The notes under the pieces are model-generated. The model searched no databases. It was not told where the DNA came from and saw only the letters and a program-made list of their open reading frames with translations. From contig CACYFN010000006.1 in the NCBI GenBank assembly GCA_902773675.1, positions 1 through 60,550 on the forward strand: a DNA stretch of 60,550 nucleotides. Reading direction: 5' to 3'. Both the position numbers and the translations under genes were made by a program. This DNA is from an uncultured Erysipelotrichaceae bacterium (GTDB lineage Bacteria > Bacillota_I > Bacilli_A > RF39 > UBA660). Positions within the stretch are counted from its first letter, which is position 1, and each line of letters starts with the position of its first letter. Below, piece by piece: positions 1 through 60,550 of this stretch.

Positions 1-528
1 TAATGGTACTTTTCAAGGTAGATTAGTACAAGAACTTAGAATAAATAATATTACCACTATTGAAGAAGCTAATAACTATTTAATTAATATATTTGTTCCT
101 AAGTTTAACAAAAAATTTGCGATGGATTACAAAAAATTCGAATCAGTATTTGAAGAAGCACCTAATGAGCAACAAATCAATTATACACTTGCAGTATTAA
201 CTCCTAGAAAAATAGATAATGGCAATTCTATTAAATATAAAAATAAATACTATCAGCCATATCAAAATGACAAATTAAAATGTTTTATGCCTAAACAGAT
301 TGTTTAGTAATTAATGCATTTAATGGTGATTTACTAGTAACTATTGATGAACAAGTTTTAGAACTAAGAGAATTATCTAGAAATGAAAGATTCTCAAAAG
401 AATTTAATAAAATTGAAGATAAAAAACAAGAAAAGAAAAAATATATTCCTCCAATGTCTCATCCTTGGAAATTAAAATCATTCCTTCAGCAAATGGAAAA
501 AAGTCATAGACAACATCAATATGCTTAA
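1..528 (+). pseudogene. 3' part of a DDE (integrase-fold) IS transposase, cut by the window edge and interrupted by a frameshift between 295 and 304
   Basis: Frame 2 is open from base 2 to the TAG at 305-307 (NGTFQGRLVQELRINNITTIEEANNYLINIFVPKFNKKFA...KCFMPKQIV*). The protein continues in the frame open from 295 (..LVINAFNGDLLVTIDEQVLELRELS..PPMSHPWKLKSFLQQMEKSHRQHQYA*, stop 526-528). The pattern resembles C-termini of ISNCY/IS481-like transposases (memory only). Confidence 0.5.
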
Positions 529-727
529 ACAATCTCCTGGTTTCTTTGTTTCGTTTCTTTTTCATAAAAGAAATGAAAAGCCCGTCCGGCTAAAGGACAG
601 GCAAATGGTGGAAAAAATTCCCGTTAATGTTTAGAATTTTTTGAGACATTTTCAAAAGTTATTGACATACCAATTTTTAATATTTTATTTATTTTTACAA
701 TTTATTAACAATAATTATTTTTTAATT

Positions 728-1594
728 CTATTTCTTAATTTTTTGATATCCATTAACTATATCATTTAAAATAGCTTCATAATCGCCACTTATATTAATA
801 CGATTGCTAATACAATATTTATTAATAATAGCTTTATACATAGTAAGAAGTTTAATCTTATCTTCTGCACTAGCATCATATGTACTCAAATTAAAATTAT
901 CACTAACAAAAATTTTAGTAGGAATTGAAACCTCTTGATTATCAAAATATTTTTTAGAATCCTGTAAAGCAAGTAAAGTACTTGGAACAAATTTTCTAAT
1001 ACCTTCCTTATCTTGAGTACCAGCATCAACTTTTAAACCCATCATGAAGTATGGATATAATATTTCATTACTAGGTATAAATAGCATTTTTTGATTCTCA
1101 TAATCATATTTTCCATCTTTAGGATCATAATTAATAGTCAAAAAATTAAACTTTTCAAAATCACTTAATTTATTAAAAATATTACATTTTATCTGAGACT
1201 TAAAATAATTAATTATTTTAGCTTTATTAGATGGATCATTATCAAGTTCAATTACTTTATCAGAATATTCTAAAATAGATTCAAATAAATCAAAGCTTGA
1301 AAAATTAGAAGTCTCTATATGTAAAATATCTCTTCTATAATCATCAAAATATTCACCTTTAATGTTATTATAATCAACACCAAATAAATGGCATAAATTA
1401 ATATTAAGTATGCCAAAATTAATTTCCTCACCATTACTTAAAATAAAAGTATAATCTTTATCCATATATTTTTCCTTATACTTTTCATAACATTTTTTTA
1501 TATCATCCATAACTCTTTTACTATATTCTAATCCTGGCATAGGTATTTTATTAGCCCATGCTTCAATATATTGCATCTCTTTATGCGTAATCAT
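728..1594 (-). CDS. hypothetical protein, no recognisable domain
   Basis: Track ORF 728..1621. Start moved to the ATG at 1594 (MITHKEMQ..), which has an AAGGGGGA SD about 6 nt upstream. Confidence 0.55.
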   Translation of the reverse strand: MITHKEMQYIEAWANKIPMPGLEYSKRVMDDIKKCYEKYKEKYMDKDYTFILSNGEEINFGILNINLCHLFGVDYNNIKGEYFDDYRRDILHIETSNFSSFDLFESILEYSDKVIELDNDPSNKAKIINYFKSQIKCNIFNKLSDFEKFNFLTINYDPKDGKYDYENQKMLFIPSNEILYPYFMMGLKVDAGTQDKEGIRKFVPSTLLALQDSKKYFDNQEVSIPTKIFVSDNFNLSTYDASAEDKIKLLTMYKAIINKYCISNRINISGDYEAILNDIVNGYQKIKK

Positions 1595-1659
1595 AAATAT
1601 CCCCCTTTGTTTAACAAACAATATAATATATAAAAAAATCTATTTTGTCAAATTAAAAA

Positions 1660-2478
1660 CTAGTCACTATATTGACTAGTTATTCCATAATATTCTTCTA
1701 AACTTAACCAATTACCATTATTATATAACTTTTCTGCAAGTTCCTCACCTACATATCTAAAATGCCATCCCTCATACATATAACCAGTATATTCTTCTTT
1801 ACCTTCAGGGAATCTTAAAGTAAAACCATATTTATAACAATTATCATTTAACCATTTACCTTCTTTAGTTTTAATAAAATCTCTATTAGTACCATTAAGG
1901 TCAAAACATAATCCACTTTGATGTTCCGAATGTCCTGCTCTAGCACTATAAGTATCTGCTTCTTTCTTACCATCTCTTTTAACATAATTATTATATAATT
2001 CTTCTTGAACGCTATAAGATCTATATCCACTAGTGATTACTAAGTTAATACCTTCGCCCTTAGCAGCTTCTTTCATCTCAAGAAATGCTTCCATAACAAA
2101 ATCTTCAATATAATCTCCACCATACAAATAATCCTTTGTAATTGCTTTATAAGGATTAACAGGTTTATAAGTAGAAGGTAGAGCGTATGTTTTATTTACT
2201 ATTAAAATTCCATCAACATAATAAACATCATTTAACTTAGTAATTATATATCCATTAGAAGAAGTACCAACTTTCTCTTCTCCATCACGTAATTTATAAT
2301 CACTTTCATTATGAGATACTTTATCTTCAACTTGATTATTAATATTAATATCTTTATTTATTTCCTTTTTATCTTTAGGTTTAAATATTAGAAATAACAT
2401 TAATAAAATAATAGCAATAAAAATAAATAAAACAAATTTACCTTTATTATTAAGTTGTCTCCTTTTTTTTCTTTTCAT
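1660..2478 (-). CDS. membrane-anchored D-alanyl-D-alanine carboxypeptidase, VanY/M15B family
   Basis: N-terminal TM helix, then SGYRSYSVQEELY, AGHSEHQSGLCFDL and EGWHFRYVG, the zinc-ligand pattern of VanY-type peptidases. Confidence 0.75.
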   Translation of the reverse strand: MKRKKRRQLNNKGKFVLFIFIAIILLMLFLIFKPKDKKEINKDININNQVEDKVSHNESDYKLRDGEEKVGTSSNGYIITKLNDVYYVDGILIVNKTYALPSTYKPVNPYKAITKDYLYGGDYIEDFVMEAFLEMKEAAKGEGINLVITSGYRSYSVQEELYNNYVKRDGKKEADTYSARAGHSEHQSGLCFDLNGTNRDFIKTKEGKWLNDNCYKYGFTLRFPEGKEEYTGYMYEGWHFRYVGEELAEKLYNNGNWLSLEEYYGITSQYSD

Positions 2479-2490
2479 TAAATCACCTGA

Positions 2491-2721
2491 CTATTCAGAT
2501 ACTTGAAAATCTTCTAAAGTATTATTTTCAGTTAATATTTTATTAACTTGTTCTTCCACATTTTTTAATTTATTATCACATAAACTAACAAGTTTCATAG
2601 CATGAGTATATTTTTCAATAGATGCATCTAAATCTACTTCTCCACTTTCAAGTTCGTTAATAATTTTTTCTAACTCTTGAATATTTTCTTCAAATTTTTT
2701 TTCCTTTTCAACTTTACTCAT
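2491..2721 (-). CDS. xseB: exodeoxyribonuclease VII small subunit
   Basis: 76-aa helical protein (FEENIQELEKIINELESGEVDLDASIEKYTHAMKL) overlapping the stop of xseA, the typical xseA-xseB arrangement. Confidence 0.8.
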   Translation of the reverse strand: MSKVEKEKKFEENIQELEKIINELESGEVDLDASIEKYTHAMKLVSLCDNKLKNVEEQVNKILTENNTLEDFQVSE

Positions 2722-3994
2722 TATTCTTCTCCTCTATCTTTTTAATACTACTAATAATATTACCATCATGTAACTTAATTAATAATTCTTTAGTCATATC
2801 AACATCTTTAACACTTTTAATAATATTATTATCTTGCATACTCAAACTATAACCACGTTTAAGTACACCCATAGGATTAATAAGTTCTAACTTTTCCATT
2901 AAATTAGATAAATATATTTTTTTATCCTTATATAAAATACTAGGATTATTTAAAATATAATTACTCTTAATTAAATCTAATTTATGTCTAGAATTCTTTA
3001 TATAATTAGAAAATAGATTTTGAATATTTTCTAAAATGCTATCTAATTTCTGTTTCTTATTTTCATACATAATCATAGGATTCTTTATAACAAAAGAATT
3101 CTTAATAGAATCTAAATACAATTTTTGATAATTTATCTTCTTATTCATAGCTTCATTTAATCTAATCTTTAAATTATTAATATGCGTAATTAAATCACTC
3201 ATATTAGGAACAGCCATCTCAGCAGCTCCAGTAGGTGTCGGAGCACGCATATCAGCTACAAAATCTGCTATTGTAAAATCAATTTCATGACCTACCGCAC
3301 TAATAACAGGTACTTTACAATCAAATATAGCCCTAGCTACTATTTCTTCATTAAAAGGCCACAAATCTTCAATAGATCCCCCACCTCTACCAACAATTAA
3401 TACATCTAGATTATAATTTTCTGCTCTTTTTATATTTCTAACAATATCTTCTGCTGCTGATTCTCCTTGCACTAAACTAGGAAATAAAATAGTTTCAACC
3501 ATTGGAAATCTTCTTTTAATAGTAGATATTATATCCTTAATAGCTGCTCCAGTAGGCGCAGTTACAATACCAATTTTCTCAGGTATCTTAGGTAATTGTT
3601 TCTTATATTTAGGATCAAATAATCCTTCTTTAGCGAGTTCTTTTTTTAACTTTTCAAAAGCAATATATAAATTACCAACACCATCTTCTAACATCTCATC
3701 TGCATATATCTGATAACTACCAGAGCTTTCATAAACACTAATTCTACCATGTATTAATACTTTAGAACCATCAATAGGTTTAAAATTTAACTTTTTAGCA
3801 GCACTACTAAACATAATAGCATTTATCTTCGAATTTTCATCCTTAATAGAAAAGTATAAATGCCCCGTAGTATGAAACTTTAAATTAGAAATCTCTCCCT
3901 TTAAAAACACATTAGTTAAATTCTTATCATTATCAAATTTATATTTTAAATATTTATTAATAGCTGTAACAGTTAAATACTTACTATCATTCAT
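2714..3994 (-). CDS. xseA: exodeoxyribonuclease VII large subunit
   Basis: 426 aa. N-terminal OB-fold (VFLKGEISNLKFHTTGHLYFSIKD), catalytic core (IGIVTAPTGAAIKDI, LIVGRGGGSIEDLWPFNEE, ISAVGHEIDFTIADFVAD). Confidence 0.9.
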   Translation of the reverse strand: MNDSKYLTVTAINKYLKYKFDNDKNLTNVFLKGEISNLKFHTTGHLYFSIKDENSKINAIMFSSAAKKLNFKPIDGSKVLIHGRISVYESSGSYQIYADEMLEDGVGNLYIAFEKLKKELAKEGLFDPKYKKQLPKIPEKIGIVTAPTGAAIKDIISTIKRRFPMVETILFPSLVQGESAAEDIVRNIKRAENYNLDVLIVGRGGGSIEDLWPFNEEIVARAIFDCKVPVISAVGHEIDFTIADFVADMRAPTPTGAAEMAVPNMSDLITHINNLKIRLNEAMNKKINYQKLYLDSIKNSFVIKNPMIMYENKKQKLDSILENIQNLFSNYIKNSRHKLDLIKSNYILNNPSILYKDKKIYLSNLMEKLELINPMGVLKRGYSLSMQDNNIIKSVKDVDMTKELLIKLHDGNIISSIKKIEEKNNE

Positions 3995-4397
3995 GATCTA
4001 ATTCCTCATGATATATTTTATCAAGTAATCCATTTATCATATTTTTAACCTTATCATCACTATATAATTTAGCTAACTCTACTGCTTCATTAATAACAAC
4101 AACATTAGGAGTATCAGTATATTTTAGTTCATAAATACCCATTCTAATAATAGCTTGATCAGTATTTCCTAATCTATCAATAGTCCATTTATTTAAATAT
4201 TTATTAGCTAATTCATCTATATCTTTTTTATAAGTAATAACTCCATATACCATATCTTTAACAAATTCATTATCAATATCTAGTACATCCTTAATAACTT
4301 CTTCAACTTTATAATTAACTTTATTAGTATCATATACATTAATTTGATATAAAATAGTCATTATTTTTTTTCTTAACTCACTTCTAGTTATTTCCAT
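3987..4397 (-). CDS. nusB: transcription antitermination factor NusB
   Basis: TRSELRKKIMTILYQ.., DQAIIRMGIYEL, VINEAVELAK. Track ORF starts at 4436; the ATG at 4397 has a GGAGTGA SD upstream. Confidence 0.85.
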   Translation of the reverse strand: MEITRSELRKKIMTILYQINVYDTNKVNYKVEEVIKDVLDIDNEFVKDMVYGVITYKKDIDELANKYLNKWTIDRLGNTDQAIIRMGIYELKYTDTPNVVVINEAVELAKLYSDDKVKNMINGLLDKIYHEELDHE

Positions 4398-4432
4398 AAA
4401 ATCACTCCACAATAATTTTATCACATAAATAC

Positions 4433-4765
4433 TCATTCATCAACAAGTTTAATTAAAAAATCAAAACTACTATTAATTCCTTTATTAACCATTTTACTAA
4501 TAAATTCTGATAAATCATATCCCATTTTTGATAATCTAGTTTGATAATGCTTATTAGTATTAACAACATAATCAGTTAATTTAACATTCTTTCCATTTTT
4601 GACATCATCTTCAAACTTAGATATCTGTTCCTTAGTTAAAGTTGTCTTTTGATAATTTTTAAATTCATAATATCCTGTTAACTGTGAAACATATATAGTC
4701 ATATAAATAACAAATAAAAATACAATAATAAATTTTAATACTTTATTTTTCTTATCCTTTTTCAT
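4433..4765 (-). CDS. hypothetical membrane-anchored protein
   Basis: 110 aa with a basic N-terminus and one TM helix (FIIVFLFVIYMTIYV). Overlaps both neighbours, which suggests co-translation in the operon. Confidence 0.5.
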   Translation of the reverse strand: MKKDKKNKVLKFIIVFLFVIYMTIYVSQLTGYYEFKNYQKTTLTKEQISKFEDDVKNGKNVKLTDYVVNTNKHYQTRLSKMGYDLSEFISKMVNKGINSSFDFLIKLVDE

Positions 4766-5684
4766 TAATATATTCTCCTATAATAGGTATAATTAAGTCA
4801 ATAGTATTAGCTACTTCACTAATATTATTATAATTACCACCTACCTCTATTAACATAATATTAGAGCCTAAATCTTGATTATATATTCCATTAACACCCG
4901 CACCTTCTTTTTCTAAAACACCCCGTGTTAAAGTAGGATATTTATCCTTAATCATATCATTTAATCTTTTAGTATTTTCTAAATTTTTTAAATAATTATC
5001 ATGTTCTTTACCAACTACAAACATTATTTTCGCACAATCTACTCCATCAATATTAATAGTAGAATATTCATGTGTAATTGCATCCCTATGTACATCAATA
5101 TATAATTTAATACTATCATACTCTTCTATAGTATTAACTAAATAATATCTGCTTGCTTCATAACTTTCAGAATACTTCATATTATGCTTATTTAAATATT
5201 CACTAATATCATTATCCTCTACAATAGTATATAATCCCATTTTATCAAACTTTTCTTTCATCATATAAGAAGCAGTATATACAGTAGGTAATAGACTATT
5301 ATCTTCTATATAATTATTACTATATTCCTCCTTCTGATGAGTATTATATAGATAAATAATTGGTTTTATATCCTTTTCATTAGAAACTATTTTAATATCT
5401 TCTTTCTTCTCATAATAATATGTATTAGTAGCAAGTAAACTCACAGGATTATTAATAGTATCATGAGCAGCTAATTTAAATGCACTATTAAATACATTAT
5501 AATCACTATAACTATTATCATTTAAAATCATTTTTATTATATTTTCATCAACTTTAAAATTAACCTTAACATTAAATAATTTATAAATTAAATATAAAAT
5601 AATTAAAAATATGATAATTTTAATAAATTTAGGAATTTTTATTTTTCTCCTACTTTTAAATCTTCGCTTCAATTTAACCACCAA
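4752..5684 (-). CDS. spoIIP: stage II sporulation protein P (SpoIIP family)
   Basis: N-terminal TM helix, then IYLYNTHQKEEYS, YIDVHRDA and IMLIEVGGNYNN, motifs characteristic of SpoIIP. Confidence 0.8.
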   Translation of the reverse strand: MVVKLKRRFKSRRKIKIPKFIKIIIFLIILYLIYKLFNVKVNFKVDENIIKMILNDNSYSDYNVFNSAFKLAAHDTINNPVSLLATNTYYYEKKEDIKIVSNEKDIKPIIYLYNTHQKEEYSNNYIEDNSLLPTVYTASYMMKEKFDKMGLYTIVEDNDISEYLNKHNMKYSESYEASRYYLVNTIEEYDSIKLYIDVHRDAITHEYSTINIDGVDCAKIMFVVGKEHDNYLKNLENTKRLNDMIKDKYPTLTRGVLEKEGAGVNGIYNQDLGSNIMLIEVGGNYNNISEVANTIDLIIPIIGEYINEKG

Positions 5685-5791
5685 TATTAATATATAATAT
5701 TTAATAAAAAAATAATGTCGAAATAGAAAATAAAAATTTATTATATTATTTTTTCTAAATTCATGATAAAATATAAATATCGGAGGTAATT

Positions 5792-6448
5792 ATGAAGCAC
5801 TTAATTAATAATATTAAAGCATTTAATAAAGATACAATAACTATGTTTAAAGAATTATTTAATAAGAAAACATTTATAAAACAATTAGCTAATATGTTAT
5901 CGTTTATCAGATTACTTCTAATAATACCAATACTAATATTAATTATTATTTATTTAAATAATAAAAGCACAATAATATTAATAATTACTGGTATACTTGC
6001 ACTTATAGGAGGAATAACCGATTACTTTGATGGAAAAATAGCTAGAAAATATAAAACAGTATCTGATTATGGAAAAAAATTAGATCAAATATCTGATAAA
6101 ACATTTGCAACTACCTTATCATTATTACTAATAACTATAAATAAATATTTCATAATTACCCTAATATTAGAACTATTAATTATAATTACCAATGCTCTAT
6201 TTAATTTAAAATTTAAAAATATTAATAATGATAGTAATATGATAGGAAAATTAAAACAATGGCCATTATTTGCTTTACTATTTATGGGTTTTATATCAAA
6301 TATTAATGAATTTTTATATAATATTACATTATTTTTATTTATCTTAACTACAATAATGCAACTACTAACAATATTATCTTATATAAATAAGCATAATAAA
6401 GAAATAAAAATATTTATTAAATCAAAAATAAAAGGTACTATTAATTAG
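5792..6448 (+). CDS. CDP-alcohol phosphatidyltransferase family protein (PgsA-like)
   Basis: DYFDGKIARKYKTVSDYGKKLDQISDK fits D-x2-DG-x2-AR-x8-G-x3-D-x3-D. Multi-TM protein. GGAGG SD before the ATG. Confidence 0.75.
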   Translation: MKHLINNIKAFNKDTITMFKELFNKKTFIKQLANMLSFIRLLLIIPILILIIIYLNNKSTIILIITGILALIGGITDYFDGKIARKYKTVSDYGKKLDQISDKTFATTLSLLLITINKYFIITLILELLIIITNALFNLKFKNINNDSNMIGKLKQWPLFALLFMGFISNINEFLYNITLFLFILTTIMQLLTILSYINKHNKEIKIFIKSKIKGTIN

Positions 6449-7721
6449 TACCTATTTTTTTGCATGTTAAATATGGATAATTGTTTTCACCAATTATAAC
6501 CTTAATATCCTTACCAATATCATCACTATTACCTAAACATTTAATACTTAAATAATTACCAGTATGTCCCATTAAATAACCATCTTTATATACTTCAGGA
6601 ATAAATATAACCTCTTTATTAATAAACTTATTCATATAATCATTTTCTAATTTATTAGAAAGTTCAATTAAAATATGTGTTCTTTCTTTCTTAGTAACAT
6701 CATCAACTTGATCATTCATTTCTGCTGCTTTAGTACCATTTCTCTTCGAATATGGAAAAACATGTAACTTAGAAAAATTAATCTTCTTAATAGTATCAAT
6801 AGTCTCATTAAATTCTTCATCAGTTTCTCCAGGAAAGCCTACTATCACATCAGTAGTAATAGATATAGAAGGTCTAATACTTCTTATTTCATTAATTTTA
6901 TTAATAAAATACTTTTTATCATATTTACGATTCATTCTTCTTAGTACGCCATCACTACCAGATTGAATAGGAATATGCATATGATCTACAAGAATATCAT
7001 TGTTCTTAATAACATCTAATACTCTATCATTTAATTCCGTAGCTTCAATAGAAGATATTCTAAGTCTTTCTAACCCTTTAATTTTAACTAAATCATTTAA
7101 TAAAGAAGCAAAATCATAATTATCAAATTCAACACCATAATTACCAGTATGAATACCAGTTAAAACCACTTCTTTATGGCCATTATTAACTAAAGTATTT
7201 ACCTCATTTAAAACATCTTCCCTACTTTTACTTCTAACATTACCCCTAACATAAGGAATAACACAATAAGAACAGAAATTATTGCATCCATCCTGTATTT
7301 TAACAAAAGCTCTTGTTTTATTAAAATTATTTAAAATCATTGGTTCAAAGGTAACATCCATCATATCATAAATATCCAATTTTTTATTCTTAGTCTTGAC
7401 ATAATCAGCAATATAATCAGCAATATTAGATTTACCAACGTTACCTATTATGATATCTACTCCATCAATAGATTCTTTCTTATTTTGAACCATACAACCA
7501 CATACCACAATAATAGAATTACCATGTTCTTTAACTACTCTTCTAATTAATTTCATAGATTTATTATCAGCAGTATTAGTAACGGTACATGTATTTATAA
7601 TATATATATCTGCATCATCGCTTACTTCAATATAACCCTTATTAATTAATTTATCTCTCATAACATTAGATTCATAAGAATTAACCTTACAACCTAAAGT
7701 AAATATATTAAAAGTCATCAA
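6441..7721 (-). CDS. mtaB: tRNA t6A37 methylthiotransferase MtaB (radical SAM)
   Basis: N-terminal TLGCKVNSYES, radical-SAM CNNFCSYC, C-terminal TRAM-like region, 426 aa. Confidence 0.85.
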   Translation of the reverse strand: MMTFNIFTLGCKVNSYESNVMRDKLINKGYIEVSDDADIYIINTCTVTNTADNKSMKLIRRVVKEHGNSIIVVCGCMVQNKKESIDGVDIIIGNVGKSNIADYIADYVKTKNKKLDIYDMMDVTFEPMILNNFNKTRAFVKIQDGCNNFCSYCVIPYVRGNVRSKSREDVLNEVNTLVNNGHKEVVLTGIHTGNYGVEFDNYDFASLLNDLVKIKGLERLRISSIEATELNDRVLDVIKNNDILVDHMHIPIQSGSDGVLRRMNRKYDKKYFINKINEIRSIRPSISITTDVIVGFPGETDEEFNETIDTIKKINFSKLHVFPYSKRNGTKAAEMNDQVDDVTKKERTHILIELSNKLENDYMNKFINKEVIFIPEVYKDGYLMGHTGNYLSIKCLGNSDDIGKDIKVIIGENNYPYLTCKKIGTN

Positions 7722-7785
7722 ACCACCTCAAAAACAAAATAATTATATAATAAAAATAATATTTTTACAAGAAAAAAAGATATAA

Positions 7786-8484
7786 TTATCTTTCATCATT
7801 AATAATATCATCAAATGCTTCTTCAAAACTATCAACAACATATTCATACTTATCTAAATATTCATTAATATCATCATTAATTCCATAAGTAATATAATCA
7901 TATTCACACATAGATAAATCATTAATATCATTACCAATTACATAAATAGGATATTTACTAAAATTATAATATTCAGATAAAAATTTAATAGCTCTCCCCT
8001 TAGTTTCAGTTTTCTTAGTAATATTTATCCAATTATTACTAACATAGCCAAATATACTAGTATACCTACTATTTAACTTATTAACTAATTTAATAGCTTT
8101 ATCTCTATCATAATATCTAGCAATCAATTTATTAGTAGATCTATTAATATCATCCACTAAACCATTACCTGTATCAATTAAAACTTCTAAAATATTATCA
8201 TCATTCTTAAGATCATTATAAATAGGTCTAACCATACTATTATCAATATCAGTTCTATATATAACATTATAAAATTGATCTAATATAATAGCGCCATCAT
8301 TACATATATAAAAACTAGGATTAAGTTTAAATTTATCTAAATCTTTCTTTAAAGAAGACATATTTCTACCAGTAGCAATTATAAAAATATTACCAGCCAT
8401 CACAAATTTATTAATTTTATCTTGATATATTATATTATTATTTTTATATAAAGTACCATCAAAATCACTAACAATAACTTTCAT
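7786..8484 (-). CDS. HAD-IIB (Cof-type) hydrolase
   Basis: VSDFDGTL motif I, ATGR motif II, GNDINDL motif IV. Confidence 0.7.
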   Translation of the reverse strand: MKVIVSDFDGTLYKNNNIIYQDKINKFVMAGNIFIIATGRNMSSLKKDLDKFKLNPSFYICNDGAIILDQFYNVIYRTDIDNSMVRPIYNDLKNDDNILEVLIDTGNGLVDDINRSTNKLIARYYDRDKAIKLVNKLNSRYTSIFGYVSNNWINITKKTETKGRAIKFLSEYYNFSKYPIYVIGNDINDLSMCEYDYITYGINDDINEYLDKYEYVVDSFEEAFDDIINDER

Positions 8485-8492
8485 ATAACCTC

Positions 8493-9038
8493 CTAACTAA
8501 CAAGTACATTACTTATAAAATCTACTAAATTATATAATGTATCTAATATAAAATATATTTTATTCATAAACCAATTACTTCTAGATTTAGAAGTATCAAT
8601 AACAAGTAATATACTATCTTTATATTCCTTAACTTCCAAAATTGATTTATATCTTTTATATCTTTTATTAAGTAATTCAATATCAATATCATCTTTATTA
8701 CCATATAAATATATTTTTTTATTATTTAAATAAATACTATCTCTAATAAAATACTTTAAATAATCATTAATTTCCTTAGAATCACAAACAATATAATCAA
8801 TACTTTTTCTTTTAAAATATTTATATAATTTCTTTATATTAATAGTTTTACCAGAACTAGTAGTTCTTTTTTTTCTTTTAGAAACACTTATACCAGGTTT
8901 AGCTTGATCAATAGTATAAACATTAACATGATTATTATTTTTAAATCCATCTAATAACTTATAATCAATACCAACACATATTACATTGCCTTCTATTTTC
9001 TTAAAAATATCTAGTAAATACTTATACATCTTTACCAC
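8493..9038 (-). CDS. hypothetical protein
   Basis: 181-aa ORF overlapping the tcdA stop by 17 nt. No motif recognised. Confidence 0.45.
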   Translation of the reverse strand: MVKMYKYLLDIFKKIEGNVICVGIDYKLLDGFKNNNHVNVYTIDQAKPGISVSKRKKRTTSSGKTINIKKLYKYFKRKSIDYIVCDSKEINDYLKYFIRDSIYLNNKKIYLYGNKDDIDIELLNKRYKRYKSILEVKEYKDSILLVIDTSKSRSNWFMNKIYFILDTLYNLVDFISNVLVS

Positions 9039-9702
9039 CTACAATATCATTAATAACATAACTAGTTAATAAAAGTCCAGCACTAGCAGGTACAAAACTA
9101 TTAGACGGAATATCTTTAATTATCTTAGTATAAGCTTCCTCATCACTACTAACTACATTAACATGACGAATACCTATTTCATTTAATCTTTTTCTCATTA
9201 TCTTACTCAATTTATCATAATTAGTCTTACTAATATCCATAATCCTTAATCTAGAAGGATCCATCTTATTACCAGTACCCATACAAGATATAATCTTTTT
9301 ATTATTATTCTTACAATATTCAATTAATGATACTTTAGTATCAATAGTATCACATGCATCAATTACATAATCAACTTGATCTTTAAATAAAATATCAATA
9401 TTTTCTTTATTAATGAATTCTTTAATAGAAGTAACATTACAATTAGGATTAATAGATAATATCCTATCTTTCATAACATCAACTTTATATTTACCTATAT
9501 TATCCATATTAGTCATTAATTGTCTATTTAAGTTAGTAATATCTATTGTATCGTTATCAACAATAGTAATATTTTCTATACCGCTTCTTATTAATGATTC
9601 ACATGCATAACTTCCTACTCCACCTATACCAACAAGAAGTACCCTCTTACTTTTAATATAGTTAATTTTATTACCAATTAATAATTCTAATCTCTCAAAC
9701 AT
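9022..9702 (-). CDS. tcdA: tRNA threonylcarbamoyladenosine dehydratase (ThiF/MoeB-fold)
   Basis: LLVGIGGVGSYACESL Rossmann motif, NLNRQ, 226 aa, typical TcdA/CsdL length. Confidence 0.8.
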   Translation of the reverse strand: MFERLELLIGNKINYIKSKRVLLVGIGGVGSYACESLIRSGIENITIVDNDTIDITNLNRQLMTNMDNIGKYKVDVMKDRILSINPNCNVTSIKEFINKENIDILFKDQVDYVIDACDTIDTKVSLIEYCKNNNKKIISCMGTGNKMDPSRLRIMDISKTNYDKLSKIMRKRLNEIGIRHVNVVSSDEEAYTKIIKDIPSNSFVPASAGLLLTSYVINDIVGGKDV

Positions 9703-9764
9703 AATAAATCCTCGCTTAATCTAAAATAATTATATCATATTTTTCTATTAAAAAAAAGGAATAA

Positions 9765-10391
9765 TTATTCATTATCATTCCTTTTATCATGTTCTACTTT
9801 AGAATAAATACAACCACAATAATCTTGTCTATACATATTATATAATTTAGATAGTTCAATACTTCTTTTATAACCATTCTTCTTTTTAAAATCAGAATAT
9901 AAATATTTAACACCATATTCTTTTTCTAAATAAGTTCCTATTTCATTAATCCAATCACTAATCTTATAAGGACTAATTGATAATGTAGTAGTACAATAAT
10001 CATAATTATTAATACTTGCATACTTAAATGATTCTTCCATTCTTAGTTCATAACATTTATAACATCTTTTACTTTTCTCTCCTAAATGTTCAAGTCCTTT
10101 TACCGCTTTATAATATTGATTTGGAATATAATCAAGTTCAACTAAATTAATACTATTTTTATGTGGTAATTTAGTTAATAAATCTTTTAATTCATTTAAT
10201 CTTCGATTATATTCTAAATCAGGATAAATATTAGGATTATAATAAAGAATAGTAATATCAAAATAATTAGTTAATAATTCTAAACAATAAGAACTACATG
10301 GTCCACAACATGCATGTAATAATAATTTAGGAATATTATCACTATCTTTAACACTCTCTAATATTTTTTCAAATTCTAAATAATAATTCAT
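9765..10391 (-). CDS. queH: epoxyqueuosine reductase QueH (DUF208)
   Basis: LLLHACCGPCSSY, CYKCYELR and DYCGC cysteine motifs of the QueH family. Confidence 0.8.
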   Translation of the reverse strand: MNYYLEFEKILESVKDSDNIPKLLLHACCGPCSSYCLELLTNYFDITILYYNPNIYPDLEYNRRLNELKDLLTKLPHKNSINLVELDYIPNQYYKAVKGLEHLGEKSKRCYKCYELRMEESFKYASINNYDYCTTTLSISPYKISDWINEIGTYLEKEYGVKYLYSDFKKKNGYKRSIELSKLYNMYRQDYCGCIYSKVEHDKRNDNE

Positions 10392-11047
10392 TATTTAATT
10401 ATTTCTCCATCTATAACTTTTTTATTAGAACCATTTTCAAATTCATCTATTTGTTTTAAATCAATTACTTGTGTACCAGCAATTATATCATGAATACCTC
10501 TTCCTTCTCTAGACATAAACATTGATACAATTATTAATAATTGAAATATTAACTGTATATTAGATACATAATCATAAGTTTTCATATATGTATTTTTACT
10601 TAAAGTATAAATTAAAACTAATCTAGCAATATTAAATAAAACATTATTTAATATTAAGACTCTAAGTAAATAATTACCTATATTTAAATTACCATCTTTA
10701 TATTTCTTAACTTGTAATTTAAAAATACGTTTACCAAGTGTTCTACCATTTTGAGAAAATTGAAATATTCCAAAATATCCAATCAAACAAGCAATAGATA
10801 TAATAGTAGTAATAGTAGAATTCTTATCTAAAGTATAAGTTAAATTCTTAATCTCTTTATTATATTCCTTTTCTGTAATTTCCTTATCACCAAATTTCTC
10901 AGTAACATCCATAACCTCTTCATAAATTTTTGCATATTTATCTAATTGATAATTAATAGATCCTATATTAGATAAAAGAGCTGAAATAATAGAAACAATT
11001 AAAATATCAATAATATAAGCTCCAAATCTTTTAAATATTAATTTCAT
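10391..11047 (-). CDS. RDD family membrane protein
   Basis: GRTLGKRIFKLQV and RGIHDIIAGTQV flanking TM helices. The ATG at 11047 (MKLIFKRFG) has a GGAAGGGTGA SD; the track start is 11071. Confidence 0.65.
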   Translation of the reverse strand: MKLIFKRFGAYIIDILIVSIISALLSNIGSINYQLDKYAKIYEEVMDVTEKFGDKEITEKEYNKEIKNLTYTLDKNSTITTIISIACLIGYFGIFQFSQNGRTLGKRIFKLQVKKYKDGNLNIGNYLLRVLILNNVLFNIARLVLIYTLSKNTYMKTYDYVSNIQLIFQLLIIVSMFMSREGRGIHDIIAGTQVIDLKQIDEFENGSNKKVIDGEIIK

Positions 11048-11102
11048 AAATTCACCCTTCCGTTTATACAATTATAACATGTATATATAAAAAAAGATAT
11101 AA

Positions 11103-12068
11103 CTATTTAGTTATACCATTAGATTTTTCTTGGAAAATACGATTTTCATACTTATCAATAATATTTTGTAAGTCATTATTATTAATACCATTTGGATACA
11201 TTATTTTTTTTATAAAATTATAAATATCAACTCTACTATTTAATAACTTTCTATTATTTTCACCTGTAAAATAACTTGTATCATTCCTAATTATAAAATT
11301 TATAAGAGCAGTATCAGCTTGCTTCTTATCATATTTATTATAAGTTAACTCATAATTTCTAAATAGTATTTCTTTAGCATTTTCAATAACTGAACAATCA
11401 TATGCAGGATAATCATATTCATGTTGTTTATTAAAATTAGGATTATTTACTATATCACCAACATTTCCTTTAAAATCAACGGGAACATAACCATATATAT
11501 ATTCTGGATTAATATAATTCTTACCATTTTGAATATGATAAAGTGGTATAGGATTTTTGCTATCTAATCCAATAGAGTTTTTAGGAATTTTTATTATTAT
11601 GCATCCATCGGATGCTTTATATTGATGACTTGCTTTTATTTGAGCTATAATGTGCTGAAATTTATTAAATATTGAAACTGTATTATTAATATCAAAACTA
11701 GAATTATCAAAACTACCTGTTTGTAATGTTTTACCAGCATTTATAAGGCCATTAGAAAATATATCATCTAATAATTCATCAGTAACACTAGTTTCCCCAG
11801 TTCTATGAATACCCATTACATAATCATCATCCATAAATAATTTTTCTAAATCATAACCTAATTCTTTTGACAAATAGCCATAACTATCATAACCTGCAGC
11901 TTGCTTAATAAAATAACTTCCACTTTTTAGTTTTTCGAAAAAACTAAGTGTTATACTATCTCTAATTAAACTATATCCATGAGTACTATCATATCCCTGT
12001 TTTTTCATTAATTTCAATCTTAATAAATGATTTTTTAAATAATTAAAATTATTAAAAAGTTTTATCAT
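11103..12068 (-). CDS. hypothetical protein
   Basis: 321-aa ORF, no motif recognised. Confidence 0.5.
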   Translation of the reverse strand: MIKLFNNFNYLKNHLLRLKLMKKQGYDSTHGYSLIRDSITLSFFEKLKSGSYFIKQAAGYDSYGYLSKELGYDLEKLFMDDDYVMGIHRTGETSVTDELLDDIFSNGLINAGKTLQTGSFDNSSFDINNTVSIFNKFQHIIAQIKASHQYKASDGCIIIKIPKNSIGLDSKNPIPLYHIQNGKNYINPEYIYGYVPVDFKGNVGDIVNNPNFNKQHEYDYPAYDCSVIENAKEILFRNYELTYNKYDKKQADTALINFIIRNDTSYFTGENNRKLLNSRVDIYNFIKKIMYPNGINNNDLQNIIDKYENRIFQEKSNGITK

Positions 12069-12127
12069 TATATCTTACTCCAATCTATTATAAGATTAAC
12101 ATAAATATCTTTAAAAGTAAATAATAT

Positions 12128-13420
12128 CTAGTTTAAAGAATCTAAGTAATCTTTAATTTCTTCTAAATGCATACCATGAGAACCTTTTAAATAAATATAT
12201 TTATTATTTAAATCCATATTCTTTAAATAATTAATTAATTCTTTGTTATTATTAAAATGAATGCCCTTTATATATTTAGTATACTTACCAACAGTTAATA
12301 CTTTTTTATTATCTATTTTATTTAATATTAAATTTAGTTTAAAGTGATATCTAAATGAATACTTACCTAATTCTAACATATCACCAAGTATAATAATTTT
12401 ATCATCTTTAATATTTTTAAGTACATTTAATCCACCTACCATAGATTCATAATTAGCATTATAACAATCATCTATAATAGTAAAATTCTTAAAATGTTTA
12501 ATATTCATCCTATTATCAACCATCTTAAAACTATTAATTCTATTAATAATAGTATCCATATCAATATCGTACATTAATGATACTTTAATAGCAAGTAAAA
12601 TATCATTAACAAAATGAATGCCAGGATTATTAAATATAACTCGATATTCTTTATCTAAATAGATACTAAACTCTAATAATTCATTATTTGAATATATATT
12701 ATAAGCAATTAAATCATTATAATAACATCTACCACATTTATAACTATTCTTTATTTTTTTTAAATATTTATCATCACCATTAACTATTATATTACCACTT
12801 AAACCATCTTTAATTTCTAATTTAGCTTTATATATATTTTTTTTAGATTTTAATAACCCTATATGAGAAGAACCAATATTAGTAATAATACCAGTATTAG
12901 GTTTACACATACAAGATAATTTGCTAATTTCTCCACTATGATTCATACCCATTTCTATAACTGCAATATCAATCTTTTTATTAAGTTTAAATAAAGTTTC
13001 ACTAACACCTATTAAATTATTATGATTATCTATATTTTTAAGAACATTATACTTAGATTCTAAAATATAACTTAGTAATTCCTTAGTAGTAGTTTTTCCA
13101 TTAGATCCCGTTATACCTATTAAAGGAATATTATATGTATTACGAAAAAAACTACCCAGTTTATATAAAACATCATAAGTAGACTCAACTTTAATAACAG
13201 GTACATTTGTAGTAATATTAATATCTTCATCAATAATTATTCCACTACATTTAATGTTATTTATATAATCATGTCCATTATACTTATTACCTTTTAAAGC
13301 AATAAATAAATCACGTTTTTTAACCTTTCTACTATCAGTAACAATATTATTTATTTTATAATTTTTAAAATTATTTAATACTATACCATTAGTAATAGAA
13401 AGTATCTTATTTAAATCCAT
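12128..13420 (-). CDS. murF: UDP-N-acetylmuramoyl-tripeptide--D-alanyl-D-alanine ligase
   Basis: GITGSNGKTTTKE P-loop, Mur ligase middle and C-terminal domains, C-terminal LKGSHGMHLEE. Probable start MDLNK at 13420; the track start is 13447. Confidence 0.85.
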   Translation of the reverse strand: MDLNKILSITNGIVLNNFKNYKINNIVTDSRKVKKRDLFIALKGNKYNGHDYINNIKCSGIIIDEDINITTNVPVIKVESTYDVLYKLGSFFRNTYNIPLIGITGSNGKTTTKELLSYILESKYNVLKNIDNHNNLIGVSETLFKLNKKIDIAVIEMGMNHSGEISKLSCMCKPNTGIITNIGSSHIGLLKSKKNIYKAKLEIKDGLSGNIIVNGDDKYLKKIKNSYKCGRCYYNDLIAYNIYSNNELLEFSIYLDKEYRVIFNNPGIHFVNDILLAIKVSLMYDIDMDTIINRINSFKMVDNRMNIKHFKNFTIIDDCYNANYESMVGGLNVLKNIKDDKIIILGDMLELGKYSFRYHFKLNLILNKIDNKKVLTVGKYTKYIKGIHFNNNKELINYLKNMDLNNKYIYLKGSHGMHLEEIKDYLDSLN

Positions 13421-14024
13421 ATATGCACCCCTCAATAAAGTATTCAAATATAATATTTGCTACTCTATCATATGCAATCATCGATTCTGGATGCCATTCA
13501 AGTCCTAAAAAGAAGACCCTTTTTTTCGACTCAATAGCCTCGCAAACATCACTAAAAGCTACCATATCTAAATCAGTACTAATTAAATAATTTTTATGTC
13601 TACTGTTAACCATTATTTTATCTTCTTTAATTATCTTATAAAGTAGTGATTTCTTATCGATATTTACTTCATGAACATAATTTAAATTACTTTTATGATT
13701 ATCAATATTACCTAATTTACCATTAAATAATACTCCCATCATCTGCATACCTAAACATATACCGAGTGTAGGAATATTTTCATCATATAAATAATTAACA
13801 ATCCTTAAGTGTTTATCATTAAATGTATCTCCCCCCTGAATAATTACACCATCACATTTATCAATTAAATTTAAAGCAGAATCATAATCATTTATATATA
13901 TTGGCACAATAGTACCACCATACTTAATAATACTAGAAGCTATATCATTATAAATATAACTTATCTTATGACCTTCAGTACTAACTGAATCATACATTAA
14001 AACACCTATCATACAAACCCCCAA
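13407..14024 (-). CDS. class I glutamine amidotransferase / gamma-glutamyl hydrolase (peptidase C26-like)
   Basis: GICLGMQ nucleophile elbow and LGLEWHPE His-Glu motif. Confidence 0.7.
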   Translation of the reverse strand: MGVCMIGVLMYDSVSTEGHKISYIYNDIASSIIKYGGTIVPIYINDYDSALNLIDKCDGVIIQGGDTFNDKHLRIVNYLYDENIPTLGICLGMQMMGVLFNGKLGNIDNHKSNLNYVHEVNIDKKSLLYKIIKEDKIMVNSRHKNYLISTDLDMVAFSDVCEAIESKKRVFFLGLEWHPESMIAYDRVANIIFEYFIEGCIYGFK

Positions 14025-14035
14025 TAAAAAAATGG

Positions 14036-14254
14036 CTAGTCCATATACTTAGCCATTGATTTCATCATTTGATTAACTTGTTTTTGACTAGGAGTACGTC
14101 CCATTTGTGTCATCATTGCTTTAATCATTTGTTCATTAATTGGTGGATTTTGTTTTAAATATTTTTTCATAAACTTACGAGCTAAGAAAAATCCAATAAT
14201 ACCTCCTGCAATTAATCCAACCAATACTTTAACTATATCTAAAAATAAAGCCAT
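14036..14254 (-). CDS. yneF: UPF0154 membrane protein YneF
   Basis: 72 aa with one N-terminal TM helix, then ARKFMKKYLKQNPPINEQMIKAMMTQMGRTPSQKQVNQMM, the YneF signature. Confidence 0.7.
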   Translation of the reverse strand: MALFLDIVKVLVGLIAGGIIGFFLARKFMKKYLKQNPPINEQMIKAMMTQMGRTPSQKQVNQMMKSMAKYMD

Positions 14255-14306
14255 GTTATCATTCCCTTCATAAATATTTTACTATAATAAATGACAAATT
14301 ACAATA

Positions 14307-14702
14307 TTATTGTATGCAATTATACTGAAATTTGTCCCTCAAATAAAAATATTCGCAAGTATCAAAATTACAAATAAATATATTTTTATGATATAAATAA
14401 AAAATACATAAAACTTCTTTTAAATGCTTATTAGTCTTAATCCAACAACAACTTTTATTAATACAAAAACTTGTATCGTCTTTTAAATAATATATATTAT
14501 TCTTACTCTTTAAATTATATTTTTTTTCAACATAGTTTTTAATAATAGAATCATTAAAAAAATAACATAAAGAATGATATAAAGAAAAACCATAATTATA
14601 ATTTTCACTATTTAATAATTTTAAACTCTCTAACATTGAATAAAGGTAAGCATCATTCTCAAACTTATGATCATCTCTAATAACAAATAAATAATATTTC
14701 AT
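14307..14702 (-). CDS. hypothetical protein; possibly SirA/YneE-like, by position only
   Basis: 131-aa ORF directly upstream of yneF, where sirA (yneE) sits in B. subtilis. Sequence resemblance is weak (YYLFVIRDD.., ..LKEVLCIFYLY..). Confidence 0.35.
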   Translation of the reverse strand: MKYYLFVIRDDHKFENDAYLYSMLESLKLLNSENYNYGFSLYHSLCYFFNDSIIKNYVEKKYNLKSKNNIYYLKDDTSFCINKSCCWIKTNKHLKEVLCIFYLYHKNIFICNFDTCEYFYLRDKFQYNCIQ

Positions 14703-14753
14703 AACATCACCAAATATATTATAATAAATTACTTTGTCGAATATTATCGATAA

Positions 14754-15650
14754 TTATACTAATTCATATTCTCTTGATATTATTCTTTTATCACTAGAAT
14801 ATTCTATAATAAATTTGTTATCTTTTCTTACAATTATCATTCCAATAGTTTTATCTTGATTAATATTTTTTATATTTTTATCTATATAATTCATATATAT
14901 TTGAATTTGTCCTACATGTTCTTTTTTTAGTTCTGTCACTTTTAACTCAACTACAGTAAAACAATTATAAATATAATTAAAAAGTAGTAAGTCAATATAA
15001 TTATAACTATTACCTATCTTTATTTTATATTCACTTCCAATATAGCAAAAGCCTTCTCCTAATTCTTTTAAAAAATTATCCATATCTTCTATAATTAGTT
15101 TTTTTAATATCTTTTCTTTAATATTTGTAATATTATATTTATTATTAATAATTATTGGATTCTTTATAAAATCAGATACATTAGTTTCCTCTTTATTAAT
15201 CAGTTTACTCTTAGTATCAATTTCTAATCTTTCATATTCCTTAGATTTAATCTTATCTCTTAATTGTCTAACACCTAAATGTTGGCTCTCAGAAATTCTT
15301 ACATAATAATTAAATTCATTTATATCATTAAATTTGAATAATTCTACATAATGACTCCAAGACAATTGGGCAGACATTGTCTGCCCTTTTTGAAGAAGAT
15401 AAAACTTTCTCATATTTTTTAAGTTTCTCTCTGAATATCCTTTACCTAATTCATTTGTTAATTTTTTAGAATACTCCTTAATTAGATTATCTCCATATTT
15501 AGCTCTAGCTTCTCCTCCTTGTGCATCTATTAATAATTTACCTACCATATAATAACTATCCAAATCACTCTTATTCTTACTATAATCCTTTACTCTTTTA
15601 GTTACTTCATTATCTATTAATATATTTTTAATTTCATTATAATAATTCAT
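14754..15650 (-). CDS. PDDEXK nuclease, DUF1016 / YhcG family
   Basis: N-terminal YYMVGKLLIDAQ..YGDNLIKEYSKKLTNELGKGYSERNLKNMRKFY and C-terminal IDLLLFNYIYNCFTVVELKV (D..E-x-K core), typical of YhcG-like proteins. Confidence 0.7.
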   Translation of the reverse strand: MNYYNEIKNILIDNEVTKRVKDYSKNKSDLDSYYMVGKLLIDAQGGEARAKYGDNLIKEYSKKLTNELGKGYSERNLKNMRKFYLLQKGQTMSAQLSWSHYVELFKFNDINEFNYYVRISESQHLGVRQLRDKIKSKEYERLEIDTKSKLINKEETNVSDFIKNPIIINNKYNITNIKEKILKKLIIEDMDNFLKELGEGFCYIGSEYKIKIGNSYNYIDLLLFNYIYNCFTVVELKVTELKKEHVGQIQIYMNYIDKNIKNINQDKTIGMIIVRKDNKFIIEYSSDKRIISREYELV

Positions 15651-15748
15651 AAATTACCTCCCTATATTATATATACGACAAAAGTAATCTGAAATCCTGC
15701 AAGAAAACAAAAAAAATTAACATTTCTGTTAATTTTTAATAAAATTTC

Positions 15749-16543
15749 TTATTTTTTAATCATTACCTTACCCTTAGGAGTAATACTATCAGCAAGTGCT
15801 TTAAAGCCTTCTGAATTTAAGATATCCGTATTTCTACGTGCAAAATCTAAAACTAATTGTTTATTTTCTTTATAATCATAATTATCTAATTTATAAATAT
15901 TAAAACAATTATATAACTTATTTAACATTTCTACTCTTTCATCTTTATTTAATTCTTCTTCTTTAGAAGTTTCCCAATCACTTACTATATAATTTTTAGA
16001 TAAAATCTCAACTTTAATTACATCGTCATAATTATAATCAGTATTTATATATTTACATAAATTTTTAGCCATAAAATCTAAATCAATTTTTTCTTCTATC
16101 GCATTCATTATCTGATATAATCTTGGATAATTCTGTATTGTACATGCTTTAAATCCATTTTTCATTAAGTAATTATACACTGATTCTAATTTATCATTGC
16201 CTTTATCTTCACTTAATTTATTAAAGCCTTGATATTTTTTAGCATCATCTAAAGTAATTGATCTAAGAGAAACAAAATGACTAGAAGGAGTATTAAAAGA
16301 ATGTACATTATAAACATCATATACTCCATATATAGTATAAAACTCAGATAAATTAGTTTTTAGTTCATTTTTTAAATCATTAAAAATACTATTAGGTTTA
16401 ATCTGATAAAAAACTAATCTACCATTATTAATAATTGGAACTATACCTTGTTCCATAATTTTATTTATAATAGATGATTTATCAAATTCATCTGACATTT
16501 TTTTAAAAAAATTTAAATCATTTTCAAAAGCATTCATATTCAT
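15749..16543 (-). CDS. hypothetical protein
   Basis: 264-aa ORF, no motif recognised. Confidence 0.5.
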   Translation of the reverse strand: MNMNAFENDLNFFKKMSDEFDKSSIINKIMEQGIVPIINNGRLVFYQIKPNSIFNDLKNELKTNLSEFYTIYGVYDVYNVHSFNTPSSHFVSLRSITLDDAKKYQGFNKLSEDKGNDKLESVYNYLMKNGFKACTIQNYPRLYQIMNAIEEKIDLDFMAKNLCKYINTDYNYDDVIKVEILSKNYIVSDWETSKEEELNKDERVEMLNKLYNCFNIYKLDNYDYKENKQLVLDFARRNTDILNSEGFKALADSITPKGKVMIKK

Positions 16544-16597
16544 ATTCTTTCACCCAAACAAAGTATACAAAATTAATAATATAAAGTCAAGAAAAAA

Positions 16598-17233
16598 TTA
16601 TATAGATTCAGTTTCTATATAATTTATTATTTTATTATAATAATTTAATAATCCGTCATTTTTACTAGGAATTTTATTTAAGATATCTTTATAATGACTT
16701 AATATATATTTTTTATAATTATTATCTTTAATAACAATAGGGCCTAATATATAGTCATAATCATTATATAATTTATTACCTTTAATAAATTTAATAATAA
16801 CATAATGTATACCATGTTCTAAAATATATACTTCATTATTAATATAATAACCAATACTTACCATAAATCTTCTTAATTCCTCTAAATGATTATTAGAAGA
16901 AATAATAATAGTATCAGATAACTCTTTATTATTTAAAATATCAATAATAGTATTTGTACCCATACCAGATATAACAATAGTATCTTCTTTCTTTATTTTA
17001 ATATTATTAATACCATCAGTAATAATAGTTTGAATTTTATCATTTAAGTTATATTTAGAAATATTTTCTATACAACTTTTCATAGCGTTACTACTTATAT
17101 CACTAGCAATACAACTACAGTTTTTATAAAGTGTTAAATATATATCCAAATAACCATGATCACACCCAACATCAATTACTCTTTTAGTATCAACTAAATC
17201 AGCAATAGTTTTTAATCTCTTAGATATATTCAC
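16598..17233 (-). CDS. trmK: tRNA (adenine22-N1)-methyltransferase TrmK
   Basis: RLKTIADLV..VIDVGCDHGYL SAM-binding start. Lies directly downstream of sigA, as in Bacillus. Confidence 0.75.
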   Translation of the reverse strand: MNISKRLKTIADLVDTKRVIDVGCDHGYLDIYLTLYKNCSCIASDISSNAMKSCIENISKYNLNDKIQTIITDGINNIKIKKEDTIVISGMGTNTIIDILNNKELSDTIIISSNNHLEELRRFMVSIGYYINNEVYILEHGIHYVIIKFIKGNKLYNDYDYILGPIVIKDNNYKKYILSHYKDILNKIPSKNDGLLNYYNKIINYIETESI

Positions 17234-18309
17234 TATTCCTCCATATAATCACGTAATTTACGACTACGAGATGGATGTCTTAGTTTTCTTAAGGCTTTAG
17301 CTTCTATTTGTCTAATTCTTTCACGAGTTACTCCAAACATTTGACCTACTTCTTCTAATGTTCTAGGCTTACCATCTTCAAGACCAAATCTAAGTCTTAT
17401 TACTTTTTCTTCTCTTTCAGTTAATGTAAGTAATACTTCACTTATTTCATCTTTAAGCATCTCATTAGTAGCAAACTCTTCAGGACTTAAATTACGTTCA
17501 TCTTTTATAAAATCGCCTAAATGAGAATCATCTTCTTCTCCAATAGGAGTTTCTAAACTAACTGGGTCTTGACTAATTTTATATATTTCACGTACCTTTT
17601 CGATACTCATATTCATCTTTTTAGCAAGTTCTTCTTCACTAGGCTCACGATTTAGTTCAAGAGTTAATTGTCTTTGAATACGGGCAAGTTTATTAATTGT
17701 TTCAACCATGTGAACAGGTACACGAATAGTTCTAGCTTGATCAGCAATCGCACGAGTAATAGCTTGTCTAATCCACCAAGTCGCATAAGTTGAAAATTTA
17801 TATCCTTTAGAAACATCAAACTTTTCAACTGCCTTCATTAAACCAATATTTCCTTCTTGAATTAAATCAAGAAATAACATTCCACGTCCTACATATCTTT
17901 TAGCTATACTAACAACCAAACGAAGATTTGCTTCTGCAAGAATATTTTTAGCTTCTTGATCCCCTTCACCAATACGATCAGCAAGTTCTAACTCTTCTTC
18001 TAAATTTAACAATTTAATTTGACCAATTTCCTTTAAATACATTCTAACTGGATCATTAATATTTAAATCCTTAGTTAAAGCATTATCATCAAGTAAAATA
18101 GCATCAGAACCAGTAGTATCATTATCATCTTCAGATACAACAGCTATTCCATTTTCATTAAAGGCATTATATAAATCATCCAAACTATCTGCATCTAACT
18201 CTAGTCCTTTTAAAGCATTAGCTAACTCTTCATAAGTAACAAATCCTTTTTCCTTACCAGTTTTAACTAATTCATTCTTTCTTTCTTCAAAAGTTTTTAT
18301 TTCATTCAT
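17233..18309 (-). CDS. sigA: primary RNA polymerase sigma factor SigA/RpoD
   Basis: Regions 1.2-4.2 are all recognisable ([96 protein letters not shown]). Probable start MNEIK at 18309. Confidence 0.95.
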
Positions 18310-20029
18310 TTTCTTCTTCTCTCCTCTTTTTAAAAGCAATAGCCTTCATAGCTAATTCTACTTTTTTCTTTAAATCTACTTCTTGTTTTAATTCATCTTT
18401 ATATTTATTAGCTTCATTTTTTTCATTATAAATTCTTATATTATTAATATAATCATTAATAGCTTCAACATCCACTTCTTCGTTAAGTTTAAGCATATTA
18501 ATTTCCCCTATAGTATTAAGTGATTCAGGATCATCATGAAGTTCAGTAATTAAATCAGAAATATTAATATTACCATGTTGCTTATAAAAATAACTTATTT
18601 GAAAAGCTAAATGTCGATACTTAGCAGTAGGCATATAAGTAATCTTTTTATCATATATCTTAATTACCATTTCACTTCTAAGCATATAATAAAGCAATGC
18701 TTGCTCAGATTTTTCATACTTAGATAATTTAACACTCTTAACCTCATTTTTAACTTCCTTAATAGGTTTTAAACTAGCTACTTTATCCTTAATAAAATTA
18801 ACATCCAACTTAGTCTCATCACTTAATTTATTAATACTAATTTCCTTTAAAACATCATCATCAATTTTACTAATCTCATTTATCATATTATTCGCATATT
18901 TAGCCAACTCTTCACTACTATTTAAATTAGTATTCATCTTTAATAATGATGATTTAAATTCCATAATATTCATTGGATTATTAATTTTATTTAAGAAAGT
19001 ATCTTTTCCCTTAGTAAGTATATATTCATCAGGATCCATATTATTTTCAAGTCTAACTATCTTCGGAGTAATACCAATCTTTTCCAATTCTACAAGAGCG
19101 GTTTTAGTACCCTTTAATCCTGCATCATCACCATCAAACATAAGAACTACTTCACTAGATAACTTTCTAATTAACATAGCTTGTTCATGACCAAATGCTG
19201 TACCTAAAGCAGCAACAACATTTTTAACTCCTACTGAATAACATCTAATAACATCCATTGGTCCTTCAACAATAAAAACACACTTCTTAACTCTACACTC
19301 ATCCTTAGCTCGATGATAATTATAAAGTAGTTCTCTTTTCTTAAATATAGGTGTTTCTTTAGAATTTACATACTTATTTTCTGTTTCTCCATTATAAACA
19401 CGTCCATTATATCCAATAACTTGTCCACTTAAGCTATATAAAGGAAACATAATACGATTATGATATACATCATATAAATCATATTCCCCTTCATTAATAA
19501 GTCCACTCTTAATTAAAGTAGTCTCATCATATTTATTCTTAAGCATATTAGTTAAAATATCTCTATCAGGCAAAGATAATCCTATACCAAATTCTTTAAT
19601 AATATCATCATTTAAATGTCTACTGTGTAAATAATCACGTGCTTTCTTACCCTTAGAACTATTAATATTATTTTGATAAAACTTTTGTGCAAGTTCATAT
19701 ATATCATATAAATCTTGATTCTTATTATAATCATTCTTACCCTTAATATTAACACTTATACCAGCAATATCCGCAATCTTCTTAACAGCTTCTAAAAAAC
19801 TAATATTTTCATAATCCTGTATAAATTTAATAACATTACCAGTAGCTCCACATGAAAAACAAGTATAAATTTGCTTTTCTTTAGATACACTCATACTAGG
19901 AGAATGATCATCATGAAAAGGACAAACCCCAAAATAATTTTTACCCTTAGCAGAAAGTGGTAAATATGAAGATATTACATCCACAATATCTACACTATTC
20001 TTAATTTCATTTATCAAATTATTATCCAA
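18302..20029 (-). CDS. dnaG: DNA primase
   Basis: Zinc ribbon [25 protein letters not shown] ([16 protein letters not shown]). TTG start at 20029 with an AGGAAG SD. Confidence 0.95.
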
Positions 20030-20056
20030 AGTATCACTTCCTAAAAAAGTACCCTC

Positions 20057-20085
20057 TATATATAATATACGACAAAACTTTTCAA
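20057..20085 (-). promoter_or_regulatory. candidate sigmaA promoter of dnaG-sigA (TTGAAA - 17 nt - TATATA)
   Basis: Minus strand reads TTGAAAagttttgtcgtatattaTATATA about 30 nt upstream of the dnaG start. It is part of a 49-nt module repeated at 47260-47308. Confidence 0.45.
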
Positions 20086-20223
20086 TTTCCTTTTTTTTTA
20101 TGCAATTTTTTAAAAAAAGTTACAAATAATTGTCAATTTTTAACAAATTTCCTCAAAAACATATCTATTTTATCATATTTTAACCATTTTGGGATACATT
20201 AATTAATAGGAGTTGATAATTTT

Positions 20224-20760
20224 ATGAATTTAAAAAAATCCCGTATTATAAGTATAATCGGAATATTTATATTATGCTTTATATCTCATTTTGTATATAA
20301 TTTATTACCATGTAGTTTAACAGCTATCTTTTTCCCGGTTAATGAATCTATTTGGGAACACATGAAAATGATATTTACTAGTATTATTTTATATGGAATA
20401 ATAGATTATATAATATTAAATAAATTTAATATAAAATATAATAATTTCTTCTTAAATTTATTTATAACAGCCATAATTAGTATTCCCATTTATTTAGTTA
20501 TTTATCTACCAATATATTATAAAATAGGAGAAAACATGTTTATTAATATTGGACTTATGCTACTAGTAATTATTATTACCCAAATAATATCATATTACAT
20601 ATTAAAATCTAAATCATGCAAATTACTAAATTATATATCAATAATATTAATAATTATATCTTATATTATATTTGGATATTTAACTTATAATCCTATAAAA
20701 TCAGAATTATTTTTTGATACCCAAGATGAGAAATATGGTATTAATAATTACAATGTATAA
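20224..20760 (+). CDS. multi-pass membrane protein (DUF6512-like)
   Basis: Five to six TM helices. FFPVNESIWEHMKM matches my memory of DUF6512. AGGAG SD upstream. Confidence 0.5.
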   Translation: MNLKKSRIISIIGIFILCFISHFVYNLLPCSLTAIFFPVNESIWEHMKMIFTSIILYGIIDYIILNKFNIKYNNFFLNLFITAIISIPIYLVIYLPIYYKIGENMFINIGLMLLVIIITQIISYYILKSKSCKLLNYISIILIIISYIIFGYLTYNPIKSELFFDTQDEKYGINNYNV

Positions 20761-20772
20761 AAAACAAGGAAC

Positions 20773-21522
20773 CTATCCTCGTTTTTGTATATTCTTTAAA
20801 TTATTTAAAAATTTCTTGCTTTTTAAATATAAACCTGTATATCTATCATAGTAATTATTTAAAAATTCACTTATTTCTAAACTTATTTCATTACTTATAT
20901 TTAACTTATCTATTTTAGATATATCTACATAATAAAACATTCTTATTAATTTTAAAATTTTATTATCTAATACTTTTTCATAAGTACGACAATTAGAACA
21001 AATATAACCACCTTTATCACTAGATAAAGTAATAATATTAGTATTACCACATACACTGCATCTATCTACTTCAAACATAACACCTAAATAATCTAAATAT
21101 TTAAGTTCAACTATATTAATTAAAGCTATATAATCAAATTTATCATTTATTTTAATTAAAGTATTAATTAATAAATTATATATATCAATACTATTATTTT
21201 GTTTATATACTTGTTCAGATAAATCTAATAAATAAGTTGAGTATACAATTAAATTAATATCTTTTCTAATATTATTAAAATTATTAATAATATCTACTTC
21301 TTTCAAAGTAGATAATTTTCCTTCCTTGTAATAAATATTAAAAATACCATAAGTAAACTTAGTAGTAACACTTCTAAGTTTACTTTTTAAGGATTTACTT
21401 CCTTTAGCTATAACACCAATAATTCCATACTCTTTAGTAAATATATCTAATATTTTACTAGTATCACCATAGTCTTTTTCTCTTAAAATAATTCCTTCTA
21501 CTTCTTTATTCATGTTCATCAA
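20773..21522 (-). CDS. recO: DNA repair protein RecO
   Basis: N-terminal OB-fold (EGIILREKDYGDTSKI), zinc motif CSVCGN..CSNC. Position after era-yqzL. Confidence 0.8.
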   Translation of the reverse strand: MMNMNKEVEGIILREKDYGDTSKILDIFTKEYGIIGVIAKGSKSLKSKLRSVTTKFTYGIFNIYYKEGKLSTLKEVDIINNFNNIRKDINLIVYSTYLLDLSEQVYKQNNSIDIYNLLINTLIKINDKFDYIALINIVELKYLDYLGVMFEVDRCSVCGNTNIITLSSDKGGYICSNCRTYEKVLDNKILKLIRMFYYVDISKIDKLNISNEISLEISEFLNNYYDRYTGLYLKSKKFLNNLKNIQKRG

Positions 21523-21754
21523 CTAATTCAAATCTATATTCTTGATCACAATCAGGATACATATCTTTATCCACCTTCTCAATAAATAATTCATATGGAC
21601 GTGACCAAAATTTATGTGTTCCATAAAGTGATTCATAAATAACCACCTCTTTTAAAGGTTCCCCTGGTGGTGTCATTGAATCACTTGCTATACAAAGTAC
21701 TCTATAATATTCCCCCTTAAAATGTTTATATTTTCTTCCTACTATTACTTCCAT
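21506..21754 (-). CDS. DUF1653 domain protein
   Basis: YKHFKGEYYRVLCIA...VIYESLYGTHKFWSRPYELF fits the DUF1653 pattern. Confidence 0.65.
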   Translation of the reverse strand: MEVIVGRKYKHFKGEYYRVLCIASDSMTPPGEPLKEVVIYESLYGTHKFWSRPYELFIEKVDKDMYPDCDQEYRFELVDEHE

Positions 21755-21839
21755 TATTCTCTTCCTTTAATTTCTTATATTTTAAATAATATTCAATCTT
21801 ACCAGTATTTTTAAATAAATCCCATAATAACTCTTTCAT
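21726..21839 (-). CDS. yqzL: YqzL-family small protein (37 aa; absent from the ORF track)
   Basis: Hand translation gives MKELLWDLFKNTGKIEYYLKYKKLKEENNGSNSRKKI*, with an AGGTGAT SD 4 nt upstream. The W-x-LF-x2-TG-x-IE-x-YL pattern and the position between era and recO match B. subtilis yqzL. Confidence 0.55.
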   Translation of the reverse strand: MKELLWDLFKNTGKIEYYLKYKKLKEENNGSNSRKKI

Positions 21840-21868
21840 GTAATCACCTATTATATTATGTGATTTAA

Positions 21869-22639
21869 TTATGATTTATAATCATTAAAACCATATTCAT
21901 TTAAATATTTTTCTTTTTCACGCCATTTTTTAACAGTTTTAACAAATAAATCTAAGTAAACACTTTTGCCCATTAATTTTTCTATATCAATACGAGCAGA
22001 AGTACCAATTTCCTTTATCATATTACCATGACTACCAATAATAATTTTCTTTAAAGAATCTCTATCAACTATAATAGCTACACGTATATTATAACTAGTT
22101 TTACCTATTTCAACAGATTCAGTAACACAAGTAATAGAATATGGTACTTCTTCTTCTGTTAAATTAAATACCTTTTCTCTAACTATTTCACTAATTAAAA
22201 AATCAATTGATTTATTAGTAATATCATTTTCTCCATAATATCTAATATTATCCGGTAAATACTTTTTTAAAGTATCAATTAAATCTCTAATATTATCTTT
22301 CGTATATGATGAAACAGGTATAATTTCATCAAAATCATATAAATCTTTATATAAACCATCATAAGCATCTACTACAAGCATAATAATATCTGTATCATTG
22401 ATACTAAAATAAGCTTGATCATTCAAGTTTTTTCCTAATTTATCATTAGGTTTATGAATACCAGGAGTATCTACAAATACCATTTGATACTTATCCTCAT
22501 TATAAATTCCTTGTATAATATTTCTAGTTGTCTGTGGCTTATTTGAAGTAATAGCTATTTTCTTACCTATTATACTATTAATTAAGGTACTCTTTCCAAC
22601 ATTTGGCCTTCCAACAATACCTATAAATCCACTCTTCAT
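21869..22639 (-). CDS. era: GTPase Era with a shortened G domain (no G4 NKxD segment)
   Basis: G1 GRPNVGKS, G2 QTTR and G3 DTPG are present, and the C-terminal KH domain is intact (VREKVFNLTEEEVPYSI..IIGSHGNMIKEIG). The protein is only 256 aa because about 40 residues between VVDAYDG and FDEIIPVSS are missing. Confidence 0.85.
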   Translation of the reverse strand: MKSGFIGIVGRPNVGKSTLINSIIGKKIAITSNKPQTTRNIIQGIYNEDKYQMVFVDTPGIHKPNDKLGKNLNDQAYFSINDTDIIMLVVDAYDGLYKDLYDFDEIIPVSSYTKDNIRDLIDTLKKYLPDNIRYYGENDITNKSIDFLISEIVREKVFNLTEEEVPYSITCVTESVEIGKTSYNIRVAIIVDRDSLKKIIIGSHGNMIKEIGTSARIDIEKLMGKSVYLDLFVKTVKKWREKEKYLNEYGFNDYKS

Positions 22640-22653
22640 AAATCTACCTCAAT

Positions 22654-23040
22654 CTATTTTAAATCCTCATCATCAAAAGGATAAGGACATAATTCTATAA
22701 CTTTATATGTTTTTTCTTCTCCATCTTTATTAACACTTATAACTAAATCATCATTATTCATAAATTCAATTAATACTTGTCTACAAGCAAAACAAGGAGT
22801 AACAAAATCACCTGATGATGCCATCAAATAAAGCACTTTAAAATCACCTTTTTTATAACCTGCTGTAATCGCAGAACCAATTACATTACGTTCTGCACAT
22901 ATGGTAGAACCATATGATGCGTTTTCATAATTAACGCCATAAAATTCTTTATTATCTTTCATTACTAAAATAGCTGCAACCGCATACTTAGAATAAGGAC
23001 TATAACTATTTTTAAGTAAATTTTCTAATTTTTCTTTCAT
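22654..23040 (-). CDS. cdd: cytidine deaminase
   Basis: CAERNVIG and PCFACRQVL zinc motifs, 128 aa. Confidence 0.9.
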   Translation of the reverse strand: MKEKLENLLKNSYSPYSKYAVAAILVMKDNKEFYGVNYENASYGSTICAERNVIGSAITAGYKKGDFKVLYLMASSGDFVTPCFACRQVLIEFMNNDDLVISVNKDGEEKTYKVIELCPYPFDDEDLK

Positions 23041-23044
23041 ATTT

Positions 23045-23488
23045 TCACCTTGTAATTCCTAATTCATTTAATATTTCTTCTTGTTTACCAAACATAATTT
23101 TTTCATCATTTTTTTCCATATGATCATATCCAAGTAGATGAAGAATTCCATGTACAGTTAAAAATGATAGTTCACGTCTAAAACTATGTCCATAGGATTT
23201 AGCTTGTTCATGTACTTTATCAATAGAAATATAAATATCTCCTAATACTCTAAAATCAGTATTAACAAATGTTTTATCATCTTCAAGAGCAAAAGAAATA
23301 ACATCAGTAGGACGATCTATACCTCTATATTCTTTATTTATTTTGTGTATTTTTTCATTATCAATTATAATTACATTCATAATAGCATTACTAACATTTT
23401 CATGCTTTAAAGCATATTCAATAACATTATTTAAGTCAATTATATCTATTTCTTCATTTGTTTCATTAATTATTTCTATACTATTCAT
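23045..23488 (-). CDS. ybeY: rRNA maturation endoribonuclease YbeY
   Basis: HGILHLLGYDH metal-binding motif, 147 aa. Confidence 0.9.
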   Translation of the reverse strand: MNSIEIINETNEEIDIIDLNNVIEYALKHENVSNAIMNVIIIDNEKIHKINKEYRGIDRPTDVISFALEDDKTFVNTDFRVLGDIYISIDKVHEQAKSYGHSFRRELSFLTVHGILHLLGYDHMEKNDEKIMFGKQEEILNELGITR

Positions 23489-23543
23489 AACTACCTCTTA
23501 ACTATACATCTATTATATTATAAATAGAAAAGTTTGTAAATAG

Positions 23544-23565
23544 AAAAAAACTCATTCAGAGTTTT
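23544..23565 (-). terminator. hairpin terminator overlapping the toxN stop codon
   Basis: aaaactc / gagtttt 7-bp stem with a 5-nt loop. On the minus strand it is followed by a T run. Confidence 0.5.
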
Positions 23566-24067
23566 AATTATTGTATATAGCGCACTTTTCTTCTAATAAA
23601 GGATAGTTACAACATCTATCTTTAACATTCCTTGGTAATTTATCATTTATATATAAATTATATAAAATTTTTGATTTCTGATATATATCTTTCTTATTAG
23701 AAGTTAACCATCTTAACTGATTATTTAATAATTGAATTCGATATTGTTCATTTTTTCCATTCGTTTTTTTATTCAAATCAAATTCAGTATAATTATTATT
23801 TGTTACAGGTATCATGTTATTAAAATTAACTACACCATATATTCCATCATTAATTTTTATTAAATCTAAAGTATTCTTTAATTTAATATGTTTAGGCTTT
23901 GGACTAGAAAGTGGAGCAAAATACTCACAATTATTAACTGTAAATAATATACCTACAAAAGGTCTTAATTCTTTATTTCCAGCATTATATGAAACTTTAT
24001 CATCATATTTTCGTAAAAAATTACAATAATCTGAATCAACTTTAACTATTTTAATTTTTTTATACAT
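23564..24067 (-). CDS. toxN: type III toxin-antitoxin system toxin, ToxN/AbiQ-family endoribonuclease
   Basis: 167 aa. YCNFLRKYDDKV, RPFVGILFTVNNCEYFAPLSSPKPKH and CCNYPLLEEK parallel the ToxN/AbiQ signature as I remember it. AGGAGG SD. Preceded by a tandem repeat array plus hairpin. Confidence 0.8.
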   Translation of the reverse strand: MYKKIKIVKVDSDYCNFLRKYDDKVSYNAGNKELRPFVGILFTVNNCEYFAPLSSPKPKHIKLKNTLDLIKINDGIYGVVNFNNMIPVTNNNYTEFDLNKKTNGKNEQYRIQLLNNQLRWLTSNKKDIYQKSKILYNLYINDKLPRNVKDRCCNYPLLEEKCAIYNN

Positions 24068-24090
24068 AAATACCTCCTACATATAATAAA

Positions 24091-24114
24091 AGATTAGAGT
24101 GTGTTCTCTAATCT
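24091..24114 (-). terminator. attenuator/terminator hairpin between the repeat array and toxN
   Basis: agattagag (24091-24099) pairs with ctctaatct (24106-24114), a 9-bp perfect stem with a 6-nt loop. On the minus strand it is followed by TTTATTAT, then the AGGAGG SD. Confidence 0.6.
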
Positions 24115-24235
24115 CACTTTTTTAGCTGCCATTTATAGAGCTGGCTTCACTCACTTTTTTAGCTGCCATTTATAGAGCTGGCTTCACTCACTTTTTTAGC
24201 TGCCATTTATAGAGCTGGCTTCACTCACTTTTTTA
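24113..24235 (-). ncRNA. toxI: ToxI-like antitoxin RNA array: 3.3 perfect tandem copies of a 37-nt unit
   Basis: The period is exactly 37 nt (agctgcc at 24124, 24161, 24198) and the copies are identical. Transcribed-strand unit: gtgaagccagctctataaatggcagctaaaaaagtga. There are no spacers. The array lies directly upstream of toxN on the same strand. Confidence 0.7.
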
Positions 24236-24248
24236 CTACATAAGTAGC

Positions 24249-24300
24249 TTTTATATTATATGCAAAAATTTGCATTTTATATTATATGCAAAAATTTGCA
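24249..24300 (-). repeat. perfect 2 x 26-bp tandem duplication flanked by a 12-bp inverted repeat; candidate toxIN promoter/operator
   Basis: ttttatattatatgcaaaaatttgca occurs at 24249-24274 and 24275-24300. Each copy carries TATAAT on the minus strand. The inverted repeat is tactacataagt (24234-24245) / acttatgtagta (24309-24320). Confidence 0.85.
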
Positions 24301-24369
24301 CAATAATCACTTATGTAGTAGTAACATATCATATTTTTTCTTATTTGTCTATACTTTTTTAACATTTTG

Positions 24370-24999
24370 TTAAATATCTTTTACCTCAGGCATAGGAAGA
24401 TCAAAAGTTACATGATTATATCTTTCAACATCTTGTTCAATACATAATTCTGTATATTTATCATCCCATGATAATCTATATACATCTTCAATATTTAATT
24501 CTAATAACGCAACATAATGTTTTACATTTTCTATTGGATCAATACCCTTATTTTCTATTTCTAAAGCAATACCAAAAGGATATTCATCAATAGCTATTTC
24601 AATATCATTATTTGTATATAATGTACGATATCTTTCATAACTTTCAATACATTTCATTTTAAGTACATTATCAAGTAAATATAACAAATTATCATAATCG
24701 TTATAATCAATGTTTACTTCAATTTCTTCCTCTTTATTTACTAAATTACTAGTAGTATCATTAAATCTTTTTTTCCAACTAATCTTACATTTAGATTCCT
24801 GAATACTTTTAGTAACTCTTATTCTAAATCTACCATCTATTTCTTTAGAATAAAAACTAATATTATCACTAGGATGATCATATTGAATAGTCTTTTCATA
24901 ATATCTTCCATTATTAGTTAATTCTTTAATATTATCTAATTTAGTTATTATTTCATTTAATTTATTCTTTGAATAATAAAATCTTACTTCATATTCCAT
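24370..24999 (-). CDS. CYTH-domain protein (CyaB-like class IV adenylyl cyclase / triphosphate tunnel metalloenzyme fold)
   Basis: Starts MEYEVRF (the E-x-E-x-K/R motif at the first strand). Also has RFRIR, IEIAIDEYPFGIALEIE, 209 aa. Confidence 0.7.
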   Translation of the reverse strand: MEYEVRFYYSKNKLNEIITKLDNIKELTNNGRYYEKTIQYDHPSDNISFYSKEIDGRFRIRVTKSIQESKCKISWKKRFNDTTSNLVNKEEEIEVNIDYNDYDNLLYLLDNVLKMKCIESYERYRTLYTNNDIEIAIDEYPFGIALEIENKGIDPIENVKHYVALLELNIEDVYRLSWDDKYTELCIEQDVERYNHVTFDLPMPEVKDI

Positions 25000-25010
25000 A
25001 ATATCACCTA

Positions 25011-25883
25011 TTATCTTTTATTACTTGATACTATTTTCTTCTTACTTAATACTAATTCATTACTTGTTTGAACTATCGTATTTTTACAGTAAGGACATAC
25101 ATTACTAGATATTACTTCTATAGGTGCTCCACATGAAGGGCAATTAGTTATTTTATTTTTATTAGACATAACAAATGTTAATTCATAACTGTTATTAAAA
25201 TAAATTTTTTTACTTCCTCTAACTACATTATTATTTTTTGTATTAATTACATAATCTTTAAATTCTATATCTAAATAAACACTAACTTCAATCAGGTTAT
25301 TAACTTCTTTAACTTCATAAACATCAATCAACCTAACAACAAAATCGCTCATTATATTTTGTTCATTTTTAAGTTTTAATGTCTCTAATAATGTTTTATA
25401 TTGATTATAAAGTTCATCAGTACATAATTTTCTTAAACTATTATAATCAAAATTCATCCAAGACTCTTGAACATCTATAAAATGTTTTTTAATTTTATTT
25501 TTAAAATCATCTTTACTCATTCCAAAATATCTAATGTATTCTTCATCAGATAAATCTAAATATATATGTTTTTTTGTTAATAAATTTTTATATTTAACAT
25601 TAGGGAAAGAAAAAAAGCTAATAATCAATACTACTAAAATAAATATAACAGGCATCCAATCATTATTAGAAGACGACGAATGACCTCTCCTCGAATAATA
25701 ATTTGAATCATATCTATCGCTAGATGAAGACCAACTAGAGCCTCCCCAGTCAGAACCTCCCCAATCAGATCCTCCACTGTAATCCGAATCCCAACCAGAA
25801 TCAGCTTTTACATAAAATACTGTAGTTATTGATATAATCGCTAATAATATAAATATAGATATTTTCTTTATATATTTCATCAT
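25011..25883 (-). CDS. membrane protein with a G/S/W/D-rich low-complexity segment, a Tim44-like domain and a C-terminal zinc ribbon
   Basis: Signal/TM helix, DSGWDSDYSGGSDWGGSDWGGSSWSSSS, a second TM helix, an FIDVQESWMNFDYNSLRKLCTDELY region that looks Tim44-like/NTF2-like, and CPSCGAPIE..CPYCKN. Confidence 0.55.
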   Translation of the reverse strand: MMKYIKKISIFILLAIISITTVFYVKADSGWDSDYSGGSDWGGSDWGGSSWSSSSDRYDSNYYSRRGHSSSSNNDWMPVIFILVVLIISFFSFPNVKYKNLLTKKHIYLDLSDEEYIRYFGMSKDDFKNKIKKHFIDVQESWMNFDYNSLRKLCTDELYNQYKTLLETLKLKNEQNIMSDFVVRLIDVYEVKEVNNLIEVSVYLDIEFKDYVINTKNNNVVRGSKKIYFNNSYELTFVMSNKNKITNCPSCGAPIEVISSNVCPYCKNTIVQTSNELVLSKKKIVSSNKR

Positions 25884-26425
25884 CTTATTTCCTCTATTTC
25901 ATCTAATATATAATCATATTTTTTAGTATCATAATATGTATTACAATACTTACATTTACCGCTATCATTAATATCAATACTAGCTCCACAATTAGTACAA
26001 TATCTAACACTCTTTTGTACCTTAGTATTCTTATTTTTTCTAAATATTAATCTATATTTTTCTATAATTCTATTATCTTTGTCACCAGATGCATAATCAC
26101 CACTATCAAGTTTAATAAAATATTTTAAATATCTAGTAGTAATAATTACTTCAATTTCATAATAATTATCATTTACATTTATATTGATAATATCAGTACT
26201 TTTAATATTTAATTCATCATACATTCTTCTAAGGTTTTTATTTTTGCTTTCATTTATAATATTAATTGCATACTCATATACATTATCACTTATATTATGT
26301 CTAACGTCATCTAAGTTTTGAAACATTATACCAGTAAATAGCTTAATAAATATATTATTTACACGTGTTCTAAACATACTTTCATTAAAATTTTGATCTT
26401 TTATTTCTAATTCATTTAAAGTCAT
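25880..26425 (-). CDS. soluble Tim44-like domain protein with a zinc ribbon (paralog of 25011..25883)
   Basis: Same domain order without TM helices. CTNCGASID..CKYCNTYY. ATGA overlap with the downstream gene. Confidence 0.5.
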   Translation of the reverse strand: MTLNELEIKDQNFNESMFRTRVNNIFIKLFTGIMFQNLDDVRHNISDNVYEYAINIINESKNKNLRRMYDELNIKSTDIININVNDNYYEIEVIITTRYLKYFIKLDSGDYASGDKDNRIIEKYRLIFRKNKNTKVQKSVRYCTNCGASIDINDSGKCKYCNTYYDTKKYDYILDEIEEIR

Positions 26426-26479
26426 AACTACATCCTTTCAGTAAAATCATTATTCATATAGAGGAGCTAAAAAATTTTC

Positions 26480-26773
26480 TTATCTTGTTCTTCCTTTTTC
26501 TCTTTCTTCCATCACATATTTATCATAGCTTAACAATTCATCAACACCATCAACTTCACCAACAAAATCAACAGCTAAACTTTCATCATCAAAATATGCT
26601 TTGCTAACTTGATCAAATATTTCAGAAATCATTTGATTTTTTATTTCTGAAGGAATATTATCATTAGATAATATTTTTTTAATATCATATAATCTCATAC
26701 CTAAATAGGCAGACGTTTTTCTTTCGTAATTTAAATTAGTTAATACTTGTTCTAAATCCTGTTGAACACTCAT
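26480..26773 (-). CDS. hypothetical acidic protein
   Basis: 97-aa ORF with a GGAGG SD. First gene of the co-oriented 26773-24370 group. Confidence 0.5.
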   Translation of the reverse strand: MSVQQDLEQVLTNLNYERKTSAYLGMRLYDIKKILSNDNIPSEIKNQMISEIFDQVSKAYFDDESLAVDFVGEVDGVDELLSYDKYVMEEREKGRTR

Positions 26774-26886
26774 AAAATACCTCCTAAATTTTTAGCTCCT
26801 ATATACAAATAATAATTATCTCTATTTGTTACAAATATATTTTATCATAAATAAAAAAGAATCACACTATAAAGTATAATTTCTTC

Positions 26887-27396
26887 CTATTTTTTACACA
26901 TTTTATACATAAAATATCCAATTATACCACTTATTATATTTAATATTATATCATCTATATCAAATACTCTACCAATATTAATTTGAATTAATTCTATAGT
27001 TAAAGATAATAAAAAACATATTATTAATATTACATATAACTTATTAAGTTTAAAATAAAATGATATAAAAAAACTATAAGGAATAAATAACAATATATTA
27101 CCAATAGTATTCTTTATAAATAATTTACTATGTATATTATATCTTAATATTTCTTTAAATGGTATTATATTAAAAATATTATAATTATATTCAGGTTTTG
27201 ATACAATATAAAATAATATAATAATATAAACAATAAATAATATAAAAATTATTTCTTTAAATATATCAATATCAATTTTATTCTTAATTATATAAATAAT
27301 TCTAATAGTTATAAATATTTCTAATATATATATAATTAAAGGATATGATAGTTTGATTATATTAATTAACTGATTCATCTGATTCCTTATATTCAT
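26887..27396 (-). CDS. VanZ family membrane protein
   Basis: Four to five TM helices and TIELIQINIGRVFDIDDIILNIISGIIGY, the VanZ signature. Confidence 0.7.
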   Translation of the reverse strand: MNIRNQMNQLINIIKLSYPLIIYILEIFITIRIIYIIKNKIDIDIFKEIIFILFIVYIIILFYIVSKPEYNYNIFNIIPFKEILRYNIHSKLFIKNTIGNILLFIPYSFFISFYFKLNKLYVILIICFLLSLTIELIQINIGRVFDIDDIILNIISGIIGYFMYKMCKK

Positions 27397-28558
27397 CTAT
27401 TTCTTGATATTCAGTAATATCTTCAACCACACTATAAAATATCTTTACTGTAACACTTTCCTTATCATTATAACTACCTATTATTTTTTTATTTAATATA
27501 AATTCTTTATCATTTAAACTATCTTCAATTTTTTTAGTTGATATAGATACAGCTTTATTAATAGCTTCATCAACTGTATTATCCTCTTCTTTAACTTTTA
27601 ATTCTTTTTGATATTGTTTTTCAAAACTAATAGGTAAAATATTATTTTTAAATATAATATTACTTTCAATTGATTTAAACTTAAAATGTTTAAAACTAAA
27701 TAATTCAATATTCTTATTTAAAAATTTAAAAACATAAACATTTTTATTATTACCTGTGACTATTTCTTCCTTATATTTTAAAGGATAAGTAATAGTAACC
27801 ATATACCATACTTCGCCTAATACTGTACCTTTACTTATTACAGTATCTTTTATGGTATCATTTAAGGAAATATATCCACTAACAATTATATCACCTTTTT
27901 TAACATAATCATTTCTATTTCTTATAATTTGTCCACTATTTATATCTAAACTATATATAATAGCATTCTTACGTGCTACTATATTTTTAAATTTATTATT
28001 ATCATTAATAGGATTATTAATTCTTGGTTCATATCTTACTATATATTTAGTACCAATATTTTCTATTTCTATCCAATCAATTTTATCTCTATATTTTTCC
28101 AATATATTACTCTTTATTCTTTGTAAATCATTATAATTTTTCTTAAAACCATATAATTTTAAGCCATTACTATTTAGTTCATCAAGTAATACTTCTTTCA
28201 TATTATTATCATTAGTAATTATATCTATTGAAAAAGTAATTCTACTTAAAAATATAATAATAATTAAGCCGATAAATATAAAAATAAATAAAAATTTATT
28301 AAAATTAATTTTTTTTATTAAATTAATTAATCCTTCATATTCTTCTTCTTCTACTTCATAAGTTGTCTTTATATCAAGTAATTTACTATAATCTTGTTTA
28401 TATATTTTAATACTAAGTGTACTATTATCAACATATTTTATATCTAATATATCTATATTATACTTATTTAATCTTTTAATAAAATTTAAAACATTTTTAC
28501 CAGTTATGTTTATAATAATTTTGCTTTTTAATTTTTTTATAATATCATTTTTAATAAT
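27362..28558 (-). CDS. yqfD: sporulation protein YqfD (stage IV); 5' end uncertain, no canonical start codon
   Basis: The track ORF (27362..28201) begins at the first ATG. The frame stays open up to the TAG at 28571-28573. The extra codons encode the expected N-terminus (IIKNDIIKKLKSKIIINITGKNVLNFIKRLNKYNIDILDIKY) and the single TM helix (FLFIFIFIGLIIIIFL). AGGTGAT SD at 28559-28565. Confidence 0.75.
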   Translation of the reverse strand: MIKNDIIKKLKSKIIINITGKNVLNFIKRLNKYNIDILDIKYVDNSTLSIKIYKQDYSKLLDIKTTYEVEEEEYEGLINLIKKINFNKFLFIFIFIGLIIIIFLSRITFSIDIITNDNNMKEVLLDELNSNGLKLYGFKKNYNDLQRIKSNILEKYRDKIDWIEIENIGTKYIVRYEPRINNPINDNNKFKNIVARKNAIIYSLDINSGQIIRNRNDYVKKGDIIVSGYISLNDTIKDTVISKGTVLGEVWYMVTITYPLKYKEEIVTGNNKNVYVFKFLNKNIELFSFKHFKFKSIESNIIFKNNILPISFEKQYQKELKVKEEDNTVDEAINKAVSISTKKIEDSLNDKEFILNKKIIGSYNDKESVTVKIFYSVVEDITEYQEIDEYKESDESVN

Positions 28559-28559
28559 A

Positions 28560-28799
28560 TCACCTAAAATCTATAGAATAAATATTACCACTTATAAGAA
28601 TCTCATTATTCATTAATTTAGATAAAACTAAATTATCACCTCTAACACTAACACTACCAAAATCGTATTTAACAACTACTTTATTAGTATCAATAATACC
28701 AATACTCTGATAATTTACAATATTAACTTTATTATTTAAAATTGTAATTTTAAACTCATCCTCTAAAATATATGAACGAATAGAATTAATTATACCCAT
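28560..28799 (-). CDS. yqfC: sporulation protein YqfC (YabP/YqfC family)
   Basis: 79 aa. VVVKYDFGSVSVRGDNLVLSKLMNNEILISGNIYSIDF fits the family. Lies immediately upstream of yqfD. Confidence 0.75.
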   Translation of the reverse strand: MGIINSIRSYILEDEFKITILNNKVNIVNYQSIGIIDTNKVVVKYDFGSVSVRGDNLVLSKLMNNEILISGNIYSIDFR

Positions 28800-28856
28800 C
28801 TATATCACCAATATATAATATTTAATAAAATAAAAAAGATTACCAAATAATAATCT

Positions 28857-29606
28857 TTATACATTTCTCATATATATAGGTTCGCACCTTTTTTTATTTC
28901 TAACTTTTTTAGCTTGATATAGATACTTAATATCTTTATCTAAATATTCACTTAAATATTTTCTAAATAGTTTTAAAAAATATAATAAATCTTCATCTTT
29001 ATCATTATACATTTTATTTAAATCTTTATGGCCTTTAATAAATTCATTAAAATATCCATCAATTAAAAACCAATAAATTTCAGAATTAAAATTTTTAAAA
29101 TTATATTCATCATAATTTAAATCATCAAGTCCTCTACCAAACTCATCACAATCAGTAACATAAAATCTATCATTAACTTCATCATATAAAAGATTATATA
29201 CAACATCAAATAAAGTAATATTATTATCTGATAAAAATTTTATATCCTTATTAGCAATCTCAATTCCTTTAGAAAAATTATCTAAATTAATACATAAATT
29301 AGATACACAATTAAGATGTATTGCTTTAACAAAATCAGTAATATACCCAACAACTACATCATTAACTATAATAACATCTTTAGGAAAAATAAAAGTATTA
29401 TTAACTAAATGACTATATCTCATAATATCATCTTTACTATATTCAATATATTCGTCTTCATCATAATCTTCATCCAAAAATTGATTAAATACTTTATAAA
29501 CTATATTAGTATTTAAATCTAAAAAGCATGTTCCTTGTGAACCACAACCTAAATAATTCTTAGTTTTTAAAAAACAAATTAAATCTTTTTTGTTATTAAA
29601 ATACAT
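28857..29606 (-). CDS. hypothetical protein with protein-kinase-like motifs (tentative)
   Basis: LGCGSQGTCF (G-loop-like), IVYKVF (beta3 Lys-like), FDVVYNLLYD (D..N catalytic-loop-like), YVTDCDEFG (DFG-like). All from pattern only. Confidence 0.4.
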   Translation of the reverse strand: MYFNNKKDLICFLKTKNYLGCGSQGTCFLDLNTNIVYKVFNQFLDEDYDEDEYIEYSKDDIMRYSHLVNNTFIFPKDVIIVNDVVVGYITDFVKAIHLNCVSNLCINLDNFSKGIEIANKDIKFLSDNNITLFDVVYNLLYDEVNDRFYVTDCDEFGRGLDDLNYDEYNFKNFNSEIYWFLIDGYFNEFIKGHKDLNKMYNDKDEDLLYFLKLFRKYLSEYLDKDIKYLYQAKKVRNKKRCEPIYMRNV

Positions 29607-29727
29607 AATTAATCACCAACAGAAAAATATTATACTATATTTTAATAATTTAAACAAATTTATGTTAAAAATTGCAATTATTATAAAAAAGTGTATAATA
29701 TTATCAGTTTATGTGAGGGGGTAAATT

Positions 29728-30468
29728 ATGACCTATCAAGGTAAAATAACAAAGAACAAAAAACATCTTGGTAGAATATATAGTATACTTAATAATCAAA
29801 TTGCCTTAATATCTGATATAAATAAAACATTAAATAGTAATATTGAAGTTAGTGATTATATAAAATTAGAAGACATATTAAATATAACTAAAGAAATAAA
29901 TGAATCATTATATAATGATAAATGTAATATTGAAAACATAATTGAAAATAAAATAATAAGTATATATGGAGAAATGAGTAGCATTATCCTATACAGATAT
30001 AATAATACAACTATTGAATTTGGATTTACAAATAATTATAAACTAAGAAAACATAAAAAAATAATAATTGATTTAACAAAAGATAATAAACCAGAATTAT
30101 ATTATTTATTAAAAGAAGAAATATTTAATTTACTACGATTAAATGAAACATATAATTATTTTGTAAAACAATATAGTGAAAATGTAAGACCAATTAATTC
30201 TAGTTTAAGAGTAAATATATCTTTATTTAATATTTCATTATATATACCAAAGCAAAATTCATTTTATGACAAATCACTTGAAATAAAATACAGTGGTTAT
30301 GAAGATAAGTTTTATTTAAAAGGAGATAATTATTTATTAAATTGTATTAAAGGACAAGAATTAGTATTATTAAAAAGTATATATATACAAGAAAAAGATT
30401 GTCCAGAATTTCTTAAAAATATAATAAAAGAAAAAAATAGAAAAAAATATAAAATCAAAAAGATATAA
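29728..30468 (+). CDS. hypothetical protein
   Basis: 246-aa ORF with a GAGGGGG SD. Lys-rich C-terminus. Confidence 0.5.
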   Translation: MTYQGKITKNKKHLGRIYSILNNQIALISDINKTLNSNIEVSDYIKLEDILNITKEINESLYNDKCNIENIIENKIISIYGEMSSIILYRYNNTTIEFGFTNNYKLRKHKKIIIDLTKDNKPELYYLLKEEIFNLLRLNETYNYFVKQYSENVRPINSSLRVNISLFNISLYIPKQNSFYDKSLEIKYSGYEDKFYLKGDNYLLNCIKGQELVLLKSIYIQEKDCPEFLKNIIKEKNRKKYKIKKI

Positions 30469-30485
30469 CAAAATATATCTTTTTT

Positions 30486-31829
30486 TCATCTTTTAGAAAG
30501 TTCTACCACCTTTCTCCATAGTAATGGTCCCACTACTCCGTTAATATCAAAACCATAATCACTTTGTAATTTTTTTACTGATTTTTCTGTTAATTCATCA
30601 AATATACCATTTACTCTAACACCTGGTATCGATTTATCAAACTTACATATAGCTAGTAAGAATTTTTGAAATCTTCTTACATCATTATTAGTCATTCCTC
30701 TTACTAAAAAATAATCTGGATATAATTCATTTATATAATCTTTATATTCACTAGGAAATGATTTTAAAATATTATCATATGCATTTCTTAAAACACTAAA
30801 ATCTGTATATGTAAATACGCCTGTTACAGGAAGCCCATATTTTTCTTGAAAAGCTTTAACCATAGTAATAGTATTATTATTATAAATTGAATTAGTAGGA
30901 AGTCTTGGAATATCAGGATCTAAAAAAGCAATAGCATCTAAAAAATAATGAATATATTCTACCTCAATACCAGTATCACCATAATCTAATCTGTCAGTAT
31001 AAAGAAAAGTTACTTCATCTTCAGTTAATCCTTCTGAATATAAATCAGCTAATTTTTTAACACTGGTATAAACATATTTTATCTTATACCATGTACCTTT
31101 ATCGACTATTCCAGTAATAGGTAAATTAAATATTTCTTGAAACTTTTTAACTGCATTTACTGTTTCTTCATCATATATACCTAATGTATTTGTTATATAT
31201 GGAATAGCAGGATAATTCTTGCTAATGCGTTTTAAATCTCTTTGAATAGCAAGTACTGGGTTTCCTGCATTACCAAGCCCTACAGGATAACCAGGATATC
31301 CTTCCAAAGCATCTCCAACCGGTGCATCATATTTAATAGATATATCTGATCCATAATAATACTTTAATATATCAAGTGGTGTTTTACCTTGATTAGAAAG
31401 AGTTACTGTACCCCACTGTGATAAACCATTACAAGTAGTTACTCTACCATCACAATAAGTAGTAAAATATGGCTGAACTTGATTACCTTTTACAACATAA
31501 TTATCAAATATCTCATCAACAATATTATTTATATTTTCATATGTAGACTTATTTTCTATATAAGTTTGATCATATATTGGATTAGAAGTTATATCAAAAT
31601 TATATCCTTTACTTCTATACCATTCATTATAAATTCTATTCATAGCAAATGATGTAATAGCATATATATTAGCTATTAACGCATTTTTAGGCCATGTAGG
31701 ATAAAGTTCGGATGCAGCAACATTTGATATATAATCAGTAAAAGGTACTGTTATATTTCTAGCTGGTTCATCAGGTGCACCTAAATGAACAGTAATATTA
31801 TTAGGCACAATAGGATATCTAACAGCCAT
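30486..31829 (-). CDS. sleC: spore cortex-lytic enzyme SleC-like: catalytic region plus peptidoglycan-binding repeats (no pre/pro region)
   Basis: VPNNITVHLGAPDEPARNITVPFTDYISNVAASELYPTWPKNALIANIYAITSFAMNRIYNEWYRSKGYNFDITS closely parallels clostridial SleC as I remember it. Three PG_binding_1-like repeats follow (AVKKFQEIFNLPITGIVD, MVKAFQEKYGLPVTGVF, SVKKLQSDYGFDINGVV). Confidence 0.7.
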   Translation of the reverse strand: MAVRYPIVPNNITVHLGAPDEPARNITVPFTDYISNVAASELYPTWPKNALIANIYAITSFAMNRIYNEWYRSKGYNFDITSNPIYDQTYIENKSTYENINNIVDEIFDNYVVKGNQVQPYFTTYCDGRVTTCNGLSQWGTVTLSNQGKTPLDILKYYYGSDISIKYDAPVGDALEGYPGYPVGLGNAGNPVLAIQRDLKRISKNYPAIPYITNTLGIYDEETVNAVKKFQEIFNLPITGIVDKGTWYKIKYVYTSVKKLADLYSEGLTEDEVTFLYTDRLDYGDTGIEVEYIHYFLDAIAFLDPDIPRLPTNSIYNNNTITMVKAFQEKYGLPVTGVFTYTDFSVLRNAYDNILKSFPSEYKDYINELYPDYFLVRGMTNNDVRRFQKFLLAICKFDKSIPGVRVNGIFDELTEKSVKKLQSDYGFDINGVVGPLLWRKVVELSKR

Positions 31830-32230
31830 TAATCATCACCCATTTTAGGTACAATACTAATATTTTGTATAACATATAAATTATCATAAACATTAACTAT
31901 AAAAGCTAAAGAAGTATTATTCATATTATTAGTAGCAACTATTTCATATGATGTACTTTTAGGTATAACAAGATCATCATTATTATTTCTAGGAGCAGGT
32001 AAACTTATATTTTCAATTACTCCAGATTCATTAGTATACCCTTCAAAAAAATTAACATTATATCCATCTATTTTCTTATTAACCAGTATTTTTAAGCCAG
32101 TTATTGGTACTGCTTGATTAGCAGCATATGCCCTAATTCTTAAATAACCAGTACCTTTATTATTATTCATAAATTCTTGATATGCAGTAGAATTTATAAA
32201 CTCTTCATCATTAAGACTAACATTATTCAT
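31829..32230 (-). CDS. stand-alone homolog of the SleC N-terminal pre/pro (carboxypeptidase-regulatory-like) domain
   Basis: GYLRIRAYAANQAVPITG..TNESGVIENISLPAP..YEIVAT parallels the N-terminal region of clostridial SleC. Its TAA stop shares one base with the ATG of the catalytic ORF (TAATG at 31827-31831). Confidence 0.55.
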   Translation of the reverse strand: MNNVSLNDEEFINSTAYQEFMNNNKGTGYLRIRAYAANQAVPITGLKILVNKKIDGYNVNFFEGYTNESGVIENISLPAPRNNNDDLVIPKSTSYEIVATNNMNNTSLAFIVNVYDNLYVIQNISIVPKMGDD

Positions 32231-32240
32231 GAATTCCCCC

Positions 32241-33254
32241 TTAAATAATTAATTTTTGACCTACACTAAGTAAATTATTTTTTAAATTATTTTTTGTTTT
32301 AATACTATTAACAGTAGTATTATATTTTCTCGCAATACTATATAAGTTATCACCACTTTTAACTATATAAATATTTGTTGTAGTATTTTTTGTACTTGGT
32401 ATCTTTAATATCTGTCCGATACTTAAAGTATTACTAACTAAATTATTTAAACTTTTAATTTCAGATACAGTAGTATTAAATTTACTAGCTATTGAATATA
32501 AACTATCTCCTGCCTTTACAGTATATGATGTTTGATTAGTATTATTAGATTCACTAGGTATCTTTAAAATTTGTCCAATGCTTAAACTATCACTTGTTAA
32601 ATTATTTAAACTTTTTATAACTGATACACTCGTGTTATATTTTTTAGCAATATCATATAAATTATCTCCTTTTTTTACTGTATATGTAATAGATACTGTA
32701 TCTTCAGGTGGTGTATAATCAGGCCCAAAACATTCTTCTACTAGTGTAGTTGTACCTTCAGGAATTCTTATTTTTAATACTTGGCCGATATTTAATATAT
32801 TATTAGTTAAAGAATTATCTTTAATAAGCGTATCAACACTAATGTTATTATTTCTAGCTATTGTATATATAGTATCTCCTGCTTTAACCGTATAACTTGT
32901 ATAATTAGGCATAATCATTTGATCTTCAGGAGTATACATTTCTGGTATTCTAAGTACTTGACCAATACTTAAATTATTACTTGTTAAATTATTTAAATCT
33001 TTAATAGCAGCTACTGTTGTATTATATTTAGTAGCTATTTTATAAAGAGAATCTCCTTTTACAACAGTATACATAAACATAGTATTAGGATTAGTCCCTG
33101 ATGTTGATGGTATAGTTAACACTTGACCAATCTTTAATGAATCAGCAGTAACATTATTAAGCCTAGCAAGTTCTGTAACCGATACACCATATTGATTACT
33201 AATCCCATATAAAGTATCTCCTGCTTTAACTGTATATGTATTTATTTTTATCAC
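32241..33254 (-). CDS. protein made of six LysM domains (SafA-like / spore peptidoglycan-binding)
   Basis: Six copies of Y(T/I)VK.GD.LY.IA..YN..V..IK..NNL....L.IGQ.L.IP. No signal peptide. Confidence 0.85.
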   Translation of the reverse strand: MIKINTYTVKAGDTLYGISNQYGVSVTELARLNNVTADSLKIGQVLTIPSTSGTNPNTMFMYTVVKGDSLYKIATKYNTTVAAIKDLNNLTSNNLSIGQVLRIPEMYTPEDQMIMPNYTSYTVKAGDTIYTIARNNNISVDTLIKDNSLTNNILNIGQVLKIRIPEGTTTLVEECFGPDYTPPEDTVSITYTVKKGDNLYDIAKKYNTSVSVIKSLNNLTSDSLSIGQILKIPSESNNTNQTSYTVKAGDSLYSIASKFNTTVSEIKSLNNLVSNTLSIGQILKIPSTKNTTTNIYIVKSGDNLYSIARKYNTTVNSIKTKNNLKNNLLSVGQKLII

Positions 33255-33347
33255 CTCATAAAATTATATGACAAAAAAAGACAAATAATAATTTATTATT
33301 TATCTTATATAATTATAAAATCATAAGAATAATTTATAGATTACCTA

Positions 33348-34367
33348 TTATTTATTTAATTCCTTTAATAATTTAGGTGGTATACTTCTTGGACCTCTTA
33401 TAGTTGTAATACCATATTCTTTTAATTTATCTAAAGTAAACTCATTATTATATTTTTTAATTAACTTTATTTTCATTATATGATTCATATTTATATTATT
33501 ATCGCGATATTTATAAGGTATATCTTTATCAACCACTATACATTTATACATAATACATGAATAAGGACTAGCAATATATAAATATACATAATCATTAATT
33601 AATATATTCTTAGGTTGCTTCCACATAATAATATCAGTATCATTAAAAGCATTCACAATATCATAATATTTAGGATTAGCAGGTATTATATAATTAGTAG
33701 ATATATTTATTAAATCATAACTAATATTAATTAAATTAATAATTTCTTCATCACTTAATGTATCATCTAAAATAATACTAACCCAACTTTTTTTATTCAT
33801 ATGATATGCCAGATATATACCACTTATATTTAAATAATCTGATACATTATCTAACTTGATATTGATTATATCTACTAATCCACTTGAATTATTTATAATT
33901 TTACTTTTATCAATATTCATAATAATACCAAACCATTTATTACTTCTCTTATTTCTAAATACCCCATAATCAGGACTATCATCCCATAGAAACTCTGGTT
34001 CTACATTATATTTATCATAAATTAATCTACTTATACGATTAGCTTGACTACTTACAAATAACTGTTTAGTAAAACAATTATTTCTAATATCATTTAAAAT
34101 ACTTATATATTCACTCTTTATAACACTAGCAAACTCACCTAGTTCTCCTTCCCTTCTAAATAAAGTATATTCATAATTAAAAGATAAATCTATTACTTTT
34201 CCTTTTACTACATTATTATCAATTTCTATAATAGCTTTAAAACTATTATCCATAAATAATATTTCATAAATATACTTATTATTTTCTAATTTAAAACCAT
34301 AATCAATTAATTTATCAGTATTAACAATATATTTATTAAATAGCTCTTCTTCAATCATATAAAACAC
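33348..34367 (-). CDS. MmcQ/YjbR-family domain fused to a C-terminal PUA/EVE-like domain
   Basis: NKWFGIIMNI and YHMNKKSWVSIILDD match the YjbR signature. About 110 residues of C-terminal extension are of uncertain fold. Confidence 0.55.
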   Translation of the reverse strand: MFYMIEEELFNKYIVNTDKLIDYGFKLENNKYIYEILFMDNSFKAIIEIDNNVVKGKVIDLSFNYEYTLFRREGELGEFASVIKSEYISILNDIRNNCFTKQLFVSSQANRISRLIYDKYNVEPEFLWDDSPDYGVFRNKRSNKWFGIIMNIDKSKIINNSSGLVDIINIKLDNVSDYLNISGIYLAYHMNKKSWVSIILDDTLSDEEIINLINISYDLINISTNYIIPANPKYYDIVNAFNDTDIIMWKQPKNILINDYVYLYIASPYSCIMYKCIVVDKDIPYKYRDNNINMNHIMKIKLIKKYNNEFTLDKLKEYGITTIRGPRSIPPKLLKELNK

Positions 34368-34411
34368 CTACAAACATTATACTATCTTAAATATTAATAT
34401 CAATACAATCA

Positions 34412-35401
34412 TCATTTCTTATAAATCTTTTGCTTATACAATTCTTTATTTAATAAATTAATAGTACCTAAACCAAATTTTTCATATATATTTGACTCAT
34501 AATTAGTAGTAATCATCTTCATTTTATTCAGTGTTATTTCAATTTCATTTAATAATTTAATTAATTCATCTCTATCAGATACACTATCCATTTTAGAAAA
34601 TAACTCACCAGCATCATATAAAGATTTATTTAAATATTTAATACCTTTTTCCATATAAACAGAATCAGTAATAGCAATAGACTCTTTATTTTGATGCGCT
34701 AAAGAAACAATGACATCAAATATATCTTCTTTTGTTATACTTTTAGGAAGTCTATCTATATCAAAAGATAAACTATTTAAATAAATTTCTTTATAAACTC
34801 GATTATCATAAAATCTATAATCCTTTGGACGTAAATGTATCAAATAACTAGAATCATCAGTTATATATTCTATAGTACGATCTAAGTATCTTGGTAACAT
34901 TCTCATATTATCTACATATTCTACATTATAATTTTCATCAAACTTTTCACTCTTTAAAGTATATACTGTATCTGTGAATTTTATATTGCAATAATTAATT
35001 ATAGAAAAACCTAATTTTTCTATATGTTCTACTAATTTTATTACTTTATTAATATCTAAATTCTCTTTTAAAATTAAATTATAACAATATTCTAAAGTAG
35101 AATACTTGCTCTTTTCCAATTTATTATATTCATATACATCATACATAAATCCAGTCATACTAATATATTTTTTTATAATTTCAATACTATTTTTATGATT
35201 ATTAATTAGTGTTTTAATACTATCATCATCTATACTATCTAAATTTTTAAATAGAGAACCAAAAGATTCAAAACTAATATTACCAGAATAATTTCTGAGT
35301 AATATTAATAAATCATTTGTAAAACTTTCATAATCATCATACATATTTAGTAGAGTTAATAAATAATCAATTTTTATACTTCTCTCTCCATTATTACTCA
35401 T
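34412..35401 (-). CDS. hypothetical protein
   Basis: 329-aa ORF, no motif recognised. Confidence 0.5.
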   Translation of the reverse strand: MSNNGERSIKIDYLLTLLNMYDDYESFTNDLLILLRNYSGNISFESFGSLFKNLDSIDDDSIKTLINNHKNSIEIIKKYISMTGFMYDVYEYNKLEKSKYSTLEYCYNLILKENLDINKVIKLVEHIEKLGFSIINYCNIKFTDTVYTLKSEKFDENYNVEYVDNMRMLPRYLDRTIEYITDDSSYLIHLRPKDYRFYDNRVYKEIYLNSLSFDIDRLPKSITKEDIFDVIVSLAHQNKESIAITDSVYMEKGIKYLNKSLYDAGELFSKMDSVSDRDELIKLLNEIEITLNKMKMITTNYESNIYEKFGLGTINLLNKELYKQKIYKK

Positions 35402-35430
35402 AAAAACCTCCTGAGTAAATTACTATATTT

Positions 35431-36093
35431 TTATTCTTTTATTTCTAAGCCAAATATACAATTATCATAAATAAACCTAACTATAGAATTATTACCTCCA
35501 GTAGTATAATATTCACTTAACAATTTATTAAATTCATTAATAAACTCTTCCTTAATTGTAATAATACCTTTACCATTTTCTATCATAATTTTATTTGCAA
35601 CTATCATGCTTGTTCTTTTATTACCATCCCAAAATACTTGAGCTCGCATTAAATATAACATTATTCTAATAGCACGTTCAGTAATAGAATTTGAACCATC
35701 AGTAATTTGATCAATACCCAAAAGAATATCTTCTTTATTTGGAATTGGAGGTTGATAATCAGTACCAGAAATACCAACAATACCATTTCTTAATGTTCCC
35801 CAAGCCAAAGATTCATTTCAAGAAACATAACTATTAACTTTACAAATATAATCTATAGTTAATCTTTGAGAAACATCACTTAAAACAAAATTCCAAGCAT
35901 CACGCAAATTCAAGATACAATTAATATCATCTAAATGCATAGTTGGAACATTAACTCCATCTAAAATAGTTTGAGTATCAGGAAAAGTTATATTTAAACC
36001 TTCCAACTTCGCACTATTATAAATAGAAGTAACTAATACTTTCATAGCTAAAAAAACATTCTGTTCTTGAGTCAATTCATATTTATCTTTCAT
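35431..36093 (-). pseudogene. Fic/Doc-family gene interrupted by a single in-frame TGA (35818-35820); degenerate Doc-type motif
   Basis: ORFs 35818..36093 and 35431..35808 are in the same frame, separated by TGA-AAT-GAA-TCT. The N-terminal part has the Fic N-terminal pattern (SAKLEGLNITFPDT). The C-terminal part has QVFWDGNKRTS, versus Doc H-x-F-x-D/N-A/G-N-K-R. Confidence 0.6.
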
Positions 36094-36128
36094 TTAAATC
36101 ACCACATTACAAAAATAATAAACAATAA

Positions 36129-36202
36129 TGGTGCCAAATGACTGAATTGAACAGTCCTCTGATGCTTACCATGCATCTGTTTTACCACTAAACTAAATTG
36201 GC
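36129..36202 (-). tRNA. tRNA-Thr (anticodon GGU), CCA encoded
   Basis: The minus strand folds by hand into a cloverleaf: GCCAATT TA GTTT AGTGGTA AAAC A GATGC ATGGTAA GCATC AGAG GACTG TTCAATT CAGTC ATTTGGC A CCA. D, anticodon and T stems are perfect. There is one T:T mismatch at 6:67. Confidence 0.85.
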
Positions 36203-36262
36203 ACTACATATATATAATATCAATTTTTTAAATAATATACAAGCAAAAAATAGAATTAGAAA

Positions 36263-36293
36263 AAATAGAATTAGATAAAAACTAATTCTATTT
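36263..36293 (-). terminator. terminator of the lipoprotein gene, with a duplicated 15-mer arm
   Basis: aaatagaattag (36263-36274) pairs with ctaattctattt (36282-36293, includes the stop codon). A T run follows on the minus strand. aaaaaatagaattag is tandemly duplicated (36245-36259, 36260-36274). Confidence 0.55.
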
Positions 36294-36740
36294 ACAAGTA
36301 TAACCTTGTTGTTCTAATTGAGTTTTATTAACACTGTAAGACTCAGATCCTTTAGCACCTATTGCAGTTTTAGTAGCATCACTTATGTTCTTATAATCAA
36401 CAAAAACAACAACATCAAATGTTTTATCACCAGTCTTACTAGCAGTTACAGTAATTCCATCATAATTATATTGATTTTCATAAGTTGATTTCATTGTATT
36501 AAACATAGTATCAAATTGACTAGCATACAATCCAGATAATTCAAATTTCATAACCATTTTCATAGTATCTACTTTACCGCTTTTAAATTCAATGTCATAT
36601 TCTTGAACCATAGTAACACCACTTGGCATACTACTTGAAAAATCTTTTGAACAACTTAAGGTCTTATCTGCTTCAGCACCACATCCTGTAATCATAATAG
36701 CGCACATTATAAAAACTAAACTCCAAACTATCTTTTTCAT
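36288..36740 (-). CDS. lipoprotein (lipobox ITGC)
   Basis: MKKIVWSLVFIMCAIMITGCGAE signal peptide with lipobox. The ATG at 36740 has an AAGGAGA SD; the track start is 36755. Confidence 0.7.
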   Translation of the reverse strand: MKKIVWSLVFIMCAIMITGCGAEADKTLSCSKDFSSSMPSGVTMVQEYDIEFKSGKVDTMKMVMKFELSGLYASQFDTMFNTMKSTYENQYNYDGITVTASKTGDKTFDVVVFVDYKNISDATKTAIGAKGSESYSVNKTQLEQQGYTCK

Positions 36741-36860
36741 ATTATCTCCTTTCATTATTATAATATCACATTTTTACTAATAATAATACACATAAAAAAT
36801 TTTTTTATAAAATGTATACAACTATTTACAATATTTAAACATAATAAAAATGGTGATTAT

Positions 36861-37793
36861 ATGAAAATAAGACTAGGTTATGTAGCTATATCTACATCAT
36901 TAGATATAACTTCATCAAAAACAATAACATATACAAATTTTATAAAAGATAAAGATTATAATAAATTATGTTCTACTATCAATAATAATTTAGATAATTT
37001 AATAGAAATACTTAAATATAATATAGCTAACAATATTCATTTCTATAGATTAACTTCTAAATTAATACCACTTTCTACTATAATCGATTATGATTATATT
37101 ACTCCATTTATGAGTAAATATAAAATAATAAGTAAATTAATTAAAGATAATAATTTAAGAATAGATGTTCATCCAGATCAATTTAATGTTTTAAATAGTA
37201 CCAATAAAGAAATAGTAAATAATACTATAAAATCATTAGAATATCATTATAAAATATTAGATATATTAAATATTAAAGAAAAAATAATAATTCTTCATAT
37301 AGGAGGAAATACCTTTGGTAAAGAAAAAAGTATCTCTAGATTTATTAATAATTTTAAAAAATTACCTGATTATTTACAAAAATGTATCGCTATCGAAAAT
37401 GATGATAAAATATTTAATATAATAGATTGTCTTAAAATATCTAAAAAATTAAATATACCTATAGTTCTTGATTATCATCATTATATTTGTAATAATGATG
37501 GTGAACAAATAGAAAAATACATAATAGAAATATTTAATACATGGCATAATAAAACTCCTAAAATACATTTTTCATCACCAAAAAGTAACTCAAAACGTGA
37601 ATATAGGAGTCATAATGACTACATTAATCCAAATACATTTATAGAATTTATAAATAAAATTAAACATATAAATATTGATTTTGATATAATGCTTGAAGCA
37701 AAAGCTAAAGACTCAGCATTATATAAACTTGTTAGTCAATTAAAATATCTGACAAATTATAAATTTATTGATGAAACTTCATTTTTGATTTAA
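36861..37793 (+). CDS. uvdE: UV damage endonuclease UvdE/UvsE
   Basis: MKIRLGYVAIS start, YRLTSKLIPL, HPDQF, ILHIGG and ENDD motifs of the UVDE TIM-barrel family. Confidence 0.8.
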   Translation: MKIRLGYVAISTSLDITSSKTITYTNFIKDKDYNKLCSTINNNLDNLIEILKYNIANNIHFYRLTSKLIPLSTIIDYDYITPFMSKYKIISKLIKDNNLRIDVHPDQFNVLNSTNKEIVNNTIKSLEYHYKILDILNIKEKIIILHIGGNTFGKEKSISRFINNFKKLPDYLQKCIAIENDDKIFNIIDCLKISKKLNIPIVLDYHHYICNNDGEQIEKYIIEIFNTWHNKTPKIHFSSPKSNSKREYRSHNDYINPNTFIEFINKIKHINIDFDIMLEAKAKDSALYKLVSQLKYLTNYKFIDETSFLI

Positions 37794-38421
37794 AGCAACC
37801 AATTTCATACATCATAATATATTCATATCTATCCCTATCAATACGATAATTATTAAAAGATCCATCATAAAATTTACATAAATTTTGATCTAACACACAA
37901 GTTAAAGCCTTATTATTACTATTATCTAATTTATTAATCATTTTAGAAATTTTATCATATGGAAAATCAGGATATTCATTTAACATATAAATTGTAAAAT
38001 CATTAAAATTATCCTTACTCCAATCATAAATAATACTACTAGAAGCAATAATAAAATCATATAAACAAACACCACTTTTAAATTTATCCTCAGAATTTAT
38101 CATAGGCAAATTATTATCACTATAATATTTTAGAATAAATTCATTAATACAATCAAAATGAACTTTATCAGAAATACTTTTATTATATAATTGTAGTTCA
38201 AAAGTATCTCTTAGAATTACTTTATCAATATTAACGTAAGGAATAGATAACCATTTATTATATAATCTATAAGTAGGAAAATATATATCATCCATATAAT
38301 TAGCAAATTTAATAAGCAATTCTAAATCATAATCATATATTAAACTTTCTCTAATAAAAACTTTAAAATCATAAGCAATCTGATAATAAGTATTCTCTTC
38401 TATTTTTTCCAAAAAAATCAC
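37765..38421 (-). CDS. hypothetical protein
   Basis: 218-aa ORF, convergent with uvdE and overlapping it by 29 nt. Confidence 0.45.
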   Translation of the reverse strand: MIFLEKIEENTYYQIAYDFKVFIRESLIYDYDLELLIKFANYMDDIYFPTYRLYNKWLSIPYVNIDKVILRDTFELQLYNKSISDKVHFDCINEFILKYYSDNNLPMINSEDKFKSGVCLYDFIIASSSIIYDWSKDNFNDFTIYMLNEYPDFPYDKISKMINKLDNSNNKALTCVLDQNLCKFYDGSFNNYRIDRDRYEYIMMYEIGCFKSKMKFHQ

Positions 38422-38455
38422 CAGAAGATATTATACACTAAAAAAAGAAAAAATA

Positions 38456-39532
38456 CTATAATATTTTTTCTTTAACACTACTAAACAAAAATGTTCTAGT
38501 CATTGCTACAAATTCTCTAAACATAATACTAGTTTGTTTACTTACTTTATTAGAATCACTTAATATTTTTATTAAAGCAGTAGGACGCTCCATAAAGTCA
38601 AGTAAAGTATTAACCTTATTTTTTCTAAATACATCAAACATTTCTTTAACAAATTGTTTTTTTTCTTTATTATTATACTTATTTATCCAATTAGATATTT
38701 TTATCGATAACTCTATAGAAGATGTTCTTAAAGTATCATTTATTAAATCGTTTTCATCAACTTGCCAGTTCAAAGCAAAATGAGAAAGTATTCCCACATA
38801 ATTAGTTTTAATAACTCTATTATCGTTAGAAAAAAGCATCATACCTATCATTGAATTATTTGGAATAATATGAAAATATTTTTTTTTAACCCTTCTATAT
38901 CTATAAGAACTTAAATATTTCATAAGTAAACCTGGCCCATCATAAGAATATATTTCTTTTATCTTATTTCTTACTAAAAAATTAGCATACATCCCACTGA
39001 CTAAGGCTAAATTACCACCCTTAGAATGTCCGCCTAAAATAATATTACATTTTTTAAAAGTAAAATACTTATTTAAATATTTAATCGCGCTTTTTTGCGA
39101 TTTAACTGGAAATTTATAACTCATCATAAAGTCTTCTTCCCAACCAATCATAGCTTCATCAGTGCCCTCAAAAGAAACATATACTAAATCTTTATTAATT
39201 TCAATAGTTAAAGCAGAAAACTGTTCATAATCATCAACTATCCTCACATAATTATATAAAAGTAAATCTTTATATCTTTTTTTATGTCTCATTAATTTTA
39301 ATAACTTAATACCACCATTAATAGCCATAATATTTCTTTCTTCATCATATTTATTATGAATAAATTCAGTAACTGCATCTTCAAGCCTTTTCTTATTCTT
39401 ATCACTATTACTTAAAATATTCCTATAATTAACATAAGAAATATTTGCAAGTATTAACTTATCTACACCATTAAACTCTTTTTCATCAAAACTTAAATCT
39501 CCATATTTATCAATATATTCAACTAACTTCAT
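38456..39532 (-). CDS. alpha/beta hydrolase, DUF2974/Mbeg1-like (lipase class 3-like)
   Basis: VSFEGTDEAMIGWEEDF and the nucleophile elbow GGHSKGGNLA. Confidence 0.55.
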   Translation of the reverse strand: MKLVEYIDKYGDLSFDEKEFNGVDKLILANISYVNYRNILSNSDKNKKRLEDAVTEFIHNKYDEERNIMAINGGIKLLKLMRHKKRYKDLLLYNYVRIVDDYEQFSALTIEINKDLVYVSFEGTDEAMIGWEEDFMMSYKFPVKSQKSAIKYLNKYFTFKKCNIILGGHSKGGNLALVSGMYANFLVRNKIKEIYSYDGPGLLMKYLSSYRYRRVKKKYFHIIPNNSMIGMMLFSNDNRVIKTNYVGILSHFALNWQVDENDLINDTLRTSSIELSIKISNWINKYNNKEKKQFVKEMFDVFRKNKVNTLLDFMERPTALIKILSDSNKVSKQTSIMFREFVAMTRTFLFSSVKEKIL

Positions 39533-39540
39533 ACAACCAC

Positions 39541-40227
39541 CTATATATATTTATTAATTAAAACAATATAATTATCTTTCTTAGTTTTATTAATAATACC
39601 CATATATTTATACTTACCATATTTTCTAATACTCAAAATGTCCCCTATTTTTAAATTATAACTACTTTTAGGAATATCATAATTAACTAAAATACATTTA
39701 TCTTTAATTAATTTAGAAACACTATCCCTATTACTATGAATTATATTAGATACAATAGTATCAATTCTTTCACTAGATACAATATATTCTAACTCTTCAT
39801 ATTTTCTTTCATAATTATTTAAATAATTAATATCAATATTAACTAATTCTACCTTACTATTATTAATCATCGTTAAATTATTAACCAAATAATTACTAAT
39901 AATATCTAATACATATATATAATATTTATCATCTATAATAAGTATATCACCATACATACTAGGATCAATTCCTAAACTAAATAAAGTACCCATTATATCT
40001 TGATGTTTAAGTTTGTATTTGCACTTAATTTCATATAAAAGTATATTAGGTTTAATACCATTATAAAATATTACTTTCTCACTATCTTTATAAGGGATAT
40101 ATATATTATATTTAAATTTACCTAATTTATTTTTAACTAACTTTTGTAGTTTACTATCTAAAAAATAAGTATACTTACCATTAATAATTTTTTCTATGTT
40201 CTTATCTACAATATATATATCATTCAT
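39541..40227 (-). CDS. S4-domain RNA-binding protein, YlmH-like
   Basis: C-terminal S4 domain (RIDTIVSNIIHSNRDSVSKLIKDKCILVNYDIPKSSYNLKIGDILSIRKYGKY). Length and N-terminal region resemble YlmH. Confidence 0.5.
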   Translation of the reverse strand: MNDIYIVDKNIEKIINGKYTYFLDSKLQKLVKNKLGKFKYNIYIPYKDSEKVIFYNGIKPNILLYEIKCKYKLKHQDIMGTLFSLGIDPSMYGDILIIDDKYYIYVLDIISNYLVNNLTMINNSKVELVNIDINYLNNYERKYEELEYIVSSERIDTIVSNIIHSNRDSVSKLIKDKCILVNYDIPKSSYNLKIGDILSIRKYGKYKYMGIINKTKKDNYIVLINKYI

Positions 40228-40299
40228 TATATTTACCCACCTAATAGTATTGTAACATATTTTTAAAAAAATACAAAATTAAAAAGTAGATAACTACTT

Positions 40300-40683
40300 T
40301 TAATTAAATGCAAGTTCAACTTCTAATTCTTGATCCATATAAGCAATATATAAAAATATTAATCCACTTATAAAAATAAGTAAAGAAGATATAAAAGATA
40401 AAAATACTAAATTTTGTTTTTTACTTGAATCTTTATTTGAAATATTTTTAAAATCTTTATAAGAATCTCTTAAAAAATAAAAATAGACAACTAATAAAAT
40501 AGAAAAGATAAATATCATAACTTTCCTATATTTATCTTTACTACCACTATCATTATATATAAAATATTTCTTCTCTAAACTATTCGCATACCAACTAAGA
40601 ATAATAATACCAATATAAATAACCCATATAAAATTTTCAATTTTTAATTGTTTTAACTTACTATTTAATTCTTCATAATTCAT
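40300..40683 (-). CDS. hypothetical membrane protein (3 TM helices)
   Basis: 127-aa ORF. Its ATG overlaps the tnpB stop (ATGA). Confidence 0.45.
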   Translation of the reverse strand: MNYEELNSKLKQLKIENFIWVIYIGIIILSWYANSLEKKYFIYNDSGSKDKYRKVMIFIFSILLVVYFYFLRDSYKDFKNISNKDSSKKQNLVFLSFISSLLIFISGLIFLYIAYMDQELEVELAFN

Positions 40684-41845
40684 ATTAAATTATATGCAGA
40701 TACTTCATTCATATATAACTTTAACCCCTCAAACATAATATTTACTGATGCATTTATATCTCTATCTAATTCATAATTACAATTAGGACATGTATATTCT
40801 CTTATATTTAAATTTTTTAATAATGGATTTTTATATCCACAATGACTACATATTTGACTACTTGGATAAAAGGTATTTATTTTATATAATTTCTTACCTT
40901 TCCATTTTATCTTATATTCTAATTGTCTTATTATTTCCGAGAATGATGCATCGGTTAATGCTTTAGCTAAATGATGATTTCGTACCATATTTTTAACTTT
41001 TAATGTTTCACAAACTATAATATCATTATTATCAGTTATATCTTTTGTTATATGATGAATTAAATATTTCCTTGCATTTTTTATCTTTTTATATATTCTT
41101 GCTATTTCTCTTTTTAATTTATAATAATTATGACTACCTCGTTCTTTTTTAGCTAGTCTTTTTTGTTTTTGCTTTATTCTTTTTTCATATTTTTCTATTA
41201 CTTTTTCATTTTTATATTTTTTAAAGTTTGATGTAATCACTAAATCTTTAATACCTAAGTCTAAACCTATTATAGTAGTTGGCATAAATTTATAATTAAT
41301 TATATCTTCTTCTATTAGAACTGATACATAATAAGTATCATCTAGCTCTCTTGATACTGTTGTATTTATAATTCTTCCATTTATTTTATTTATTTTTCTA
41401 TAACCTCTAATTTTCATATTTTTTATTTTAAGTAAAGTAATTGTTTTACCTATTAAATCTAATTTTATATTATAATATGTTCTACCTTTATATTCAATAG
41501 TTATCATATTAGTTCTAAAGGAATTTTTATTAAATTTACTTTTAAATTTGGGATAACCTACTTTTTCTTTAAAAAACTTATTGTAAGCATTATCTAAATC
41601 AAATAATGAACATCTTAAACTCATGCCATCTACTTCTTTTAAAAACGGATAATCATTATAAATATTCTTTAAATCTTTGATACAGTCATAACTACTTATA
41701 CTTTTTTATTAGTTTTATATTCTTTTATTTTTTTATCTAAATAATAATTATATACAAGTCTAGTACAACCAAATGTTTTATTAATTAATTCTTTTTGATT
41801 TTGATTAGGATATAATCTAAATTTATATGCTTTGTTTATTAACAT
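40680..41845 (-). pseudogene. tnpB: IS200/IS605-family TnpB (OrfB) RNA-guided nuclease gene, frameshifted in an A6 run; no tnpA
   Basis: N-terminal 49 codons from the ATG at 41845 (MLINKAYKFRLYPNQNQKELINKTFGCTRLVYNYY..) stop at 41696-41698. The rest (track ORF 40680..41624) contains the RuvC and zinc-finger motifs (GLDLGIKD, CSHCGYKN..CPNCNYELDRDINASVNI). The frames would join if the A6 run (plus-strand T6 at 41702-41707) were A7. Confidence 0.8.
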
Positions 41846-41938
41846 ATTTTCACAAACCTTTAATTGATTGATATTGTATCATACGAATATATGCATGTCA
41901 ATGTGTTTTTTTTATAACGAACATAATTCCTAATAGAT

Positions 41939-41972
41939 AAAAAAACTGATAAATTCAATATATTTATCAGTT
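41939..41972 (-). terminator. rho-independent terminator of the 42014..43633 gene
   Basis: ctgataaat / atttatcag 9-bp stem (11 bp with flanking A:T pairs), 7-nt loop, T7 on the minus strand. Confidence 0.6.
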
Positions 41973-42013
41973 CCTTATTATCAATTATAATATATCTATC
42001 AATTATATTGTTT

Positions 42014-43633
42014 TTACATTTCTTCTAACACATACGGATTGCCACTACTACCATCTCCATCAATGATTTTAACGGATGATGATAGGTAGACTACAGGACG
42101 CACGCCAAGTTTCTCATCCACATAGTTACTGTTACCAAATGAACCACTAACATCATAAGTTGTTCCATAATCACTTAGATTTCCAAATATATAAGACTCC
42201 ATACACGCATTTGTACAATAACCAGGCGATAGAAGCCAAGTATTATAAATTTCTGAACCGCCTTGCAAAATATTACTATTATATACCCATCCTGTTGAAG
42301 GAACTCCACTCTTACAATGATATGGATCATTATAGCAATTATTATCAACTCCATTAGCATACACCATATATACATCGCTTGGATACATCAGCGCTACTTT
42401 TCCTGTCCAATCTGTTGTTCTACTATTAATTAATGTACCTCTTTCATCACCATAGATTTTTTCTGTATTTCCATATCCAGAATTTTCGGGATCGATGCTA
42501 CTTACTAATCCTAAATAAAATTTAGAATCATCTATCATACTACGTGCTGATTCTTTTAACCCATATGTCTCTGCAGCACCCGTACGATTATAATAATCTC
42601 CATTCAAAAAAACTTTTAAACTTTCATTTGCCCAGTCATTTCTAAGATTTGAATCAAATTCCATTCCAGTTGGAAATAAACTACCACGGACTATTTTGAC
42701 TTTTTGTTCATAATTTTGTTTTCCATCATCTACATTAAAAACTCCCAATATTCTCCATATTTCACAATTAGTTCCATCGCTATCACAATTGAAATATACA
42801 TAGTTATATGGATCATTACCTATATAACGATAATCTATTAAAGCATCGGTTCGAACAGTAGCTTCATGATTAAAAGTATACATTTCACCTTTATTACCAT
42901 CTGTATAATTTGTTATACTAGTACCATTTCTTTTTGACATTATATGATTTAATAATGTTACTGGTTTACTTGTATTTACAATTGTTACAGTATTATTTAA
43001 ATTCCATGCACTATTATATTGATTATACTGTATAGTTTCTATACCCAATGTTAGAGTATAAGTAGCATTGTCATAATCATCACCACTTGATGAACATGTT
43101 ACTGTTTTTACTCCATTACTTTCTGATTCTGTACAAGTATCATCTAATTTTGTTTTTGGATTAAATGTTACTGATTCTAAAAATGATGTAGTACTTTCTC
43201 CTGGAGCTAGTTTGTAATTATAATAGTAATAATCTCCTACTTTAGTCCAATCACTAGCATTAGCTAAATTTAGAACTGCTACTCTTTCATCATTAGCTAA
43301 CTCCTCACTTGTTGTGTGATTTGATTTTGTACCATCTGAATGTATCCATCCATTTAATGTACCATCATTATGTGTAGTCCAAGTTTCAGTTACATGGATT
43401 CTTACTGCTTGATCTACTTCCCCTGTATTGGTTGCAACTACAGTTTTATTAGTTGTATCTCCTGGCGACCAATTATCAGGTGATACAAATTCTTCGATAT
43501 ATTCGGTACCATATTCTTTAGTTGTAAATGTATTTTCTACATCTGTAGAATTACTAAAGTAAGCAAATGTTAAACCTACTATACCTATTATAGCTACTAA
43601 TAATAAAGCAATAACTGACTTTTTATTATTCAT
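42014..43633 (-). CDS. secreted/surface protein with a SipW-dependent (TasA/camelysin-type) signal peptide
   Basis: MNNKKSVIALLLVAIIGIVGLTFAYFSNSTDVENTFTT matches the AYFSD..NTF SipW-type signal. The C-terminus ..LGVRPVVYLSS.. is typical of Firmicute surface-protein domains. GGAGGA SD. Confidence 0.6.
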   Translation of the reverse strand: MNNKKSVIALLLVAIIGIVGLTFAYFSNSTDVENTFTTKEYGTEYIEEFVSPDNWSPGDTTNKTVVATNTGEVDQAVRIHVTETWTTHNDGTLNGWIHSDGTKSNHTTSEELANDERVAVLNLANASDWTKVGDYYYYNYKLAPGESTTSFLESVTFNPKTKLDDTCTESESNGVKTVTCSSSGDDYDNATYTLTLGIETIQYNQYNSAWNLNNTVTIVNTSKPVTLLNHIMSKRNGTSITNYTDGNKGEMYTFNHEATVRTDALIDYRYIGNDPYNYVYFNCDSDGTNCEIWRILGVFNVDDGKQNYEQKVKIVRGSLFPTGMEFDSNLRNDWANESLKVFLNGDYYNRTGAAETYGLKESARSMIDDSKFYLGLVSSIDPENSGYGNTEKIYGDERGTLINSRTTDWTGKVALMYPSDVYMVYANGVDNNCYNDPYHCKSGVPSTGWVYNSNILQGGSEIYNTWLLSPGYCTNACMESYIFGNLSDYGTTYDVSGSFGNSNYVDEKLGVRPVVYLSSSVKIIDGDGSSGNPYVLEEM

Positions 43634-43777
43634 TTTCTTTTCCTCCTTCTATTTCAAATAATAAAAACATTTGATAAATTATTATTTTTCTATCTAAAAA
43701 AATTATATAAAAAAATTGATATTTTGTAAATACCAATTTTAATATTTTTATTATTTTTACAATTACTTTATATAATA

Positions 43778-44872
43778 TCACAATTCTTTATTTTTTATAT
43801 CTATAACTACATATTCAGCTATTGCACCCATTTTAAATTTAATAGTCCAATCACCTATACCAGAACTTACTATAAAATTAGTTTTATCAATTGTTTTTAA
43901 TCCATAATAACTATCATTTATACCCATAAATACACTAATTGGTCCTAATGGCCATAATTGTCCTCCATGAGTGTGTCCAGAAAGCACTAAATCAAAATTA
44001 GCATTTACTAAATTCCCATAATCATTAGGTTTATGATCAAGACCTATAATATATTTACTATTATCTAATTTATTAGTTAGTTCTTCAGCTGATAATCTAT
44101 CTTTTTCTTGTGAATCTTGTCTACCAACTAAATAGATATTATCAGTTATTAATTTAGATTCATCTTCTAAAATAGTTACATTATTTTTCTTTAATTCTTT
44201 TCTTAATCTTTTATTAGTAAAATTTCTATAATTAAAATATGCTTTATCATGATTACCATATATAAAATATACACCATATTTAGTATCTAATAATCCTAAT
44301 CCTTCACAACTTTTAATCAAGTCTTTTAATTTAGTATCATCATCTACAAAGTCACCAGTTATTACTACTATATCAGGTTTTAATTTATTAATATCTTCCA
44401 TATATTTATAAAACTTATTGCCATTCATAGTAGATCCTATATGACTATCAGATACTTGTACTATTCTAAATTTATCTACTCCAATATCTTTATTAACTTC
44501 TATAATATATTTAGTTTCTACTACATGATGAGCTAAAAAATAACCATATATTAAATATATACATGTACTTATTATAGCTAGTATAAAACTAATACTATTA
44601 TTTATATCTTTTTTTCTAATAATATTTATTATACCTATAATAAAATCAAAAATAAGTAAAAACAAAAATAATGATACAAATACAAGTAATGTATTAATTA
44701 TATTAAATACTACAAAAAATATAGTAATAATAGTAACAACTAATAATATTAATCTAGATATTTTTTTATTTTTTATAAACTTAATAATAATACTTTTATG
44801 AAATCTATAAACTAAATAACCAAATAATATAGTTAAAAATAATAAAAATGATGAAGTTAATATATAATACAC
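43778..44872 (-). CDS. membrane-anchored metallophosphoesterase (YkuE-like)
   Basis: N-terminal TM helices, then VQVSDSHIG, TGDFVDD, GNHD and GHTHGGQ motifs. Confidence 0.8.
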   Translation of the reverse strand: MYYILTSSFLLFLTILFGYLVYRFHKSIIIKFIKNKKISRLILLVVTIITIFFVVFNIINTLLVFVSLFLFLLIFDFIIGIINIIRKKDINNSISFILAIISTCIYLIYGYFLAHHVVETKYIIEVNKDIGVDKFRIVQVSDSHIGSTMNGNKFYKYMEDINKLKPDIVVITGDFVDDDTKLKDLIKSCEGLGLLDTKYGVYFIYGNHDKAYFNYRNFTNKRLRKELKKNNVTILEDESKLITDNIYLVGRQDSQEKDRLSAEELTNKLDNSKYIIGLDHKPNDYGNLVNANFDLVLSGHTHGGQLWPLGPISVFMGINDSYYGLKTIDKTNFIVSSGIGDWTIKFKMGAIAEYVVIDIKNKEL

Positions 44873-44876
44873 ATAT

Positions 44877-45689
44877 TCACCTCCCTAATCTTTTGCATAA
44901 TACTCGAGAATTATTGTCTATTATATTTTTATATAGATTTTGAATATAAGGATTAGCACATTCACTATCACTAATAGTATGTCCACTAGGTAAAATCATA
45001 TTCTTTTTATCAAGTTCAAAATAACTATTATCATATTCTTGATTCAATGATTCAGCAATACTTAACATAGCACAATCAGTAACACTATGTAAGCAAAAAT
45101 TTTTAATATCATAATTTTCAGTATTCATATACATTTCATAGAATTTATAAAAATTAACTGGTTCTAAAATATTAATATCAATATCATTATAATCAAAATG
45201 ATAACTATCAATATTTTCAATTTTATTATTATACTTAATAGAAATAGGAACTAAATTAATATTAGAATTATATTTAAAAGCATTAAATAACATTCTAACA
45301 GCACCAGTTCTACCTCTATATATTTTATCTTTATCAGCAATATAAACTCCTTCAGGAAAAATATTAATACTAATACCATTACTTAAAATATTAGAAGCAT
45401 TTAAAACACATAATTCTTTATAAAAACGTATTCCATGTGCTTCAATAGGAATAGGATTTAAAAGTTCATTTATAACTTCTTGTCTACTAGTATCATTTTT
45501 ATACATTACTCTAGCACTAATAGCACTTACAATCTCACTATCTAATATCATAGGAATATAAAATATATCCATAAGACATGTATGATTACTAATAATTAAA
45601 TTAGTAGAATTAGATGGATAATTTTTTATTCCATGTACTTTTATATTAGCGCTTCTACTTAGAGCTTTTAGTTTATCTAATTTATTCAT
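44877..45689 (-). CDS. lysophospholipid (1-acyl-glycerol-3-phosphate) acyltransferase family protein
   Basis: NHTCLMD (H-x4-D) and FPEG motifs. The ATG at 45689 (MNKLDKLK) has a GGAGGA SD 8 nt upstream; the track start is 45734. Confidence 0.7.
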   Translation of the reverse strand: MNKLDKLKALSRSANIKVHGIKNYPSNSTNLIISNHTCLMDIFYIPMILDSEIVSAISARVMYKNDTSRQEVINELLNPIPIEAHGIRFYKELCVLNASNILSNGISINIFPEGVYIADKDKIYRGRTGAVRMLFNAFKYNSNINLVPISIKYNNKIENIDSYHFDYNDIDINILEPVNFYKFYEMYMNTENYDIKNFCLHSVTDCAMLSIAESLNQEYDNSYFELDKKNMILPSGHTISDSECANPYIQNLYKNIIDNNSRVLCKRLGR

Positions 45690-46290
45690 TAATATAATCC
45701 TCCACAATTGAAGCAAGCATTTTATGACCTTCAATATTTAAATGAATACCATCTTCAAGTAGAGGTAAATCATCTAGTATAATAACATCATCATATTTAA
45801 TATTTTTTAAATTTAATCTATTTTTTTCACTCTCCTCATTAAATATACCATCACTCTTTTTAATATCAAATTTAGGTGGTAATAAATATATAATTCTAGG
45901 AAGTTCTCCATCAAAATATTTATGTATATTATCTGGATCATTAAACTGCTCTATAATAGTATCTTTATACCACAATAAATCATTAATAATATCTTCACTA
46001 CTTCTATTATATTTAACTTGTAAATCATTGGTACCTAAAGCAATAATAATAATATCAACAGGAGAAATTGTTCTAAAAGTACTAATAAAAGTACTCATTC
46101 CATTTTTAAAATTTTTATCTATTTCACAATTACCAGCTACCCTACCAGGTAATCCTTCTCCTATTACTTTATATTCATTTCCTAATTTTTTTTGTAAAAT
46201 ATTCGGCCATTGTAATTCATCATCTAATCTAATACCAGTAATAAAGTTATCACCCCAAGTATTAGAATCACCGTAAATAAGTATTTTCAT
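45682..46290 (-). CDS. SGNH/GDSL hydrolase
   Basis: ILIYGDSNTWG (block I), GTND (block III), DGIHLN (block V). The ATG at 46290 is 8 nt after AGGAGG. Confidence 0.75.
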   Translation of the reverse strand: MKILIYGDSNTWGDNFITGIRLDDELQWPNILQKKLGNEYKVIGEGLPGRVAGNCEIDKNFKNGMSTFISTFRTISPVDIIIIALGTNDLQVKYNRSSEDIINDLLWYKDTIIEQFNDPDNIHKYFDGELPRIIYLLPPKFDIKKSDGIFNEESEKNRLNLKNIKYDDVIILDDLPLLEDGIHLNIEGHKMLASIVEDYINE

Positions 46291-46339
46291 AAGCATAACC
46301 TCCTAATAGATTATAACATATTTATATATAAACTTTAAA

Positions 46340-46370
46340 CAAAAAATGAATAAATATTACATTTATTCAT
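46340..46370 (-). terminator. rho-independent terminator downstream of the Rpn-like gene
   Basis: atgaataaat / atttattcat 10-bp stem, 5-nt loop, T run on the minus strand. Confidence 0.6.
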
Positions 46371-46380
46371 AATTATTATT

Positions 46381-47226
46381 TTATAAACTAGCAATAGTAT
46401 TAATATCTAATCCTGTTACTTTGCTGATAATTGAATTTGCAATATTTTCTTTTTTCATCATTCTGGCATTAGATATTTTTTCCTGTTCTATTCCTTGTTC
46501 TATTCCTCGTTCATATCCTAAAGATTCGCCTTCTTTAAACATAGTATTCATCATACGTCTGTTATCCTCTTCTTCAGTCATTACCTGATAAAATTTAGGA
46601 CTTTGATTTAGTGTTATTACATCTTTTTTTATTTCTTTAATCATTTCATCTTCTACCTCCAATTTTTTTAGTTTTTCTTTATCCATACCAATTATTAATA
46701 AATATTTATACTTATTAAAATAATCAATATCTTGATTTAACTTATTATACCATTTGTCTAATAACTTGTCAATATTTATATTTATTATATAAAATATATT
46801 TAAATATTCTTCATATGATATATTATCATTTATTGAATATTTATTTATTGTTTCTAATGTATCTGTATTTGATACATTTAAATTTATTTGAATAATTGGT
46901 TTATCAATACTTACGTAATCTTCTTTTATATGAACTAATTGGTTTAGATATGATGTTTGATAATAGAAATTTCTTATTTTTTTATTATCATTAAATGTAT
47001 CATTTAATTCAATATTAATATAAGCATAATTAGTATCTATAATTGAATCTACTGTTTTACTTCTTATATATAATCTATCTTTGTATAATTCACAATTAGA
47101 TATATTATAAATTTCTATATTCATATTTAATATTCCATCTAATAACCATTTAATTCTTTTTGGACTTTTTAGAAAAACATTTTTAAAGACTAAATCATTT
47201 TTTAAGGTATAAAATTTTTTACTCAT
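46381..47226 (-). CDS. Rpn / PDDEXK_2-family recombination-promoting nuclease (putative transposase-like)
   Basis: N-terminal LKNDLVFKNVFLKSPKRIKWLLDGIL and C-terminal GYERGIEQGIEQEKISNARMMKKENI..ISKVTGL pattern of Rpn/YhgA-like proteins (memory). Confidence 0.6.
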   Translation of the reverse strand: MSKKFYTLKNDLVFKNVFLKSPKRIKWLLDGILNMNIEIYNISNCELYKDRLYIRSKTVDSIIDTNYAYINIELNDTFNDNKKIRNFYYQTSYLNQLVHIKEDYVSIDKPIIQINLNVSNTDTLETINKYSINDNISYEEYLNIFYIININIDKLLDKWYNKLNQDIDYFNKYKYLLIIGMDKEKLKKLEVEDEMIKEIKKDVITLNQSPKFYQVMTEEEDNRRMMNTMFKEGESLGYERGIEQGIEQEKISNARMMKKENIANSIISKVTGLDINTIASL

Positions 47227-47266
47227 ATGAAGCCTCCTTTCTAAGACGATAGCTTGTACTACCCTC

Positions 47267-47295
47267 TATATATATTATTCGACAAAACTTTCCAA
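47267..47295 (-). promoter_or_regulatory. candidate sigmaA promoter (TTGGAA - 17 nt - TATATA) of the Rpn-like gene
   Basis: Part of the 49-nt module that is 46/49 identical to the dnaG upstream region (20050-20098). Confidence 0.4.
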
Positions 47296-47342
47296 TTTCC
47301 TTTTTTTTACTCTAAAAAAATGAAATTTCTTGCATTTTTCTA

Positions 47343-47489
47343 CTATTTTATAATATCTTTAATACTATCTAAATCATTAATAACACTATCACTTGCTGCA
47401 TATGCATATTTAAAATCAAATGCATTAATACTATTTAAAACCAAACTTATATCTTCACTAAAAACTATACCTTCTTCTATTTTTTTCAT
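47343..47489 (-). CDS. small acidic hypothetical protein (48 aa; absent from the ORF track)
   Basis: MKKIEEGIVFSEDISLVLNSINAFDFKYAYAASDSVINDLDSIKDIIK*. AAGGAAG SD 6 nt before the ATG. Competes with the plus-strand track ORF 47254..47508. Confidence 0.4.
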   Translation of the reverse strand: MKKIEEGIVFSEDISLVLNSINAFDFKYAYAASDSVINDLDSIKDIIK

Positions 47490-47525
47490 TATAGTCTTCC
47501 TTCTTTAATTAATTTTTTCATAAAC

Positions 47526-47562
47526 AAAAAGTACTATACAATGATGCATGTATAGTACTTTT
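47526..47562. terminator. bidirectional terminator hairpin
   Basis: agtactataca / tgtatagtact 11-bp perfect stem, extended by 3 A:T pairs, 8-nt loop, A run before and T run after. Confidence 0.6.
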
Positions 47563-47721
47563 ATTAATTATAATTTACTAGATACAAGCACCACAAATAT
47601 ACTTGTACCTCAAGCGTTTTTTTAATGCCGATTATACAAGTGTGAAAGATTATGATGATGTTTTCTAGATAAGTAAAACATATAAATTTATCCCTTTCTA
47701 AGTACATATTAACACATTTTT

Positions 47722-48432
47722 TTATTTGTCAAAACTTTCGAAAATAAAATTATCACATAAATCTTTATATTTATCAAAATCATTATTTCTTATTGTCCAA
47801 GTTAATATTAACAACTTATTTTTATACTTCTGAATTTTTTTACTATTTAAAAAATTATAATTTACAGATATAAAATCAGGTTTTACTAAAAAATTTAGTA
47901 ACATATTCTTAAGAAATATTTTTTTTATTATATTTATCTTATTATTTTTAAAATCAGATACTAATAATCCTCTTGGCATATTAGTACGCTTCTTTAAATA
48001 TATTAAAGAAAAAGGAGAAAATGATTGATAAGCATATAATCCTTTATAATCTTTCATAATATCTATTAATTTATCTTCTAAAAGTCCTACTTTATTATCA
48101 AATTTTAATTCTATTAGTAGTGGAACTCTACCATTTACTAGTTTTAGAACATCTTTTAAAAGAGGTATATAATTTTCAGTATTATTTAATTTTAAATTTT
48201 TTATTTCATTATAAGTAGTATCTTTTATTTTCTTATCTATACCAGTTAATCTTTTTAAATTATCATCATGAAAAACTACTACATTATTATCTTTTAATAT
48301 ATGTACATCAAATTCAATTATATAATTATTTTTAATAGCTTCCTTAAAAGCAGGAATACTATTTTCTGGAATAATTTTATTATGTAATCCCCGATGAGCA
48401 ATTAAATTATTTTTTAAAAAGTTAACATCCAT
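47722..48432 (-). CDS. glycerophosphodiester phosphodiesterase
   Basis: IAHRGLH..PENSIPAF..EFDVH motifs of the GDPD family. Confidence 0.75.
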   Translation of the reverse strand: MDVNFLKNNLIAHRGLHNKIIPENSIPAFKEAIKNNYIIEFDVHILKDNNVVVFHDDNLKRLTGIDKKIKDTTYNEIKNLKLNNTENYIPLLKDVLKLVNGRVPLLIELKFDNKVGLLEDKLIDIMKDYKGLYAYQSFSPFSLIYLKKRTNMPRGLLVSDFKNNKINIIKKIFLKNMLLNFLVKPDFISVNYNFLNSKKIQKYKNKLLILTWTIRNNDFDKYKDLCDNFIFESFDK

Positions 48433-48476
48433 AATACCACCTATTTAAGTATAACACAAAATAAAAAGTTAATAAA

Positions 48477-49604
48477 TTACTTTACTAACTTTTTAACCTT
48501 TTTAGTTGATTCATTATTTGATGAACTAAATACTCTTTCATCTAAAATATTTTCTTTAATTTTTTTAACTTTATTAAGTGGTGCTTTATTTAAAGAATCA
48601 GCAAGTCTTTGGTGTAAAATATGTTCTTCTTCTGTATACTTTGTTTTCTTTAGTATATCTTTTAAATTTATAATATCAAATTTAGAACTATCATCAGATC
48701 TATAAAAATATCCTAGATAACAATCTAATTCTTTTTTTCCACCTGCTTTAAAATATTCATTTATAAAATATCTTAAATCAGGATCAGTTAAATCGATTCC
48801 ATACTTCATAGGAATATCTATAGCTCTTTTAAACTCTTTAGCAAATAATAAACCTCTTCTAGGTCCTATTCTATTACCACCTCTCTCAATGATACGATAC
48901 ATAACACAATTCAAAAATTCTTCTTTAGCAAATTCTTTGTTATTAAAATTCTTAATAGCATCATCAATCTCTTTATAGTCAAGATTACATCCATAATTCT
49001 TTAATAAATTAGAAACATCTGCAATATTTTTACCAACAAATTCCTCTCCATTTAATACATCATAATTTTTATCTCTAATTGTATCTAAATCATCAGCCAT
49101 AATAACAGTACCTTTAGAGTCTAAATGAAAATGCGCACTACAATGTCTATCTTTTTTTCTTAAATAAATAATATCAGGATATCTACCATCTAATAAGAAC
49201 CATTTTTCTTCCCAAGATAAACTTCTAAAGAAGGCATTATAATTATAAAACTCATTCCAATCAAAACAAGTAATATCGCTATCTTTACCAACTAAATCAA
49301 TAACATATTGATTATATTTAAACATAACATCATTAGAACTCATTTTAGCACTTCTATTTGTATTTATCAATTTATTAATGTCTTCACCAGAATATCTAAG
49401 TTCAAACCATACAGCCATTTTTTCAATTGCATCACGCACTCTTCTAGGCTCAAAATATTCACCAATATTAGTATACTTATCTATAACCATATTAGTTTGA
49501 TACCAATTTATAAATTTATCTATTTTAGAATCTAATAATATATTTTCTTTATTTTCATCATTATCCTTTTTTGTAATTTTATTAATAGTTTCTTTAATTC
49601 CCAT
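48477..49604 (-). CDS. hypothetical protein, paralog A of a tandem pair
   Basis: Shares long blocks with 49667..50656 (CVMYRIIERGGNRIGPRRGLLFAKEFKRAIDIPMKYGID vs CVMYRVIERGGSRIGPRRGLMFAKEFDRDKNIPMKYAID; AVWFELRY vs AVWYELRY). The ATG at 49604 has a GGGAGG SD. Confidence 0.55.
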   Translation of the reverse strand: MGIKETINKITKKDNDENKENILLDSKIDKFINWYQTNMVIDKYTNIGEYFEPRRVRDAIEKMAVWFELRYSGEDINKLINTNRSAKMSSNDVMFKYNQYVIDLVGKDSDITCFDWNEFYNYNAFFRSLSWEEKWFLLDGRYPDIIYLRKKDRHCSAHFHLDSKGTVIMADDLDTIRDKNYDVLNGEEFVGKNIADVSNLLKNYGCNLDYKEIDDAIKNFNNKEFAKEEFLNCVMYRIIERGGNRIGPRRGLLFAKEFKRAIDIPMKYGIDLTDPDLRYFINEYFKAGGKKELDCYLGYFYRSDDSSKFDIINLKDILKKTKYTEEEHILHQRLADSLNKAPLNKVKKIKENILDERVFSSSNNESTKKVKKLVK

Positions 49605-49666
49605 AACAAAACCTCCCAAATTCATTATAACACTATATATATAATTTTTAAAGAAAAAAAGTAAAA

Positions 49667-50656
49667 TTATCTTACTAATTTTTTTGAATCGTATTCATTA
49701 ATAATATCATTTAATGAAATAGTTTTAATATATCTACTATCATATGATTTATCAAAATAGTTAATATAACATTCTAAATTAGGATCTCCTCCCATATTAA
49801 TAAATTCATTAACTAGATTCATTAAATATGGATCTTCATAATCAATTGCATACTTCATAGGAATATTTTTATCTCTATCAAACTCTTTAGCAAACATAAG
49901 TCCTCTTCTAGGCCCTATTCTAGATCCACCTCGTTCAATAACACGATACATTACACAATCTAAAAATTTCTTATTTATATATTTCCATTTATCCTGACTC
50001 ATTATAGTTTCAACTAATTGATTATTATCTGGAAGAGTTATTCCCTTATTTATCAGTAAATCCATTAAATCTTTAATATGAATGTTATTAATTTCAGATT
50101 CATTAAGTTTTAAATACTCTAAACCTTCAATTTTATTAACATGACCATCTTTATTTAAATAAATAGTCACACATCCACTATCTAACATTAAAAATATAGA
50201 ATCAGGATACTCTATTGGTAATAAAAATTTTCTATATTTCCAAGGTAAAGTATTCATAAAGATATTTGTATTATAAAATTCATTCCATTTTAAATCATTA
50301 GCACTAGACTTATCTTTCATATATGGATTAAATCTAAACATCATATCATTTACATCAACTTCACTAACATCACAAAATGGATATTTTTCATTTACTAAAG
50401 AATCAAGATATCTTAATTCATACCATACAGCAACTGTTTCAATAGCATCTTTTAATTCACGAGTAGCTTGATATTCATAATTAGCATCTACTACATCCTT
50501 TACCATATTATCATAAAACCACTCTATAAACTTTTGTACTTTCTTATTTAAATGAATATATTCTACTTCCTTAGTATAATCTTTCTTTTTATTTTCTTTC
50601 TCATAATCATAATCTACATCAATCGATAATTTTCCTACATACTTTATTTCTTTCAT
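49667..50656 (-). CDS. hypothetical protein, paralog B of a tandem pair
   Basis: See paralog A. 329 aa. No known domain recognised. Confidence 0.55.
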   Translation of the reverse strand: MKEIKYVGKLSIDVDYDYEKENKKKDYTKEVEYIHLNKKVQKFIEWFYDNMVKDVVDANYEYQATRELKDAIETVAVWYELRYLDSLVNEKYPFCDVSEVDVNDMMFRFNPYMKDKSSANDLKWNEFYNTNIFMNTLPWKYRKFLLPIEYPDSIFLMLDSGCVTIYLNKDGHVNKIEGLEYLKLNESEINNIHIKDLMDLLINKGITLPDNNQLVETIMSQDKWKYINKKFLDCVMYRVIERGGSRIGPRRGLMFAKEFDRDKNIPMKYAIDYEDPYLMNLVNEFINMGGDPNLECYINYFDKSYDSRYIKTISLNDIINEYDSKKLVR

Positions 50657-50676
50657 AATTTCCCCCTATTTCTTAA

Positions 50677-51606
50677 TTATCTCTTCTTAAAACTTAATTC
50701 TTTATATCTTAAAGGTTTATTTTGATAACCCAACCATTCTTTATTTTCATAATTTAATTGATTATCTTCACCTTTTAAAAATTTAACATAATTATCAATA
50801 TTATAATTAACTTTATAAGAAAAATCATTAGTATCTTCATAATATAAACCATTTCTAAAACTAATAGTAAATGCATCTAAATACTTTTTAAAAACATCTT
50901 CCGTTAATTCTATATATCCATCTTGAATAATTTTTTTAGCAATGCTTTTTCCTTCATCACTCATAAGCATAAATACTCCAGCACTACATCCACCAGTACC
51001 CATAATACCTAACCTATTTAAATTACATCGATTAGCATAAAAAAATTGTGAATAAGTAGTATCTACCAAATAATATTTATTATTATATTTAATTACATTA
51101 GCAAAATGATATCCATTACCATCATATAGCATAGCATCTTTACAATATCCTGGATATATAGGTAAAATATATGATTCAATATTATTATCATCACAAATTT
51201 TTTTTATATATTGTGAACACATATGACAATCATTAGAAAGATTTATTATATTTAATAATTCTTCATCTATATCATTATTAGAACTAAATAAATATTTACT
51301 TTTTAAAAGAAGTCTTCTTGCTTTAAAAATAATATATTCCATAAAATTATCCTTATTTAAATCATTATATTTAACCTTTACATTCAATTTTCTTATATCT
51401 TGAACTTTTTTTTCAACAGATATTAAATGATTTTTTAAAAAATAATAATGTTCCAATATTTCACCATTTTCATAATATTCATCACTAATACTTTTTATAA
51501 ACTTATAAAGTTCTTCCAAAACATTAACATAATTTTTACTATTTATTTCATTATAATATTTATCAATAACTTCAGCATCCAATTCATACTTATCCCATAT
51601 ATCCAT
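50677..51606 (-). CDS. hypothetical protein with a transglutaminase-like Cys-His-Asp pattern (tentative)
   Basis: NDCHMCSQYIKKICDDNNI ... GYHFANVIKYNNKYYLVDTTY resembles the C..(fa)..GIP / HaW.eV...g.W..D.T core of transglutaminase-like cysteine peptidases. Confidence 0.4.
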   Translation of the reverse strand: MDIWDKYELDAEVIDKYYNEINSKNYVNVLEELYKFIKSISDEYYENGEILEHYYFLKNHLISVEKKVQDIRKLNVKVKYNDLNKDNFMEYIIFKARRLLLKSKYLFSSNNDIDEELLNIINLSNDCHMCSQYIKKICDDNNIESYILPIYPGYCKDAMLYDGNGYHFANVIKYNNKYYLVDTTYSQFFYANRCNLNRLGIMGTGGCSAGVFMLMSDEGKSIAKKIIQDGYIELTEDVFKKYLDAFTISFRNGLYYEDTNDFSYKVNYNIDNYVKFLKGEDNQLNYENKEWLGYQNKPLRYKELSFKKR

Positions 51607-51630
51607 TAAAATTTCCCCTTGTAGAAAAGT

Positions 51631-51659
51631 ATTATAGTATATAATTTAGAAAATTGCAA
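51631..51659 (-). promoter_or_regulatory. sigmaA promoter TTGCAA - 17 nt - TATAAT for the 51606-48477 operon
   Basis: Minus strand reads TTGCAAttttctaaattatatacTATAAT about 25 nt before the AAGGGGA SD and ATG at 51606. It lies just after a weak hairpin (aggac/gtcct plus T5) downstream of nrdG. Confidence 0.55.
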
Positions 51660-51678
51660 ATTAAAAAGGACATAAGTC

Positions 51679-52239
51679 CTATACAAACATATATTTATTA
51701 TTTCTTCCAAAAGAATTCTCTTCTTCTACTTCATCATGATAAGCAATAACTACATATCCAAGTTCTAAACTTTTTTTTACATCAATTATTCTTTGATTAG
51801 AAGAACCTCTATATAAAAGACTAAAATTCTTTAATGAAAATATAAATGGTCCATCAATTAAAATATCTATTTCTTTTAGGAAATCCATAATACTAGTATC
51901 ACTTTTTGACATTTCTAATAATTTTTCAAAAGTAAAACCAGTATAAGTCCATACATTCATTCCAAGAGAATGAATATACTTAGCTAAATAAGCACATTCT
52001 TTTGGTTGATAAAAGGGATCTCCTCCAGAAAAAGTAATACCATCTTGATTTTTTAAATCTTTAATTTGTTTCTTTATTTCTTCACAATCAATTAAAGCTC
52101 CGCCAAACATATCATGAGTTTCAGGATTATGACATTTAGGACAATTATGCTTACATCCTTGTGTCCATATAACTGTCCTAATACCATCACCATCTACTAT
52201 ACTATCAGGTTGAAGATAAGCAGCAAGTCTAATTTTCAT
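51679..52239 (-). CDS. nrdG: anaerobic ribonucleoside-triphosphate reductase activating protein (radical SAM)
   Basis: SIVDGDGIRTVIWTQGCKHNCPKCHNPETH, GITFSGGDP. The track start (GTG at 52263) lies inside the hexanucleotide repeat. The ATG at 52239 (MKIRLAAYL) is more plausible. Confidence 0.85.
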   Translation of the reverse strand: MKIRLAAYLQPDSIVDGDGIRTVIWTQGCKHNCPKCHNPETHDMFGGALIDCEEIKKQIKDLKNQDGITFSGGDPFYQPKECAYLAKYIHSLGMNVWTYTGFTFEKLLEMSKSDTSIMDFLKEIDILIDGPFIFSLKNFSLLYRGSSNQRIIDVKKSLELGYVVIAYHDEVEEENSFGRNNKYMFV

Positions 52240-52417
52240 TTTTGCATTCACATTCACATTCACAATCTTTAGTAATTTCTTTAATACCAGAATGTTTTAC
52301 ACGATCAGCTTCTTCTGCTCTTTTTCCATTATTGAATCTTTTTACATCTCCTGAAAGATATCCTGTTACCCTTCTAATTCTTTCAAATCCTACACCTTCG
52401 CCAACTAATTTTTCCAT
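52229..52417 (-). CDS. stand-alone glycyl-radical domain of NrdD (62 aa) with a C-terminal CECECEC tail
   Basis: ERIRRVTGYLSGDVKRFNNGKRAEEADRVKH matches the extreme C-terminus of full-length NrdD (R-x-x-G-Y-L..FN.GK..E...RVKH). It has its own SD (AAGGAAGGA) 7 nt before the ATG. Confidence 0.7.
   Translation of the reverse strand: MEKLVGEGVGFERIRRVTGYLSGDVKRFNNGKRAEEADRVKHSGIKEITKDCECECECKNEN
52245..52264 (-). repeat. hexanucleotide repeat (cattca)3.3, TGTGAA on the coding strand
   Basis: gcattcacattcacattcaca encodes DCECECECK in the small ORF and overlaps alternative nrdG start codons. Confidence 0.9.
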
Positions 52418-52436
52418 AATCTCATCCTTCCTTTTC

Positions 52437-54737
52437 TTAACAATTACATTCTAAACTTTTAATTTCTTCAAGTGGTACACTTTCAAATTCATGTCTTCCA
52501 CATCCTGGGCATACATCCTTAATAACACCCACATATCCACAAACTGGATCTCTATCTACAGGATGGTTAATAGCCCCATAACCAATACCAGCCTCTTTCA
52601 TAATTCTAATAACACTTTCAAAAGCATTAACATTTGTAACAGTATCACCATCAAGTTCAATATAAGAAATATGTCCTCCATTTGTTAAAGCATGATATGG
52701 AGCTTCTTTCTCTATTTTATCTTTAATACTAATATGATAACTTACTGGAATATGGAATGAGTTAGTATAATAATTCTTATCTGTAACTCCTTTAATTTTT
52801 CCATAAATAGCTTTATCAATATTAACAAATCTTCCACTAAGTCCTTCTGCTGGAGTAGCAATTAAAGTAAAGTTTAAATTATACTTTTCTGCAAACTCAT
52901 TAGCTTTATTTCTCATAAATCCAATAATTTCAAGTCCTAACTTTTGAGCTTCTTCACTTTCACCATGATGTTTACCAATTAAAGCAGTTAAAGTCTCAGC
53001 TAAACCTATAAATCCAATAGTTAAACTTCCATGTTTTAATATCTTACGTAATCTATCAGTAGGTTTTAATTTATCTCCATCAGTCCATACTCCCTGACTT
53101 AGTAAGAATGGGAAATTATAAACCCTTTTATTACATTGAATTTCAAATCTTTCTAAAAGTTGATCGCGAACAAGTTCCATCATATTACCAAGTTCCGCGT
53201 AAAAACCTTTCATATCAGCTTTATCACGTTCTTTTAAACAAATACCATGTTTAATAGCAATTCTTGGTAAATTAATAGATGTAAATGATAAATTACCACG
53301 TCCACCAGTAGTTTCATTATTAGGATCAGTTACATCAGTCATAACTCTAGTACGACATCCCATATATCCAACTTCAGTCTTTGGTTCACCTTTCTTATAA
53401 AAAGGTATATTAAATGGTGCATCCAAGAAAGAGAAATTAGGAAATAATCTTTTCGCACTAGTCTTACATGCTAATCTAAATAAATCATAATTAGGATCTT
53501 CCTTATTATAATTAACTCCCTCTTTAACTTTAAAAATAGAAACAGGGAATATTGGAGTTTCACCCTTACCTAAGCCAGCTTCAGTAGCAAGTAAGAAGTT
53601 CTTAATAACCATTCTACCACATGCCGAAGTATCAGTACCAAAATTAATTGAAGAAAATGGTACTTGAGCACCTGCTCTAGAATGCATAGTATTTAAATTA
53701 TGAATAAATGCTTCCATTGCTTGATAAGTAGTTCTATCAGTTTTTTGTAAAGCTTTTTCATAACTTTTTTCAAATAATCTTTTTATTTCTTTAGAATCTT
53801 TATAAACACTTTCAAATATATTTATATCAAACTCAATATTAGTTAATTTATCTATTTCTTTAACAGCTTTATCAAAATTAACAAAACTTAGTAAATCTTG
53901 ATAATCTAAATAATCATATATATGTTGTTTAAATTGTTTCTTAAATGTTTTAAGAACACCTGGAGCCATATAATAATCAAAAGCTGGTATTGATTGTCCA
54001 CCATGTTGATCATTTTGATTAGATTGAATAGCTATGGCAGCAAGCGCACTATAAGATAAAATATCATTAGGTGTTCTTAAATGTCCATGACCAGTTGAAA
54101 ATCCTTTTTTAAATAATCTATCAAGTTCAATTTGCATACAAGTAGTAGTACCCATAGCAAGGAAATCCATGTCATGTATATGTATATCTCCACTATCATG
54201 AGCATCTGCAAATCTTTTCTTCATTAAATATGCTTTAGCAAATTCTTTTGATACTGTACTACCATATTGAAGCATAGTACCCATCGCACTATCACCATCA
54301 ATATTAGCATTCTCTCTTTTAGTATCATCTTCATTAGCTGATTTAAGTCCCAAACCCTCTAAAGTTTTTAAAAACTTATGACGTTTCTTATCATCAAAGA
54401 ACATCTCTCTTGATTTAGCTCTTCTCTCACGATATTCAGCAAAAGATTCACAAACTTTTTCGTATCCTTGTTTATTAAGTTCAAGTTCAATTAAATCTTG
54501 AATATCTTCAATTTTAATTTTTTCCTCTTTCTTATAATCCTTTTCTATTTTTTTCATAACCCCCATATATACTTTATTAACATCCTTTTCAGTATATACA
54601 GTTCCATCTTCCATTGGTTCATTTAAAACACTTATATTTTCAAAACCTTTTTTAATAGCAAGAGCAATCTTGTTACCATCAAAGTCTACTTTTTTACCAT
54701 TACGTTTAACTACCATTAAATTAGTTAAAACTTCCAT
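52437..54737 (-). CDS. nrdD: anaerobic ribonucleoside-triphosphate reductase (class III) large protein lacking the glycyl-radical tail
   Basis: ATP-cone (VVKRNGKKVDFDGNKIALAIKKGFE), catalytic barrel motifs, C-terminal zinc site (PVCGY..CPGCG), then a stop. The ATG at 54737 (MEVLTNL) follows a TAGGAG SD; the track start is 54755. Confidence 0.9.
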   Translation of the reverse strand: MEVLTNLMVVKRNGKKVDFDGNKIALAIKKGFENISVLNEPMEDGTVYTEKDVNKVYMGVMKKIEKDYKKEEKIKIEDIQDLIELELNKQGYEKVCESFAEYRERRAKSREMFFDDKKRHKFLKTLEGLGLKSANEDDTKRENANIDGDSAMGTMLQYGSTVSKEFAKAYLMKKRFADAHDSGDIHIHDMDFLAMGTTTCMQIELDRLFKKGFSTGHGHLRTPNDILSYSALAAIAIQSNQNDQHGGQSIPAFDYYMAPGVLKTFKKQFKQHIYDYLDYQDLLSFVNFDKAVKEIDKLTNIEFDINIFESVYKDSKEIKRLFEKSYEKALQKTDRTTYQAMEAFIHNLNTMHSRAGAQVPFSSINFGTDTSACGRMVIKNFLLATEAGLGKGETPIFPVSIFKVKEGVNYNKEDPNYDLFRLACKTSAKRLFPNFSFLDAPFNIPFYKKGEPKTEVGYMGCRTRVMTDVTDPNNETTGGRGNLSFTSINLPRIAIKHGICLKERDKADMKGFYAELGNMMELVRDQLLERFEIQCNKRVYNFPFLLSQGVWTDGDKLKPTDRLRKILKHGSLTIGFIGLAETLTALIGKHHGESEEAQKLGLEIIGFMRNKANEFAEKYNLNFTLIATPAEGLSGRFVNIDKAIYGKIKGVTDKNYYTNSFHIPVSYHISIKDKIEKEAPYHALTNGGHISYIELDGDTVTNVNAFESVIRIMKEAGIGYGAINHPVDRDPVCGYVGVIKDVCPGCGRHEFESVPLEEIKSLECNC

Positions 54738-54765
54738 ACTTACATCTCCTATCATTTGTGATTAA

Positions 54766-54794
54766 ATTATATCTTTTATAGAAAAAAAAGTCAA
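54766..54794 (-). promoter_or_regulatory. sigmaA promoter TTGACT - 17 nt - TATAAT upstream of nrdD
   Basis: Minus strand reads TTGACTtttttttctataaaagaTATAAT, ending about 28 nt before the nrdD ATG. The -35 hexamer lies in the 3' arm of the 54783-54815 hairpin. Confidence 0.55.
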
Positions 54795-54815
54795 TATATT
54801 TTCATGACTTTTTTT
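54783..54815 (-). terminator. A/T-flanked hairpin (terminator of the upstream gene), overlapping the nrdD -35
   Basis: aaaaaaagtca / tgacttttttt 11-bp stem, 11-nt loop. Confidence 0.5.
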
Positions 54816-55012
54816 AATTTTCACATTTCATAGATTATTAGTATTTGCATTTTTATAGTAATAACTAATTAGTGTCAAGTTTAAAAGAATTAAAAGAACA
54901 TATAGAGATATAGTAACAATTTAGAAAAATACAAAATTTAATTATTTTATAATTTTTTTAATTTTCAAAAAAATAAATTAACATTTTTTTACATTTTTCA
55001 AAAAAATATTTC

Positions 55013-55591
55013 TTATTTTTTTGCCATTTGATCATTTTTAATTATCAAATTATTTATTTTCTTTAAAGCAATATTTCTAAAAAAATTACTATCTTTTTTA
55101 TAAAAATCATTAAATCTAATATTATATAATAATATATCTAAATTTAATCTATCAGTTAAATATAATTTACCAAATAATGAATCTTCATTATTCATACGAT
55201 AAATATATAATTTTCTTCTTTTATTAAATAATTCTTTTTTTAAAATTATTTGTTTATTATTAAGACCATTGCTATAATTTAAAACTCCTTCTAAAAAAGA
55301 TAATTCAAAGGAAGATAAATTACTATAATCAACAGTATCTAAAAACATTTTGGAAGAAACAACAGCATAAACTATTCTATTATCAATATCATTAAATTTC
55401 TCATTATTAATAATTTCTGAAATAGTTTTAAAAGAACCATCACAATTTAAAAATACATTAAATAAAGAAGGAATAACTATATCATCATCTTCCTCTTTAT
55501 TCCATTTAATCCTACCAATCCTTAAATTATATTTAAATTTAGACATAAATATATTAAATCTTGAAGTAGTATTATAAAGTAAATATTCCAA
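55013..55591 (-). CDS. hypothetical protein (start uncertain: TTG at 55591 or ATG at 55546)
   Basis: 192-aa ORF, no motif recognised. Confidence 0.45.
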   Translation of the reverse strand: MEYLLYNTTSRFNIFMSKFKYNLRIGRIKWNKEEDDDIVIPSLFNVFLNCDGSFKTISEIINNEKFNDIDNRIVYAVVSSKMFLDTVDYSNLSSFELSFLEGVLNYSNGLNNKQIILKKELFNKRRKLYIYRMNNEDSLFGKLYLTDRLNLDILLYNIRFNDFYKKDSNFFRNIALKKINNLIIKNDQMAKK

Positions 55592-55608
55592 ATTACGTAT
55601 CTCTTCAA

Positions 55609-56094
55609 TTAAATTAATTTCTTCAATAAAATTTTTATATTTTTTTGGAATTTTTCTTTTAAATATCCTCTAATTTTATTAACACTATAAATTTCCGCAT
55701 CAATTTCAAAAAAATAACCATCATGACTAATATTATTATAATCAAAACTATTATATGAATTAATATCATCAATAAAATAGAAAAAACCTTCATAACTATT
55801 TTTAATAAAATTTTTTTGAACAGCATGCCTTATTTCATGAAAACATTCAAAAATTAAATCAAAAAAATCTCTATCATCTAAGTTTACATCATTACCAATT
55901 ACAATAAAAATAGTATTACATTCTTCATCATAAAAACTATTATTATCACTTCTCTTAATATTAAATTTTTTTCTATACTTATCAAATTCATTCCCTGATA
56001 AAACCTTATAATTAACATCAATATTATTTTCTTTAATTTCTTGATTTAATATATTGGTCGCTACTTGCTTTAAATAATCTATCTTCATACCCAC
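55609..56094 (-). CDS. hypothetical protein with an HExxH motif (possible small zinc metallopeptidase)
   Basis: FECFHEIRHAVQ is the only recognisable motif. 161 aa. Confidence 0.4.
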   Translation of the reverse strand: MGMKIDYLKQVATNILNQEIKENNIDVNYKVLSGNEFDKYRKKFNIKRSDNNSFYDEECNTIFIVIGNDVNLDDRDFFDLIFECFHEIRHAVQKNFIKNSYEGFFYFIDDINSYNSFDYNNISHDGYFFEIDAEIYSVNKIRGYLKEKFQKNIKILLKKLI

Positions 56095-56136
56095 TTCTCC
56101 TCATATAATAATCAATTATATATTTTTTTGTTCTCC

Positions 56137-56955
56137 TTATTTCTGACAATTTTTACAATAATATGTTCCCCTACCATTTACCTTAATCTTATCTATAATA
56201 GTACCACAATTAATACATTTATCACCTTCATGATTATGAACTAACAAATTATTTTGAAATTTTCCATGTACTCCTTCACTAGATTCATATGACTTAATAG
56301 TAGTACCACCAAGTTCTATAGCTTTACTAAGTACTTCTTTTGTATATTTAATTATATTATTAAGTTCCATATCATTAAGATCACTACATTTTTTAAGGGG
56401 ATTAATTTTACTTAAAAATAGTATTTCATCAGCATATATATTGCCAATACCAGTAATAATAGATTGATCAAGTAAAACAGATTTAATAGGTAACCTCTTA
56501 TTTTTATATTTATCTTTTAAATATTCAATATTTAAATTATCATCCCATGGCTCTAATCCTAGTTCACACAAAGGTTCTACATTATATACTTTAGCCTTTT
56601 CTATTAAATGAAATTTACCAAATTTACGAGTATCATTATATCTTAAATCAGTACCATCATCAAAATTAAAAATCACATGTTCGTGCTTACTTATTTTATC
56701 ATCCTTTTTTCTTAAATGATATTTTCCTTCCATACGCAAATGATTTAGTAAATAGTAATCATTTAATTCAAACATTAACCACTTACCTCTTCTTTTAATA
56801 TCAATAATAGTTTGATTAACAATATTTTTTTTAAATTCATCAATACCAGGATAATCTATTAAATTCCATAGTACCTCAACATTCTTAATTTTTTTATTTA
56901 ATACTTGTAATTTTAAAGTATTCTTAACAGTTTCAACTTCTGGTAATTCTGGCAT
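56137..56955 (-). CDS. mutM: formamidopyrimidine-DNA glycosylase
   Basis: MPELPEVETV N-terminus, H2TH region, C-terminal zinf finger CINCG..CKNCQ. Confidence 0.9.
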   Translation of the reverse strand: MPELPEVETVKNTLKLQVLNKKIKNVEVLWNLIDYPGIDEFKKNIVNQTIIDIKRRGKWLMFELNDYYLLNHLRMEGKYHLRKKDDKISKHEHVIFNFDDGTDLRYNDTRKFGKFHLIEKAKVYNVEPLCELGLEPWDDNLNIEYLKDKYKNKRLPIKSVLLDQSIITGIGNIYADEILFLSKINPLKKCSDLNDMELNNIIKYTKEVLSKAIELGGTTIKSYESSEGVHGKFQNNLLVHNHEGDKCINCGTIIDKIKVNGRGTYYCKNCQK

Positions 56956-56958
56956 ATT

Positions 56959-57858
56959 CTAACTCCTTAAATTTTTACTAATCATTTCTATATTTTCAGT
57001 TAATTGTTCAATACGTGCAATAATTCTCCCTGCCTTAACTTCATCAACACCACTTTTACTAATAGAAAGCAATTGCTTAAGTTCATCAATTGTTAAATTA
57101 GATGTAAAAAATGTCGTTAACTTATTATCCATGCGATACTGAAGTAGTGGACATAAAATTTCATCTCTATTCCATTCAGTAACCTTCTCCGCACCTATAT
57201 CATCAATTAATAAAACATTAACATTTTTAACATAATCAAACTTCTCATTAAAATCATCATAAAAAGCTTGTCTTAAAAATTCTGGCCAAAATAAAACTGC
57301 ACTTTTAACTCCATCCTTAGCTAATTCATTTAATATAGCTGATACTAAATATGTTTTACCACATCCAAAATTTCCATGTAAAAATAAACCTTTTTGATGT
57401 GGATTATCCTTATAGTTATCTAAAAAATCTAATAACCAATTAATAACCTTAAATCTTTTTTTATCAGTTTTATATATATCATTAATAGAAGCATTCTTAA
57501 GTTCACTAGGCATATTAAAATACTTTATATTATTTAAATACTTACTCTTATTTACCATCTCATTTTTATATTTACAAGGTTTATATTCAAAAATCAAATT
57601 ATCACCACTAATTCGAGGTAAATAAGCAAAACCTTCCATTTTATTTTTGCAATTAACAATACCTCGACATTTGCTACAATTATTATACTCTTTAGCTGAT
57701 TCTTCTAATAGCGAAGTATACTGCATAAGTATCTTATCATCTAATTTTAACTTAGAAACAAAATCTTTAAAGTTTTTATCTTTTAAACTATCTTTATATT
57801 CTTTATTTAAATCTGTCTTATGATTAACAGTATCTAAACTATTTATTATACTTTGCAT
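56959..57858 (-). CDS. dnaI: primosomal helicase loader DnaI
   Basis: N-terminal zinc-binding Cys cluster (CSKCRG..C..C), Walker A GNFGCGKTYL, Walker B LLIDDIGAE. Confidence 0.8.
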   Translation of the reverse strand: MQSIINSLDTVNHKTDLNKEYKDSLKDKNFKDFVSKLKLDDKILMQYTSLLEESAKEYNNCSKCRGIVNCKNKMEGFAYLPRISGDNLIFEYKPCKYKNEMVNKSKYLNNIKYFNMPSELKNASINDIYKTDKKRFKVINWLLDFLDNYKDNPHQKGLFLHGNFGCGKTYLVSAILNELAKDGVKSAVLFWPEFLRQAFYDDFNEKFDYVKNVNVLLIDDIGAEKVTEWNRDEILCPLLQYRMDNKLTTFFTSNLTIDELKQLLSISKSGVDEVKAGRIIARIEQLTENIEMISKNLRS

Positions 57859-57864
57859 ATATAC

Positions 57865-59142
57865 CTACTTTCTATTTAATCTAGCTTCTAGTGCTTTTAT
57901 ATCATCATCTGTAGCCATTTCTTCTTCAATAGCTTGATCTAACCATTTAGGAGTTACTTTCTTAGTTTCTTTAATCTCCTTCTTAACAGGCTTACGTTTC
58001 TTGTATTCAGTTTCTGCAAGCTTCATCGCATCTTCTACTGTTTCAATATTACTCTTACTCCATTGTGAAGCTATAGTATCAATATAAGCTTTAGTTAATT
58101 TATTATTATTGATCTTTAAAACATAATCTACTAAAACATTAACTACCCCTGGTTTTAAATTAAGATCAACAAGTAAATAAGCTAAAATACTTAAATCATT
58201 ACGAGTAGGATTACCTACTTTATATTTACTTCTTATAAAATCATAAGGACTAGTAGTTTCAAACATATAAATCATCTTTGATCTATTAGAATTATCTAAA
58301 GTATTCTTTCTTAAATATTCTGGTTGATTTTTATAAATTAGACTAGGAAGTTTACCCATATTTTCAAAACTATAATATTTATTCGCATTTTCTAGTAATA
58401 ATTTCTTATCAATTCGATGATTTTCATTAATAGAATTTCTAATTAATTCAACCATGTTATCATTATCATAATTATATATATATGAAACTTTATAAATTAA
58501 CTCCTTAACTTCCTTAGTAATACTTTTAGAACTTAATATATCTTCTGGTATTAAACTTAATATTACATTAATATCAATATCAGTTAATATTTCTAAATTA
58601 CCATACCTAGATTTCTTTAAATCATGAATAATATTACTATTTATAGGAGTACTACTCCATGCAAAAACATCACTAAACTTAGAAGTTATATCTTCATATT
58701 CTCTTAAATTAAACTTAGGTAAAGAAAAATAACTTATCATTTTTTCATATTCTACTTTACCAATATTATTATATAAAGCAGTACTTAATAGTGGATTATT
58801 AATAAAAGCAGAAGCCGATAAAGGAGAATATAATTCATAAACATAGCTATTAATAGTACCAGGCTTTACATAAGTCTTAAGTAAAGATAAAGCTTCTAAC
58901 TTAACCCTAGCATCATCAAATTCATTAACACTAATCATCATATTATTTAAAATATGATTATGAGACCATTCACTTGAAGTAAGTTCATATTTATCTAAAT
59001 AAGACCATAAAGTAAAATACAAACTAATAGCAGTATTACCAACTAATGGTTGATACAATAAATTTAAAATTTTACGGTCAGAATTATGTAGTACTGTTTT
59101 ATTTACTACAATAAAATTATCAGCTGGTAATATTGTATGCAT
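57865..59142 (-). CDS. dnaB: replication initiation and membrane attachment protein (Bacillus-type DnaB)
   Basis: 425 aa with DnaB_2/DnaD-like repeats (..LNLLYQPLVGNTAISLYFTLW.., ..YIDTIASQWSKSNIETVEDAM..). Immediately precedes dnaI, as in the Bacillus dnaB-dnaI operon. Confidence 0.65.
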   Translation of the reverse strand: MHTILPADNFIVVNKTVLHNSDRKILNLLYQPLVGNTAISLYFTLWSYLDKYELTSSEWSHNHILNNMMISVNEFDDARVKLEALSLLKTYVKPGTINSYVYELYSPLSASAFINNPLLSTALYNNIGKVEYEKMISYFSLPKFNLREYEDITSKFSDVFAWSSTPINSNIIHDLKKSRYGNLEILTDIDINVILSLIPEDILSSKSITKEVKELIYKVSYIYNYDNDNMVELIRNSINENHRIDKKLLLENANKYYSFENMGKLPSLIYKNQPEYLRKNTLDNSNRSKMIYMFETTSPYDFIRSKYKVGNPTRNDLSILAYLLVDLNLKPGVVNVLVDYVLKINNNKLTKAYIDTIASQWSKSNIETVEDAMKLAETEYKKRKPVKKEIKETKKVTPKWLDQAIEEEMATDDDIKALEARLNRK

Positions 59143-59754
59143 TTACTTCCTCCTACAAATATCTTTTAATTTACAATTAGTACAATCTGGATTGATAGCT
59201 TTACAATGGTATCTACCAAATAGTACTAATTGATGATGTAAACTAACTAACTTATCTTTAGGAAACATCTTCATAAGTTTCTTTTCAATAATTAAAACAT
59301 CATCACTATCTTTAGCAAGACCAAGTCTTACACTTACTCTTTTAACATGCGTATCAACAGCTATTAAAGGTTCATTAAATAAATTAGCTAAAACAACATT
59401 AGTAGTTTTTCTTCCTACTCCAGGTAAACTTTCTAAATATTCTCGATTATTAGGTACAACACCATCACAATCATTAATTAATCTACTAGCAATCATTTTA
59501 ATATTTTCTGCCTTTTTATTAAATGTACCAATTGGTTTAATTATAGATTTAATATCCTCAATATCAGCATTTTTTATTTCTTTTAAACTAGGATATTTAT
59601 CAAATAAAATACTAGTTACCATATTAACTCTTTTATCAGTTGTTTGAGCACTTAACATAACAGCTATTAATAATTCATAATCTAAATTATAATTTAATTC
59701 ACAACGAGGATTAGGAAAAAGATAATCTAAATAATCAATTATTGTCTGAATCAT
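59143..59754 (-). CDS. nth: endonuclease III
   Basis: LIAVMLSAQTTD, HhH-GPD (LPGVGRKTTNVV), 4Fe-4S cluster C-x6-C-x2-C-x5-C at the C-terminus. Confidence 0.9.
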   Translation of the reverse strand: MIQTIIDYLDYLFPNPRCELNYNLDYELLIAVMLSAQTTDKRVNMVTSILFDKYPSLKEIKNADIEDIKSIIKPIGTFNKKAENIKMIASRLINDCDGVVPNNREYLESLPGVGRKTTNVVLANLFNEPLIAVDTHVKRVSVRLGLAKDSDDVLIIEKKLMKMFPKDKLVSLHHQLVLFGRYHCKAINPDCTNCKLKDICRRK

Positions 59755-60376
59755 TTAACCAATCATAATCAAATAATTCTTGATTTTTACCCTTTTTATT
59801 ATTTTTAAATTCTTTCTTATTTTTTTCAACATCCTCTTTAGTTTTAATACCTTTTTTATTCCATTCATTGATAATTCTATCAATATATCTAAAATTACTA
59901 ACACCATTATATATAGCTTCTTTTAAAGCCAAAATAATTACTTCTTCACTACAAGTAGTAAGCCATCCGTTAATAATTTCATATTCCATAGGAGATAGTG
60001 TTCTACCTAATTCAGTTTCAAATGTATCAAATAATGTTTTAGGTTTTTCTACTTCTTTATCATCTTTTATAATTAAAAAAGCAAGTTTTTCATACAAAGA
60101 ATCTAAATTAATAACCTCTGTTCTAATATTATTAATTTTAGCTAGTTCTACTTTAACAATACCTTTTTCCGTTAAGCTATTAATTAACTCTAATACTTCT
60201 GGAAAAGCAATATCTAAATCACTACCAATCTGTTTAGGATTATATATATTTTCATTAATTAAATAAATTAATACAATAAATTCTAAATCTGTAATATTTA
60301 ACTTTTTATAATTAAATAATAATGTTTTAGATATTTGAATATTAGTAGACTTAAGTAGTTCAATAACCTTATCCAT
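59735..60376 (-). CDS. dnaD: DnaD-domain replication protein
   Basis: Winged-helix N-terminus and DnaD C-terminal domain (LSPMEYEIINGWL..YIDRIINEWNKKGIKT). dnaD-nth adjacency as in Bacillus. The ATG at 60376 follows an AAGGGTGAT SD; the track start is 60394. Confidence 0.7.
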   Translation of the reverse strand: MDKVIELLKSTNIQISKTLLFNYKKLNITDLEFIVLIYLINENIYNPKQIGSDLDIAFPEVLELINSLTEKGIVKVELAKINNIRTEVINLDSLYEKLAFLIIKDDKEVEKPKTLFDTFETELGRTLSPMEYEIINGWLTTCSEEVIILALKEAIYNGVSNFRYIDRIINEWNKKGIKTKEDVEKNKKEFKNNKKGKNQELFDYDWLNDSDNN

Positions 60377-60550
60377 AACTATCACCCTTCTCATAAAATA
60401 TTATACAATAAATTATTATTACATACAAGAAAAAGAAGATTATTTTTCTTCTTTGTTAATTGAAAATGTAAATTGCGGTTAATAATATAAAACTGAAAGT
60501 AAGTCTTTCATCAGTTTTAGTCAAGGGCTAGACTTTAGTCTAGTTAATCT

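Follow-up and report, generated by a model that had tools for sequence, protein, structure and literature searches.

[quoted passage not shown] The analyzed window is a stretch of 60,550 nucleotides from the chromosome of an uncultured gut/rumen bacterium of the Bacilli, which has a very AT-rich genome (GC content of about 22%). Within it, approximately 0.8 kb very probably constitutes an intact and self-contained cassette of the ToxIN family. The cassette is an ordinary member of that family, its repeat being a normal ToxI-type pseudoknot and not a new kind of antitoxin. The minus strand carries all of its elements, which are listed below in the direction of transcription, followed by the promoter match of the adjacent gene:

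24323-24351, minus strand: candidate promoter P1 (TAGACA, 17-nt spacer, TG-extended TATGTT; 9 of 12 matches in the promoter scan)
24249-24300, minus strand: leader element, two perfect 26-nt direct copies (Tandem Repeats Finder: period 26, 2.0 copies, 100%)
24235-24248, minus strand: 5' hairpin GCUAC-UUAU-GUAGU adjoining the first A run (-5.1 kcal/mol, z = -3.6)
24113-24235, minus strand: toxI antitoxin array (Tandem Repeats Finder: period 37, 3.3 copies, 100% matches, score 246)
24234-24229, 24197-24192, 24160-24155 and 24123-24118, minus strand: four A6 runs, bounding three complete units
24234-24198, 24197-24161 and 24160-24124, minus strand: the three complete 37-nt units, between the A6 runs
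24202-24226, minus strand: predicted pseudoknot core of unit 1, recurring every 37 nt (covariation)
24226-24223 with 24215-24212, minus strand: predicted stem 1, GAGU with GCUC (pair counting)
24219-24216 with 24205-24202, minus strand: predicted stem 2, GCCA with UGGC (pair counting)
24117-24113, minus strand: GUGAG remnant after the last A6 run
24082-24115, minus strand: Rho-independent terminator/attenuator in the toxI-toxN gap (10-bp stem, 6-nt loop, U-rich tail)
24073-24078, minus strand: RBS of toxN, AGGAGG, 5 nt before the ATG at 24067 (read from the sequence)
23564-24067, minus strand: toxN, encoding a ToxN/AbiQ-family endoribonuclease toxin of 167 aa (Pfam PF13958; TAA end)
23544-23564, minus strand: weak terminator-like hairpin AAACUC-UGAAU-GAGUUU with a U-run, directly 3' of the toxN stop
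23540-23512, minus strand: ybeY promoter match, TTTACA-17-TATAAT (11 of 12 matches in the promoter scan)

The anatomy of the locus was established in silico. By definition, type III loci comprise repeats, a terminator and a toxin gene, and the order found in the window (leader, repeats, terminator, RBS, toxin) agrees with this layout (PMC5086642). With a 37-nt unit, 3.3 copies and a toxin of 167 aa, the locus comes near the averages published for the family (38.1 nt, 2.8 copies, 168 aa; PMC3401426), and the size and place of the array fall within the ranges of the toxIN family (31-62-nt units in 1.9-5.6 copies; PMC3401426 Table 2), with 45 nt separating the array end from the toxN ATG on the same strand. 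The earlier description of these elements was reproduced: Tandem Repeats Finder returned the same array coordinates and period, with fully identical copies standing head to tail and no spacers, AAAAAA is present in all units, the terminator scan (2 matches vs 0.1 expected) placed a hairpin of 10 pairs at 24115-24090, followed by the T-rich run UUUUAUUAU, 3' of the array, and AGGAGG (24078-24073) precedes the ATG of the ORF. The terminator hairpin folds at -11.4 kcal/mol (z = -4.4). Among related loci, a hairpin with a T-run lies between the array and the toxin start in 77 of the 77 that bear an array, and its core, GAUUAGAG/CUCUAAUC, is conserved with compensatory variants. The hairpin at 23544-23564 is below the threshold of the terminator scan, as it has too few G-C pairs; given this terminator-like structure and the strong ybeY promoter match that follows it, toxIN seems to be transcribed as a unit of its own.

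The family of the protein and the purifying selection acting on it (dN/dS of 0.15-0.28 across many species) were likewise established in silico. The Pfam ToxN_toxin profile (PF13958) matched the 167-aa protein with E = 7e-49 and 166 bits, the cutoff being 25, over profile positions 2-159 of 159, and the AbiQ model of PADLOC matched it at 1e-34. In the PDB, phmmer searches retrieved 4ATO (1e-19), 2XD0 (1e-14) and 4GLK (3.5e-8), as well as 7D8O. An AlphaFold2 model (pLDDT 86.8) was aligned by Foldseek to ToxN_Bt, ToxN_Ec, ToxN_Pa and AbiQ with TM scores of 0.75-0.79 and a probability of 1.00, and the toxin is a full-length ToxN with a predicted fold of the ToxN/AbiQ type. Residues R35, S54, S55 and K57 align to ToxN K33, T52, S53 and K55, for which catalytic roles have been described (K33 may be R, and T52 is S in AbiQ; PMC8860590, PMC5086642). 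S54, S55 and K57 belong to the motif APL-S54-S55-P-K57; 14 clade members show no variation at R35, S54 or S55 and almost none at K57. At the position of ToxN_Pa/Ec W57, on which toxicity in E. coli depends, the window toxin has K59. Membership in the CptIN or TenpIN families was rejected: PF13958 alone was matched, CptN (4RMO) gave a TM score of 0.50 and E = 0.012, and the 37-nt unit is below the ranges of both cptIN (40-48 nt) and tenpIN (39-57 nt) (PMC3401426). Pfam, PADLOC, PDB, fold, array and terminator concur with the proposal of a type III locus in which a ToxN/AbiQ toxin is paired with an RNA antitoxin made of tandem repeats, and in which the terminator acts as an attenuator.

Further in silico evidence comes from related loci, in which array and terminator are conserved and the pseudoknot covaries. 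The 27-nt core of the unit occurs three times, always in the array and nowhere else in the window (0 expected from 100 shuffles). At least 187 loci were counted in the species-representative genomes scanned, and more than 2,000 homologous proteins exist. Inspection of homologous loci, recommended in the initial annotation, showed that an array with a period of 34-40 nt (modal copy number 3.2) precedes the toxin in 77 of the 80 genomes of related species, on the toxin strand and directly upstream of the ToxN gene despite a shifting chromosomal position, and that its units covary. An A6 run separates all units of the window and is found in 67 of 77 clade units; the cleavage specificities known in the family are AA/AU, A/AAAA and A/AAA (PMC5086642).

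The template of the ToxI H pseudoknot consists of interleaved stems of 3-4 nt, with Loop 1a-2a of 3-4 nt, Loop 2a-1b of 1-2 nt and a variable Loop 1b-2b (Blower 2012). With stems of 3-4 nt and loops of 3-4, 0-1 and 6 nt, the window unit fits Group I of that classification. Pair counting over the 45 distinct units of the clade gave 91.7% pairing, vs 19-57% when the partners were slid, and compensatory changes were observed at three pairs (CG 21/AU 15/GC 7; GC 43/CG 2; AU 11/GC 10). Each repeat is predicted from these sequences to form a ToxI-type H pseudoknot, with very short helices. The prediction rests on covariation in helices of 3-4 bp, since a single unit carries no thermodynamic signal (MFE z = +0.2; single-sequence folding is uninformative for a pseudoknot), and the independent covariation events are few, because much of the covariation falls between two unit classes. 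The alignment used (A3) was built from circularly permuted units and replaced a natural-register MAFFT alignment (A2) in which the 3' arm had slipped because all length variation sits in the AU-rich loop; the 23 'unpaired' cells at A3 pair 17-31 stem from the register of indels in the class of shorter units and are an artefact, not true mispairing. In the covariance model of the clade (R1), the two inner units of the window score 55.9 bits.

The claim that the repeat is unfamiliar and may define a new antitoxin RNA family was not supported. The Rfam ToxI model RF02519 (gathering score 50 bits) had no match in 23400-24500 at E up to 10, and the sole match in the Rfam scan of the locus, to mir-367, was due to chance. 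In the control scan, RF02519 scored ToxI_Bt at 59, 47 and 40 bits and detected neither ToxI_Pa nor the Fusobacterium array. The missing match is therefore uninformative on novelty, as RF02519 is a narrow model of the B. thuringiensis type that misses even the founding ToxI_Pa. At the sequence level, this failure excludes solely the B. thuringiensis-type subgroup and not membership in the ToxI class. R1 gives no score to ToxI_Bt or ToxI_Pa and does recognize the ToxI array of the Fusobacterium plasmid (25.3 bits, E about 3e-4). The window unit, ToxI_Pa, ToxI_Bt and Fusobacterium ToxI also share one layout, composed of an A-run, a GGUG-like element, stem 2a, (A/G)CC, an AU-rich loop, stem 2b and an xCUx tail.

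Among characterized systems, the best toxin match is ToxIN_Bt of Bacillus thuringiensis pAW63 (4ATO, RF02519; E = 1e-19, TM 0.79, 31% identity). Like the window, it has the order repeats-terminator-toxin, with an array of 34 nt x 3.1, an A run between units and a pseudoknot of the same layout (GGU/ACC and GCCU/AGGC); its toxin cuts A/AAAA (PMC5086642). Unlike the window, it is plasmid-borne, its unit is shorter by 3 nt and has a divergent sequence, and its toxin has Thr in the place of S54; RF02519 gives no score for the window array, nor R1 for ToxI_Bt. The founding systems ToxIN_Pa (Pectobacterium atrosepticum pECA1039, 2XD0/2XDD) and ToxIN_Ec (7D8O) have the same fold (TM 0.77-0.78; 24-27% toxin identity in the Foldseek alignment) and the same catalytic motif. 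The 36-nt unit of ToxI_Pa, AGGTGATTTGCTACCTTTAAGTGCAGCTAGAAATTC, from which the Group I template was derived (Blower 2012), has the layout of the window unit, GGUGA...C.ACC...UAA.UGCAGCUA.AAA, whereas neither Rfam ToxI nor R1 links the two RNAs at the sequence level. In contrast to the window, both founders are proteobacterial and plasmid-borne with 5.6 repeats, and they cleave AA/AU or GAA/AU, with no pure A run.

Among the toxins of the plasmid collection, the nearest (45% identity) is encoded by the uncharacterized toxIN locus of Fusobacterium polymorphum pKKCOM1330A; Fusobacterium toxIN loci were catalogued in Blower 2012. Its array (37 nt x 3.4, AAAAAGTCGGTGTACTCTACCGTATAAGTGAGAACTA) agrees with that of the window in period, A run and register, while its plasmid location, different phylum, longer annotated ORF and stems (CGG/CCG and CUC/GAG) set it apart. 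AbiQ/antiQ of Lactococcus lactis pSRQ900 (4GLK), compared on the toxin, belongs to the same family (PADLOC AbiQ 1e-34, TM 0.75) and has Ser at the key catalytic position (S51, equivalent to S54). AbiQ cleaves within A runs, A/AAA (PMC5086642). It differs in being plasmid-borne and is the weakest sequence match of the four structural relatives (E = 3.5e-8).

Upstream of the array, the clade has a conserved leader of about 90 nt, from promoter to first repeat, that is outside the textbook type III layout. It begins with a TG-extended promoter and a hairpin; these are joined by a palindrome, TGCA-N4-7-TGCA, to which a perfectly conserved TATAAT is fused, and by a 5' hairpin that covaries and adjoins the first predicted cleavage site. 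An equivalent of P1, T(A/T)GACA-N17-TGnTATATT, is present upstream in 50 of 74 related loci, TATAAT lies at most 60 nt from the array in 60 of 74, and a hairpin of at least 4 bp occupies the position of the 5' hairpin in 72 of 74, with stems that covary (GCUA/UAGC, GCUG/CAGC, GCAAC/GUUGC). The 26-nt element, i.e. the palindrome TGCAAATTTTTGCA adjoining TATAAT, is duplicated in the strain of the window only; related loci and conspecific contigs L084, L088, L089, L096 and L097 have a single copy. It could be a second promoter, an operator or an RNA hairpin. It seems decidedly unlikely that it adds a regulatory layer to a type III system, as an operator, a second promoter or an RNA element by which the ToxI:ToxN ratio is set or infection is sensed; if it did, the number of processed units, almost constant at three per transcript, would agree with one heterohexamer for each transcript.

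By homology with the characterized ToxIN_Pa, ToxIN_Bt, ToxIN_Ec and AbiQ, from which a cleavage site, stoichiometry, toxicity, neutralization and an anti-phage role may be extrapolated, the ToxIN cassette would operate as follows. Transcription would begin upstream of the structured leader and cross the three 37-nt ToxI units bounded by the four A6 runs. Most transcripts would be halted at the hairpin terminator, so that the RNA antitoxin would be in excess, and read-through would yield the toxN mRNA. ToxN, presumed to be a sequence-specific endoribonuclease using R35, S54, S55 and K57, would cut the precursor inside the A runs, and each released unit would fold as a small H-type pseudoknot (stem 1 GAGU/GCUC, stem 2 GCCA/UGGC). 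Two ToxN molecules would have their active sites filled by the single-stranded tails of one unit, and RNA and protein would form a closed ring that is inactive. Failure of the ToxI supply, e.g. through phage shut-off of host transcription, would leave free ToxN to cleave A-rich RNAs and arrest the cell, resulting in abortive infection.

On the same strand, the locus is followed by ybeY, cdd, era, recO and dnaG and preceded by a weak CYTH-like gene. This housekeeping, non-plasmid setting was initially regarded as notable; a chromosomal location is the norm (57 of 67 published toxIN loci; PMC3401426) and adjacency to ybeY is not kept in relatives, with 4 of 80 loci being in the same gene cluster, at another site, after recO. 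Recent horizontal acquisition was rejected on composition (no GC anomaly), plasmid origin on a best plasmid match of 45% identity, and prophage origin on three phage matches only, of at most 42% identity; mobile-element genes were not found in the sampled contexts. One relative has a Cas9-like gene 3-4 kb from the locus and another has a Fic gene. The short Era ORF is caused by an in-frame 117-nt deletion and not by an alternative genetic code (TGA read-through).

Every characterized ToxN/AbiQ-family system tested, heterologously expressed chromosomal ones included, has given abortive infection, and type III systems also serve as addiction modules (PMC5086642). It is rather unlikely that the locus is a real ToxIN module with a role other than phage defence, namely a selfish, addictive or stabilizing element or a stress-responsive growth brake, kept by post-segregational or post-deletion killing. 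Such a role would suit a position that is not kept among the 80 species, as though the cassette moved like a small selfish module, a setting of ordinary genes with no obvious defence islands, and the decay of toxN within the species (see below), which suggests a weak or fluctuating host benefit. It is opposed by the match to the PADLOC AbiQ model, by the Cas9-like and Fic genes 3-4 kb away in two relatives, and by dN/dS values well below 1 together with the 187 or more loci, which argue for a maintained function. Defence and addiction are not mutually exclusive.

Conspecific strains carry several alleles at this site. Three independent metagenome contigs (L085, L090 and L086) agree with the window at every base of array, terminator and toxN that they cover, and L097 has the same 3.3-copy array and an intact toxN. 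L096, from a near-identical strain, keeps an intact toxN with 1.3 units, compared with the at least 1.8 repeats needed by antiQ. Three conspecific contigs have a frameshifted toxN with the array kept, so part of the population can dispense with the system, which is in decay there; the RBS is mutated to ATGAGG in contigs bearing the frameshift. L087, the only conspecific contig with a collapsed array (about 0.3 unit), has a toxN with no start codon, a frameshift and a nonsense codon, and a chimeric allele also occurs. No contig combines an intact toxin with a missing array: intact toxN is always accompanied by at least one full unit (window, L097, L096). This pattern is consistent with toxin-antitoxin coupling. 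The frameshift, RBS mutation, array collapse and chimeric allele point to relaxed constraint in part of the population and could mean that the window copy is itself a non-functional relic, with an ORF intact by chance and an array or toxin no longer effective. This is very improbable, as the RBS of the window allele is perfect, its ORF is full-length with every catalytic residue present, its three repeats do not differ from one another and its terminator is intact, identical alleles recur across independent samples, and dN/dS is 0.22-0.28 even against alleles that are 95-97% identical.

That the repeat is no antitoxin, and is instead a degenerate CRISPR-like array, a set of protein-binding iterons or a cis-acting attenuator only, is barely credible: it would agree with the missing Rfam family and the insignificant folding energy of the isolated unit, but the copies are head to tail with no spacers, they remain tied to the upstream side of the ToxN gene in 77 of 80 species while the position changes, their covariation indicates an RNA pseudoknot, the ToxI_Pa control accounts for the Rfam miss, and the clade model finds the Fusobacterium plasmid ToxI array.

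The ToxIN cassette of the window leaves the general understanding of type III systems unchanged. As the Rfam ToxI model covers the B. thuringiensis type only, type III antitoxin arrays stay unannotated even where the toxin gene is named automatically. The locus adds a well-supported, covariation-backed ToxI/ToxN pair from a large, essentially unstudied clade of uncultured gut/rumen Bacilli and Clostridia MAGs, reduced-genome organisms in which phage defence is poorly known, and the 45 distinct unit variants found in nature, together with the toxins matched to them, form a ready data set on how specificity between RNA and protein arises and how the two co-evolve in type III systems.

The toxIN locus of the window is a type III toxin-antitoxin module belonging to the known family, as the initial annotation had recognized; protein profile, fold, catalytic residues, repeat array and terminator all agree. 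The layout then described for the minus strand (array, hairpin, AGGAGG and 167-aa ORF) is present in full, and the cassette comprises the following features:

24236-24351, minus strand: leader
24249-24300, minus strand: 26-nt x 2 direct repeat in the leader
24113-24235, minus strand: toxI tandem array, 37-nt unit in 3.3 perfect copies (Tandem Repeats Finder)
24115-24082, minus strand: terminator hairpin with a 10-bp stem, 6-nt loop and U-rich tail (terminator scan)
24078-24073, minus strand: toxN ribosome-binding site AGGAGG, 5 nt ahead of the ATG
24067-23564, minus strand: toxN ORF, 167 aa
directly past the toxN stop codon, minus strand: weak hairpin and U-run
beyond this weak hairpin, 3' of toxN: near-consensus ybeY promoter (promoter scan)

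Across the 60.5-kb window, the core of the toxI unit is found three times, always within the array (chance expectation of 0), which holds exactly three complete units bounded by four A6 runs. The terminator scan gave 2 matches against 0.1 expected, and the hairpin separating toxI from toxN has a folding energy of -11.4 kcal/mol (z = -4.4). Since toxN is followed by a weak hairpin with a U-run and then by the ybeY promoter, the cassette looks like an autonomous transcription unit. The same toxIN sequence is present in independent metagenome contigs, and it is therefore not an assembly artefact. Two other tandem repeats of the window, at 32394-32686 (159 nt x 1.8, 78% matches) and, within a yqfD-like ORF, at 27458-27545 (45 nt x 2.0, 79% matches), bear no relation to the toxI unit.

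The proposed ToxN/AbiQ-like nature of the toxin was confirmed by profile searches: the 167-aa ORF covers the entire Pfam ToxN_toxin profile (E = 7e-49, 166 bits, cutoff 25) and matches the PADLOC AbiQ model (1e-34), as well as all four solved ToxN/AbiQ structures (4ATO 1e-19, 2XD0 1e-14, 7D8O 1e-13 and 4GLK 3.5e-8). Its AlphaFold2 model (pLDDT 86.8, pTM 0.80) superposes on these four structures with TM 0.75-0.79, but on CptN with just 0.50. The catalytic residues of ToxN are K33, T52, S53 and K55, with Arg replacing K33 in some clusters (PMC8860590), while the essential residue of AbiQ is a Ser at the T52 position (PMC5086642). Alignment to the solved structures identified R35, S54, S55 and K57 as their equivalents, all invariant or near-invariant within the clade. 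The dN/dS of toxN is 0.15-0.28 (seven relatives compared).

A scan of species-representative genomes yielded at least 187 confirmed loci, of which 80, with toxins 56-77% identical, were analysed; nearly all come from MAGs of uncultured gut or rumen Bacilli, Erysipelotrichaceae, 'Tenericutes' or Clostridia. The repeat periodicity recurs in these homologous loci, with a tandem array upstream of the toxin in 77/80, a period of 34-40 nt (37 nt in 33 loci and 36 nt in 28) and 2.0-4.3 copies (3.2 in 49 loci). Among the 77 loci with an array, an A6 run was found in 67 units and a terminator hairpin lies between array and toxin in every case, its core (GAUUAGAG/CUCUAAUC) being conserved across loci with compensatory variants.

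The covariation check on homologous repeat units was positive. In an alignment of 45 distinct consensus units, circularly permuted so that the length-variable AU-rich loop was placed at the end, two interleaved helices are supported: stem 1, GAG(U)/(G)CUC, and stem 2, GCCA/UGGC. Pairing occurs in 91.7% of cells, compared with 19-57% in controls with the partners shifted by 1-3 columns. At three pairs both sides have changed (CG 21/AU 15/GC 7/UG 1; GC 43/CG 2; AU 11/GC 10), although the helices are short and much of the variation divides two unit classes. The stem and loop lengths (3-4/3-4/4/0-1/3-4/6/4) fit Group I of the manual ToxI template of Blower et al.

The initial annotation had considered the repeat a possible new antitoxin RNA family. 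It is indeed unmatched in an Rfam scan of the locus, but novelty does not follow. The Rfam 'ToxI' model RF02519 is a 34-nt model of the B. thuringiensis type; it scores the control pAW63 array at 59, 47 and 40 bits and misses both the founding ToxI_Pa array (pECA1039, 647-848) and a Fusobacterium array, which explains the miss in the window and shows that only the B. thuringiensis type is recognized. The ToxI_Pa (36 nt x 5.6), ToxI_Bt (34 nt x 3.1) and Fusobacterium (37 nt x 3.4) arrays have a layout in common with the window unit. A covariance model of the window clade's units detects the Fusobacterium plasmid array in register (25.3 bits, E ~3e-4; toxin 45% identical), but not ToxI_Pa or ToxI_Bt (toxins 27-31% identical), so within a single structural class RNA similarity decays as the toxins diverge. 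Together with the Group I fit and the RF02519 control, this argues against a new kind of antitoxin; the window repeat is a ToxI lineage outside Rfam coverage. Given the narrow reach of RF02519, standard pipelines leave most type III antitoxin arrays unannotated.

The sole feature outside the standard model is a conserved structured leader with a strain-specific duplication. Its elements across the clade are a T(A/T)GACA-N17-TGnTATATT motif, a hairpin (in many loci ACAUAAGUGAUUAUGU), a TGCA-N-TGCA palindrome joined directly to TATAAT, and a further hairpin that covaries and adjoins the first A run; the 26-nt direct repeat of the window duplicates the palindrome-TATAAT element. This TATAAT has no recognizable -35 element, and the duplicated element may be a promoter, an operator or an RNA motif.

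Within the species, contigs encoding an identical YbeY were compared:

L085, L086, L090: array partly on contig (none in L086), identical to the window where present; toxN identical where covered; no other differences
L097: array of 3.3 copies; toxN intact, 97% identical; single 26-nt leader element
L096 (~940-1240): array of 1.3 copies, i.e. one complete unit; toxN intact, 95% identical; single 26-nt leader element
L084, L088, L089: array retained; toxN frameshifted near codon 38 by a 2-nt (TA) insertion; single 26-nt leader element
L087 (480-1300): array collapsed to ~0.3 unit, directly abutting the terminator; toxN without ATG, with a frameshift and a nonsense codon; CYTH-like gene absent
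L091: short contig with identical ybeY; array not on contig

Unless its array is an assembly collapse, one unit suffices in L096, as with ToxI_Pa and unlike antiQ. The L084, L088 and L089 pseudogene is called as ORFs of 63 aa and 83 aa, its ribosome-binding site is weakened to ATGAGG, and two of the three repeats carry an identical AGCU to AGUU tail change, which suggests a concerted change within the array (window-equivalent positions of these changes: 23952, 24077, 24125 and 24162). In L091 (1-200), the final ~25 toxN codons (...KLPKNVKDRCCNYPLLEEKCAIYNN) follow in frame on a different 5' coding part, possibly through allelic replacement or as a recombinant toxin. Among the conspecific contigs examined, an intact toxin is never seen where the array is missing, as would be expected of an array that serves as the antitoxin; either toxin decay or array loss may have come first.

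The cassette is flanked by a weak CYTH-like gene on one side and ybeY-cdd-era-recO-dnaG on the other. The view of this housekeeping setting as unusual is not supported: 57/67 catalogued toxIN loci are chromosomal (PMC3401426), and the position next to ybeY is not conserved, only 4/80 loci lying in the ybeY-recO cluster, there after recO, and the remaining homologues examined among unrelated ordinary genes. The window's unit length (37 nt), copy number (3.3) and toxin size (167 aa) are near the averages for the family (38.1 nt, 2.8 copies, 168 aa; PMC3401426). The cassette has no GC anomaly, and plasmid and phage searches with the toxin gave no close relatives. The segment between a VanZ-like gene and ybeY is variable: in the window these are separated by toxIN and by genes for a 97-aa protein, two Tim44-like zinc-ribbon proteins and a CYTH-like protein (24370-26773, minus strand), while in four relatives (L021, L034, L039 and L044) they are merely ~600 nt apart, with no match to any of these genes between them. 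In L084, the counterpart of the window's 290-aa Tim44-like ORF is called as two genes, of 117 aa and 151 aa. One strain of a related species has a Cas9-like gene (HNH_4, RuvC_III; L093, 10244-12504) and another strain of that species a Fic-domain gene (L092, 9314-10384), in each case 3-4 kb downstream of toxN, which might reflect loose clustering of defence genes. The window era (21869-22639, minus strand) has, at ~22352, a 117-nt in-frame deletion relative to the 295-aa Era of conspecific L084 and L085; the 39 aa lost include the NKID G4 GTPase motif, and the deletion reflects either true variation in an essential GTPase or a fault of the assembly.

The toxIN module is intact in the window strain and probably active. 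By analogy with characterised homologues (PMC5086642, PMC8860590, PMC3401426), leader and array would be transcribed together, with the hairpin terminating most transcripts and ToxN being translated via read-through. ToxN would then cleave at the A runs (ToxN_Bt cuts at A/AAAA and AbiQ at A/AAA; PMC5086642), and each unit would fold as a pseudoknot linking the active sites of two ToxN molecules within a closed complex, from which phage infection, through loss of the ToxI supply, would free the RNase.
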